A stretch of DNA of 32,234 bases, taken from an uncultured archaeon (GTDB lineage: Archaea; Asgardarchaeota; Thorarchaeia; Thorarchaeales; Thorarchaeaceae). The stretch is from positions 1 through 32,234 of the forward strand of contig CAZLEV010000023.1 in the NCBI GenBank assembly GCA_964558645.1, in the 5' to 3' direction. A program made the position numbers and the translations under genes. This document shows, piece after piece, positions 1-32,234 of this stretch; position 1 is the first letter of the stretch; each line of letters starts with the position of its first letter. Below the pieces are notes generated by a model, which was not told where the DNA came from, did no database searches, and was given only the letters and a program-made list of their open reading frames with translations.

Positions 1-404
1 GAGTTGATTCCGCACGAATTCCATATAGAGCCAATCTCGTCCCTGAGTGATTCCGACCTGGGAGACCAGTTTTCGCCTCCATATGCTGACGCTCGTGACC
101 TATCGACCAACATTAACGACCTCTGACCTCCCTCGTTCATTGCCTGACTTAAAAACAAACGCACAATAACAGTGTCTTAGAACACGTGTTCCAAGTATAT
201 CGATTTGCGCGGTTTGGTACCGATTGTTGTGGACTGTCCTAATGGCTTAATTTCGCCGCATCTGGGAGAGAAGTAACGTTATACACTTGACCTCCGACTC
301 GGTCGTTGTGTCATTGCATTCTAGTCTTCCAACGGATGTTGTCAGTAAGACTTAAGACGAAGCGAGCTGATTTAATTACGTTCATCAGAGAGGTGGGAAA
401 TCTT

Positions 405-2189
405 TTGAGATTGCCAAGAGTAACCTATTTCGTGATTGCTGCTTCTCTGCTCTTCCTACCGACGACTCTCCAAGTCTACGGTATCGTGTCAGCAGAGGCA
501 GTTCCAAATCCATCCGTGGATGAGATCGTGCGTCCCATCGTGACAAGCCATGGTGCGATGGTCAGCGACCTTATCAGCGGAGATATCGATGTAATCGGTG
601 GCATGGTCACTATTGACTACGAGTCCCAGCTGGACTCTGCCGAGAACGTCGCCACTCAGCGTCAGCTCGGAAACACCTATACTCAGGTCCTCATCAACTG
701 TGAGAAGTATCCCCTGAACATCACTGCGCTTCGGAGGGCAATTGCCTATGCCCTCGACAAGAACAACATCGTCGACACCTGTTTGGACGGACGTGCAGAA
801 CCACAAGACACAGTGATTCCTCAAGAGTTTCCTCTCTCCATCGAGAGTGACCTGTCTGAGACCTACTACAGCGCAAGCATGGGGAAGGCGCAGGATCTGC
901 TTACCGAGGCGGGCTTTGCAGACTATGATGAAGATGGCTTCCTCGACGCCCCCGATCACTCCAGTTTTCACTTAGAAGTGCTAGTTCCCGGAGCATACTG
1001 TGAGGGCACTCCATTTGAAACTGCAATGGACGCTCTGCAGATCAACAGCACTGTCGTAACAGATGTAGACGTCCTCGGCAGTTACATAGGCGAGATAGCC
1101 TACGGAAATTATGACCTTGCCCTGCTCGGGAGTTACTTCTTGGAGACCTCTCCCGAAAGCTTGATTCAGCACTTCTACTCTGAGTACATCGACCCCGAGG
1201 CCTCTTTTCTCAACATGGTGCGGTTTGCCAATGACACATTCGACAGCCTCTGCGATGATCTCCTTCAAGCCCTCTCTTGGGAAGATATCGTGTCCATATT
1301 CGCTGACATGCAGAGTCTTCTCTGGTATGAGTGTCCTGTGATTGTATTATATCAAAGGTACAAATTGACTGCCTATCGGACGGACACCTTCGCCGGATTC
1401 AGACACGACCCGCTCTTCGGTGCAGGTTCCTGGTGGACGTTCATGAATGCACATTTGATAAGTGGTTCAGGGGGTACGATTTCTTCGAACTACATCGACA
1501 GTTCCTATTCATTCAATCCGATGGATCATCCGGAGCGAGTCCTGACCCAGTTGCTCTGGGATACTCTCCTTGTACAGGGTATTGAGAACAGCATCGTGCC
1601 AAACTTGGCGGAGTCGTGGACCATAACAACTCACTCGGACGATGCAACGATTCCCTCAGGACACATGCGGGTAGCCTTCGAGATCTACGAGGGCTCAGGT
1701 TGTTCCGATGGGAGCTCTATCAACGCACACGATGTTGCTTACTCTCTGAACTACCACAAGTCAACAGGATCCATTCTGAACCCGTATTACATCGAGGAGA
1801 TGGTTTCTGCTGTTGCTGAAACGGATTATACTCTCGTTGTTGAGTTCTCCACAGAGTTCTTCTGGCACGTCGTTGACATCGGTCTGTCCCCCATCTTCTC
1901 CGATGGCTCTCTAGAGGGGATCAGTTGGAGCAGTTGGAATCCTAATCCTCCCTACGAGGAGCTGGTCACCACAGGCCCATTCAACGTGACAGCGAGGTCG
2001 AGCGAGTCGTTTACTCTGTCGCGTAATCCCCACTACCGCCGCCCTGGTACGATAACAACGACAACAACGACCACCGACACCGGGACAGGTGATGTGCCGG
2101 ATGGAACACTCCAGTACGCATTGATTGCAGGGGTTGGAGCCGCAGTGGTGGTCATAGTGGCTGTCGGTGTCATGAGGACGCGAAGATAG
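405..2189 (+). CDS. ABC-type peptide/nickel solute-binding protein (SBP family 5), circularly permuted, with Thr-rich linker and C-terminal TM anchor
   Basis: SBP5 motifs NCEKYPLNITALRRAIAYALDK, AQDLLTEAGF, IVPNLAESW, SDGSSINAHDVAYS and TTGPF...LSRNPHY. It has a hydrophobic N-terminal signal, TTTTTTT linker, TM helix and RTRR tail. The ORF is open from TTG 306; TTG 405 is preferred because of SD GAGGTG at 390-395. Confidence 0.85.
   Translation: MRLPRVTYFVIAASLLFLPTTLQVYGIVSAEAVPNPSVDEIVRPIVTSHGAMVSDLISGDIDVIGGMVTIDYESQLDSAENVATQRQLGNTYTQVLINCEKYPLNITALRRAIAYALDKNNIVDTCLDGRAEPQDTVIPQEFPLSIESDLSETYYSASMGKAQDLLTEAGFADYDEDGFLDAPDHSSFHLEVLVPGAYCEGTPFETAMDALQINSTVVTDVDVLGSYIGEIAYGNYDLALLGSYFLETSPESLIQHFYSEYIDPEASFLNMVRFANDTFDSLCDDLLQALSWEDIVSIFADMQSLLWYECPVIVLYQRYKLTAYRTDTFAGFRHDPLFGAGSWWTFMNAHLISGSGGTISSNYIDSSYSFNPMDHPERVLTQLLWDTLLVQGIENSIVPNLAESWTITTHSDDATIPSGHMRVAFEIYEGSGCSDGSSINAHDVAYSLNYHKSTGSILNPYYIEEMVSAVAETDYTLVVEFSTEFFWHVVDIGLSPIFSDGSLEGISWSSWNPNPPYEELVTTGPFNVTARSSESFTLSRNPHYRRPGTITTTTTTTDTGTGDVPDGTLQYALIAGVGAAVVVIVAVGVMRTRR
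2049..2081 (+). repeat. ACN-codon low-complexity tract encoding Thr-rich linker
   Basis: acgataacaacgacaacaacgaccaccgacacc = TITTTTTTTDT, just before the TM anchor. Confidence 0.7.
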
Positions 2190-2232
2190 CCTGCACACTA
2201 TCGGTCAGACCAAAAGACACGGAGGAATCACT

Positions 2233-3786
2233 ATGATATGTGGAAGAGATAAGGGGTTCTCCACTATCACAGTCCTGCTTCTTGTACTCAACCTTCTAGG
2301 TGTAGGATTTGGCTGGCTGTCAGCCGACGGCAAGTTTCCAGCCGATAAGCTGGGCAAATCCGAATACACTCGTCAGCCAGTTACAGAGTCAGACTACAGA
2401 GCAGATGCCGAAGACTACACTTCACATGCACCCATAACCATTACTTCTGACGCCAGCTTCGCAGCTAAAGCGGCCTCGGAGGGCTGGGTAGGCGATGGGA
2501 GCGAGGACGATCCCTATATCATCAACGGTCTTCACATCAACTCGACAGAGATATGCGTGTACATCACAAGTACGGTCGTGCATTTTGAGATCAAGGACTG
2601 CCTTTTCTCCTCTCCTTCAGGCACAGGGGCACCTGCTGTTGATCTTTGGTCGGTTACAAACGGCAGAATCAATAGTTGTATCGTTGATGCAAGTCGATCC
2701 GGGACTGGTTTCTTTCTCTCCGGTTCGTCCAATATGATCCTGACCAACAACACAGTCATGGGCAATGCCAAGGGATTCTCTATCATCGGGTCATCCGACA
2801 ACAATACACTCGTTGGCAACTCTGTTGTCTCCAACTCTGGAACGGGTTTCATTGTCCGCGACTCAAATAACACAGCACTGGTTGACAATACTGCTGTCGG
2901 TAACGCCTTGAGTGGTTTCTCAATAACGGCTTGTTTCAATAGTACATTGAAGAGCAATACCGCTACAGACAACTTTCTTCACGGGTTCATTCTAAGGGAG
3001 TCGTCTCAAAACATGATGAACGATAACACTGCCTCGTGCAGTGGCTTTGGGAGTGGAATTGTCATCTACCGTTCATCTAATCAGAACACTGTCACAAACA
3101 ACTCTATCACGAGCAACTCTGAGAATGGAATCTTCATCTACTCGTCATCTTCTCATAACACCGTGGTCGGTAACATCATATCGGCCAATTCCAAGGAAGG
3201 AATCCTGCTATACCCCTCCTGTAGCATGAACCGACTGTTCCTCAATGTAATATACGACAATACGTTCCCCCATGCTCGTGATGAAGGAGCAGATAACATG
3301 TGGGACGACGGAGTCTCAACGGGTAACTACTGGGCAGACTATTCAGGAACTGGTTCTTACTCGATTTCCGGCAGTGCTGCGAGTGTGGATCGTTATCCAC
3401 GACAATTTGTACATCCGACCCTGGATAGCCCAGAGGATCTCACGTACGAAGAGGGAACGATAGGACATGAAATTACTTGGAATGCCACCGCGAGCTTTCC
3501 TCTGTACTATATGGTGTACAGAAATGGCACGCTCATTGAGTCAAACGAATGGAACGGTTCTCAGATTGTTGTAAGCGTGGATGGCCTGCCTGTGGGGATC
3601 TACGAGTATGCACTCACGGTGGAAGATGCACTTGGTGGCACGGTCAGCGACACAGTGTTCGTCACCGTGTTCACAGAGTCCAACGGTGCATTTCCCGAAG
3701 AAATGGGCATTCTGATGATTGCCGGAGTAGTAGGTTTCGTCGTGGCGTTGGCCCTACTGTCATATGTACTGCACTCTCGTAAGTGA
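2233..3786 (+). CDS. Cell-surface right-handed parallel beta-helix (NosD/PbH1) protein with Ig-like domain and C-terminal TM anchor
   Basis: SD GGAGG at 2221, signal peptide, GDGSEDDPYII motif, repeated SxNNTLxxNxxxxNxxxGF/I turns, GNYWADY cap, Ig-like SPEDLTYEEG...DTVFVTV and terminal TM helix. Confidence 0.85.
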   Translation: MICGRDKGFSTITVLLLVLNLLGVGFGWLSADGKFPADKLGKSEYTRQPVTESDYRADAEDYTSHAPITITSDASFAAKAASEGWVGDGSEDDPYIINGLHINSTEICVYITSTVVHFEIKDCLFSSPSGTGAPAVDLWSVTNGRINSCIVDASRSGTGFFLSGSSNMILTNNTVMGNAKGFSIIGSSDNNTLVGNSVVSNSGTGFIVRDSNNTALVDNTAVGNALSGFSITACFNSTLKSNTATDNFLHGFILRESSQNMMNDNTASCSGFGSGIVIYRSSNQNTVTNNSITSNSENGIFIYSSSSHNTVVGNIISANSKEGILLYPSCSMNRLFLNVIYDNTFPHARDEGADNMWDDGVSTGNYWADYSGTGSYSISGSAASVDRYPRQFVHPTLDSPEDLTYEEGTIGHEITWNATASFPLYYMVYRNGTLIESNEWNGSQIVVSVDGLPVGIYEYALTVEDALGGTVSDTVFVTVFTESNGAFPEEMGILMIAGVVGFVVALALLSYVLHSRK

Positions 3787-4038
3787 TTCAGAGAGAAGGC
3801 TGTTTGCACGTGTTCTCACCATATCATCTATGCTGTTCAGCAGGAGTTGACGACGGGAAAAGGGCTAGGCCTATTCGATGAGATTCTTCGTCTCCAGCAG
3901 GAGGTGACAAAGTTCCCTGATTGCACCGTGGCCTCCATTGCACTCGCACACGTAGATGGAGGTTCTCTTCACAACATCCGATGCGTCTGCGGGACATGCC
4001 CCGAGGTCCACCATCTTGATGCATTCAAGATCATCTAG
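3787..4038 (+). pseudogene. Cys/His-rich putative zinc-binding ORF lacking a clean start (remnant, frameshifted or read-through extension)
   Basis: Open frame FREKAVCTCSHHIIY...FPDC...CVCGTCPEVHH directly after, and in frame with, TGA 3784-3786. The first in-frame start is TTG 3847, which lies downstream of the first CxC-HH motif. Confidence 0.35.
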
Positions 4039-4790
4039 ATTGTCACCTACGAACGGGGTTTTAGAGAGGATTAGGTAGTCGACTCGATGGATACGCTTGT
4101 ACTCCGAATAACAGCAATCGGTCAGTTAGTGTTTCAAGGATTTCTATCGTTGCGGTCCAGAACCGATTCTTCTATGATTTGGTCGATGAATCATTGTATG
4201 CTAGTCCCTTCAGCGTTGATGCTGTTTCTCTGGGAACCCTGCATCTAGCACCGCATTGAAGAAAAGGCTATACGTCGCTTTCTTAGACTGGGCACATATC
4301 TCTCACTATCATGCCTTCTCCCACTTCATATGTGGAGAATGAACCGTTCCGGTTGTTCCATACACGATACACATGCTCTCTCCTGCGGGCACATACCTTA
4401 GACTACAGCGGATAGCATTCCATCCAGCATGAAGAGAGAACTCAGGCCTCCCGACTCCAGTAACCCGGCAGCAGTCAGGATGAATGCATCGGAATTATCA
4501 GATGAAGAGGGCAACAGGAAGTCAGAGATACAAAACTCGGAGTAGGATGCCTCGGCCAGCACAGGATACCCCGCCAGAGTGGTCTTGATGTGTCTGGTGC
4601 CGCGGTATGCTTGAAGGCTCTAACCGAGATAAGGACACCGTCATCCGATTAGCCTTTTCTCGGGCTTGGAGTTGTCATTAGTTCCGCGAGAATACCATTT
4701 CTTTAAATACCGTTCTTACAGAAGTGCCAGAACAGGAAAGGTCCCCATAAAGAATAGTTTCTCTGTATTCCGTCAGAATCAGAGGTGGAA

Positions 4791-5711
4791 ATGATGAAGC
4801 CATTGCGAGTCCTATATCTCTGGAATACTGCGGGTGCTTTGACGCCTGTGGCCGATTGGTTACTCGATCATGGACATCAAGCTAGGATACTCATGAGTAC
4901 AGAATATGACCTCTTCGGAAGCACATCGTGTTCTGATGCGGCGCTCATGGTGGATTCGGTCATCTCATACTATCTGGAGGTCCTCCGACACCTTCTCGTC
5001 TTCCAGCCAACGCATGTTCATATCAATGCAAACATTCCCTCGCTGATATTGGCTCGACTGCTGAAACCGACCACTCCCATTGTTTTCCAGTACCATGGAA
5101 TTGAGGTTCGCTATCGCGATAGGGTCCATCCCGAGATGGCATTGGCAGATAGAGTGATTGTATCCACGCCGGATCTGAGGGATTATGGTAGATGGTACGA
5201 TCGTCCAGTTTCTAAGATGTTCTACTATCGTGGAGGTAGAGAGCCAAATACAGCGGTTATGTTCTATGCTGACTACTTCATGGAGGATCTCCGCAGAGAG
5301 GCTAAGCAATGGTGTGAAGAGCGAAACATTGACCTCAGAATCATCCAGCGGGGCTTAGATCCTATCATCCCTTATGCAGAGATGCCTCAATTCCTATCGA
5401 AGTTTGAGTATTTCATGGACTTCAAAGGATATGGAGACCCCGAGGCGATCAGTCGACTGGCGCTTGAGGCCATTGCCTGTGGGTGCAAGATTGTCAGTGA
5501 CACCGATCCGACACATGTAATCGATGACTACGATTTGCCCAAGCCTGAGGTTTACTACGAACTCTACACTGATATGAAACGCCCTCCATTATCTATTAAT
5601 CGTCAGGTCATCGCTCTCCGTGGACTCATGAAGTGGGGTCTTGGCTCGCTCGCTCCGATCCCCCGACCTCCGCCCCAGCGTCAGTCATCGAATTTCCAGG
5701 AGAGGATTTGA
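4791..5711 (+). CDS. GT-B fold glycosyltransferase (GT4-like)
   Basis: LRVLYLWNTAG N-terminus, FQYHG, IPYAEMPQFLSKFEY and ALEAIACGCKIV (ExxACG motif); SD GAGGTG 4782-4787 before ATG 4791. Confidence 0.75.
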   Translation: MMKPLRVLYLWNTAGALTPVADWLLDHGHQARILMSTEYDLFGSTSCSDAALMVDSVISYYLEVLRHLLVFQPTHVHINANIPSLILARLLKPTTPIVFQYHGIEVRYRDRVHPEMALADRVIVSTPDLRDYGRWYDRPVSKMFYYRGGREPNTAVMFYADYFMEDLRREAKQWCEERNIDLRIIQRGLDPIIPYAEMPQFLSKFEYFMDFKGYGDPEAISRLALEAIACGCKIVSDTDPTHVIDDYDLPKPEVYYELYTDMKRPPLSINRQVIALRGLMKWGLGSLAPIPRPPPQRQSSNFQERI

Positions 5712-5759
5712 CATTCAGTTGAGAACCGATACGGCATCCGGCTATGCGGAGGTTTCCCG

Positions 5760-6899
5760 TTGAAACTCCTTGTTCTGGGACCATATGGTGAGACCACCAG
5801 TGGGCCCTCACGTGTTCTAACTGAGGTAGTTGAGCGTCTGCCCTCGGGATTCGAAGTTCTCGTTCTCTCGCCGCGAAGGCGATCTGAATACTGGCGATCG
5901 GATGAAGATAGAGGGAACGTGAGAATCAGATTTCAGCCCTGTGGCCAAATCCCTGGATTGCCTATGTCACATCAGTGGCTAGAGATTCTTAGAACCAACC
6001 TAAAGCTTGCTGCTCTTGCATTCAACCCTGATTTGGTATGGACTCACAGCACGACACTCTTCACGGCCTATGCTCATAGCAGAATCCGGACCACTCCTGC
6101 TGTTGCCACAGTGCACGGCGTATTCGGGGACTACTACCGAGCCGAAGCAGAACAGAGGTCAAGTGGGCTCTTGACCAATCTATTCGTCATGCAGAACTAC
6201 CATTTGCAGAGATATGAGTTCAAGAATGCCGCCCATCTGACAACATACTCCGAATACTTGAAGAGCCTGATTCAAGAGGTGACCCCATCTGCAGAAGTCA
6301 CTGTCATTCCTAATGGTGTCAATGTGGAGCGCTTTAGACCATCGGTAGATGACCGTGAGAGAGTCATCCTGTATGTGGGCCGAATGGCGAGAATCAAAGG
6401 AGTACATGTTCTCATCAGGAGCATGAAATGGGTGACTGAGAAGCATCCTGAGTGGCGATTATGGCTGGTTGGGGGCGCATTCGACCAACCTCGGTCCTTC
6501 TTTGAAGACCACATGACCCCAACAACACGGAAACAGATTGAATTCCTCGGCCAGATTCCAAACGAGGAGCTTCCCGCCCTTCTCAGTCGCGCAGGCATTT
6601 TTGTTATGCCAACTCTGCGGGATGGCTTTGAGATAGCACTGATGGAGGCGATGGCCAGCGGGATTCCATGCGTCACGACTGGTGCTTACGAGCGCACGGA
6701 GCTCTATGGTGGCTACGCTGAAGCTGTTCCTCCTGGAGATGCACAATCTCTGGGTAGATGTCTGAATGAGGTAATCGGCCACTATGACGAATACACAGCA
6801 GACTCCGCCGTGGCAAGGAGAGTGTCCAGAGCGAGGGAGTTCTCTTGGTCCAAGATCGCAGATAGATATGCAGAGCTATTCAGGAGAGTGATTGAATGA
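5760..6899 (+). CDS. Glycosyltransferase family 4
   Basis: VATVHG, VIPNGVNVERF, ILYVGRMARIKG, DGFEIALMEAMASGIPCVTT and FSWSKIA; SD GGAGGT before TTG. Confidence 0.92.
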   Translation: MKLLVLGPYGETTSGPSRVLTEVVERLPSGFEVLVLSPRRRSEYWRSDEDRGNVRIRFQPCGQIPGLPMSHQWLEILRTNLKLAALAFNPDLVWTHSTTLFTAYAHSRIRTTPAVATVHGVFGDYYRAEAEQRSSGLLTNLFVMQNYHLQRYEFKNAAHLTTYSEYLKSLIQEVTPSAEVTVIPNGVNVERFRPSVDDRERVILYVGRMARIKGVHVLIRSMKWVTEKHPEWRLWLVGGAFDQPRSFFEDHMTPTTRKQIEFLGQIPNEELPALLSRAGIFVMPTLRDGFEIALMEAMASGIPCVTTGAYERTELYGGYAEAVPPGDAQSLGRCLNEVIGHYDEYTADSAVARRVSRAREFSWSKIADRYAELFRRVIE

Positions 6900-7681
6900 C
6901 CAATGTGGCGATTATCATTCCCGTCTTTTACCGTGAACACCTCAAAAAGGCGATCCGCTCGGTCTTGTTAAACGATTGTGATGTTATACTCGTCAACGAC
7001 TCCGATGTGCCGTTGACATATGAGCACCCTCGAGTGACCGTCATCGACAATGGAATGAATCTAGGTGTCGGTATTTCCCGCAATCGAGGAGTTAGAGCAG
7101 CCCTTGATGTCGGATATGATCTTATTGGATTTGTCGATTCTGATAGTGTTCTGTCGCCGACTTGGCGAAGGGAATGCGAAAAGACTCTCCAAGACCCATC
7201 TATCATCGGCGTATCAGGACTCGCACTGAATCCCAATCAACCGTCCACAATCGCCAGAGTGAAGTATGTTCTGAAGGACTATAGCCGACGCAAGTCCATT
7301 CCGTTTCAGATAGACTGCTCACTCTTCAAGCGAGAGGCCTTCGCTCATGCTAGTTTCGGAAAAAGGCGAATTGCTGAAGACGCATTCTTCCTGCGTCAAA
7401 TAGACAGGAGTAGGCTGGCGGTCAATGAGGATACAATCTCGTATCATCACGAAGTGGACTCTGTGAGCGATTACTTCAGAAAGGAAATCGTGGGGGCACT
7501 GTATTCTCTCTCAGAGCCATTGAGTGTGGCACGCAGCTTCTTCCTGACTCCTTATACCTGCATGAAGATGGTTCTGCGGAAAGACCGACATCCTGACTAT
7601 CCGATTGCGGCCCTTATCTGGCTGATTCGTCAGGTGGCTTGGAATCTTGCATATGTTCTGGGTAGGATGGCTGATATCTGA
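6896..7681 (+). CDS. Glycosyltransferase family 2 (GT-A)
   Basis: IIIPVF, VILVND, NLGVGISRNRG, FVDSD (DxD) and IAED; ATGA overlap with the upstream GT4. Confidence 0.85.
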   Translation: MTNVAIIIPVFYREHLKKAIRSVLLNDCDVILVNDSDVPLTYEHPRVTVIDNGMNLGVGISRNRGVRAALDVGYDLIGFVDSDSVLSPTWRRECEKTLQDPSIIGVSGLALNPNQPSTIARVKYVLKDYSRRKSIPFQIDCSLFKREAFAHASFGKRRIAEDAFFLRQIDRSRLAVNEDTISYHHEVDSVSDYFRKEIVGALYSLSEPLSVARSFFLTPYTCMKMVLRKDRHPDYPIAALIWLIRQVAWNLAYVLGRMADI

Positions 7682-7696
7682 CTCACATGCTTGAAT

Positions 7697-8917
7697 TCAT
7701 CTGAAACCTAGCAGTTGAAGCAGATACTCATAGACCCGTTCGGATGCACCAGGCTTCTGGTACTCATTAATCAGCCGATTCACCTGTCTTCGTTGCTCAG
7801 CGTATTCATCGGATTCCCACAATGCCTTCTCTATGGCTCTTTGAAATACGGTGAATGTGTACACCTTCTCCCCGGGACACCAGAAATCATAGTCTGGATA
7901 GCATAGACTCTCTCTCTCAAGGAAGTCGTCCAAGTCATATGGAACGAAGATCATGGGTCGATCCAGTAGCATGAAGTCGCTTTGGATGGAGGAATAGTCA
8001 TTGATGAGCAGGTCCACTTCAGGAAGAACTTCGGCTATGTCCGGTTGTAACGCGTAGGGGAGGTTCCGAATATGGTGTGTTTCCTTGACCTCTCCCCCGT
8101 CTCCTTCGTGGGAACGGATGAGCATGAGAATCCTCTTCCCCGCACACCATTCTTCTAGTGCATCTGTCGTGAAATCCTCAAAGGGAAAGAACCTGACAGT
8201 GCCTTCAGTTCTCCAAGTCGTTGCATATAATAGAACCTTGTCATATTCAGGCAGACTAGCATACAATGTGGGTATTTTCTCTTTCCACCTCGACTCATCC
8301 AAGAGATAATCACACCTAGGATATCCTAAAGATAGGATTTGAGTTGGGTGAAGGGCGTGTGCATACGCTCTCATGTATGAGTCCAGACGTGAACATGTGA
8401 GAAAGGCAGTAGTGTACTGCATCCAATGCTCTGAGTCTTGGAGCATCTCTCTTGTGAACTTCTTCGAGGCATACCCATCTGCTTTGGGCCCGTGCCCATG
8501 CCAGAGATGTATCACATACTTCCTCTTGGATGGCCGCAGGTTTCCCATGTCCCCCAAGCTGTTTGTCATGAGAATAGTCTTTGCTCTAAGAAAGAGGTGA
8601 ACTGTACCCAATGATGGTCGTCGTATACACCTCTCGTACGGACTATCGGTATGATGATTCAAGAAGAAGTAGCACCGAAACGGATGACCTTCTCGATGCG
8701 CGATATATTCGAATAGTGCCTTCGAGTTTCCGGACGGATACGACCCACCTCGCGAGCCGAAGATTAGAATCGTCGAGTCCTTTGGCCATATATAGTCTAG
8801 AAATTGGATAATCCGTCGGAACCCTTTGGTGAGTATCTCTCTGAAGCGCATTCTCATTCTCTCCGTTTCTGAGGTGTCCTTTGGTTGGTCAGGCTGACTC
8901 GCATCTTGTTCCAGCAT
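7697..8917 (-). CDS. CDP-glycerol/polyol:glycerophosphate transferase family (TagB/TagF-like)
   Basis: Family motifs LWHGHGPK, GYPRCD, LYATTWR, IRSH, LINDYSS and DFMLLDRPMIF. Confidence 0.88.
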   Translation of the reverse strand: MLEQDASQPDQPKDTSETERMRMRFREILTKGFRRIIQFLDYIWPKDSTILIFGSRGGSYPSGNSKALFEYIAHREGHPFRCYFFLNHHTDSPYERCIRRPSLGTVHLFLRAKTILMTNSLGDMGNLRPSKRKYVIHLWHGHGPKADGYASKKFTREMLQDSEHWMQYTTAFLTCSRLDSYMRAYAHALHPTQILSLGYPRCDYLLDESRWKEKIPTLYASLPEYDKVLLYATTWRTEGTVRFFPFEDFTTDALEEWCAGKRILMLIRSHEGDGGEVKETHHIRNLPYALQPDIAEVLPEVDLLINDYSSIQSDFMLLDRPMIFVPYDLDDFLERESLCYPDYDFWCPGEKVYTFTVFQRAIEKALWESDEYAEQRRQVNRLINEYQKPGASERVYEYLLQLLGFR

Positions 8918-8933
8918 TATAAGGTTTCCAAAG

Positions 8934-9689
8934 TCAGGCCCAATAGCCCTCTTCGAGGAGCTCAGCGGCCCAATGCAGATCTGTGGGGGTATCGATGTCC
9001 TTCCATATAGCCCCCTCGACTGGCTTTACATAGAATCCCCGCTCCCTACTCGACTGCTTGTGGACGTATTCGCTGAGTGATCTCTTGTCTTTTGGGAGGT
9101 CAGCTATGATTTCAAAAGCATCTTGAGTCAGTTTGAAGATGCCCATGTCAATCATGTTCCACTGCGAGATATTCTTTCCGATTTTGACTAGCCTATGATT
9201 CTTCTCAGAGAGGATCTTGGTTGCATCGGCCAGATCCAGATAGTCCGGAATGCCTTCATTTCGATATTGTGCGCAGACATAGGGCGTGTTGACTGTGTCA
9301 GTAACGACACATTTTCGGTAGGTTGCAGGAGAGAAGAGGTGGTCTGACATCTGGAGGATAAACTCCTCATTAGACAGGAGGCCATCGCACGCTAGCAATG
9401 TGGCCGCATTTCCATCTTGCCAATCCTCTGATTTGACCACTACCACATTATCATAGAGATGGCCTTGGCTCTCAACATAGTCAACCATAGTTTCATAGTG
9501 GATGCCTACGGATATGAAGAGCCTGAAGTCCCCTCTTAGACAGACATCAATCGTCGAAACAATGTGATCGAGAATGGTCTTGTTCTCCAGCTCCAATAGG
9601 GTCTTGGGAATTTCTTGGTGTATTTCTTCAAGTCTTATTCCCAGACCCCCTGCGACAATAACAATCTCTTCCATCAGCATCGACACCAT
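8934..9689 (-). CDS. CTP:polyol/inositol-phosphate cytidylyltransferase-like NTP transferase (IPCT/LicC-like)
   Basis: VAGGLGIRL...PKTLL, FILQMSDH, DLADATKI, KIGK...IDMGIF and WKDIDTPTDL. Confidence 0.8.
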   Translation of the reverse strand: MVSMLMEEIVIVAGGLGIRLEEIHQEIPKTLLELENKTILDHIVSTIDVCLRGDFRLFISVGIHYETMVDYVESQGHLYDNVVVVKSEDWQDGNAATLLACDGLLSNEEFILQMSDHLFSPATYRKCVVTDTVNTPYVCAQYRNEGIPDYLDLADATKILSEKNHRLVKIGKNISQWNMIDMGIFKLTQDAFEIIADLPKDKRSLSEYVHKQSSRERGFYVKPVEGAIWKDIDTPTDLHWAAELLEEGYWA

Positions 9690-9770
9690 TATTTCTCGTG
9701 ATGTGCCCAGTAAGATGCACAGCTTGACTTCAGGATATTAGCTTTCCTTTCTCTGAGAACGAATTCATGG

Positions 9771-10316
9771 TTATTGAAGCCCGTCGCTTCGGTCTGATCG
9801 TGTGGTTTCATCAGACTCACTGTATATGTCAGAAAAGGGATGTTTCGCTACATACTCCTCACGCAGTTCAATCGCCCTGTCGATGTCTTCTCTGATTTCT
9901 GGCCGGAAGCCCTCGAGTTTGTTATAGTACTCTCTAGTCTCTGCAATGGCGGTCTTGTCTAGGTTGAACTCGTCTGCCAACTGCTCACTCACATCGAGCA
10001 TGGTTGCATAGATGGGCAACCAGAGTATTCTATCAATTGGACGTGGAACATATTGGAACGGGTTACGTTCCTGTGTCACTTCATGAGACGGTGCCCACAT
10101 GACGAATACTCTGTCATAGATATAGCCCCCTACTAGAAAGAAGACAAAGAGAGTCACTGAGAACGCAATCGGCCCCCAAGCACCGAGCCCGGCGAATATT
10201 GGGATATATCCAAAGTACGCATATGCCAACATGAATGTGCTGAAGAATAAACCCCAGATCCCTCTGATTTGTACAAGTCTCCATTGTTGTTTCATCAACC
10301 ATTTTCTTAGTCCCAT
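9771..10316 (-). CDS. Hypothetical 2-TM membrane protein (one copy of the GxxYD..W..ERNP domain)
   Basis: 181-aa ORF with two hydrophobic segments and SD GAGGATG; paralogous to both halves of the upstream ORF. Confidence 0.8.
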   Translation of the reverse strand: MGLRKWLMKQQWRLVQIRGIWGLFFSTFMLAYAYFGYIPIFAGLGAWGPIAFSVTLFVFFLVGGYIYDRVFVMWAPSHEVTQERNPFQYVPRPIDRILWLPIYATMLDVSEQLADEFNLDKTAIAETREYYNKLEGFRPEIREDIDRAIELREEYVAKHPFSDIYSESDETTRSDRSDGLQ

Positions 10317-10319
10317 CTC

Positions 10320-11432
10320 TCATCCTCTCACTGTTTCAAGTCGCTCATCTAAAGGTTCGAAAACTGCTCCCAATTCAGACCTCAACCTCTGTGCCTCGAA
10401 TAGGTCTTCATTTCGTGTGACGCTCAGTTGCAGGTACTCGTGAAGATACAATGCGAGCCTATCAATCACTATCGTATCCATATCATGGCTCACAAAAAGC
10501 TCTCGTAGAACCGCGAAGAATGTATGGTAGATAGGCAGCAGTAATGCATAGTTTCTGGGTTCAGGAACATAGCTATAGGGATTACGCTCGATATTCACGA
10601 TTTGTTCTGGTGACCAGAGTACTAGCTTTCTGTCATAATACCAGCCCGCAATGGCCATGCCGACGTACATCGGTACAGACAACATCAGTATCCCTCGAAG
10701 CAAGTAATCCAGCGGAACAAGGTCGCCGTAGGGGGTGGAAACCACGACATTCGGGTAAAGAAGTGTAACGAAGAGTGCTCCAAAGATAAGGACATCCTGG
10801 GCCAGCCCGGAAAAAGACTGGATATAATTGACCCTGAGGACCTCGAGCTGAAATCTCTTCTTTGCCTTGGCGCCTAGGCTTGCCTCTTTATTGGATGCCT
10901 TCCTTGGACGATTGAACGGGTGTTGTTCAAGGAACTCCTCAGCGAGCTCTTCTGCTGAGAAGAGATCATCCTTATTCTCAGGATTCCTCCGGAAGAAATC
11001 ATCCAAGTACACACTGAGGTCCAGTATGGTCTCAGCCGGTAGGTTCAGCTTCTTGAACAACCTGTGCAGTGTGTCAAAGATAACATAGGCTGCGGGATAG
11101 TCGATTGCTAGCGCTCTGAAATCCGGCACATATGAGTAAGGGTTCCGCTCCAGTCCCACCTGCACCGACTCTTTCCATAGTCGGGCTCTCTCGTCGTACG
11201 CCCAGCCAATGATAAGAAACACAAAGATCAGAATCACCGCTAATACCAACGCACCGATTAGACCCAGCGAGTCTAGTATTGGGACATATGGTGAGTAGAA
11301 TCTTCCAAGTGTCAGCATGCCGAAAGCGAGGGCTAGAAGAGTCCTGATACTGCCAATGCGCCAATATTGTTTCATCAGCCACTTAGATTTCGTCAACCGG
11401 CGACCGCCTCTGTCTTGCTTCGATGAAGTCAT
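10320..11432 (-). CDS. Hypothetical 4-TM membrane protein (tandem duplication of the GWxYD..W..ERNPYSYVP domain)
   Basis: 370 aa from ATG 11432; longer starts overlap the divergent GT2 gene or its leader. ERNPYSYVP occurs twice, and there is a 3-nt gap to the next gene. Confidence 0.8.
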   Translation of the reverse strand: MTSSKQDRGGRRLTKSKWLMKQYWRIGSIRTLLALAFGMLTLGRFYSPYVPILDSLGLIGALVLAVILIFVFLIIGWAYDERARLWKESVQVGLERNPYSYVPDFRALAIDYPAAYVIFDTLHRLFKKLNLPAETILDLSVYLDDFFRRNPENKDDLFSAEELAEEFLEQHPFNRPRKASNKEASLGAKAKKRFQLEVLRVNYIQSFSGLAQDVLIFGALFVTLLYPNVVVSTPYGDLVPLDYLLRGILMLSVPMYVGMAIAGWYYDRKLVLWSPEQIVNIERNPYSYVPEPRNYALLLPIYHTFFAVLRELFVSHDMDTIVIDRLALYLHEYLQLSVTRNEDLFEAQRLRSELGAVFEPLDERLETVRG

Positions 11433-11519
11433 AATATAACGCTTCCCACGATTCAGCGGTTGTCCCTCCATAGAGAACCGATTATAAGGCACGAGTTCAG
11501 GGAGGTAGACGAGCACTCT

Positions 11520-12467
11520 ATGACAGGTGACACCCAGAGCGATGCATATGTCCCTTTCCATGAGTACTGCAGATACTGCACTACCCGTTGTACTGCACCC
11601 CCATCGACTTCATCTCAATACGTGTTGGTCACTAACGTATGGAATGAGGAACCAAGGATAGAGCGGGCCTTCGAGTGGATGATGCACCAATCACGAAAAC
11701 CCTTGGTCTGGCTGTGGATTGACGACGGGTCTACAGACGGCACATACGAGGAAATCAAGCACCTGTCAGAAGAACACCCCGAACTCAAGGTTTGGGTTGA
11801 GCGTATGCCCATGAAAGAACAGGGCAATCTCAATACAATCGGAAATGCTTACACAGAACACATGCCCGGTTTCATCAAGAGGCTAAGGGGGCAGAGCGTA
11901 GACTATTATGCAATCCAAGATGTCGGCACGCAGCCATGTCCCAACTACTATGCCCGTATCATGCATCTGATGGATGAGCATCCAGAGATTGGAGCGTCGT
12001 CAGGCTATGTCATTGGAGAGGAGCGGGCACGAGAATCCGGCATGCCCATGGGAGACTGTAAGGTGACTCGCTGGGAGATTATTCGTGAGATTGAGGAATA
12101 TTGGCCTCTATCCCCTGACACCTTCGTGAATATCAAGACGCTCAAGAGAGGATGCCGCTTGAAGATCTGGGCCATCCCTGTTTTTCAAGATGAGCCCTCC
12201 TTCGGCACCACTGCACGGGGTATGTTCTATCAGGGTCAACTGAACTACTTCGTGGGCAGACCCTTTCTTGGTGTTCTACTCAGGGCTCTCCGCAGATTAT
12301 TTCTTCGTCGACATGGGACTGATATGCTCAGGGGGTATCTCTACGAACGGGAGAAGCAGACATGGCGGTGCGAGGATCCTGATGTGCTTGAGTTCTATGG
12401 CCACGGACAATCACCTCTGTGGGTAATATGGAACTTGCTCAAAACACGTGGCCGCTATTCTGATTAG
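11520..12467 (+). CDS. Glycosyltransferase family 2 (GT-A) with N-terminal CxxCxxxC
   Basis: YVLVTNVWNEE and WLWIDDGSTDGT; SD GGAGGT at ~11501 before ATG 11520. Confidence 0.85.
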   Translation: MTGDTQSDAYVPFHEYCRYCTTRCTAPPSTSSQYVLVTNVWNEEPRIERAFEWMMHQSRKPLVWLWIDDGSTDGTYEEIKHLSEEHPELKVWVERMPMKEQGNLNTIGNAYTEHMPGFIKRLRGQSVDYYAIQDVGTQPCPNYYARIMHLMDEHPEIGASSGYVIGEERARESGMPMGDCKVTRWEIIREIEEYWPLSPDTFVNIKTLKRGCRLKIWAIPVFQDEPSFGTTARGMFYQGQLNYFVGRPFLGVLLRALRRLFLRRHGTDMLRGYLYEREKQTWRCEDPDVLEFYGHGQSPLWVIWNLLKTRGRYSD

Positions 12468-12774
12468 TGCAAATACCATGTTTCACTTCATCAGGCGGTA
12501 GAGCAGGACTTGTAGACAAGCAGTACATTCTGTGGGTCCTAGAGACTCCAGTTCAGGATTATCGGTTACCTATAGACTCGTAAGAGCGATACTTTCAATG
12601 GAGGTGTTATTGCTCCACTCTGGGATACACCCTTCATCTTCTCTTTCTTTTCCTGAGCGCTTCAGCGACCGTTACCCGTGAGCTGGTTGCACAATTGGCA
12701 CACTACGTTGTCTGAATGCCCAATTAACGCACTTCTAAATCTCGGGAGAACAAACAAGATGGTGGTTTCGGGCT

Positions 12775-12805
12775 TCTCTGGGAGGGTTTGAAACCTCCCG
12801 AGAGA
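12775..12805. terminator. GC-rich hairpin between convergent GT2 and nfeD (putative terminator or 3' stabilising stem)
   Basis: tctct-gggagg-gtttgaaa-cctccc-g-agaga inverted repeat 20 nt past the nfeD stop. Confidence 0.4.
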
Positions 12806-12825
12806 GATGAAGTCTTAATCGCTGA

Positions 12826-13323
12826 CTAGTTATCAAACGGAACTTCAGGTTCAACGAGGAGAACCAGCCCGCTCTTTCCATGAACTCGAACACGTTGCCC
12901 TGCCTCGACTATCGGCCCTGTGGTCTTCGCCCGCCAATACTCTCCACGGTACTGCACATACCCCTCTTGCGTCGGTCCCAGCCGATCCATCGTTCGGCCG
13001 ACGCCGCCGATGAAGTCAAGGTTCATGGGTGGTTGCTCCTTCACCTGTGAGATCTTGTACAGCAAGAACAACGAGAAACACGAGAAGATTGCTGTCACCG
13101 CCACAAGCACCAGAGACAGTCCTGGCAGCCATACCGGTGGAGTGGGCCAGACCAAGGGCGTCACCATGAACCATAGAGCGGTTCCTGTGATCAGAAAGAA
13201 GACGGCAGCTGGCCCGAAGCACTCTGCCTCTTCTGACACAAGCTCTGCCACCACCAACGCCAGACCCAGCGCTATGAGTGTGATTGCAGTGAACGCCCAC
13301 CCGATTCCAAGCACTTGCATCAT
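12826..13323 (-). CDS. nfeD: NfeD-family membrane protein (short form, C-terminal OB fold)
   Basis: Three TM segments, then IGGVG...EGYVQYRGEYWRA...GQRVRV...GLVLLVEP; adjacent to an SPFH gene. Confidence 0.88.
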   Translation of the reverse strand: MMQVLGIGWAFTAITLIALGLALVVAELVSEEAECFGPAAVFFLITGTALWFMVTPLVWPTPPVWLPGLSLVLVAVTAIFSCFSLFLLYKISQVKEQPPMNLDFIGGVGRTMDRLGPTQEGYVQYRGEYWRAKTTGPIVEAGQRVRVHGKSGLVLLVEPEVPFDN

Positions 13324-13338
13324 CTTTCTTCCTCCTTT

Positions 13339-14145
13339 CTAGCCCGTGTCCCTTTTCTGTCTCTTTGCCGCCTCGGCTACGGCGAACATGTGTCCAATCT
13401 CTTCGGCGTTCCCGGTGGTAGTGACCACTACCAGGTTCTTCTCTCGCGCAATCTCTTGAAGAGTCTGCAACTCTCGAATCTTTAGAGTGATTGGGCTTGC
13501 AGCGTACATCTCTGCCGCCTTGACCATCTTCTCTGCCGCCATGTACTCTCCCTCGGCAATGATGATGCGGGCTCGACGTTCTCGTTCAGCCTCAGCCTGC
13601 TTTGCTATGGCTCGCTGCATCTCTGTAGGCAGAATGACGTCACTGATGGCCACATCGCTCACTTTGATCCCCCAGTGGTCTGTCTTCTCATCGATCTCCT
13701 CTTGGATTCTGAGTGTCAAGTCCTGTGTGCGGGTCAGGAGGTCGTCCAAGTCCACTGTGCCAAGAACGTCTCGTAGAACAGTCTTGGCTAGATTCCGGAT
13801 TGCGGAGATGTAGTTCTCAATCTCCAGTACAGCAAGCTTCGGATCCACAACTCGATAGAAGACGAATGAGTCCACATCACATCTGATGTTGTCTTTCGTG
13901 ATCACTTTGATTGTGCGTGCGTCGTATGTCACTGTGCGCAGGTCCACCACCTGTAGTTTGTCAAGTCCGGGGATGATTAGAAACAATCCTGGTCCCTTTA
14001 TTCCAACAAATCTACCCATGCGGAATATCACCGCTCGCTCGTATTCCTTAACAATCCGTACGGACATCGCGATGAGCAGGATGACGAGAAATCCGATGAA
14101 AAACAGTCCCATGGTTATGTAGAATGGCAGCGCTTCTATTTGCAT
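13339..14145 (-). CDS. Stomatin-like SPFH/band-7 (slipin) protein
   Basis: IVKEYERAVIFRMGR, GPGLFLIIP, VDLRT, ITKDN, WGIKV and MQRAIAKQAEAERERRARIIIAEGE. Confidence 0.95.
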   Translation of the reverse strand: MQIEALPFYITMGLFFIGFLVILLIAMSVRIVKEYERAVIFRMGRFVGIKGPGLFLIIPGLDKLQVVDLRTVTYDARTIKVITKDNIRCDVDSFVFYRVVDPKLAVLEIENYISAIRNLAKTVLRDVLGTVDLDDLLTRTQDLTLRIQEEIDEKTDHWGIKVSDVAISDVILPTEMQRAIAKQAEAERERRARIIIAEGEYMAAEKMVKAAEMYAASPITLKIRELQTLQEIAREKNLVVVTTTGNAEEIGHMFAVAEAAKRQKRDTG

Positions 14146-14180
14146 TTTGATACTCCCGTCTTATCATACACGCGAAATCC

Positions 14181-14186
14181 TATAAA
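14181..14186 (-). promoter_or_regulatory. Putative TATA box of the SPFH-nfeD operon
   Basis: TTTATA on the minus strand ~36 nt upstream of ATG 14145; SD GGGAG at 14153-14157. Confidence 0.5.
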
Positions 14187-14315
14187 CTATTCTTCGAATT
14201 TTCCACGAATCGCGCAGCAGTCAAGCATATTTGTTCCCCGGAGATTCCTATAGCTCACTCTCATTTTTGATGTAGCAGAACTCCCCGTTGTGCCGCGGAT
14301 GTAGTCAGTATTCAT

Positions 14316-14780
14316 CTATATCGGAAGATTGGGAGTCTCTTTCACTCGTCTGAATACAGAGATGGTCTTTGTCTTTGTTATACCCTCAACGTTTCTCAGC
14401 CGTCTTATCACGAAGTTGCCGACATCTTCGATGCTCCGAGATCTTATCTTCAGTAACAGGTCCCAGTCCCCAGCGATGATGTAGACTTCAGATATCTCTG
14501 GAAACTCGGACAGTCTCTCAGCCACGACCTCTTGGGAGAACTCAGAGCCGGGAGGATATCCCACAGACACCAGCACGAGAGCTGTAGTTGGCAGCCCCAC
14601 TTCGGTCTCGTTCAGTATTGCCGTATAGCCCTTGATTATGCCTCGTTCCTCCATGCGTTTCACCTTATCGTAGGCAGTGGTTGCAGGGATGCCGAGTGTT
14701 TTTGCAATCTTTGTGATCGGTTGTCTACAGTCCTGTTGCAGCAACCGCAGGAGTTTCAGGTCGGTTTCGCTGAGTTCCAT
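14316..14780 (-). CDS. Lrp/AsnC family transcriptional regulator
   Basis: MELSETDLKLLRLLQQDCR HTH, KRMEERGIIKGY and IAGDWDLLLKI RAM domain; start ATG 14780. Confidence 0.95.
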   Translation of the reverse strand: MELSETDLKLLRLLQQDCRQPITKIAKTLGIPATTAYDKVKRMEERGIIKGYTAILNETEVGLPTTALVLVSVGYPPGSEFSQEVVAERLSEFPEISEVYIIAGDWDLLLKIRSRSIEDVGNFVIRRLRNVEGITKTKTISVFRRVKETPNLPI

Positions 14781-14786
14781 GACAAC

Positions 14787-14862
14787 CGTATTAATTACGC
14801 CATTGCAGATAATATTTGTGCTAATTACGGAACCATTACGATTATCTCGTGGTAAGTTATAA
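14787..14862. promoter_or_regulatory. Divergent Lrp/asnA control region with candidate operators and TATA
   Basis: CGTA-TTAAT-TACG palindrome 14787-14799; ATTACG at 14794, 14824 and 14835; TTATAA at 14857-14862. Confidence 0.5.
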
Positions 14863-14925
14863 TTGCCTTCCGCTCTGCTTGTAGTCAGGTGAACAGAATG
14901 ACGAAGGCGAGATACGGAGCGGACT

Positions 14926-15900
14926 ATGAAAACCTTCAGCACTGCTCATATTGAAGACTATCTAGCTGTAAGGTCTGAGCGGGCCAAAGCCATGCTCAAG
15001 GTACAGCACAGCGTGATGTCAGGCATCAGGTCGTTTCTCGAAGACCGTGGTTTTGTTGAAGTTGCGCCAGTGATACTCAGCCCTGTGACCGACCCGGGAA
15101 TCCGAGGCGCAGAAACGGCGTCCGTCGACTTCTATGGTACGAAGTATCGACTCACAACGAGTATGATACTGCAGAAGCAGATGCTTGTTTCGGCTCTCGA
15201 TAAGATCTTCATCTTCTCTCCATGCATCCGTCTAGAGAAACATCTCACAAAGCGACATCTTGCTGAGTTTCTGCAGGTTGATGTAGAGGTCGCACACGGT
15301 TCCCGCGATGAAATTATGACTCTGGCTGAGAACCTTGTTGCCGCCGCAATCAGGAGTGTCAAGAAGACCTCTGCTTCTGAACTCGAAATACTGAACAGAA
15401 GAATCAAGGTACCAAGGACTCCTTTCAAGAGGATCAGACATCAGGAGGCAGTGACTATGGCAAGAGAGCTGAGCTGCCCTAGCGACGTCGAAGGTGAGTT
15501 GTCCTTTGAGGCTGAGACTGCGCTTTCCTTGCAGCACGGAGAACCGCTGTGGATTGTGGACTACCCGGTTGAAGCGAGAGGTTTCTACTACAGGAGCCAT
15601 CCGGGCAATCCGGGAGAACTCAGGGACTTCGACCTCATCTTCCCTGAGGGGTTTGGCGAAGGGATTTCTGGCGGCGAGCGGGAACACCGATATGAAGTCG
15701 CTCTTCAGAGAATCAGACAGAAGGGACTCGCCCCTCGTGACTACGGCTGGTACCTCAATATGCTTCATGAGGGCATACCTCCCTCGGCCGGCTTCGGAAT
15801 AGGTCTGGAGAGGTTGACTAGGTATGTCTGCGGGCTGGATGATATTTCGGAGGCTACCGCCTTTCCAAGAAGGCCCGCAGCTATGAACCATCGCGATTGA
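14926..15900 (+). CDS. asnA: Archaeal asparagine synthetase A (AsnRS2-like, class II aaRS catalytic core without anticodon domain)
   Basis: SPVTDPG, YRLTTSMILQKQ, FSPCIRLE, RHLAEF, GEGISGGERE and PSAGFGIGLERLTRY; only 324 aa. Confidence 0.88.
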   Translation: MKTFSTAHIEDYLAVRSERAKAMLKVQHSVMSGIRSFLEDRGFVEVAPVILSPVTDPGIRGAETASVDFYGTKYRLTTSMILQKQMLVSALDKIFIFSPCIRLEKHLTKRHLAEFLQVDVEVAHGSRDEIMTLAENLVAAAIRSVKKTSASELEILNRRIKVPRTPFKRIRHQEAVTMARELSCPSDVEGELSFEAETALSLQHGEPLWIVDYPVEARGFYYRSHPGNPGELRDFDLIFPEGFGEGISGGEREHRYEVALQRIRQKGLAPRDYGWYLNMLHEGIPPSAGFGIGLERLTRYVCGLDDISEATAFPRRPAAMNHRD

Positions 15901-16030
15901 AATGAATCGTCAGATGCTTGGAAGGTTGCTCGGTATTGTGATGATTGAAGGTATCAGCATCGTATCATACATAGTATGAAGGAGTCTCTACTGCTCCCTA
16001 GAAGAATACTCCGGACCAGACAACACGCCA

Positions 16031-17044
16031 TCAGTATGGCGATCTCATGAGGGACGGAAGAACCTGTGGCACTGACAGGAACAGTCCAATAAGTCGATGT
16101 CCGATTTTGTATGCGAGAGATTCATTGTCGGGGAGAATCAGGTCTGCAATCCTTCCTCCCTTGAAGAAGTAACTCTGCCCTGGAATCAGCCGCCCCTCCA
16201 GAATTGGTGCGGCGAAGATCTCAGTGAGGCGGAGGATGAGCGTTCTGACCACCCGTTGTCTTACCTGTCGTGCAAGGCGTCGTGCCCGCAGCAGCAACGA
16301 CATGATCTTCTTTGCCCTGAGCGTTGCGTATCCTGCGTCTAGGATGCGGTCAAGGAAACATCTATCGTCGGGACCGAGCCCGACGCCGAGAGCATCCATC
16401 TCCTCCCTGGTCACATTGATATAGCCCGCATCGTAGTCGTTCTTGATATCCAGCAGGTCATCGAGCATGCCTAGTCCCATGCCAAGTGTGTATGAAAGCT
16501 CGTCAATACAGCCACCCAAGTCGTAGTCTGACAGGATGAAATAGAGTTTGAAGAACGACCTCGCCTTCTTGTAGAGAAGCCTATCCATATCACTCTGTGA
16601 CATGAGAACTCCCTTTCTCTCTACGTCACCCCACGCACTCTGGTAGAGATCCATGACCACCTCAATTGCCTCGCCACCATAGAATTCTCTCTCGTTCTCG
16701 AAGAACTGAGAGAGCCATCTGTGCCGCAGTGGTGCTGTCCTGTCAAGCTGGAGGTCTCCCGCAAGACCCCTCTCCACCACATTTCTCTCGCCTTCCAGCA
16801 TCGCGACGGCTTGCGCCTTGGTCAGTCCGGGGGCATCGAGCATATCATCAAAATTACGGATGTAGCCCCATGCTAGCGACCATGTTTCTGAGCCTAGAGG
16901 TTCAGGGACAAGCTGTGATGCATAGGTCAAGAAGTCTCGTTGTCGCAGATAGCTTCGTGCCAGATTCACTGTCGACGTGTAAACAGAAGATGCTCGTAAG
17001 GCGGGAATTTTGTCTTGCATGGGATGTCCATGTAAGGTATTCAC
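16031..17044 (-). CDS. Class I isoprenoid-biosynthesis fold protein (squalene/phytoene-synthase-like)
   Basis: YIRNFDDMLD and LGMGLGMLDDLLDIKNDYDAGYINV Asp-rich motifs in a predicted all-helical protein; alternative start ATG 17020. Confidence 0.75.
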   Translation of the reverse strand: MNTLHGHPMQDKIPALRASSVYTSTVNLARSYLRQRDFLTYASQLVPEPLGSETWSLAWGYIRNFDDMLDAPGLTKAQAVAMLEGERNVVERGLAGDLQLDRTAPLRHRWLSQFFENEREFYGGEAIEVVMDLYQSAWGDVERKGVLMSQSDMDRLLYKKARSFFKLYFILSDYDLGGCIDELSYTLGMGLGMLDDLLDIKNDYDAGYINVTREEMDALGVGLGPDDRCFLDRILDAGYATLRAKKIMSLLLRARRLARQVRQRVVRTLILRLTEIFAAPILEGRLIPGQSYFFKGGRIADLILPDNESLAYKIGHRLIGLFLSVPQVLPSLMRSPY

Positions 17045-17123
17045 TCAAGGTCATTTGTACCTTCCCCTAGGTATAAGATTCATCGGAACTATCGTGGGAG
17101 TGAAGAAAGGGGCGACAAGCGTT

Positions 17124-17636
17124 CTATTGACCGAGCCTTGCCCGTGCAGTCCGCCGAATCTCTTCAATCGCCTCAATAATGCCTTCGTAGTGCTCTACTA
17201 GTTCGTCCTCTTTGAGTTGGATGGCGTGTGCCTTTGCTTGGTCCAGCAGGGCTATCACTTCAGTGGAGTTTCTCAGAATCTCCTGGTCGAGCTTTCGTTT
17301 CTTCTTGTCAGCAAGATTTTCGTCATATTCTCCTACCGTCTTGGCAAGCTTTGTTCGCTCTTTGGCGATCTTCTTCTCAAGTTTACGGATATGCTTCTTG
17401 TCTGCATCCGCCTCAACCACAGGCACCTCTCTATACTCATCCTTCTTCTCGAGGCCGAGTATTCTCTTCAGGTCACTTCTGAAGAAGCTGACAATCAGGC
17501 CAACGAAAACCGCGAAGACGCCTGCGATGAAACCCCCGATGCTTGATAATTGATAGGCAATGATGCTAATAACTGTGAGAATGACAATGAGCCCAAGCAG
17601 ACCTCTCCAAGGGATGTTCGATGCTTTATCGTTCAA
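17124..17636 (-). CDS. Hypothetical protein, 2 N-terminal TM helices plus charged helical/coiled-coil domain
   Basis: TTG 17636 with SD GGGAG at 17644-17648; hydrophobic hairpin followed by K/E-rich helices. Confidence 0.75.
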   Translation of the reverse strand: MNDKASNIPWRGLLGLIVILTVISIIAYQLSSIGGFIAGVFAVFVGLIVSFFRSDLKRILGLEKKDEYREVPVVEADADKKHIRKLEKKIAKERTKLAKTVGEYDENLADKKKRKLDQEILRNSTEVIALLDQAKAHAIQLKEDELVEHYEGIIEAIEEIRRTARARLGQ

Positions 17637-17842
17637 CGTTGTTCTCCCACTTGACGAGCGGAGGGCGTATTGCATTTAAGTTTCTTCTGAAATGCCTTTA
17701 GGTATGTGGGCACTGCGCCCGCTCTCTCTGTATCTCAATAGTTAGGCCATCTGTCAATGTGGAACCATGCAGGCACGATACCGTTCAGTAACGACCATTC
17801 AGATAGTTTCACTGACTCCTTCTCCAATCCATCTCCTATCCC

Positions 17843-18538
17843 TCAGTTTGTTTTCAGGAAGAGGATTTCCACCAGAACGGAGAGGGCTGGTGGAATCAGT
17901 CCTGCCGTCAGAACTACGAAGGAGAAGACTCCCATCCCCATAGCAGCAAGAACAGTGACGACAGGTACTGTTGTCCACATGGCGGTATTCGCGAATCCAG
18001 ACTGCTGTCCGAGGACCGGGAACAAGGCTCTCCGTTGGGCCATCGACAGAGCAAAGAATCCCAGGATGAGCATCCCGATGCCCAGACCTAGGGACTGAAC
18101 ACTGCTGATCGCATTCAAATCTATGAGAACCGCTATATCTCCGAAAGGATGCAGCCCACCGATGACCAGATATCCTGCGGCATTCATCAGACACCAGAAT
18201 GCAAGCCAGACACAGGGCACAGTGAGCCAGCAGTCCGGTCTTCTTGCTAGTAGGTAGACCACTAGAACGAGAGTCAAGGCACCCGTGGCAATGATTCCGC
18301 CAGCATAGAGCCAGGCTCTCTGCCACACCTCCAACGAAGGAATTGCCCACTGTATGTGTGAGAGTTCATACGGCCACAGGACACTGATATACACAGATTT
18401 GATTCTTCCACCAAAGAGCATGACAAAGAGCCCATGGCCTATCACTTCATGTACGAACTCAGACACCAGTTTCATGAAGAATGCCGAGAGTAGGAAGAGC
18501 ACCACCAGACGCTCTCTGACACTTACCTTCTTCTGCAT
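17843..18538 (-). CDS. Multi-pass membrane protein, M50/M50B-like zinc metallopeptidase
   Basis: VHEVIGHG in TM1, AGG motif, later GD motif and ~6 TM segments. Confidence 0.7.
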   Translation of the reverse strand: MQKKVSVRERLVVLFLLSAFFMKLVSEFVHEVIGHGLFVMLFGGRIKSVYISVLWPYELSHIQWAIPSLEVWQRAWLYAGGIIATGALTLVLVVYLLARRPDCWLTVPCVWLAFWCLMNAAGYLVIGGLHPFGDIAVLIDLNAISSVQSLGLGIGMLILGFFALSMAQRRALFPVLGQQSGFANTAMWTTVPVVTVLAAMGMGVFSFVVLTAGLIPPALSVLVEILFLKTN

Positions 18539-18718
18539 CTTCAGCGTCCTCTTGATGGATACTGCATATGGTACTACCTATGATTGAATATCTATGCTGG
18601 TTTCTTAGCAATGATGACACCGTTGATCCAGTTTCATAATCCTCTAAAACGAGAACATGACAGCTGAGTGTTCTGCCGTCTGTCAAAGAGCATGTTGGGA
18701 CCAGCGAGTCGGAATATC

Positions 18719-19102
18719 TCATGAGCATTCGCTAGAAGTTCCTGGCATGAGACTGCCTGAGTGACATCTCTGCTGGGCCCATTTCATCATCGTGCAGATA
18801 TGTCTGTGCGTTTCCGTCCCTGCATTTGAAAGAGCATATTCTACCTGTGGTGGTGTTTCTGCGATAACATGCCGTTCGATGAGCCCAAGGTCTGTCAGGC
18901 TGGAGAGCCGCTTTGAGAGGGTCGCGTCACTGATTGCCTTTCCCTCTCCCTCTTTCAGTTTCTCACGAATGGCATGATATCTGGTATTGCCGCTGTTACC
19001 CAGCAGGAGAAGAAGCTGGACCGTCCATGGTCGTCCGAGTTGGTCGAAGAGGATCTTGAGTGGTTGAAGACACCGCTGTGTCGAATCTGTCCCTTCATTC
19101 AT
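18719..19102 (-). CDS. HxlR/DUF24 (MarR-type) winged-helix regulator
   Basis: LGRPWTVQLL, ISDATLSKRLSSL, GLIERHV and PPQVEYALS; start ATG 19102 with SD GGAG. Confidence 0.9.
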   Translation of the reverse strand: MNEGTDSTQRCLQPLKILFDQLGRPWTVQLLLLLGNSGNTRYHAIREKLKEGEGKAISDATLSKRLSSLTDLGLIERHVIAETPPQVEYALSNAGTETHRHICTMMKWAQQRCHSGSLMPGTSSECS

Positions 19103-19283
19103 TTCTCTTTGCTCCAGACACATAGTGACTGGTAGACACACCTGAGATTGAATATATGCGTCTTGGGGTCTGGGCGCTGTCTGCATCGCCCAACACTTGC
19201 ACTTCGCACCGGCGAAGCAACTACTTCTTTCTCTAGCGCGGACTTATATTACTACATCAACGCTTCGAAGCACGTGATAATCA

Positions 19284-19421
19284 ATGGGAAAATGTAAGTG
19301 CGGAAGCGCCGAGGGTCATCATGAGATGTCTGAGGCCGAACGACTCGATCATCTGAAAGAATGTCTTGATGGAGCGCTTGAGCGAATCAAGTGTGTACGG
19401 GAGGAGCTCGACAAGCTATAG
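19284..19421 (+). CDS. 45-aa small protein, CxC/HH N-terminus plus amphipathic coiled-coil (not in the ORF track)
   Basis: MGKCKCGSAEGHHEMSEAERLDHLKECLDGALERIKCVREELDKL; TATA-like TTATATTA at 19244-19251 upstream and oligo-T tract downstream. Confidence 0.7.
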   Translation: MGKCKCGSAEGHHEMSEAERLDHLKECLDGALERIKCVREELDKL

Positions 19422-19444
19422 GACGCCACTGAGCGTCCCTCCAA

Positions 19445-19458
19445 TCTTTCTTTTTCTT
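19445..19458 (+). terminator. Oligo-T archaeal terminator candidate
   Basis: tctttctttttctt 24 nt after the small ORF stop. Confidence 0.45.
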
Positions 19459-19492
19459 GCGAAACGGATTCTTCAATTCTTACGGTTTCATT

Positions 19493-20920
19493 TCAATCCA
19501 ACAGATCTCGAACATGGAAGATGCCCAGAATGTTTGTTCTATGCGGAATGTGACGTATTCCTGATGTGAAGACGACATCCATATCCGGGTCTACGAGGCC
19601 GGCCTTATGAACCGCCTGAACTGCTTCCTTCACCAAGTCGTCAACGCTGCCCACATCTTTCTCAAATCTGACCGGATGCACTCCCCAGAGTAATCTCAGA
19701 CGTCGCATGACCGTCGGGTCTCTCGAGACGGCAAAGATGTTTGCGGGTGGTCTGAATTTCGATATCCATCTTGCTGTGAATCCTGTTCTTGTAGCAGTAA
19801 CGATTCCATCCACCTTGTTCGGGAGTAATGATACTGTACTATATACAAGATTGCCGATGACCTCCACAATCATCTTCTGGGGAGATGTCAAATCAGCCGG
19901 GTCCACGCTAGTGATCCTCTTCTCTGCCTTCTTGATGATACGCTCCATCATCTGTACTGCTCCAACAGGGTCATGACCCATGGCAGTCTCTCCACTCAGC
20001 ATGACCGCATCTGCTCTGTCGAATATGGCATGCGCAACATCGCTGACCTCCGCCCGGGTAGGCAGACGTTCTGATGTCATGGACTCCAACATATGTGTTG
20101 CAACAATACTCGGCCGTCCCCACAGGTTTGCCTTGCGGATGAGGTCTCGCTGAAGTATCGGTACGTCCTCGATGGGCGCTTCGATTCCAAGGTCGCCTCG
20201 TGCAATCATGACACCGTGTGACTCCTTGAGAATTTCATCGTAGTTGACGATGGCAAGTGCGTGTTCTATCTTGCTGATGATATCCACATTCTTCGGCCCG
20301 TTCTCCTTGACTATGTCCTCCACCCGAATTACATCAGATGCATCGGTCACGAAAGAGAGCGCAATAAGATCGGGTTCTAGTTCCGCAGCAAGTTCGAGGT
20401 CCTCCAAGTCCTTCTCTGTTGGCAGACGACATGAGAGTTTGATACCCGGGATATTCACGCCCTTCCGGCTGGAGATTGGCCCGCCGTGTGTCACTCTTGC
20501 TCGTACCTCCTCTCCGTCGATGCTCATGACCTCAAGTCTGACTATCCCGTCGTTGATGGCGATGATGTCACCTGGATGGACGTCATGGGGAAGGTCTTCG
20601 TGTGACACTGAGATTCTGTCTTTCGTGCCAACAATCTCCTTTGTTGTGAGGACTATCTCCTCTCCATTCTCCAGTTCAACAGGTTCTCGCATCTCACCAA
20701 TCCGTATCTTTGGCCCCTGAATATCGAAGAGTATGGGAATCGTATCATCCACCGACCGAATCCGGTCGAACACCTCGCGTGCACTGCTATGGTTCTCGTG
20801 GGACAGGTTCAGCCGGGCCACATCCATACCTGCTTCCACCATTCCAGCCAAGGTCTCTCTGTCCTTAGAAGCCGGTCCAATCGTGCATACAATCTTCGAA
20901 CGGGTTCTCTCACTACTCAT
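19493..20920 (-). CDS. pyk: Pyruvate kinase
   Basis: SKIVCTIGPAS, ARLNLSH, DIQGPKIR, ISKIE, MIARGDLG, ATHMLESM, PTRAEVSDVA and DAVMLSGETA; ATG 20920 preferred (ORF open to 20983). Confidence 0.97.
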   Translation of the reverse strand: MSSERTRSKIVCTIGPASKDRETLAGMVEAGMDVARLNLSHENHSSAREVFDRIRSVDDTIPILFDIQGPKIRIGEMREPVELENGEEIVLTTKEIVGTKDRISVSHEDLPHDVHPGDIIAINDGIVRLEVMSIDGEEVRARVTHGGPISSRKGVNIPGIKLSCRLPTEKDLEDLELAAELEPDLIALSFVTDASDVIRVEDIVKENGPKNVDIISKIEHALAIVNYDEILKESHGVMIARGDLGIEAPIEDVPILQRDLIRKANLWGRPSIVATHMLESMTSERLPTRAEVSDVAHAIFDRADAVMLSGETAMGHDPVGAVQMMERIIKKAEKRITSVDPADLTSPQKMIVEVIGNLVYSTVSLLPNKVDGIVTATRTGFTARWISKFRPPANIFAVSRDPTVMRRLRLLWGVHPVRFEKDVGSVDDLVKEAVQAVHKAGLVDPDMDVVFTSGIRHIPHRTNILGIFHVRDLLD

Positions 20921-21114
20921 GATTCGTTCACACTCGTCGCTCATGAAATCCATTTTCAAGATGCATAATAGACCTTCTGTCATGATTCATATGCTCTACT
21001 CACCAGATACTCTACTCCAGAAATCGCGCTCGATGGAGGTATGAATTAGTATAAATCCCCTCTCCATCTTTCGTATAGAATGATTACTCACTACTTTGAG
21101 GAAGGCTAGAGACA

Positions 21115-22413
21115 ATGGTGAAGTACAAGACAATCAACGCGATGGAGATTCTGGACTCACGAGGTAATCCAACCCTCATGACGCGTGTGGTTCTCACAGA
21201 CGGGTCAGTCGGTGTTGCGAGAGTGCCAAGCGGTGCATCTACAGGCGCCAATGAGGCCCTTGAGCTGAGAGATGGTGACGATAGATACAGGGGGAAGGGA
21301 GTTTTACAGGCGATGCAGAATGTCAACAGCACTATTCTCCAAGGCTTGAAAAACACCAATCCCCTTGCGCAAGAGGTTGTTGACGCGAAACTGCTCGAAA
21401 TGGATCCCAGTGATAGAAAGGAGAATCTGGGCGCAAATGCTGTTCTATCTGTTTCTATGGCCTCTGCCGTTGCCGCCGCAAACCATCTGGGCATGCATCT
21501 TTTTGAGTATCTTCGTACCCAGGTCCTCCGCAAAGAGCCAAGGTATCTCCAGCCAGTTCCCATGTCCAATGTGATCAATGGGGGTGAGCACGCTGGAAAC
21601 GACCTTGCCATACAGGAGTTCATGGTCATGCCCGTTGGCGCTCCCACCATCAGAGAGGCTGTGCGCTGCATTGCAGAAGTCTATCACACTCTGGGAAAGA
21701 ACATGGTCACGAAGTACGGGCCTATGGCAAAACATGTGGGTGACGAGGGCGGCTTCTGTGGTTTCAGACTTGAGTCAACCACTGATGCACTTGATGAGAT
21801 CATGGAAGCAGCGAGTGAGGCTGGCTATGCCCCAGGGAGCGAGGTGATGCTTGCGGTTGATGCGGCAGCTAGCGAGTTCTACAGGGATGGAAAGTATCAC
21901 ATAGACAGGAAGCACCTCGACGCCGGAGACCTCCTAGAGTTCTATCTTGAGATCATTGACACCTACCCGATTGCCAGCATTGAAGATCCATTCGACGAGA
22001 CCGCCTTCGAGGATTTCGCGGCCCTCGTTGAGAAGACAGATATCCAGATAGTAACAGATGACCTGACGGTTTCAAGTCCCGACATCGTGAGAAAGGCAAT
22101 TGACATGAAGGCAGGACGAGGCCTTCTGCTGAAGGTCAATCAGATCGGCACGGTCACAGAGGCCATCGAGGCTTCCCAACTTGCCAATGATGCAGATTGG
22201 CCGGTCGTAGTCAGCCATCGAAGTGGTGAGACTTGTGACACGTTCATTGCAGACCTTGCCGTAGGGCTCTCAACAGGACAGATCAAGACCGGCGCTCCAG
22301 CACGGTCTGACAGGGTAGCCAAATACAACCGTCTGCTCAGAATCCACGAGATTCTTGAGGGACATGATGGTTATCCGGGTACGCAGTTCATGACAGCATG
22401 GAGGAATTTCTAG
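21115..22413 (+). CDS. eno: Enolase
   Basis: EILDSRGNPT, VPSGASTG, LGANA, QEFM, GDEGG, LLKVNQIG, VSHRSGET and IKTGAPARSDRVAKYN. Confidence 0.98.
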   Translation: MVKYKTINAMEILDSRGNPTLMTRVVLTDGSVGVARVPSGASTGANEALELRDGDDRYRGKGVLQAMQNVNSTILQGLKNTNPLAQEVVDAKLLEMDPSDRKENLGANAVLSVSMASAVAAANHLGMHLFEYLRTQVLRKEPRYLQPVPMSNVINGGEHAGNDLAIQEFMVMPVGAPTIREAVRCIAEVYHTLGKNMVTKYGPMAKHVGDEGGFCGFRLESTTDALDEIMEAASEAGYAPGSEVMLAVDAAASEFYRDGKYHIDRKHLDAGDLLEFYLEIIDTYPIASIEDPFDETAFEDFAALVEKTDIQIVTDDLTVSSPDIVRKAIDMKAGRGLLLKVNQIGTVTEAIEASQLANDADWPVVVSHRSGETCDTFIADLAVGLSTGQIKTGAPARSDRVAKYNRLLRIHEILEGHDGYPGTQFMTAWRNF

Positions 22414-22416
22414 AAT

Positions 22417-23658
22417 ATGACAGAAAAGCGGGCCACACTTCTCATCGTCTTGGACGGGGCGGGTGATCGTGGAATCAAAGAGCTGGAAGGGAAGACCGCA
22501 TTCGAAGCGGCCGAGACCCCACATCTTGACATGCTTGCTGATAAGGGGCAGACCGGTCTGATGAATGTCATCGGACACGGGCAGACACCGGGGAGCGATA
22601 CTGCGCATCTATCCCTCTTCGGGTACAATCCTGAGGAACACTATCCCGGACGCGGTCCGCTGGAGGCTCTAGGTGCCGGTCTTGACTCAAGGCCCGGCGA
22701 TGTTGCCTTCCGTTCAAACTTTGCAACGATCAATGAGGACTTCATCGTGCAAGACCGTCGGGCAGGTCGTGAGATCTCTCCTGAGGAGGGTTCAGCCCTA
22801 GGAGAGAGGATTGACGATATGAGAATTGAAGATGTCACCATCAGGTTCGTGCATACAGTGGAACATCGCGGTGCCATTGTCCTTCGAGGCCCTGAACTGT
22901 CTGCAGACATCACTGACATAGACCCCCACGAGACCGGAAAGAGAATCTTGACCTGCAACCCTCGTTCTATGGAGGCTGAGAAGACTGCGCGCATAGTCAA
23001 CGAGTTCGTCAAGAGGTCGCATGAGATCCTGAAGGATCTTGAAGCGAACAGGAAACGTATGGAACGGGATCTGCCGCCAGCTAACGTCATTCTGTTGCGG
23101 GGGGCGGGCAAGCATGAGGATGTCCCCACAATCAAGAAGCGGTACGGCATCAAGTCCGCCGTGATTGCAGGCGGAGCTCTCTACATAGGCACTGCCAAGT
23201 ATGTTGGAATGGACCACATCCCGGTGGAGGGGCAGACAGGCACAATCGAGACCAATTTCGATGGCATTGCTGAGAAGACCATTGAATGCATTAAGTCTGG
23301 GTATGACTATGTCTTTGTACACATCAAAGCACCAGACAATGCTGGCCATGATGGAAATGCCAGTGAGAAGGTACTAGCAATCGAGAAGAGCGATGCGATG
23401 ATTGGTAAGATTCTCGACGGAATCGGTGATAGAATCATAGTCTTAGTCACTGCGGACCACTGTACGCCTGTTTCAGTAAGTGAACACACTTGCGACCCCG
23501 TTCCTGTTGTACTGTATTCTGACTTCATCCGGCCAGATCGAGTGAAGAGATTCTCTGAGTTTGACATGGCCGATGGCGCTCTACACATGATCAGAGGGTT
23601 GGATGTCATGCCACTCCTCCTCGGCTATGCCGGCCACATCGAGAAGTACGGTGCCTGA
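22417..23658 (+). CDS. apgM: 2,3-bisphosphoglycerate-independent phosphoglycerate mutase (archaeal type)
   Basis: LDGAGD, PGSDTAHLSLFGY, GRGPLEALG, DRRAGR, HIKAPDNAGHDG, VTADHCTP and EH..DPVP. Confidence 0.97.
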   Translation: MTEKRATLLIVLDGAGDRGIKELEGKTAFEAAETPHLDMLADKGQTGLMNVIGHGQTPGSDTAHLSLFGYNPEEHYPGRGPLEALGAGLDSRPGDVAFRSNFATINEDFIVQDRRAGREISPEEGSALGERIDDMRIEDVTIRFVHTVEHRGAIVLRGPELSADITDIDPHETGKRILTCNPRSMEAEKTARIVNEFVKRSHEILKDLEANRKRMERDLPPANVILLRGAGKHEDVPTIKKRYGIKSAVIAGGALYIGTAKYVGMDHIPVEGQTGTIETNFDGIAEKTIECIKSGYDYVFVHIKAPDNAGHDGNASEKVLAIEKSDAMIGKILDGIGDRIIVLVTADHCTPVSVSEHTCDPVPVVLYSDFIRPDRVKRFSEFDMADGALHMIRGLDVMPLLLGYAGHIEKYGA

Positions 23659-23733
23659 TGGTCTAGAATGTTCTCTTCGACACTTCCAAAACGATATATT
23701 GATTCGCGTAGTAGTAAACTATCGTGAACAACA

Positions 23734-24477
23734 ATGACGCTTGAGAATAAAGTAGCAATCGTAACTGGCGCAGCTCAAGGCATAGGTCTAGGCATTGCCC
23801 TGGAGCTAGCTGAGAGAGGCGCACGAGTAGCCCTCAGCGATATCGCCGACGATGTTGCTGACAAGGCGAAGGATCTTGCTGAGAAAGGACATGAGGTCAT
23901 GTCTGTTATTGGTGATGTCAGTAACACAGAGCAGGTTGAAGATATGGTGCGTAAGGTAGTGGACCGCTGGGGTCAGGTCGACGTTCTTGTGAACAATGCC
24001 GGTGTCTATCCCTATAAGGCGTTGGATGAGATGAAGCGTGCCGATTGGGATCGAGTCATCGACATCAATCTGGACGGCACGTTCAACTTCACAAAAGCAG
24101 TGTTGCCTCATATGAAGAAGAATGGCGGCAGCATCGTCAACATCGCATCAATTGCAGGAACAACAGTAGGCTACCAGATGTTAGCGCACTATAGCGCCTC
24201 GAAGGCTGGTGTACTCGGCTTCACTAAGGCGGCCGCTCTCGAACTCGCCAAGCACAAGATACGTGTGAATGCGATTGCCCCTGGAGCAATTGAGACCCCA
24301 ACGGTTGAGAAGATCATGGATGACGCTACTCGTAAGCAGACCATCGAGTCAATTCCTTGGAAGAGGTTCGGGCGTCCAGATGATATCGGAAAAGCCACTG
24401 CATTTCTGGCGTCAGATGATTCAGACTACGTCACCGGTCAGCTTCTGATTGTGGACGGCGGTTTGACGGTCCAGTAA
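23734..24477 (+). CDS. Classical SDR oxidoreductase (FabG-like)
   Basis: TGAAQGIG, LVNNAG, YSASK, VNAIAPG and VDGG. Confidence 0.93.
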   Translation: MTLENKVAIVTGAAQGIGLGIALELAERGARVALSDIADDVADKAKDLAEKGHEVMSVIGDVSNTEQVEDMVRKVVDRWGQVDVLVNNAGVYPYKALDEMKRADWDRVIDINLDGTFNFTKAVLPHMKKNGGSIVNIASIAGTTVGYQMLAHYSASKAGVLGFTKAAALELAKHKIRVNAIAPGAIETPTVEKIMDDATRKQTIESIPWKRFGRPDDIGKATAFLASDDSDYVTGQLLIVDGGLTVQ

Positions 24478-24523
24478 TAGGATTCACGTGAGTCCTTGGC
24501 GATGCATCGGGTCAGTAGCAGGA

Positions 24524-25186
24524 TCAGCTGCCATTCCATGTTTCGATCTCGCCGTTGAGATATCCAATCATGATGCGGTTCTCAGCTCTCCGCAGTCGTT
24601 CCTGCATGGCCACTCTGCTGATGCCTATCTCAGATGCAAGGTCAGCGGCTGAAACATGTCGCGGGATTGAGTAGTAGCCGTTCTCGATGGCCAACACTAT
24701 CGCTTCTTTCTGCTTGGGAGTCAGCGTGATCCCCGTTAGGTCGGGTGGTCCCGCTCTGACTCTCAAGACTCTAACACTGGTGAACCGTTTCCTGAGCAGA
24801 TCTAGCAGCTGCCTGAGAACAGGTTTGGATGGAGCCAACACGCTATGTATCTGAGTACCAGAGTCTATGGAGATAGGCAGCAGTGTCATGCAGCCGCTCT
24901 CCAAAACAGTGTCGTATATTGACGGTCCGCTGATACGGTGTATAACGCGCGTCCAGTATGCGTCAGGAGAACTATGTGTCACCTCTACTAGTACGGTGCT
25001 GGATGACTCTCTGAGCCGGCGCACATATCTCTTGATATCCTCTTCTTCTCCTCTCATGGACTCAATGATTCCAAATCCAGTGTCACCATTGATAGTCATG
25101 ATACGGACACGGACCGGAGTCTCTTGAGTCAGCTGGCATGAGTAGTATTGCTCTGAACCAATCTCCATCAGGCAGTGTACCACCAT
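24524..25186 (-). CDS. Archaeal HTH-10 (bacterio-opsin activator-like) regulator
   Basis: C-terminal LTPKQKEAIVLAIENGYYSIPR...LASEIGIS...ERLRRAE; start ATG 25186 or GTG 25195. Confidence 0.9.
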   Translation of the reverse strand: MVVHCLMEIGSEQYYSCQLTQETPVRVRIMTINGDTGFGIIESMRGEEEDIKRYVRRLRESSSTVLVEVTHSSPDAYWTRVIHRISGPSIYDTVLESGCMTLLPISIDSGTQIHSVLAPSKPVLRQLLDLLRKRFTSVRVLRVRAGPPDLTGITLTPKQKEAIVLAIENGYYSIPRHVSAADLASEIGISRVAMQERLRRAENRIMIGYLNGEIETWNGS

Positions 25187-25256
25187 TATATACACCCGTC
25201 ACAGGACGGCATTAGTCCTATCCTTATAGAGGTGTTCTCTTGGATGGTGAAGAGCG

Positions 25257-26246
25257 ATGAAAAGTTCCGGAGTTGACAGTGCATCCACAGTAGATGTCAT
25301 GTCAGGTGAGAAGAGATCTCATGCTCTGGCCGTCGTACAGGCCTTCTTCGTCACCATCTTGTGGTCTTCATCATGGGTGATTATCAAGTTCGGCCTTGAG
25401 GAGATTCCACCACTCACCTTCGCTGGCCTGAGATACTTCATCGCGGCAGTCATACTGCTGGCAGCAATCGCAGTTCGACCGCAGTCGCGTCATGCAGTCA
25501 GATCGCTCAGTGCCAGTCAAGCGTGGCAGCTTGCTGGGTACGGGCTGGTGTACATAACCGTGACCATGGGCACTCAGTTCGTGGGTCTTACCCTTCTTCC
25601 TGCAATAACGGTCTCCCTTCTGCTAAACATGACCCCTCTTATCGTTCTGATACTGGGTGTCTTGTTGTTGAGAGAGGTGCCGACAGCTCGGCAGATAGGA
25701 TGGGTGCTCGTTGGCATCTGTGGAGTTCTGCTGTATTTCACACCCCTTGACTTTTCAGGCTTACAGGTCATCGGCCTGATTGTTGTTCTGGTTGGTGTCC
25801 TGTCCAATAGTTTTTCATCCATCATCGGTAGAGCAATCAATCGAGAACGACAGATACCCGTGCTTGTTGTCACAGCACTGAGCATGACGATTGGGTCTCT
25901 GGTGCTTCTAGTTCTGGGATATCTCTTTGAACCCTCTTCTTCGATAAGCGCCCTATCTTGGTTCTATGTAGTCTGGCTCAGCGTTGTCAACACTGCCCTT
26001 GCGTTCAATATCTGGCACCGTGCTATGCAGACCTTGCGTGCTGTCGATATGTCTATTATAAACGGGGCAATGCTACCTCAGATTGTGATACTGGCCGTCC
26101 TCTTCTTGGGCGAGATACCTGACATGTTGGACTGGGTCGGTCTGTTCCTGATTGGACTGAGCGCCTTTTTCGTGCAGTTACTTCAGGCAAGAAGAAAAGC
26201 ACTGAAACCCCCGCCGGCTCATGATACACCAGTTGACGAATCGTAG
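25257..26246 (+). CDS. DMT/EamA family transporter
   Basis: LWSSSWVIIKFGL..IPPLTFAGLRY, ten TM segments and LFLGE. Confidence 0.93.
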   Translation: MKSSGVDSASTVDVMSGEKRSHALAVVQAFFVTILWSSSWVIIKFGLEEIPPLTFAGLRYFIAAVILLAAIAVRPQSRHAVRSLSASQAWQLAGYGLVYITVTMGTQFVGLTLLPAITVSLLLNMTPLIVLILGVLLLREVPTARQIGWVLVGICGVLLYFTPLDFSGLQVIGLIVVLVGVLSNSFSSIIGRAINRERQIPVLVVTALSMTIGSLVLLVLGYLFEPSSSISALSWFYVVWLSVVNTALAFNIWHRAMQTLRAVDMSIINGAMLPQIVILAVLFLGEIPDMLDWVGLFLIGLSAFFVQLLQARRKALKPPPAHDTPVDES

Positions 26247-26298
26247 TTGGAAAGCCCGCGAGAGTCCTTCCTATCCGAGCATCTGCGACTCTTCTGCC

Positions 26299-27651
26299 TT
26301 ACTGGCCAGATCTCTTGATACCCGCCTTGCCAACCGCGCGATACTCGAAGCCTTTCGATTCAAGGACTTCTCGGTCAAAGACATTGCGACCGTCAATGAT
26401 GACGGGTGTTCTCATGACCTTCTTCAGTCTGTCAAAGTCCAACGATTCGTAGTCTTTGTGTTTAGTCACAAGCACCAGACAGTCTACTCCCTCAGCAGCC
26501 TTGTAGACATCCCTGAGTATCTCATGATTCGTGAACTCCCACTGGTGGACATACGGGTCATGAAGCCTGATTGTCGCACCCCTTGCCTGTAGCGAGCCAA
26601 TCAGTGGTACTGCGGGAGTATTCCGAGTATCATCTGAGTTCTCAAGATATGCGACTCCTAGGATGGTGATCTCTGCCTCCTGCATGCTCACCTTTCTGCT
26701 TGTCACTCCGTTCTCCACCAGGGTTGACATATGGATCGGCATGTGGTCATTGATTCGTCTGGATAATGAGATGAATTCAGGTTCAATCTTCCAGCTACCA
26801 TATTCATAGAGGCCATACCGAAGCAACCATGGGTCCTTGGGCAGGCAATGCCCGCCGACACCCGCACCGGGCATATGCATGTGCCTGTCATGGCGTGCGT
26901 TGATCAGTTCGATGATATGGTATACATTGACACCAAGGCTCTCGCATACTAACGCCATCTCATTTGCAAAGGCGATATTCACGTCTCGATAGGCGTTCTC
27001 AATGGTCTTGGCCAGCTCCGCACTCAACGTATCGGCAGTGTATATCTTCTCCTTGACGATCTTCGAGTAGAGCTCCACTGCCCGATTCGTACTCTCCGGA
27101 GTTATGCCTCCTACGACACGGGGCATATTGATGATATACTCGAGGAGTTTCCCTGGCATGACGCGCTCGTAAGAGAAGGCCAGGTCGAAATCTTTTCCAC
27201 CCTTCAACCCTGACTCCTTCTCCACTATCTTCAGGACCACATTCTGGGTTGTGCCGGGAGCAACCGTAGATTCTACAATGATCATTGCACCCTTCTTGAT
27301 TCGTTCACCCACGTTCTTGCTCACTTCTCGCAGAGAGACATACTGTGGCATATGCTGGGCATCTGTCGGCGTCTGAACGTCGATTAGGATGATATCGGCG
27401 TCCCTAAGGGTATCCACATCGTCTGTGACACTGAACGTGCCTTTCTCGACTACTTTGGCAATCAGTTCATCGAGTCCCGGCTCGTCACCCTCGAAGGGAG
27501 ACTTCCCAGAGTTCAGGACATCTATCTTCCATCCTGACCTTTTCGATCTTCGCTGAAGGCCCACAACTTCATTTCCCTTCACATCTGCAAGCAGGGCTGC
27601 TGCCGGTATTCCGACATAACCCATTCCTATCACAACAATCTTGGTTGCCAT
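26299..27651 (-). CDS. UDP-sugar/GDP-mannose dehydrogenase family (WecC-like)
   Basis: GMGYVG, ESTVAPGTT, AELAKTIENAYRDVNIAFANE, GVGGHCLPKD and IIDGRN. Confidence 0.95.
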   Translation of the reverse strand: MATKIVVIGMGYVGIPAAALLADVKGNEVVGLQRRSKRSGWKIDVLNSGKSPFEGDEPGLDELIAKVVEKGTFSVTDDVDTLRDADIILIDVQTPTDAQHMPQYVSLREVSKNVGERIKKGAMIIVESTVAPGTTQNVVLKIVEKESGLKGGKDFDLAFSYERVMPGKLLEYIINMPRVVGGITPESTNRAVELYSKIVKEKIYTADTLSAELAKTIENAYRDVNIAFANEMALVCESLGVNVYHIIELINARHDRHMHMPGAGVGGHCLPKDPWLLRYGLYEYGSWKIEPEFISLSRRINDHMPIHMSTLVENGVTSRKVSMQEAEITILGVAYLENSDDTRNTPAVPLIGSLQARGATIRLHDPYVHQWEFTNHEILRDVYKAAEGVDCLVLVTKHKDYESLDFDRLKKVMRTPVIIDGRNVFDREVLESKGFEYRAVGKAGIKRSGQ

Positions 27652-27967
27652 AACATAATCCTCTGCTGAATCACATTCACTCAGTTATACGGATGGGCGG
27701 AGAGGTTGCCCCTCAAAAAGCTTACCACAGAGTATATGTCGTACCTGCCTCTCAAGTCAAGTGTTAACAGGGATAGCAGCTGTAATCTCCAGGCAGATTA
27801 TACTTCTAAAAAGAGGTTGCAGCTCAAGTGAGAATTCAGAGCAACTCTTCATCTTGTCTGACAAGAGTGGTATTCTTGAGGACGACACCCCTCCTAGAGG
27901 CGTAGAAGACCATTTGTAGGGCTGAATCCACGAAGGAGGGACGATCCGTCATTCTTGGAGAGATATT

Positions 27968-28795
27968 TCATTTCAGGTCGATAACACGGGCAATCCTATC
28001 GTATGACTCTTTCAGTCTGTCTGTTCGGTCTATTGTGAGCTCTATTGCCTCATGTGGGCATACTTCAACGCAGCGACCACAGCCTCTACACGCGTCTGTG
28101 ATAACAGCCTTCCCGTTCACCATCTTGATTGCATCTGTGAAACAGACATCTTCAGCACAGAGCCCGCACCCAACACAATCTTCAGTCACTCTGACACTCA
28201 CACCGGGCATCTTCGTGATTTTCCTGCCGATGCCAGGGGCCATGTCGGGGAGTATCTTCCAGAGGCAACAACAGGGACAGCAGTTGCATATCGACATCAG
28301 ATTCTTACCTGGACTCACCCCGAGCCACATAGCATCGAGCTTGTTTCGTCCCACCATATGAACGAGTCCTGCCTTGCTGCACTCCTTGATGTATTCGTGT
28401 GCTTCTTCCCTAGAGATCTGCTTGCCGAGATCCGGGTTGATACCTCTGGCCGCCTCACCAAGAAATAGGCATCCATAGTCTATCGGATAGTCTTCACAAT
28501 GAGCAGAGGCTCGACAGATGCAGAAGTTCATCTTCCAGTGGAAGTTGGCCTCATCGATGAAGCGGTGAATAATCTCAGAGGGCAACGGTGTTTCTACGGG
28601 CCTCTCCAGCTGCACGCCTACTTGGATCTTCTTGAGAACAGTGGAGTCCTTTGGCAGGTAGATGATGTCATCTCCTTCGAAGAGCATCTTGTCAATGATT
28701 CCTCCTACGATGGGAATCCGCGTGAGATTCGCAATAAGTTTCCTCTGGGGGAAGGTCTTCTTTATGAGCTCAACAAACCAAAGTGGACGCGCCAT
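27968..28795 (-). CDS. Iron-sulfur protein with C-terminal 2x[4Fe-4S] ferredoxin domain
   Basis: CICR...C...GC, CNCCPCCC, CVGCGLC...C and CRGCGRCVEVCP. Confidence 0.9.
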   Translation of the reverse strand: MARPLWFVELIKKTFPQRKLIANLTRIPIVGGIIDKMLFEGDDIIYLPKDSTVLKKIQVGVQLERPVETPLPSEIIHRFIDEANFHWKMNFCICRASAHCEDYPIDYGCLFLGEAARGINPDLGKQISREEAHEYIKECSKAGLVHMVGRNKLDAMWLGVSPGKNLMSICNCCPCCCLWKILPDMAPGIGRKITKMPGVSVRVTEDCVGCGLCAEDVCFTDAIKMVNGKAVITDACRGCGRCVEVCPHEAIELTIDRTDRLKESYDRIARVIDLK

Positions 28796-28988
28796 AGTGT
28801 TGAGCCTGTCTTCTGCCTTGATATGACTATCGAAATGCTGTTCGACATACGACGAACCTGTGCTGTAACATGAAACGTGACATATGATACTCCGATGTCC
28901 GTCACAATACTTTTCAAATGTCTATCCACGAAAGTGATTTAGGGTCTTCTGAACGAATGATTTCTCAGTTGCAGCATGAGGTCCGATT

Positions 28989-29792
28989 ATGAAATGCTTC
29001 ACATTACATAGTTACAAGGGTGGAACCGGAAAGACGACTCTTGCTGCGAATCTGGCCGTGATACTTGCACAGCGCGGACTCAATGTTGCCATCTTAGACT
29101 TGGATTTTCAGGCGCCCAGTCTCCATACCCTATTTGGTGTGACACCTCAGACCACCTACATCAACGAGTTCCTTGTTGAGAAGAAGTCGCACAAAGAGGT
29201 GCTTACAGATCTTGGACAGACACTTGGCCTCGAAGGGCGCCTCGCAGTTGGTTTCTCGGACCCCAATGTTGAGGCAATCCGCTCTCAACTGGCACGGGAC
29301 CGCAAGTGGCACATGCAGGCCCTGTCTCAGCTCTTGAATCTGAAGCAGTATCTGGAAAAAGAGTCGCTGGACTACCTCGTATTGGACTCAGCACCCGGTG
29401 TTCACTATAGCAGCGTCAATGCAATTGTCTTGGCTGATTTCACAATCATAGTAGCGAAGATAGACAATTTTGATTTTGATGGCACTCTGAATATCCTTGA
29501 TGGCCTCTACGCACCGTTGAACAAGACGACCTGTCTCCTCTTCAACAAGGTGGTTCCTCCGATGATGGAGGAGCCCAGACGTTCTACGATGAAATCAACC
29601 ATCGAAGAGATGTTCAGTTCCAAGACCGAATTGATAGGATTCATGCCCTGCTATTGCGAGGTTCCACTCGGCATGGGTAGCGAGATTCATGCACTGACGC
29701 AACCAGACGCTCCGTTTGTCAAGGCCATCCGCAAGCTTGCAGACAGACTTGATGCCATTGAAGTAGTGGAAGCAGAGCAAGAGGGTGTATAG
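28989..29792 (+). CDS. MinD/ParA-family SIMIBI ATPase
   Basis: Deviant Walker A KGGTGKTT, ILDLD, Walker B LVLDSAPG and FNKV. Confidence 0.93.
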   Translation: MKCFTLHSYKGGTGKTTLAANLAVILAQRGLNVAILDLDFQAPSLHTLFGVTPQTTYINEFLVEKKSHKEVLTDLGQTLGLEGRLAVGFSDPNVEAIRSQLARDRKWHMQALSQLLNLKQYLEKESLDYLVLDSAPGVHYSSVNAIVLADFTIIVAKIDNFDFDGTLNILDGLYAPLNKTTCLLFNKVVPPMMEEPRRSTMKSTIEEMFSSKTELIGFMPCYCEVPLGMGSEIHALTQPDAPFVKAIRKLADRLDAIEVVEAEQEGV

Positions 29793-29794
29793 CC

Positions 29795-30406
29795 ATGATT
29801 CGAGCTGTCTATATTCTCGTCGAGGGTGGCGTCTGTATCTATAGCCGGATCTATGATCCTGCTCTGGCAAGTCCTATGTTGATGAGCAGTTTCATCTCTG
29901 CTGTCTCTGCCTTCAGTAGAGAGGCAATGGGCGACGAACTCCGAGGAATCGAGTCCGATGGGCGGGTCGTCTTTGTTGCAGACCACGACCGAATCATCAC
30001 AGTCCTCATTGCAGAAAACCCTGAGGAGATATCAACGGGCCTGATTGACAATATTGGCATCAACTTCCTGAGTCGTTACTCGAAACACGCAGAGCTTGAT
30101 CTCTGTGATTCAACCACGTTTCAGGAGTTCGACAGTGTGCTGGATAATATACTCCCCTCTCGCCTTTTGGAATCAACTCGCGTAGACCCGCTCGAACCTC
30201 TAGACGCAGTCAGTCTCATTGAGGTGCCTCAGGAGTCCACAAAGATCGCGCTGCTGCTCATCCGCAAGAAGAGCCTGAGTGCGCAACAGGCGGCAACCGA
30301 GCTCTCAATGAATGTTGATAGCGCACATGATCTTCTGGAACAGCTCGTCGAGATGGGAAAGGTGGGACGAAGGACATCAAGCGGTTCAGTGCTGTATTTC
30401 GTCTAG
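29795..30406 (+). CDS. Longin-like domain fused to C-terminal winged-helix domain
   Basis: Longin beta-beta-alpha-beta-beta-beta-alpha-alpha pattern (VYILVEGGVCIYSR; LMSSFISAVSAFSRE; FLSRY; FQEFDSVLDNIL), then a wHTH (SAQQAATEL...LLEQLVEMGKV...VLYFV); starts 2 nt after the MinD stop. Confidence 0.78.
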   Translation: MIRAVYILVEGGVCIYSRIYDPALASPMLMSSFISAVSAFSREAMGDELRGIESDGRVVFVADHDRIITVLIAENPEEISTGLIDNIGINFLSRYSKHAELDLCDSTTFQEFDSVLDNILPSRLLESTRVDPLEPLDAVSLIEVPQESTKIALLLIRKKSLSAQQAATELSMNVDSAHDLLEQLVEMGKVGRRTSSGSVLYFV

Positions 30407-30597
30407 CCTTCGAGATGCAATAGACTTCCTTGACAAGGCTTACCAGACTAACCATCGCATACCGGATGGCAGTTCTTGGCCTGTTATTGTCTGTTTCATA
30501 GAATCACTTGTTGTTTCGGGCATTTGCTGATAGTAGGAAACTCTCTTATGCTGTCGCGAGATTGATGCACAGGCATGATTACTGAGGGTATACAGCT

Positions 30598-32234
30598 ATG
30601 AGAGACTATCGCATCATATTGACCGTTGTAGGTCTTATTGTGATCTTTCTGTTCCTTGCAGGTGCAGTCTATGGCTGGTCTCTCAACCAGGGCATATACC
30701 AGCAAATGTATGCCTTCAAGGGAGATGTAGACTATTGGGGGATCTGGACTCTGCAGAGCAATTTGTTTACCGCATCAATCATCTTGACAATACTGAGTCT
30801 GCTGACTCTTCCCCAGAGGTCTTCATTTCTCAAGCTGGTGTCATCTATATCTCAGACAGATGCTGTGGTCTGGCGGCTAGATCTGAAACAGGCCATCATC
30901 TGGCGGCTCTTCCAGTTCGTTCTTTTCTTTGGTTTCTATATGTCCATTGGTGGTTACTCTGTTACAGGCCAAAATGTGGCATTTCTGATGATGCTAGCTG
31001 GCGATGGCTCCATCTCCATCAACAACGAACAGCTCGCTGAGATGTTCTCTCTACCGTTCTCTCCCGGGGTATCCGCTCAATTCGTTATGGATCTCATTCC
31101 TGCTATGGAGGCATACCAGCTCTATCTTGGGCTCGTTAGTACAGTCCTCTTCTTCACTGCTGCTCGCATCGGTATGAGTATTGCGGCTGACATGCTTGCT
31201 GAGCGACGAGACAGCTATGCAATTGGGGCAAAGCTTCTCTTCGTAGCATCTTTGGGACTCACAATCCAGCTTCTTGGCGTCCCGATGTGGACTGTGAATG
31301 CCGGCACATGGATGAGCTACCTTGCTCTTATCATTGCCCTCATTTCCGCCCTCTTGGGGGCAATCCTGCTACTCCTTGCGAGATTGAGATCAGGAGGTGC
31401 CCTTTCCCGGCTGAAGAGCAAAATCATCCAGCTTGAGGAGGATCTGGCCCGCCTTCAGAGCGAGTTGATGACTCTGCGAGAGGAATATGAGTCTGGTAGC
31501 GTTGAGATGCAGGACTACAAACACAGGGTGAATCTGCTCATGCAGGACCGCTCCCATGTCAGCAGCGAACTGAGGCGACTCAAACTTGAGAGGATGATTC
31601 CCTTCGGTGGCTCACCCCGAAGGTACGGATTCGTTGCTGTGTTCTTGGTTGTACTTGTTATCATGATGCCTGCCATTCAGGCCTTTTACTATGGAATCCA
31701 AATGGATGGTGACAAATACATCCCGTGGAAGTTCAACTATGAGACCCGCAAGGAGATCGCAGTAACCAATTGGGCTGCAGGCGTAGAGAATCTTGATTCA
31801 CTTGGTCTTGACGCCCTCACCTCTAATGCCACTCCTCAGAGTGAAGTTGAGTTCCTGACCACAGTTCGCCAGTGGGATCAACAGGCGAGCTATCTTCGAA
31901 TGAAAAACCAGATAGGCACGAACTGGATGCAACTCGCGGATTCGGATATTGTGTTTCTGAAAGGGCACGAGTATTGGATTGCCCCGTTGACATTTGACTA
32001 TCAATCAGTATCAGCAAGTTTCATCAATCAGCATCTCATCTATACCCACACTGAGGGTATGGTCATTCTGGATGCATACAGCGGGAGTGTCGTGGAGCGT
32101 GATGAGCGGGTGGCTCTTCTGAACAGGACGGAGCCGGTCGCAATCTACTACGGAGAGGGTGCGGGATTTCATGACGTTGTATTCGTGAATGTGGAAGGGT
32201 TCGACGAGGTCGGGAATCTGACCCTTAGAGGCTC
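30598..32234 (+). CDS. UPF0182-family membrane protein, 3'-truncated by the window (not in the ORF track)
   Basis: Open frame from ATG 30598 (MRDYRIILTVVG...) to the window end; ~7 TM segments, then VRQWD, NQHLIYTH and IYYGE motifs. Confidence 0.85.
   Translation, partial: MRDYRIILTVVGLIVIFLFLAGAVYGWSLNQGIYQQMYAFKGDVDYWGIWTLQSNLFTASIILTILSLLTLPQRSSFLKLVSSISQTDAVVWRLDLKQAIIWRLFQFVLFFGFYMSIGGYSVTGQNVAFLMMLAGDGSISINNEQLAEMFSLPFSPGVSAQFVMDLIPAMEAYQLYLGLVSTVLFFTAARIGMSIAADMLAERRDSYAIGAKLLFVASLGLTIQLLGVPMWTVNAGTWMSYLALIIALISALLGAILLLLARLRSGGALSRLKSKIIQLEEDLARLQSELMTLREEYESGSVEMQDYKHRVNLLMQDRSHVSSELRRLKLERMIPFGGSPRRYGFVAVFLVVLVIMMPAIQAFYYGIQMDGDKYIPWKFNYETRKEIAVTNWAAGVENLDSLGLDALTSNATPQSEVEFLTTVRQWDQQASYLRMKNQIGTNWMQLADSDIVFLKGHEYWIAPLTFDYQSVSASFINQHLIYTHTEGMVILDAYSGSVVERDERVALLNRTEPVAIYYGEGAGFHDVVFVNVEGFDEVGNLTLRG

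Follow-up and report, generated by a model that had tools for sequence, protein, structure and literature searches.

The question raised by this locus is what a transferase of the TagF family, with relatives that prime wall teichoic acids in Bacillus and Staphylococcus, would be doing in an uncultured archaeon that has no peptidoglycan. The original prediction, made from the letters of the DNA, answered with a teichoic-acid-like polymer of polyol phosphates, and we find that interpretation partly supported. We lean towards reading the stretch as one form of a surface-glycan island that varies among Thorarchaeota, in which the TagF-like enzyme and the cytidylyltransferase (CT) next to it would add a phosphodiester-linked group to a glycan, most likely a dolichol-linked oligosaccharide for N-glycosylation. 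The enzyme pair is of the teichoic type and lies in an Asgard surface-sugar island, beside a conserved, uncharacterised three-module membrane pair.

Organization of the locus

The window is the whole stretch of DNA that was analyzed, 32,234 nt of the Thorarchaeota contig CAZLEV010000023.1, and the locus studied here is 4791-12467 (Table 1). The existence of the cluster, its order, its gaps and the families of its genes are confirmed. By ORF coordinates the gaps in the four-gene minus-strand run are exactly 3, 81 and 16 nt, as predicted, and 15 nt separate the ends of the convergent operons. The run is enclosed, again as predicted, by a divergent GT2 and a GT4-like/GT4/GT2 trio; the Pfam match of the GT4-like protein is under the cut-off and that of the divergent GT2 is marginal. 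The host had been called Asgard-like, and the homologues are indeed named Candidatus Thorarchaeota. Among the eight genes, a Pfam search turns up no flippase, ABC exporter, Wzy or oligosaccharyltransferase, in agreement with what had been seen before.

Table 1. Genes of the locus, with positions in the window
Gene product	Position	Strand	Evidence or remarks
GT4-like protein, ~306 aa (308-aa ORF)	4791..5711 (ORF 4785/4791-5711)	+	First gene of the convergent GT trio; weak N-terminal GT-B half match, Glyco_transf_4 22 bits (cut-off 28.5), E=1.8e-4
GT4-family (GT-B) glycosyltransferase, 379 aa	5760..6899	+	PF13692, 91 bits; PF00534, 86 bits
GT2-family glycosyltransferase, 261 aa	6896..7681	+	PF00535, 43 bits, over cut-off
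TagF/TagB-family CDP-alcohol phosphotransferase, single GT-B domain, 406 aa	7697..8917	-	PF04464, 182 bits (cut-off 22.1), profile positions 4-366 of 367
COG1213/IPCT-type cytidylyltransferase (CT), 251 aa	8934..9689	-	NF041135, 92 bits; PDB 4JD0
Single-module membrane protein, 181 aa	9771..10316	-	2-TM hairpin, no Pfam/NCBIfam family
Double-module membrane protein, 370 aa from M44	10320..11432 (413-aa ORF to 11561)	-	Tandem duplicate of the module of the 181-aa protein
Divergent GT2-like glycosyltransferase, 335-aa ORF	11520..12467 (ORF from TTG 11460)	+	PF00535, 24.6 bits (cut-off 23.3)

The GT4-like protein likely starts with MMKPL at 4791 and the divergent GT2 probably at ATG 11520 rather than TTG 11460. 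An alignment with 10 orthologues puts the true start of the double-module protein probably at M44 (nt 11432), so the overlap with the divergent GT2 is gone. The intergenic stretch between these two divergent genes, 11433-11519, is AT-rich.

Conservation in relatives

The transferase and the CT are adjacent in 7 of 7 loci from two Asgard families (f1, to which the window belongs, and f27). All five f1 genomes with the transferase have both genes beside the membrane pair, with the transferase no more than 3 kb from it. The full seven-gene layout of the window recurs in two genomes of another genus (G273 and G206); in two more (G231 and G006) the cluster is rearranged and its genes are still adjacent. 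The order double module, single module, CT, transferase is kept in three genera. Because it is conserved across genera, we take the cluster to be more than chance. Three glycosyltransferases are co-conserved with the transferase in three genomes. The GT4-like, GT4 and GT2 proteins of the trio keep their position in loci L024 and L025, and the GT4-like protein also has two copies in L026 and orthologues in L022 and L032-34. In 8 of 13 loci a homologue of the divergent GT2 is found no more than about 5 kb from the membrane pair.

The pair itself is commoner than the transferase. It is found in 26 of 77 f1 genomes, and 21 of the 26 have it without TagF, so the predicted conservation holds when read from the enzymes to the pair and fails when read the other way. 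Yet all ten of the pair-only loci that were inspected, out of these 21 genomes, are glycan islands. Six of them carry a nonulosonic-acid cassette and a different transferase. Genes of the pair-only loci include PseB, DegT, an acetyltransferase, a 2-epimerase, NeuB, a CMP-synthetase and a conserved soluble protein of 470-490 aa that is absent from the TagF genomes. One or other CDP/CMP-type transferase adjoins the pair in 11 of 12 well-covered loci. The alternative transferase also occurs without any membrane pair in five genomes, so the pair is not obligatory for such islands. Since the pair is the commoner element and is also present in glycan islands that lack TagF, we regard the transferase and CT as an accessory cassette within an island of varying content.

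The transferase

The 406-aa protein is supported as a genuine member of the TagF family, both histidines being present. Its PDB matches include TarL 8VA1 (E=1e-17) and TagF 3L7I (E=1.3e-11), with the Gram-negative TagF-like capsule polymerase 8QOY at E=2.9e-7. The histidines seen earlier are confirmed: H140 (WHG) and H270 (RSH) align with the catalytic histidines of 3L7I and 8VA1, and both are invariant, together with the YA(T/P)T motif and DYSS, in seven Asgard orthologues. PF04464 genes are found in 60 of 301 Asgard genomes, so the presence of TagF is not new by itself. M21 and M23 are possible alternative starts.

The PF04464 match begins at residue 39, and neither Pfam nor NCBIfam finds a domain ahead of the GT-B fold. 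Characterized TagF-family polymerases carry an N-terminal domain; TarB/TagB and TarF do not, and they share with our protein a single membrane-associated GT-B domain of about 380-400 aa, a match to the Pfam family over its full length, the two invariant histidines and a CDP-activated donor made by a neighboring cytidylyltransferase (PMC10901376). The likeness has limits. The donor loop is WHGHGPK, that is HGP, where the primases have PL or G(A/S)L, and it is neither the glycerol (PL) nor the ribitol (GAF) signature of the family (PMC10901376). The partner is a COG1213/IPCT-type enzyme rather than TagD or TarI, and the locus has no LCP ligase and, by Pfam, neither a TagO/TagA-type starter nor a TagGH-type ABC exporter. 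All NCBIfam equivalog scores are far under their cut-offs, including the best, 84 bits to the catalytic region of TarL, a polymerase, and the 78 bits to TarF.

TagF-like enzymes can also add one phospho-X to a glycan. In the CDP-threonine pathway of Clostridioides difficile, the TagF-like FtaD puts N-methyl-phosphothreonine on the O-GlcNAc of flagellin (bioRxiv 10.64898/2026.02.12.704994). FtaB/FtaD, compared here by description, resembles our working model: a cytidylyltransferase and TagF-like cassette beside glycosyltransferases, and a single phosphodiester-linked non-sugar group on a protein glycan. The window's locus differs in having no FtaA- or FtaC-like genes; in the related locus L029, FkbM methyltransferases adjoin the cassette.

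The cytidylyltransferase and its donor

The 251-aa protein is an NTP_transferase, and the cytidylyltransferase assignment stands as predicted. Among NCBIfam models it scores highest, 92 bits, against the IPCT half of IPCT/DIPPS (NF041135), with 58 bits for the next family. In the PDB it matches inositol-1-P cytidylyltransferase of T. maritima (4JD0, E=8e-18), 2XME (E=1.6e-13) and 6PD1 (E=4e-9), the last deposited as "Nucleotidyl transferase/aminotransferase, class V". The G-x-G-x-R-L...PK nucleotide-binding motif and the catalytic Asp of the IPCTs (Thermotoga, Archaeoglobus) and COG1213 enzymes (LicC, CpgD, Cj1416, the IPCT-related 6PD1) are conserved (PMC12275187), and R19, K29 and D116 line up with the catalytic Arg, Lys and Asp. 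Identity to the IPCTs is only about 28-35%, and the gene stands alone, paired with a TagF-like gene instead of DIPPS.

The donor is therefore expected to be a CDP-X, and inositol is the nearest match for X. This is where we part from the predicted polyol: members of the COG1213/IPCT/LicC/CpgD family activate inositol-P, phosphocholine, phosphoglutamine or phosphoglycerate (PMC12275187), so X need not be a polyol and cannot be read from family membership.

Alternative explanations

The polymer of the original prediction would be a poly(X-phosphate) or poly(glycosyl-X-phosphate), lipid-anchored and exported, with the membrane pair as scaffold or exporter. We know of no wall polymer in archaea of this group that could carry a teichoic acid. 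This and the missing exporter and starter count against such a product, as do the primase-like architecture, the low equivalog scores and the unfamiliar donor loop, and a long teichoic-type chain made by this enzyme is not favored. The idea still draws on family membership with both histidines, on TarL being the best NCBIfam match, on the three co-conserved glycosyltransferases and on the free hydroxyls that inositol or glycerol donors would leave for an extending chain. Bacterial TagF-like capsule polymerases do build poly(glycosyl-polyol-phosphate) through combined glycosyltransferase and TagF activities (PMC5974469, PMC10901376). Cps1B, Cps3D, Cps7D and Bcs3 of Gram-negative capsules likewise join TagF-like and glycosyltransferase functions in one cluster for phosphate-containing surface glycans, such as we propose here, but as large multi-domain fusions rather than small separate proteins, and with ABC-transporter export onto a Kdo-lipid anchor (PMC5974469). 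The size of the transferase cannot by itself rule out polymerization, since glycosyltransferases alternating with TagF could give a poly(glycosyl-X-phosphate). On balance we consider the polymer unlikely. A small molecule or lipid head group, with the TagF-like enzyme using CDP-inositol in place of DIPPS to give an inositol-phosphate solute or glycolipid, seems to us very improbable. Di-myo-inositol phosphate is a solute of hyperthermophiles, and these are sediment MAGs; the cassette always lies among glycosyltransferase and nucleotide-sugar genes. The attraction of the idea is that CT is most similar to IPCTs, which belong to the di-myo-inositol-phosphate pathway, that JGI annotates its next-nearest homologue as inositol-1-phosphate cytidylyltransferase, that Pfam finds no DIPPS-type partner in the locus, and that MIPS genes, which would supply inositol-1-P, are present in 5/5 TagF-bearing genomes. 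Against this, COG1213 is substrate-diverse (PMC12275187) and TagF-family enzymes are known only to act at membranes, with glycans or polyols as acceptors (PMC10901376).

The pair and the two enzymes could also be mere neighbors in a recombination-prone island, the pair serving some step general to the island, or having no role in glycans. The many pair-only genomes agree with this, and in G006 an epimerase on the opposite strand splits the pair from the transferase and CT, which in G293 occur without any module. The 81-nt gap before the CT gene holds a TATA-like "TAATAT", which suggests a separate promoter, and distant relatives of the module have mixed contexts. We nevertheless hold mere proximity to be quite unlikely given the adjacency in 5/5 family genomes, the gene order common to three genera and the presence of some CDP/CMP-type transferase beside the pair in 11 of the 12 well-covered loci. 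The association also recurs independently in f27, where a single-module relative in G263 (L027) lies directly upstream of the transferase. In G239 such a relative immediately precedes an NTP-transferase gene and genes for sugar modification.

The membrane pair

The "two novel membrane proteins" of the original prediction are novel in that they match no Pfam or NCBIfam family and resemble no fold in the PDB (for the 181-aa protein, Foldseek gives E>3 and VIA a Z of 7.0 or less), but they are not two kinds. The 181-aa protein matches both halves of the double-module protein (E=3e-25 and E=2.6e-14); by alignment they are paralogues, 2+1 copies of one 2-TM module, the longer being a tandem duplicate of the module in the shorter. 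The 181-aa protein combines a basic N-terminal helix with a 2-TM hairpin and the motif G(W/Y)xYD..W..ERNP(Y/F)xYVP; it also has a helical domain, about 90 aa long, that is predicted to lie in the cytoplasm. In an alignment of 33 modules, R, G, YD, W and Y are invariant. AF2 models are all helical for the single module (mean pLDDT 86.7) and 4-TM helical for the double (72.5). Together the pair would have 3 x 2 TM helices, with large helical domains in the cytoplasm and hardly any loops outside.

The 181-aa protein has 120 homologue clusters at identities of at least 49%, and all lineage-specific names among them are Thorarchaeota; a few clusters are otherwise named, Promethearchaeota and one "Candidatus Hydrothermota bacterium". 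Two distant single-module relatives occur in other archaea and lie outside any clear glycan context, which counts against our reading.

A proposed pathway

We believe the predicted anionic phosphodiester-linked glycan or glycolipid is a sound inference from the TagF histidines, the constant CT partner and the adjoining pair. The GT4-like, GT4, GT2 and divergent GT2 enzymes would assemble a lipid-carried oligosaccharide on the cytoplasmic side of the membrane. CT would turn CTP and a phospho-alcohol into CDP-X, with X nearest to myo-inositol, for which the MIPS genes could supply inositol-1-P, and glycerol, glycerate or an amino alcohol also possible. With H140 as base and H270 protonating CMP, the single-domain transferase would then pass X-phosphate to a sugar hydroxyl. 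The anionic substituent would be a cap or a short series of units, not a long chain of the teichoic kind, because 406 aa with nothing ahead of the GT-B fold resembles TarB/TarF and not the polymerases (PMC10901376). The cassette may be exchangeable, its place in sister genomes being taken by the nonulosonic-acid pathway and another putative CMP-dependent GT-B transferase.

The 2+1 modules may assemble into a pseudo-trimeric complex of six helices, with three helical domains in the cytoplasm, as the common membrane partner of the island. It might be a platform for the peripheral CDP/CMP-dependent transferase or for the lipid-linked acceptor, or might itself be the translocation step. Otherwise flipping and transfer would be provided in trans, and the same genome does have Wzx-like genes (contig 4) and AglB (contig 6). 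We favor an N-glycan context because Alg13/Alg14-like genes flank the island in relatives (L024-26, L032-33; not in this window). Wzx/Wzy-type O-antigen-like islands likewise have a membrane component amid variable glycosyltransferase and sugar-nucleotide genes, but the pair has no sequence or fold similarity to theirs and is built as 3 x 2 TM. Two sister islands, both from a single genus and on contigs that run past the transferase, have in place of the 2+1 pair a Wzx-like protein of 14-16 TM and a 9-TM protein.

A conserved island with a phosphotransferase cassette

The locus is real and conserved, a glycan island into which a CDP-alcohol phosphotransferase cassette is set, and the kind of system it represents is already known. 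Its unusual points are the enzyme for the donor and a family of membrane partners that is uncharacterised. The original prediction was of a teichoic-acid-like surface polymer; we find it partly supported, since there is a conserved cassette of this type in a glycan island, but the name teichoic acid is too strong for the evidence. The ORF map agrees exactly with the layout and gaps first read from the sequence. A trio of glycosyltransferase genes on the plus strand converges on a run of four genes on the minus strand with 15 nt between them, and the spacings within that run are 3, 81 and 16 nt. As had also been stated, there is no flippase, ABC exporter, Wzy or oligosaccharyltransferase among the locus genes by Pfam. 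Calling the host Asgard-like was right because homologues of the membrane protein, the cytidylyltransferase (CT) and the TagF-like protein (TagF below) are named Candidatus Thorarchaeota wherever a lineage-specific name is given.

Genes of the glycan locus in the window
Gene product	Coordinates	Strand	Assignment or source
GT4-like ORF, 308 aa	likely start 4791	+	ORF map
GT4, 379 aa	5760-6899	+	ORF map
GT2, 261 aa	6896-7681	+	ORF map
TagF-like, 406 aa	7697-8917	-	PF04464
CT, 251 aa	8934-9689	-	NTP-transferase
Single-module membrane protein, 181 aa	9771-10316	-	no family
Double-module membrane protein, 413-aa ORF	10320-11561	-	no family
GT2-like, divergent	11460/11520-12467	+	ORF map

In the 81-nt gap before CT (9690-9770, minus strand) a TATA-like 'AAAGCTAATATCC' precedes the ATG by about 50 nt. 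The two genes TagF and CT may have a promoter of their own, which would suit a separable cassette.

The transferase and its donor

The TagF-like protein matches PF04464, the TagF/TagB family of CDP-alcohol phosphotransferases of GT-B fold, at 182 bits against a cut-off of 22.1 and across profile positions 4-366 of 367. Its closest solved structures are TarL (8VA1, E=1e-17) and TagF (3L7I, E=1.3e-11), and the capsule polymerase Cps3D (8QOY) is also among them. The histidines that had been noticed at both expected motif positions (WHG, RSH) hold up well: H140 (LWHGH) and H270 (IRSHEG) align with the catalytic pairs H444/H584 of TagF and H300/H433 of TarL, and both are invariant across seven Asgard orthologues, as are YA(T/P)T and DYSS. 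In this family the two histidines are the base and the proton donor (PMC10901376).

Polymerases of the family have an extra N-terminal domain and the primases TarB and TarF do not (PMC10901376). The PF04464 match begins at residue 39 of 406, therefore the architecture is primase-like, and the domain that TagF, TarL and TarK carry ahead of the GT-B domain was not found in the window's protein. It falls far below every NCBIfam equivalog cut-off for TarL, TarF and TarB; with the TarL model it reaches 84 bits where the cut-off is 1000, and the alignment is confined to profile positions 272-558. Donor signatures lie just past the first histidine, PL for CDP-glycerol and GAF for CDP-ribitol (PMC10901376). 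Neither is present in the donor loop of the window's TagF, which reads WHG-H-G-P-K, and the orthologues have QGP, RPGL or (I/L)SF.

Judged by sequence, CT belongs to COG1213, a different family from the TagD/TarI type. Its top NCBIfam match, at 92 bits with the next family at 58, is the inositol-1-phosphate cytidylyltransferase (IPCT) half of IPCT/DIPPS (NF041135); the equivalog cut-off is 580 and the alignment covers the IPCT half only, so CT does not pass as an IPCT equivalog. No CDP-alcohol phosphatidyltransferase, the DIPPS partner or fusion, was found at the locus. The best structures are the inositol-1-phosphate cytidylyltransferases of T. maritima and A. fulgidus (4JD0, 2XME, 4MND), and the next is 6PD1, deposited as 'Nucleotidyl transferase/aminotransferase, class V'. 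R19, K29 and D116 of CT align with conserved residues of 4JD0, and an Arg, a Lys and an Asp are critical in the COG1213 fold, whose family substrates include phosphocholine, phosphoglutamine, phosphoglycerate and inositol phosphate (PMC12275187). Identity to the IPCTs is 28-35%, within a family of diverse substrates. Each of the five TagF-bearing genomes of the window's family has two MIPS-like genes. MIPS and the catalytic residues are permissive: they would be compatible with CDP-inositol and are not specific to it. CT is an unusual partner for a TagF, and the donor may be new.

The comparison with wall teichoic acid systems makes the difference plain. The tag/tar pathways use TagO/TagA-type initiation, a TagD/TarI-type cytidylyltransferase and the TagGH ABC exporter, and none of these is among the eight genes of the locus. 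The closest working analogues of the window's enzyme are TarB and TarF, TagF-like enzymes of single addition, and FtaD, which uses a CDP donor to place one phospho-amino-acid onto a protein glycan (bioRxiv 10.64898/2026.02.12.704994). Our full-text searches for teichoic-like chemistry in archaea and Asgard archaea found no paper describing such chemistry in the Asgard group.

Conservation across Asgard genomes

The presence of TagF in an Asgard genome is unsurprising by itself. PF04464 matches occur in 60 of the 301 Asgard genomes sampled, about a fifth, and public annotation already names them; the window's family has them in 5 of 77. In other Asgard families the matches are stronger and a TagD-like small cytidylyltransferase lies 6-11 kb off in three of the five genomes checked, therefore canonical CDP-glycerol sets seem to exist elsewhere in the phylum. 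Some genomes of the Asgard family f9 have TagF loci far richer than the window's, with 3-4 PF04464 matches per 7-14 kb stretch (e.g. G213:C10:327291-341394 and G152:C2:267013-274848), two of which share one open frame about 820 aa long. The window's clade is marked out by its pairing of TagF with a COG1213 enzyme and by the membrane module.

In the window's family 25 of the 76 other genomes have the module (26 of 77 counting the window's own), as a double and a single protein except in a few fragmentary assemblies. Two further families have it, one of them in a single genome and the other, f27, as single copies in 3 of 11. Conservation of the gene neighbourhood, which had been proposed as one check on the prediction, gives an answer in two parts. 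TagF and CT adjoin in all seven loci on the locus maps, and TagF lies no more than 3 kb from the membrane pair in every one of the five TagF-bearing family genomes. The pair, however, is often without TagF, which only 5 of the 26 pair-bearing genomes possess.

Arrangement varies around this core. In G273 and G206, genomes of another genus, the seven genes are laid out exactly as in the window. G231 has the double and single modules, CT, TagF and a gene like the window's divergent 335-aa GT2 (GT2_335) all on one strand, and in G006 TagF-CT is followed by an epimerase on the opposite strand and then by double-single. In f27 the single-module gene of G263 is directly upstream of TagF with CT convergent; G293 has TagF and CT and no module, as confirmed by HMM; and the module of G239 is directly upstream of an NTP-transferase, a sugar C-methyltransferase and RmlD. 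Agreement in the lengths given for the longest contigs suggests, as circumstantial evidence, that at least six further environmental contigs carry a membrane-pair gene plus TagF or CT.

The membrane pair

Each half of the long protein is similar to the 181-aa protein (E=3e-25 and E=2.6e-14), and the long gene probably starts at M44 (nt 11432), judging by an alignment of orthologues. An alignment of the window's three modules with 30 others shows a shared plan: a basic N-terminal helix, a hairpin of two TM helices joined on the outside by a very short loop, the motif G(W/Y)xYD...W...ERNP(Y/F)xYVP and a helical domain of about 90 aa. R13, G64, Y67, D68, W74 and Y89 are invariant in these 33 modules, and R13, D68 and W74 are still invariant when the alignment is widened to distant relatives. 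By the positive-inside rule, the termini and helical domains are probably cytoplasmic. AF2 models are confident and all-helical; their mean pLDDT is 86.7 (single protein) and 72.5 (double protein).

We found no Pfam, NCBIfam or named protein-atlas cluster for the modules, and the atlas gave unnamed archaeal clusters only. Fold searches with the model of the 181-aa protein returned generic helical matches (Foldseek against pdb, E>3; VIA-align against pdb_via_wide, Z no higher than 7.0). A Pfam match of the same protein to DUF6015 (E=0.009, no domain passing) is noise. A profile search of 1.84 billion protein representatives found 191 relatives, the double and single forms in Thorarchaeota and remoter single-module proteins of 150-220 aa in other archaea. 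Single-protein scans for distant relatives reached two loci, one in a metagenome and one in a 'Methanobacteriota archaeon', whose neighbourhoods are mixed and non-diagnostic.

Islands with the pair and without TagF

It might be objected that the membrane pair occurs mostly in unrelated contexts. This is not what we see: all ten of the TagF-less pair loci inspected lie in glycan islands, whose genes include GT2_335-like, GT4 and GT-C (PMT_2) glycosyltransferases, UDP-glucose dehydrogenase, pyruvyl transferase and sulfotransferase. Six of the ten hold a full nonulosonic-acid pathway (PseB-like, DegT, hexapeptide acetyltransferase, 2-epimerase, NeuB and CMP-synthetase), which is accompanied by a conserved soluble protein of 470-490 aa, here called the alternative protein. 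Among the relatives' islands that were mapped, both occur at L014, L016, L018 and L022, and also at L032-L033.

The alternative protein belongs to no Pfam family and contains the motifs QHG and LHP. A search of PDB profiles with it gave nothing, and Pfam gave DUF6716 only (E=0.03). Its hhalign alignment with TagF is weak (probability 26%, E=7e-4) and places both histidine motifs in register, which is suggestive of a remote homology that we do not claim. The protein is plausibly a CMP-nonulosonate transferase, a candidate new family in Thorarchaeota. Of 81 family genomes 20 have it, and the five with TagF all lack it; among the 26 pair-bearing genomes 15 have it and none has it together with TagF.

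A strict need of the alternative protein for the membrane pair is ruled out, and the pair is not obligatory, because five genomes hold the protein without any module. Two module-less islands run past the transferase, and in both the pair's place is taken by a Wzx-like protein with 14-16 TM helices and another protein with nine. In the pair-bearing islands no Wzx-like gene was found within about 8 kb. We regard this either-or pattern as a lead, a hint from few and related genomes that the pair has a role in a membrane step.

Variants with a sulfotransferase or a polysaccharide pyruvyl transferase are found at L016 13577-14611 and L022 5051-6229. The island seems to swap between ways of giving the glycan a negative charge. 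It would then be one island with exchangeable cassettes (phospho-alcohol, nonulosonic-acid, sulfate and pyruvate), which resembles O-antigen-like surface variation.

Inside a gene-poor stretch of the window (3787-4784), a stop-to-stop frame at 3871-4125 on the minus strand resembles the C-terminal third of a KdsC-type HAD phosphatase. It has no start codon and reads ...FVGDNLDDLECIKMVDLGACPADA...GGHGAIRELCHLLL... The frame looks like a decayed remnant at the edge of the island, and it would fit cassette turnover because sister islands hold nonulosonate genes.

Acceptor, export and significance

Alg13 and Alg14 carry out the second step in the synthesis of the N-glycan core, in its eukaryote-type form. 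Five relatives have Alg13/Alg14-like genes on the flank of the island, which points to a dolichol-linked N-glycan pathway. Split Alg13-like (Glyco_tran_28_C) and Alg14-like genes lie at L024 13425-14338, L025 1089-2023, L026 15901-16853 and L032 1919-2850. The steps missing from the window's locus can come in trans because AglB is encoded elsewhere in its genome, on contig 6, and Wzx-like genes lie on contig 4.

The Asgard archaea are the closest prokaryotic relatives of eukaryotes and, to our knowledge, almost nothing is known of their cell surface by experiment. In the Thorarchaeota a glycan, probably N-linked, appears to be decorated by a chemistry that is known from the teichoic acids, capsules and flagellin glycans of bacteria. 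A well-conserved, uncharacterised family is the membrane partner found most often in their islands, which makes it a candidate for a so far missing membrane step of glycan assembly in archaea.

These observations can be joined into one larger reading. The pair would be a new archaeal machine for glycan assembly, a six-helix pseudo-trimer that docks CDP- or CMP-dependent GT-B transferases (TagF-like or nonulosonate-type) and flips or exports a lipid-linked anionic glycan, the job of Wzx/Wzy in sister islands, and in the window the TagF-like enzyme would use CDP-inositol. Taken as a whole we think this is improbable, and we know of no TagF-family enzyme with CDP-inositol as its donor. If it were true, Asgard surface glycans would bear inositol-phosphate.

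About 5 kb downstream of the island the window has three successive minus-strand ORFs with no Pfam family (17843-18538, 16031-17044 and 17124-17675), one of which encodes a 231-aa protein with about six predicted TM helices.

Follow-up and report, generated by a model that had tools for sequence, protein, structure and literature searches.

Two adjacent genes of an uncultured archaeon of the Thorarchaeaceae, here called A and B, carry three copies of a small membrane module with a unit length of ~170 aa. Judged by sequence comparison, the three units are true paralogues and the module is a member of an undescribed archaeal family. The two products almost certainly function jointly in a hetero-oligomer of three non-redundant units, and we tentatively suggest, as one possibility, that this hetero-oligomer serves as a membrane platform, its conserved cytoplasmic face organising decoration enzymes on lipid-linked acceptors. 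The genes lie in the window analysed here, the whole stretch of 32,234 nucleotides of contig CAZLEV010000023.1 (assembly GCA_964558645.1).

Gene A (10320..11432, minus strand) encodes 370 aa with two fused units and four transmembrane (TM) helices in N-in/C-in orientation, and gene B (9771..10316, minus strand) encodes a single unit of 181 aa. Unit A1 (residues 1-185 of gene A; 10878..11432, minus strand) is laid out as a basic N-terminal helix (KWLMKQYWR), TM1, TM2 ending in GWAYD, a tryptophan, the motif ERNPYSYVP (11124..11150, minus strand) and a three-helix tail with HPF. Unit A2 (residues 186-370; 10323..10877, minus strand) runs from KRFQLEVLR through TM3 and TM4, the latter ending in GWYYD, to a tryptophan, a second ERNPYSYVP (10563..10589, minus strand) and a helical tail that lacks HPF; its outer loop between TM3 and TM4 is longer, with a predicted beta-hairpin. 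Unit B has ERNPFQYVP at 10044..10070 (minus strand). The initial annotation had located these three motifs, and arithmetic on the translations returned exactly the same positions. It had also described three copies divided two plus one between the adjacent genes, which was confirmed by the ORF coordinates and by pairwise BLASTP (E-values from 5e-19 to 8e-31): A1 aligns with A2 at 1.4e-21 (37% over 121 aa) and with B at 7.6e-31 (35% over 158 aa), and A2 aligns with B at 4.7e-19 (35% over 107 aa). At the junction (10317..10322, minus strand) the stop codon of A (TGA) is followed by GAG and then by the ATG of B, the 3-nt spacing that had been noted. A profile of the unit matched the whole genome exactly three times, always at this locus. 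The reading frame of A is open up to 11561 and would give 413 aa if read from there; because homologues of A have 334-365 aa, the start giving 370 aa, or a later one, is likelier. Gene B holds the most conserved of the three units, with 50-73% identity among homologues versus 34-61% for A.

The module combines a juxtamembrane helix of basic character and a TM hairpin, whose outer loop is tiny, with an interfacial segment and a three-helix cytoplasmic tail. Each unit is predicted to form an N-in/C-in hairpin of two TM helices (six in A and B together), and K and R residues are clustered at the N-terminus and in the inter-unit linker (9 in each), the outer loops having none. The conserved interfacial segment, on the cytoplasmic side, reads G-[WY]-x-Y-D, W, E-R-N-P-[YF]. 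When the three units are compared together with 33 homologues of B, the residues that never vary are K5, R13, G64, Y67, D68, W74, E83, R84, P86 and P101 (B numbering); the three paralogues and the single-unit relatives agree, completely or almost so, at R13, D68, E83, R84 and N85. Residues conserved across the family lie at the cytoplasmic interface or are glycines and a proline of the TM helices, inside which no conserved charged residue was found. A channel or exporter, as first proposed, is less likely because the TM helices lack conserved charge, the outer loops are short (8-20 residues) and unconserved, and the conserved features all face the cytoplasm. The N-terminal segment had been described as a basic amphipathic helix; its basic character held, with a net charge of +3 to +5, and its amphipathicity did not, as its helical hydrophobic moment (0.12-0.19) was not above that of shuffled sequences. 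In the AlphaFold model this segment is a cytoplasmic extension of TM1.

The AlphaFold2 model of A alone, built on a 57-sequence alignment, is all-helical (pLDDT 85.2, pTM 0.73). For A and B together, a single-chain read-through model (A-TGA-B) was built from an alignment of four natural in-frame read-through sequences and homologues of A, the part covering B being shallow, with four sequences. This model reached a pTM of 0.74, with a pLDDT of 90-95 for the cytoplasmic domain of B, and it is here that a defined three-unit assembly finds its support.

Searches of curated families agreed with the initial annotation, which had recognised no family. Gene A had no match in Pfam or NCBIfam, and the best match of gene B in these databases, DUF6015 (E 0.009, 16.8 bits versus a cut-off of 27), covered residues 120-168 of the tail only. 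A scan of 64 family members against curated families returned none in common. The best hits of the unit were at E 0.48 in a sequence profile search of the PDB and at E 0.88 with Foldseek against the PDB, and fold comparison with VIA-align gave best Z-scores of 6.7 (A model) and 6.8 (A and B model), values that unrelated helical proteins would also be expected to give. Structural neighbours in the ESM Atlas with TM >0.5 were exclusively archaeal clusters without a name, all from this family. YlaC (PF10777), a feature neighbour in that atlas at 0.87 against a lead threshold of 0.9, was rejected, with no match in hmmscan. The unit had no match in a viral structure library, and we found no description of its family in the literature.

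Of 76 genomes sampled from this Asgard family, 26 had the A-then-B arrangement. Positive genomes had three unit matches each, except where a contig ended inside the locus or the locus was duplicated, and in complete assemblies A never occurred without B, nor B without A. In all 17 Thorarchaeal loci examined, A lay directly upstream of B on the same strand, so that the co-occurrence anticipated in the initial annotation proved to be adjacency in a constant order. Junctions in 15 other genomes were either overlaps or gaps of 3-11 nt, in any frame; this variation rules out programmed read-through of the in-frame TGA and points to translational coupling instead. No three-unit protein was found among 1.8 billion representatives. 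In the phylogenetic tree, B split off first and A1 and A2 then separated, which implies two old duplications. The A1 clade is sister to A2 (support 96/92), and the A2 and B clades have support of 100/100 and 98/99, respectively. The hetero-oligomer suggested initially is thus supported by fixed adjacency, three matches per genome, separate old clades and the read-through model.

Single-unit relatives occur outside the Thorarchaeaceae, and more of them were found by searching DNA with a degenerate pattern for the motif. The single-unit gene is nearly core in the Poseidoniales (Marine Group II, MGII), with one copy in 137 of 151 genomes, and further members of the family come from other Thermoplasmatota and from a second Asgard family. 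Heimdall-type single units, B and the A1-A2 pair form three lineages of one Asgard clade in the tree. Several apparent fusions among the relatives were discarded. The long frames seen in MGII genomes of high GC content (665 and 327 aa) were upstream read-through only, with real starts near KKWFMRQYWR; P0203 (438 aa) was an apparent chimera with a cation-transporter-like region, and the extra tails of P0275 and P0260 were merely low-complexity or zinc-ribbon sequence.

Around A and B, the window encodes soluble enzymes of glycan synthesis. Downstream lies a nucleotidyltransferase gene (8934..9689, minus strand), which is kept beside A-B in loci L042, L046 and L048. In NCBIfam its product comes closest to the cytidylyltransferase half of the inositol-1-phosphate cytidylyltransferase/DIPP synthase, at E 2.9e-26 and short of the curated cut-off. 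This gene is followed by one for a TagB/TagF-type CDP-alcohol phosphotransferase (7697..8917, minus strand; Glyphos_transf, E 2e-53) with no TM helix, a candidate client of the A/B complex. A divergent gene (11460..12467, plus strand) encodes a soluble GT2-like glycosyltransferase with paralogues near A-B in seven other loci, and a convergent block (4785..7681, plus strand), also found in locus L042, encodes three soluble glycosyltransferases (GT4-like, GT4 and GT2). NfeD and SPFH/stomatin genes lie immediately upstream in the window.

The association with glycan decoration extends beyond this genome. All 17 Thorarchaeal A-B loci sit in glycan islands, where A-B is the sole membrane protein found consistently among enzymes without TM helices. 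These neighbours are soluble enzymes of acidic decoration, namely TagF-type phosphotransferase with cytidylyltransferase, sulfotransferases with genes of the PAPS pathway, and nonulosonic-acid genes. Among Thorarchaeal genomes, 5 of the 22 with A-B had TagF and none of the 20 without A-B, and every Thorarchaeal TagF gene was 1-2 kb from A-B. TagF was absent from the other 17 of the 22 positive genomes, and therefore no single client explains the family. In loci L040 and L043 the order is sulfotransferase, A, B and a CysQ-like gene, with a glucuronyl C5-epimerase nearby, and MGIIb loci have the order unit, CysQ (TIGR01331, 229.9 bits versus a cut-off of 228.8), sulfotransferase, CysD and CysN/C. 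The single-unit gene adjoins TagF in a Heimdall-labelled contig (L049) and is near TagF in two MGII contigs. A link to TagF, sulfation or nonulosonic acids was seen in three lineages (Thorarchaeia, the Heimdall-type family and MGII), which bears out the association with soluble glycan transferases first noticed in the window. Many MGII subgroups have non-glycan neighbours (ribosomal protein L18Ae, PcrB, CYTH and a GFO/IDH/MocA oxidoreductase), and part of the association may therefore be compact-genome synteny.

Of the functions offered in the initial annotation, a scaffold for the soluble transferases fits these data best, and we infer it from context and architecture. Translational coupling would fix the amounts of A and B, which would assemble into a hetero-oligomer with the three unit types at non-equivalent positions; single-unit relatives would form a matching homo-oligomer. 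The TM hairpins would be mainly an anchor, and the conserved cytoplasmic face, together with the helical tails, would provide a platform at the inner membrane surface. Such a platform could hold or position soluble group-transferring enzymes on a membrane-bound, probably dolichyl-phosphate-linked, glycan acceptor, its clients being the TagF-type polyol-phosphate transferase in this genome and sulfotransferases and nonulosonic-acid enzymes elsewhere. In Halobacterium salinarum, soluble as well as membrane-associated sulfotransferases appear to be active on a DolP-bound glycan (PMC11980604). The proposed role may be likened, with no homology implied, to that of DPM2 and DPM3, which anchor the soluble, cytoplasmic DPM1 at the ER membrane via the coiled coil of DPM3 (PMC9633384). 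Like A and B, DPM2 and DPM3 are TM-hairpin proteins; they are small and form, as is proposed for A and B, a hetero-oligomer of related small subunits in a glycan pathway. The cytoplasmic helical part of DPM3 anchors a soluble glycosyltransferase where its dolichol-linked substrate sits (PMC9633384). The unit is likewise predicted to continue from a TM hairpin into a cytoplasmic helical segment, and the resemblance goes no further than architecture; the A/B units are about twice as long, have an invariant polar interfacial motif and occur in three paralogous copies, and neither a Pfam match nor a sequence or fold relation to DPM2/DPM3 was detected. Alg14 is similar in spirit for Alg13.

We consider it rather unlikely that the units form instead a new machine of three subunits, or a multiple of three, which processes a lipid carrier or flips acidic lipid-linked glycans and is unrelated to Wzx, ABC, MurJ and DgkA; such a machine would be a homo-oligomer in MGII and a hetero-oligomer in Thorarchaeia. 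Two further readings were weighed. In one, A/B would be a new flippase or exporter for lipid-linked acidic glycans that replaces a Wzx-type flippase in the islands, with a passage built from its six TM helices or from several such sets. Wzx and Polysacc_synt genes are absent from the 7 kb around A-B at the 17 Thorarchaeal loci, where PMT_2, MFS, EamA and TauE are the polytopic neighbours to which a name could be given, and A-B is the one membrane protein constant in the islands. PF01943 is also absent from 9 of 22 A-B-positive versus 3 of 20 A-B-negative genomes, which is a tendency only. However, the distributions are not complementary, although functional replacement would lead one to expect this: Wzx-like genes co-exist with A-B in 13 of the 22 positive genomes, including two PF01943 matches in the source genome itself (contig C4), and 17 of the 20 negatives carry PF01943. 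In MGII, 5 of 65 loci have a Polysacc_synt gene no more than 5 kb away from the single-unit gene, and at some MGII loci a Wzx gene is its neighbour. The TM helices without conserved charged or polar residues, the short, unconserved outer loops and the cytoplasmic conservation also speak against a passage, and similarity to transporter folds was not above the helical background (best Z 6.7-6.8). A/B resembles Wzx/MOP flippases (PF01943, PF13440) in being encoded inside surface-glycan islands, those examined here having no Wzx. It differs from them in having two TM helices per unit and no conserved charges, against at least 12 TM helices, the MOP fold and charged cavity residues; identity with this family was rejected on the lack of a Pfam match and on the six TM helices of A and B together, compared with 12-14. 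We regard a flippase as improbable. Wzz/PCP co-polymerases resemble the unit in their pair of TM helices and in the location of their genes in glycan clusters, and are oligomeric, as the unit putatively is, but require a large extracytoplasmic domain between the TM helices, where the unit has a loop of 8-20 residues and all its domains are cytoplasmic.

In the other reading, the unit would be a small interfacial enzyme or carrier-binding protein acting at the cytoplasmic leaflet on polyprenyl or dolichyl phosphate or on a lipid head group, with sites at or between subunits in an architecture comparable to trimeric DgkA. DgkA, a helical membrane protein of very small size that assembles from three subunits, likewise combines an N-terminal helix in the cytoplasm with conserved acidic and basic residues at the cytoplasmic interface. 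R13, D68, E83, R84 and N85 cluster at the membrane-cytoplasm boundary, and the near-invariance of R13, D68 and E83-R84-N85 at ~35% paralogue identity is more suggestive of a catalytic or ligand site than of a surface for docking. The one-copy, near-core status in Poseidoniales (137/151) fits a housekeeping step better than an adaptor for variable enzymes, and the MGIIb unit gene is close to PcrB/GGGP synthase. Nevertheless, Pfam and NCBIfam gave no match to DAGK_prokar, PAP2, CDP-alcohol transferase or another enzyme family, there was no fold match, a metal- or nucleotide-binding motif was not recognised, and three full sites kept in a heterotrimer would be unusual for duplicated enzymes. DgkA itself (PF01219) has three TM helices, whereas the unit has two clear TM helices and a soluble three-helix tail; with no Pfam or fold match and no nucleotide-binding features recognised, this identity was rejected. 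We give an interfacial enzyme little likelihood. A general membrane role, in envelope organisation, protein quality control or signalling, with the glycan context arising from island gene flux and small-genome synteny, is less probable still: the MGII neighbourhoods that vary by subgroup (including L18Ae, PcrB and an SRP54-type GTPase), the non-glycan neighbours of Heimdall-type loci L050 and L051 and the NfeD and SPFH/stomatin genes of the window would fit it, but the TagF, sulfation and nonulosonic-acid association is repeated in three separate lineages and glycan islands hold 17 of 17 Thorarchaeal loci.

In the surface ocean, Marine Group II ranks with the most abundant archaea. A family undescribed in databases is almost core in this group and has been triplicated and fixed in an Asgard lineage. 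The 2+1 hetero-oligomer proposed for the latter and the putative single-gene homo-oligomer would offer a natural contrast for probing subunit number and symmetry. To our knowledge, the flippase for archaeal surface glycans and the access of soluble enzymes to dolichol-linked substrates are open questions. The constant company of TagF, PAPS-dependent sulfation and sialic-acid-like sugars points to A/B and its relatives as a membrane component hitherto missing from the decoration of archaeal surface glycans.

Gene A (10320-11432, minus strand), an ORF of 370 aa whose frame stays open to 11561, is separated by TGA-GAG-ATG from gene B (9771-10316, minus strand), an ORF of 181 aa. The initial annotation had described three copies of one two-TM unit across these genes, two in A (A1 and A2) and one in B. 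This description was confirmed when A was cut at residue 190 and the pieces were compared with B by BLASTP (A1 versus A2, E = 1.4e-21; A1 versus B, E = 7.6e-31; A2 versus B, E = 4.7e-19), with identity of about 35-37% for each pair. The motif coordinates it reported were also exact. A profile of the unit gave exactly three matches in the 3.6-Mb genome, all at the A-B locus. When the three units were aligned with 33 B homologues, ten positions proved invariant (B numbering): K5, R13, G64, Y67, D68, W74, E83, R84, P86, and P101. The N-terminal basic segment, previously taken for an amphipathic helix, is not amphipathic by hydrophobic moment; in the AlphaFold model it is a cytoplasmic continuation of TM1.

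Neither A nor B matched Pfam or NCBIfam above cut-off, and the best hit of a profile search among PDB sequences had an E of 0.48. The AlphaFold2 model of A (57-sequence alignment; pLDDT 85.2, pTM 0.73) is confident and all helical. Foldseek found no relative for it in the PDB (best E 0.88), the best Z of an exhaustive VIA-align search (6.7) is background for helical proteins, and the ESM Atlas yielded unnamed archaeal clusters only. The earlier failure to recognize a family therefore stands, and the unit family is undescribed, without detectable relative.

Homologue names put the window in Thorarchaeota, an Asgard group. The unit was present in 31 of 301 sampled Asgard genomes. Among the 76 genomes of the window's own family, 26 had it; a second family contributed 1 of 19 and a third, whose protein has one unit only, 3 of 11; the remaining Asgard families searched in this sample had none. 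Positive genomes of the window's family have three unit matches each, except when the locus is cut by a contig end or is doubled. The whole A-B locus occurs twice in one genome of this family (assembly G254, contigs C151 and C162; seven unit matches in all), owing to a genuine duplication or to a bin that mixes two strains. Searching 1.8 billion representatives with a profile returned 175 clusters; apart from the Thorarchaeal A and B types, their members are proteins of 150-200 aa with one unit each. These proteins have in common K-K-x-x-M-x3-W-R-x-Q-Q, two TM helices, and G-x-x-Y-D-x5-W-x5-V-x2-E-R-N-P-[YF], often with P-K-E, and none has a Pfam family. When the motif, written as a degenerate DNA pattern, was scanned across one genome per prokaryotic species, matches were mostly from Poseidoniales (Marine Group II, MGII) and other Thermoplasmatota. 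The gene was found, nearly always in one copy, in 137 of 151 Poseidoniales genomes sampled at a requested completeness of at least 80%. Given these and the Asgard counts, the family is a near-core single-copy gene in MGII and is accessory and triplicated in Thorarchaeia. The archaeal single-unit gene is also present on one contig titled Yoonia sp. MAG and binned as a Rhodobacteraceae bacterium (L053), which probably belongs to Poseidoniales and was mis-binned, as its beta-propeller and CYTH neighbours are the same as in MGIIa contigs.

A maximum-likelihood tree of 66 units separated an MGII clade from an Asgard clade. The latter comprised three lineages, namely the third-family single-unit proteins, B (support 98/99), and A1 with A2, which were sisters (96/92; A2 itself 100/100). 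Because the tree places B apart and A1 and A2 together, a first duplication produced B and a proto-A, and a second, tandem and with fusion, A1-A2. Both duplications are older than the radiation of the sampled Thorarchaeia. The invariant residues were kept in A1, A2, and B, and B is the slowest-evolving (identity of 50-73% among homologues versus 34-61% for A).

A immediately precedes B, on the same strand, in every one of the 17 Thorarchaeal loci fetched. At the junction the genes either overlap or are 3-11 nt apart, and the frame varies, which indicates that translation of the two genes is coupled. Programmed read-through from A to B was ruled out by the same variation. Since the two genes happen to be in frame in this window, the natural A-TGA-B read-through, with TGA read as G, was folded as a single chain on an alignment with 51 homologues of A and three further natural read-through sequences, and gave a mean pLDDT of 78.8 and a pTM of 0.74, the B part of the alignment being shallow. 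The B cytoplasmic domain reached a pLDDT of 90-95, and the linker was disordered. As this pTM is high for a three-unit chain of 553 residues, the model suggests that the units are arranged in a defined way relative to one another. Helices from A1, A2, and B are covered together by several weak structural alignments (model ranges about 97-540), which agrees with a single packed bundle. Of the channel- or scaffold-like hetero-oligomer initially proposed, the oligomer is favoured by the adjacency, the coupled junctions, and the single-chain model, whereas a translocation path is disfavoured by TM helices without conserved charge.

The topology bears on the same point. Lysine and arginine are concentrated in the first 30 residues of A (nine), the first 20 of B (five), and the inter-unit linker (nine), with none in the loops between paired TM helices, so each unit is predicted to be N-in/C-in with all tails cytoplasmic. 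The outer loops (8-20 residues) are unconserved, the TM helices conserve Gly and Pro but not charge, and the invariant polar residues lie at the cytoplasmic membrane boundary. These features argue against a polar translocation path and point to a function at the inner face of the membrane.

In this window, the operon runs A, B, a cytidylyltransferase (best NCBIfam match the inositol-1-phosphate cytidylyltransferase half of IPCT/DIPPS, E 2.9e-26, below cut-off), and a TagB/TagF-type phosphotransferase (Glyphos_transf, 2e-53), flanked by four soluble GT2 and GT4 enzymes. NfeD-like and SPFH/stomatin genes lie just upstream of A on the same strand (12826-14145), a pairing unconserved in other loci. 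No ORF longer than 66 aa occurs in the roughly 1 kb (3787-4784) that separates a NosD-like surface protein from the first GT4-like gene.

Neighbours vary among the other Thorarchaeal loci but are glycan genes in every case: NeuB, UDP-GlcNAc 2-epimerase, PseB-like dehydratase, DegT aminotransferase, UDP-glucose dehydrogenase, GT2, GT4, PMT_2, PIG-L, GNAT acetyltransferases, a B12/radical-SAM enzyme, glucuronyl C5-epimerase, and a sulfotransferase accompanied by a CysQ-like phosphatase. A-B is the sole membrane protein consistently found in these islands. TagF occurred in 5 of 22 A-B-positive and 0 of 20 A-B-negative Thorarchaeal genomes (n=42), a pattern rather than a statistic, given the relatedness of the genomes and the use of A-B to define the groups; the distance to A-B is 1-2 kb for all five copies. 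One soluble protein, about 470 aa long (L036:9761-11179; also in loci L034, L035, L041, L044, L045, and L052), with a K-L-H-P-G-E stretch and no Pfam, NCBIfam, or PDB-sequence match, adjoins A-B in seven loci and lies within 8.3 kb in two more. Its neighbours include NeuB, epimerase, and DegT genes, and it is a possible nonulosonic-acid (sialyl-type) transferase. Two islands combine the sulfotransferase, CysQ-like phosphatase, and D-glucuronyl C5-epimerase-like protein with a TauE/SafE anion exporter (L040) or UDP-glucose dehydrogenase (L043), which would suit a sulfated iduronic/glucuronic-acid glycan, as in Halobacterium salinarum.

Single-unit genes showed similar associations. One directly precedes TagF on a Heimdall-labelled contig (L049/L056), and in two MGII contigs TagF lies less than 3 kb away. 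In MGIIb, CysQ (passing the TIGR01331 cut-off) follows the gene on the same strand, beside sulfotransferases, CysD, and a CysN/APS-kinase fusion; this CysQ/sulfation arrangement was seen in 14 of 65 loci. In Thalassarchaeaceae-type contigs (L095, L079, L100, and other MGIIb loci), CysQ, one or two sulfotransferases, CysD, and the fusion form a compact cluster adjoining the gene, implying that MGII makes cell-surface or lipid products that are sulfated. In two high-GC MGII genomes, a KdsC-like phosphatase follows the gene and NeuA- and NeuB-like genes face it (labels from sequences read by eye). Neighbours in other MGII subgroups are unrelated (L18Ae, PcrB, CYTH, and GFO/IDH/MocA). The theme recurring in three lineages is soluble enzymes that put acidic groups (polyol phosphate, sulfate, nonulosonic acids, or uronic acids) on glycans.

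The best fit, which we favour tentatively and short of calling it probable, is that A and B would assemble as a membrane-anchored oligomeric platform whose cytoplasmic face would position these soluble enzymes on lipid-linked acceptors. The favoured role is of an already known kind. In eukaryotes, cytoplasmic DPM1 is anchored by DPM2/DPM3 through the coiled coil of DPM3 (PMC9633384), a precedent for such anchoring; in Halobacterium salinarum, two sulfotransferases, of which one is soluble and the other membrane-associated, appear active on a DolP-bound tetrasaccharide (PMC11980604), a lipid-linked acceptor like that proposed here for the soluble enzymes. That the pair takes the place of the flippase Wzx ranks second and is unlikely. 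No Wzx gene lies less than 7 kb from A-B; PF01943 occurs in 13 of the 22 A-B-positive genomes, including the window's, versus 17 of 20 negatives; a Polysacc_synt gene adjoins the unit gene in some MGII loci; and the TM helices are apolar. A small interfacial enzyme or carrier-binding protein, for which the invariant polar cluster and core status in MGII speak, also seems improbable. Alongside the test of Wzx complementarity, what is new here is the association of the unit family with TagF and sulfation, the duplication history of the three units, and the link between the Thorarchaeal A-B units and a near-universal gene of Marine Group II.
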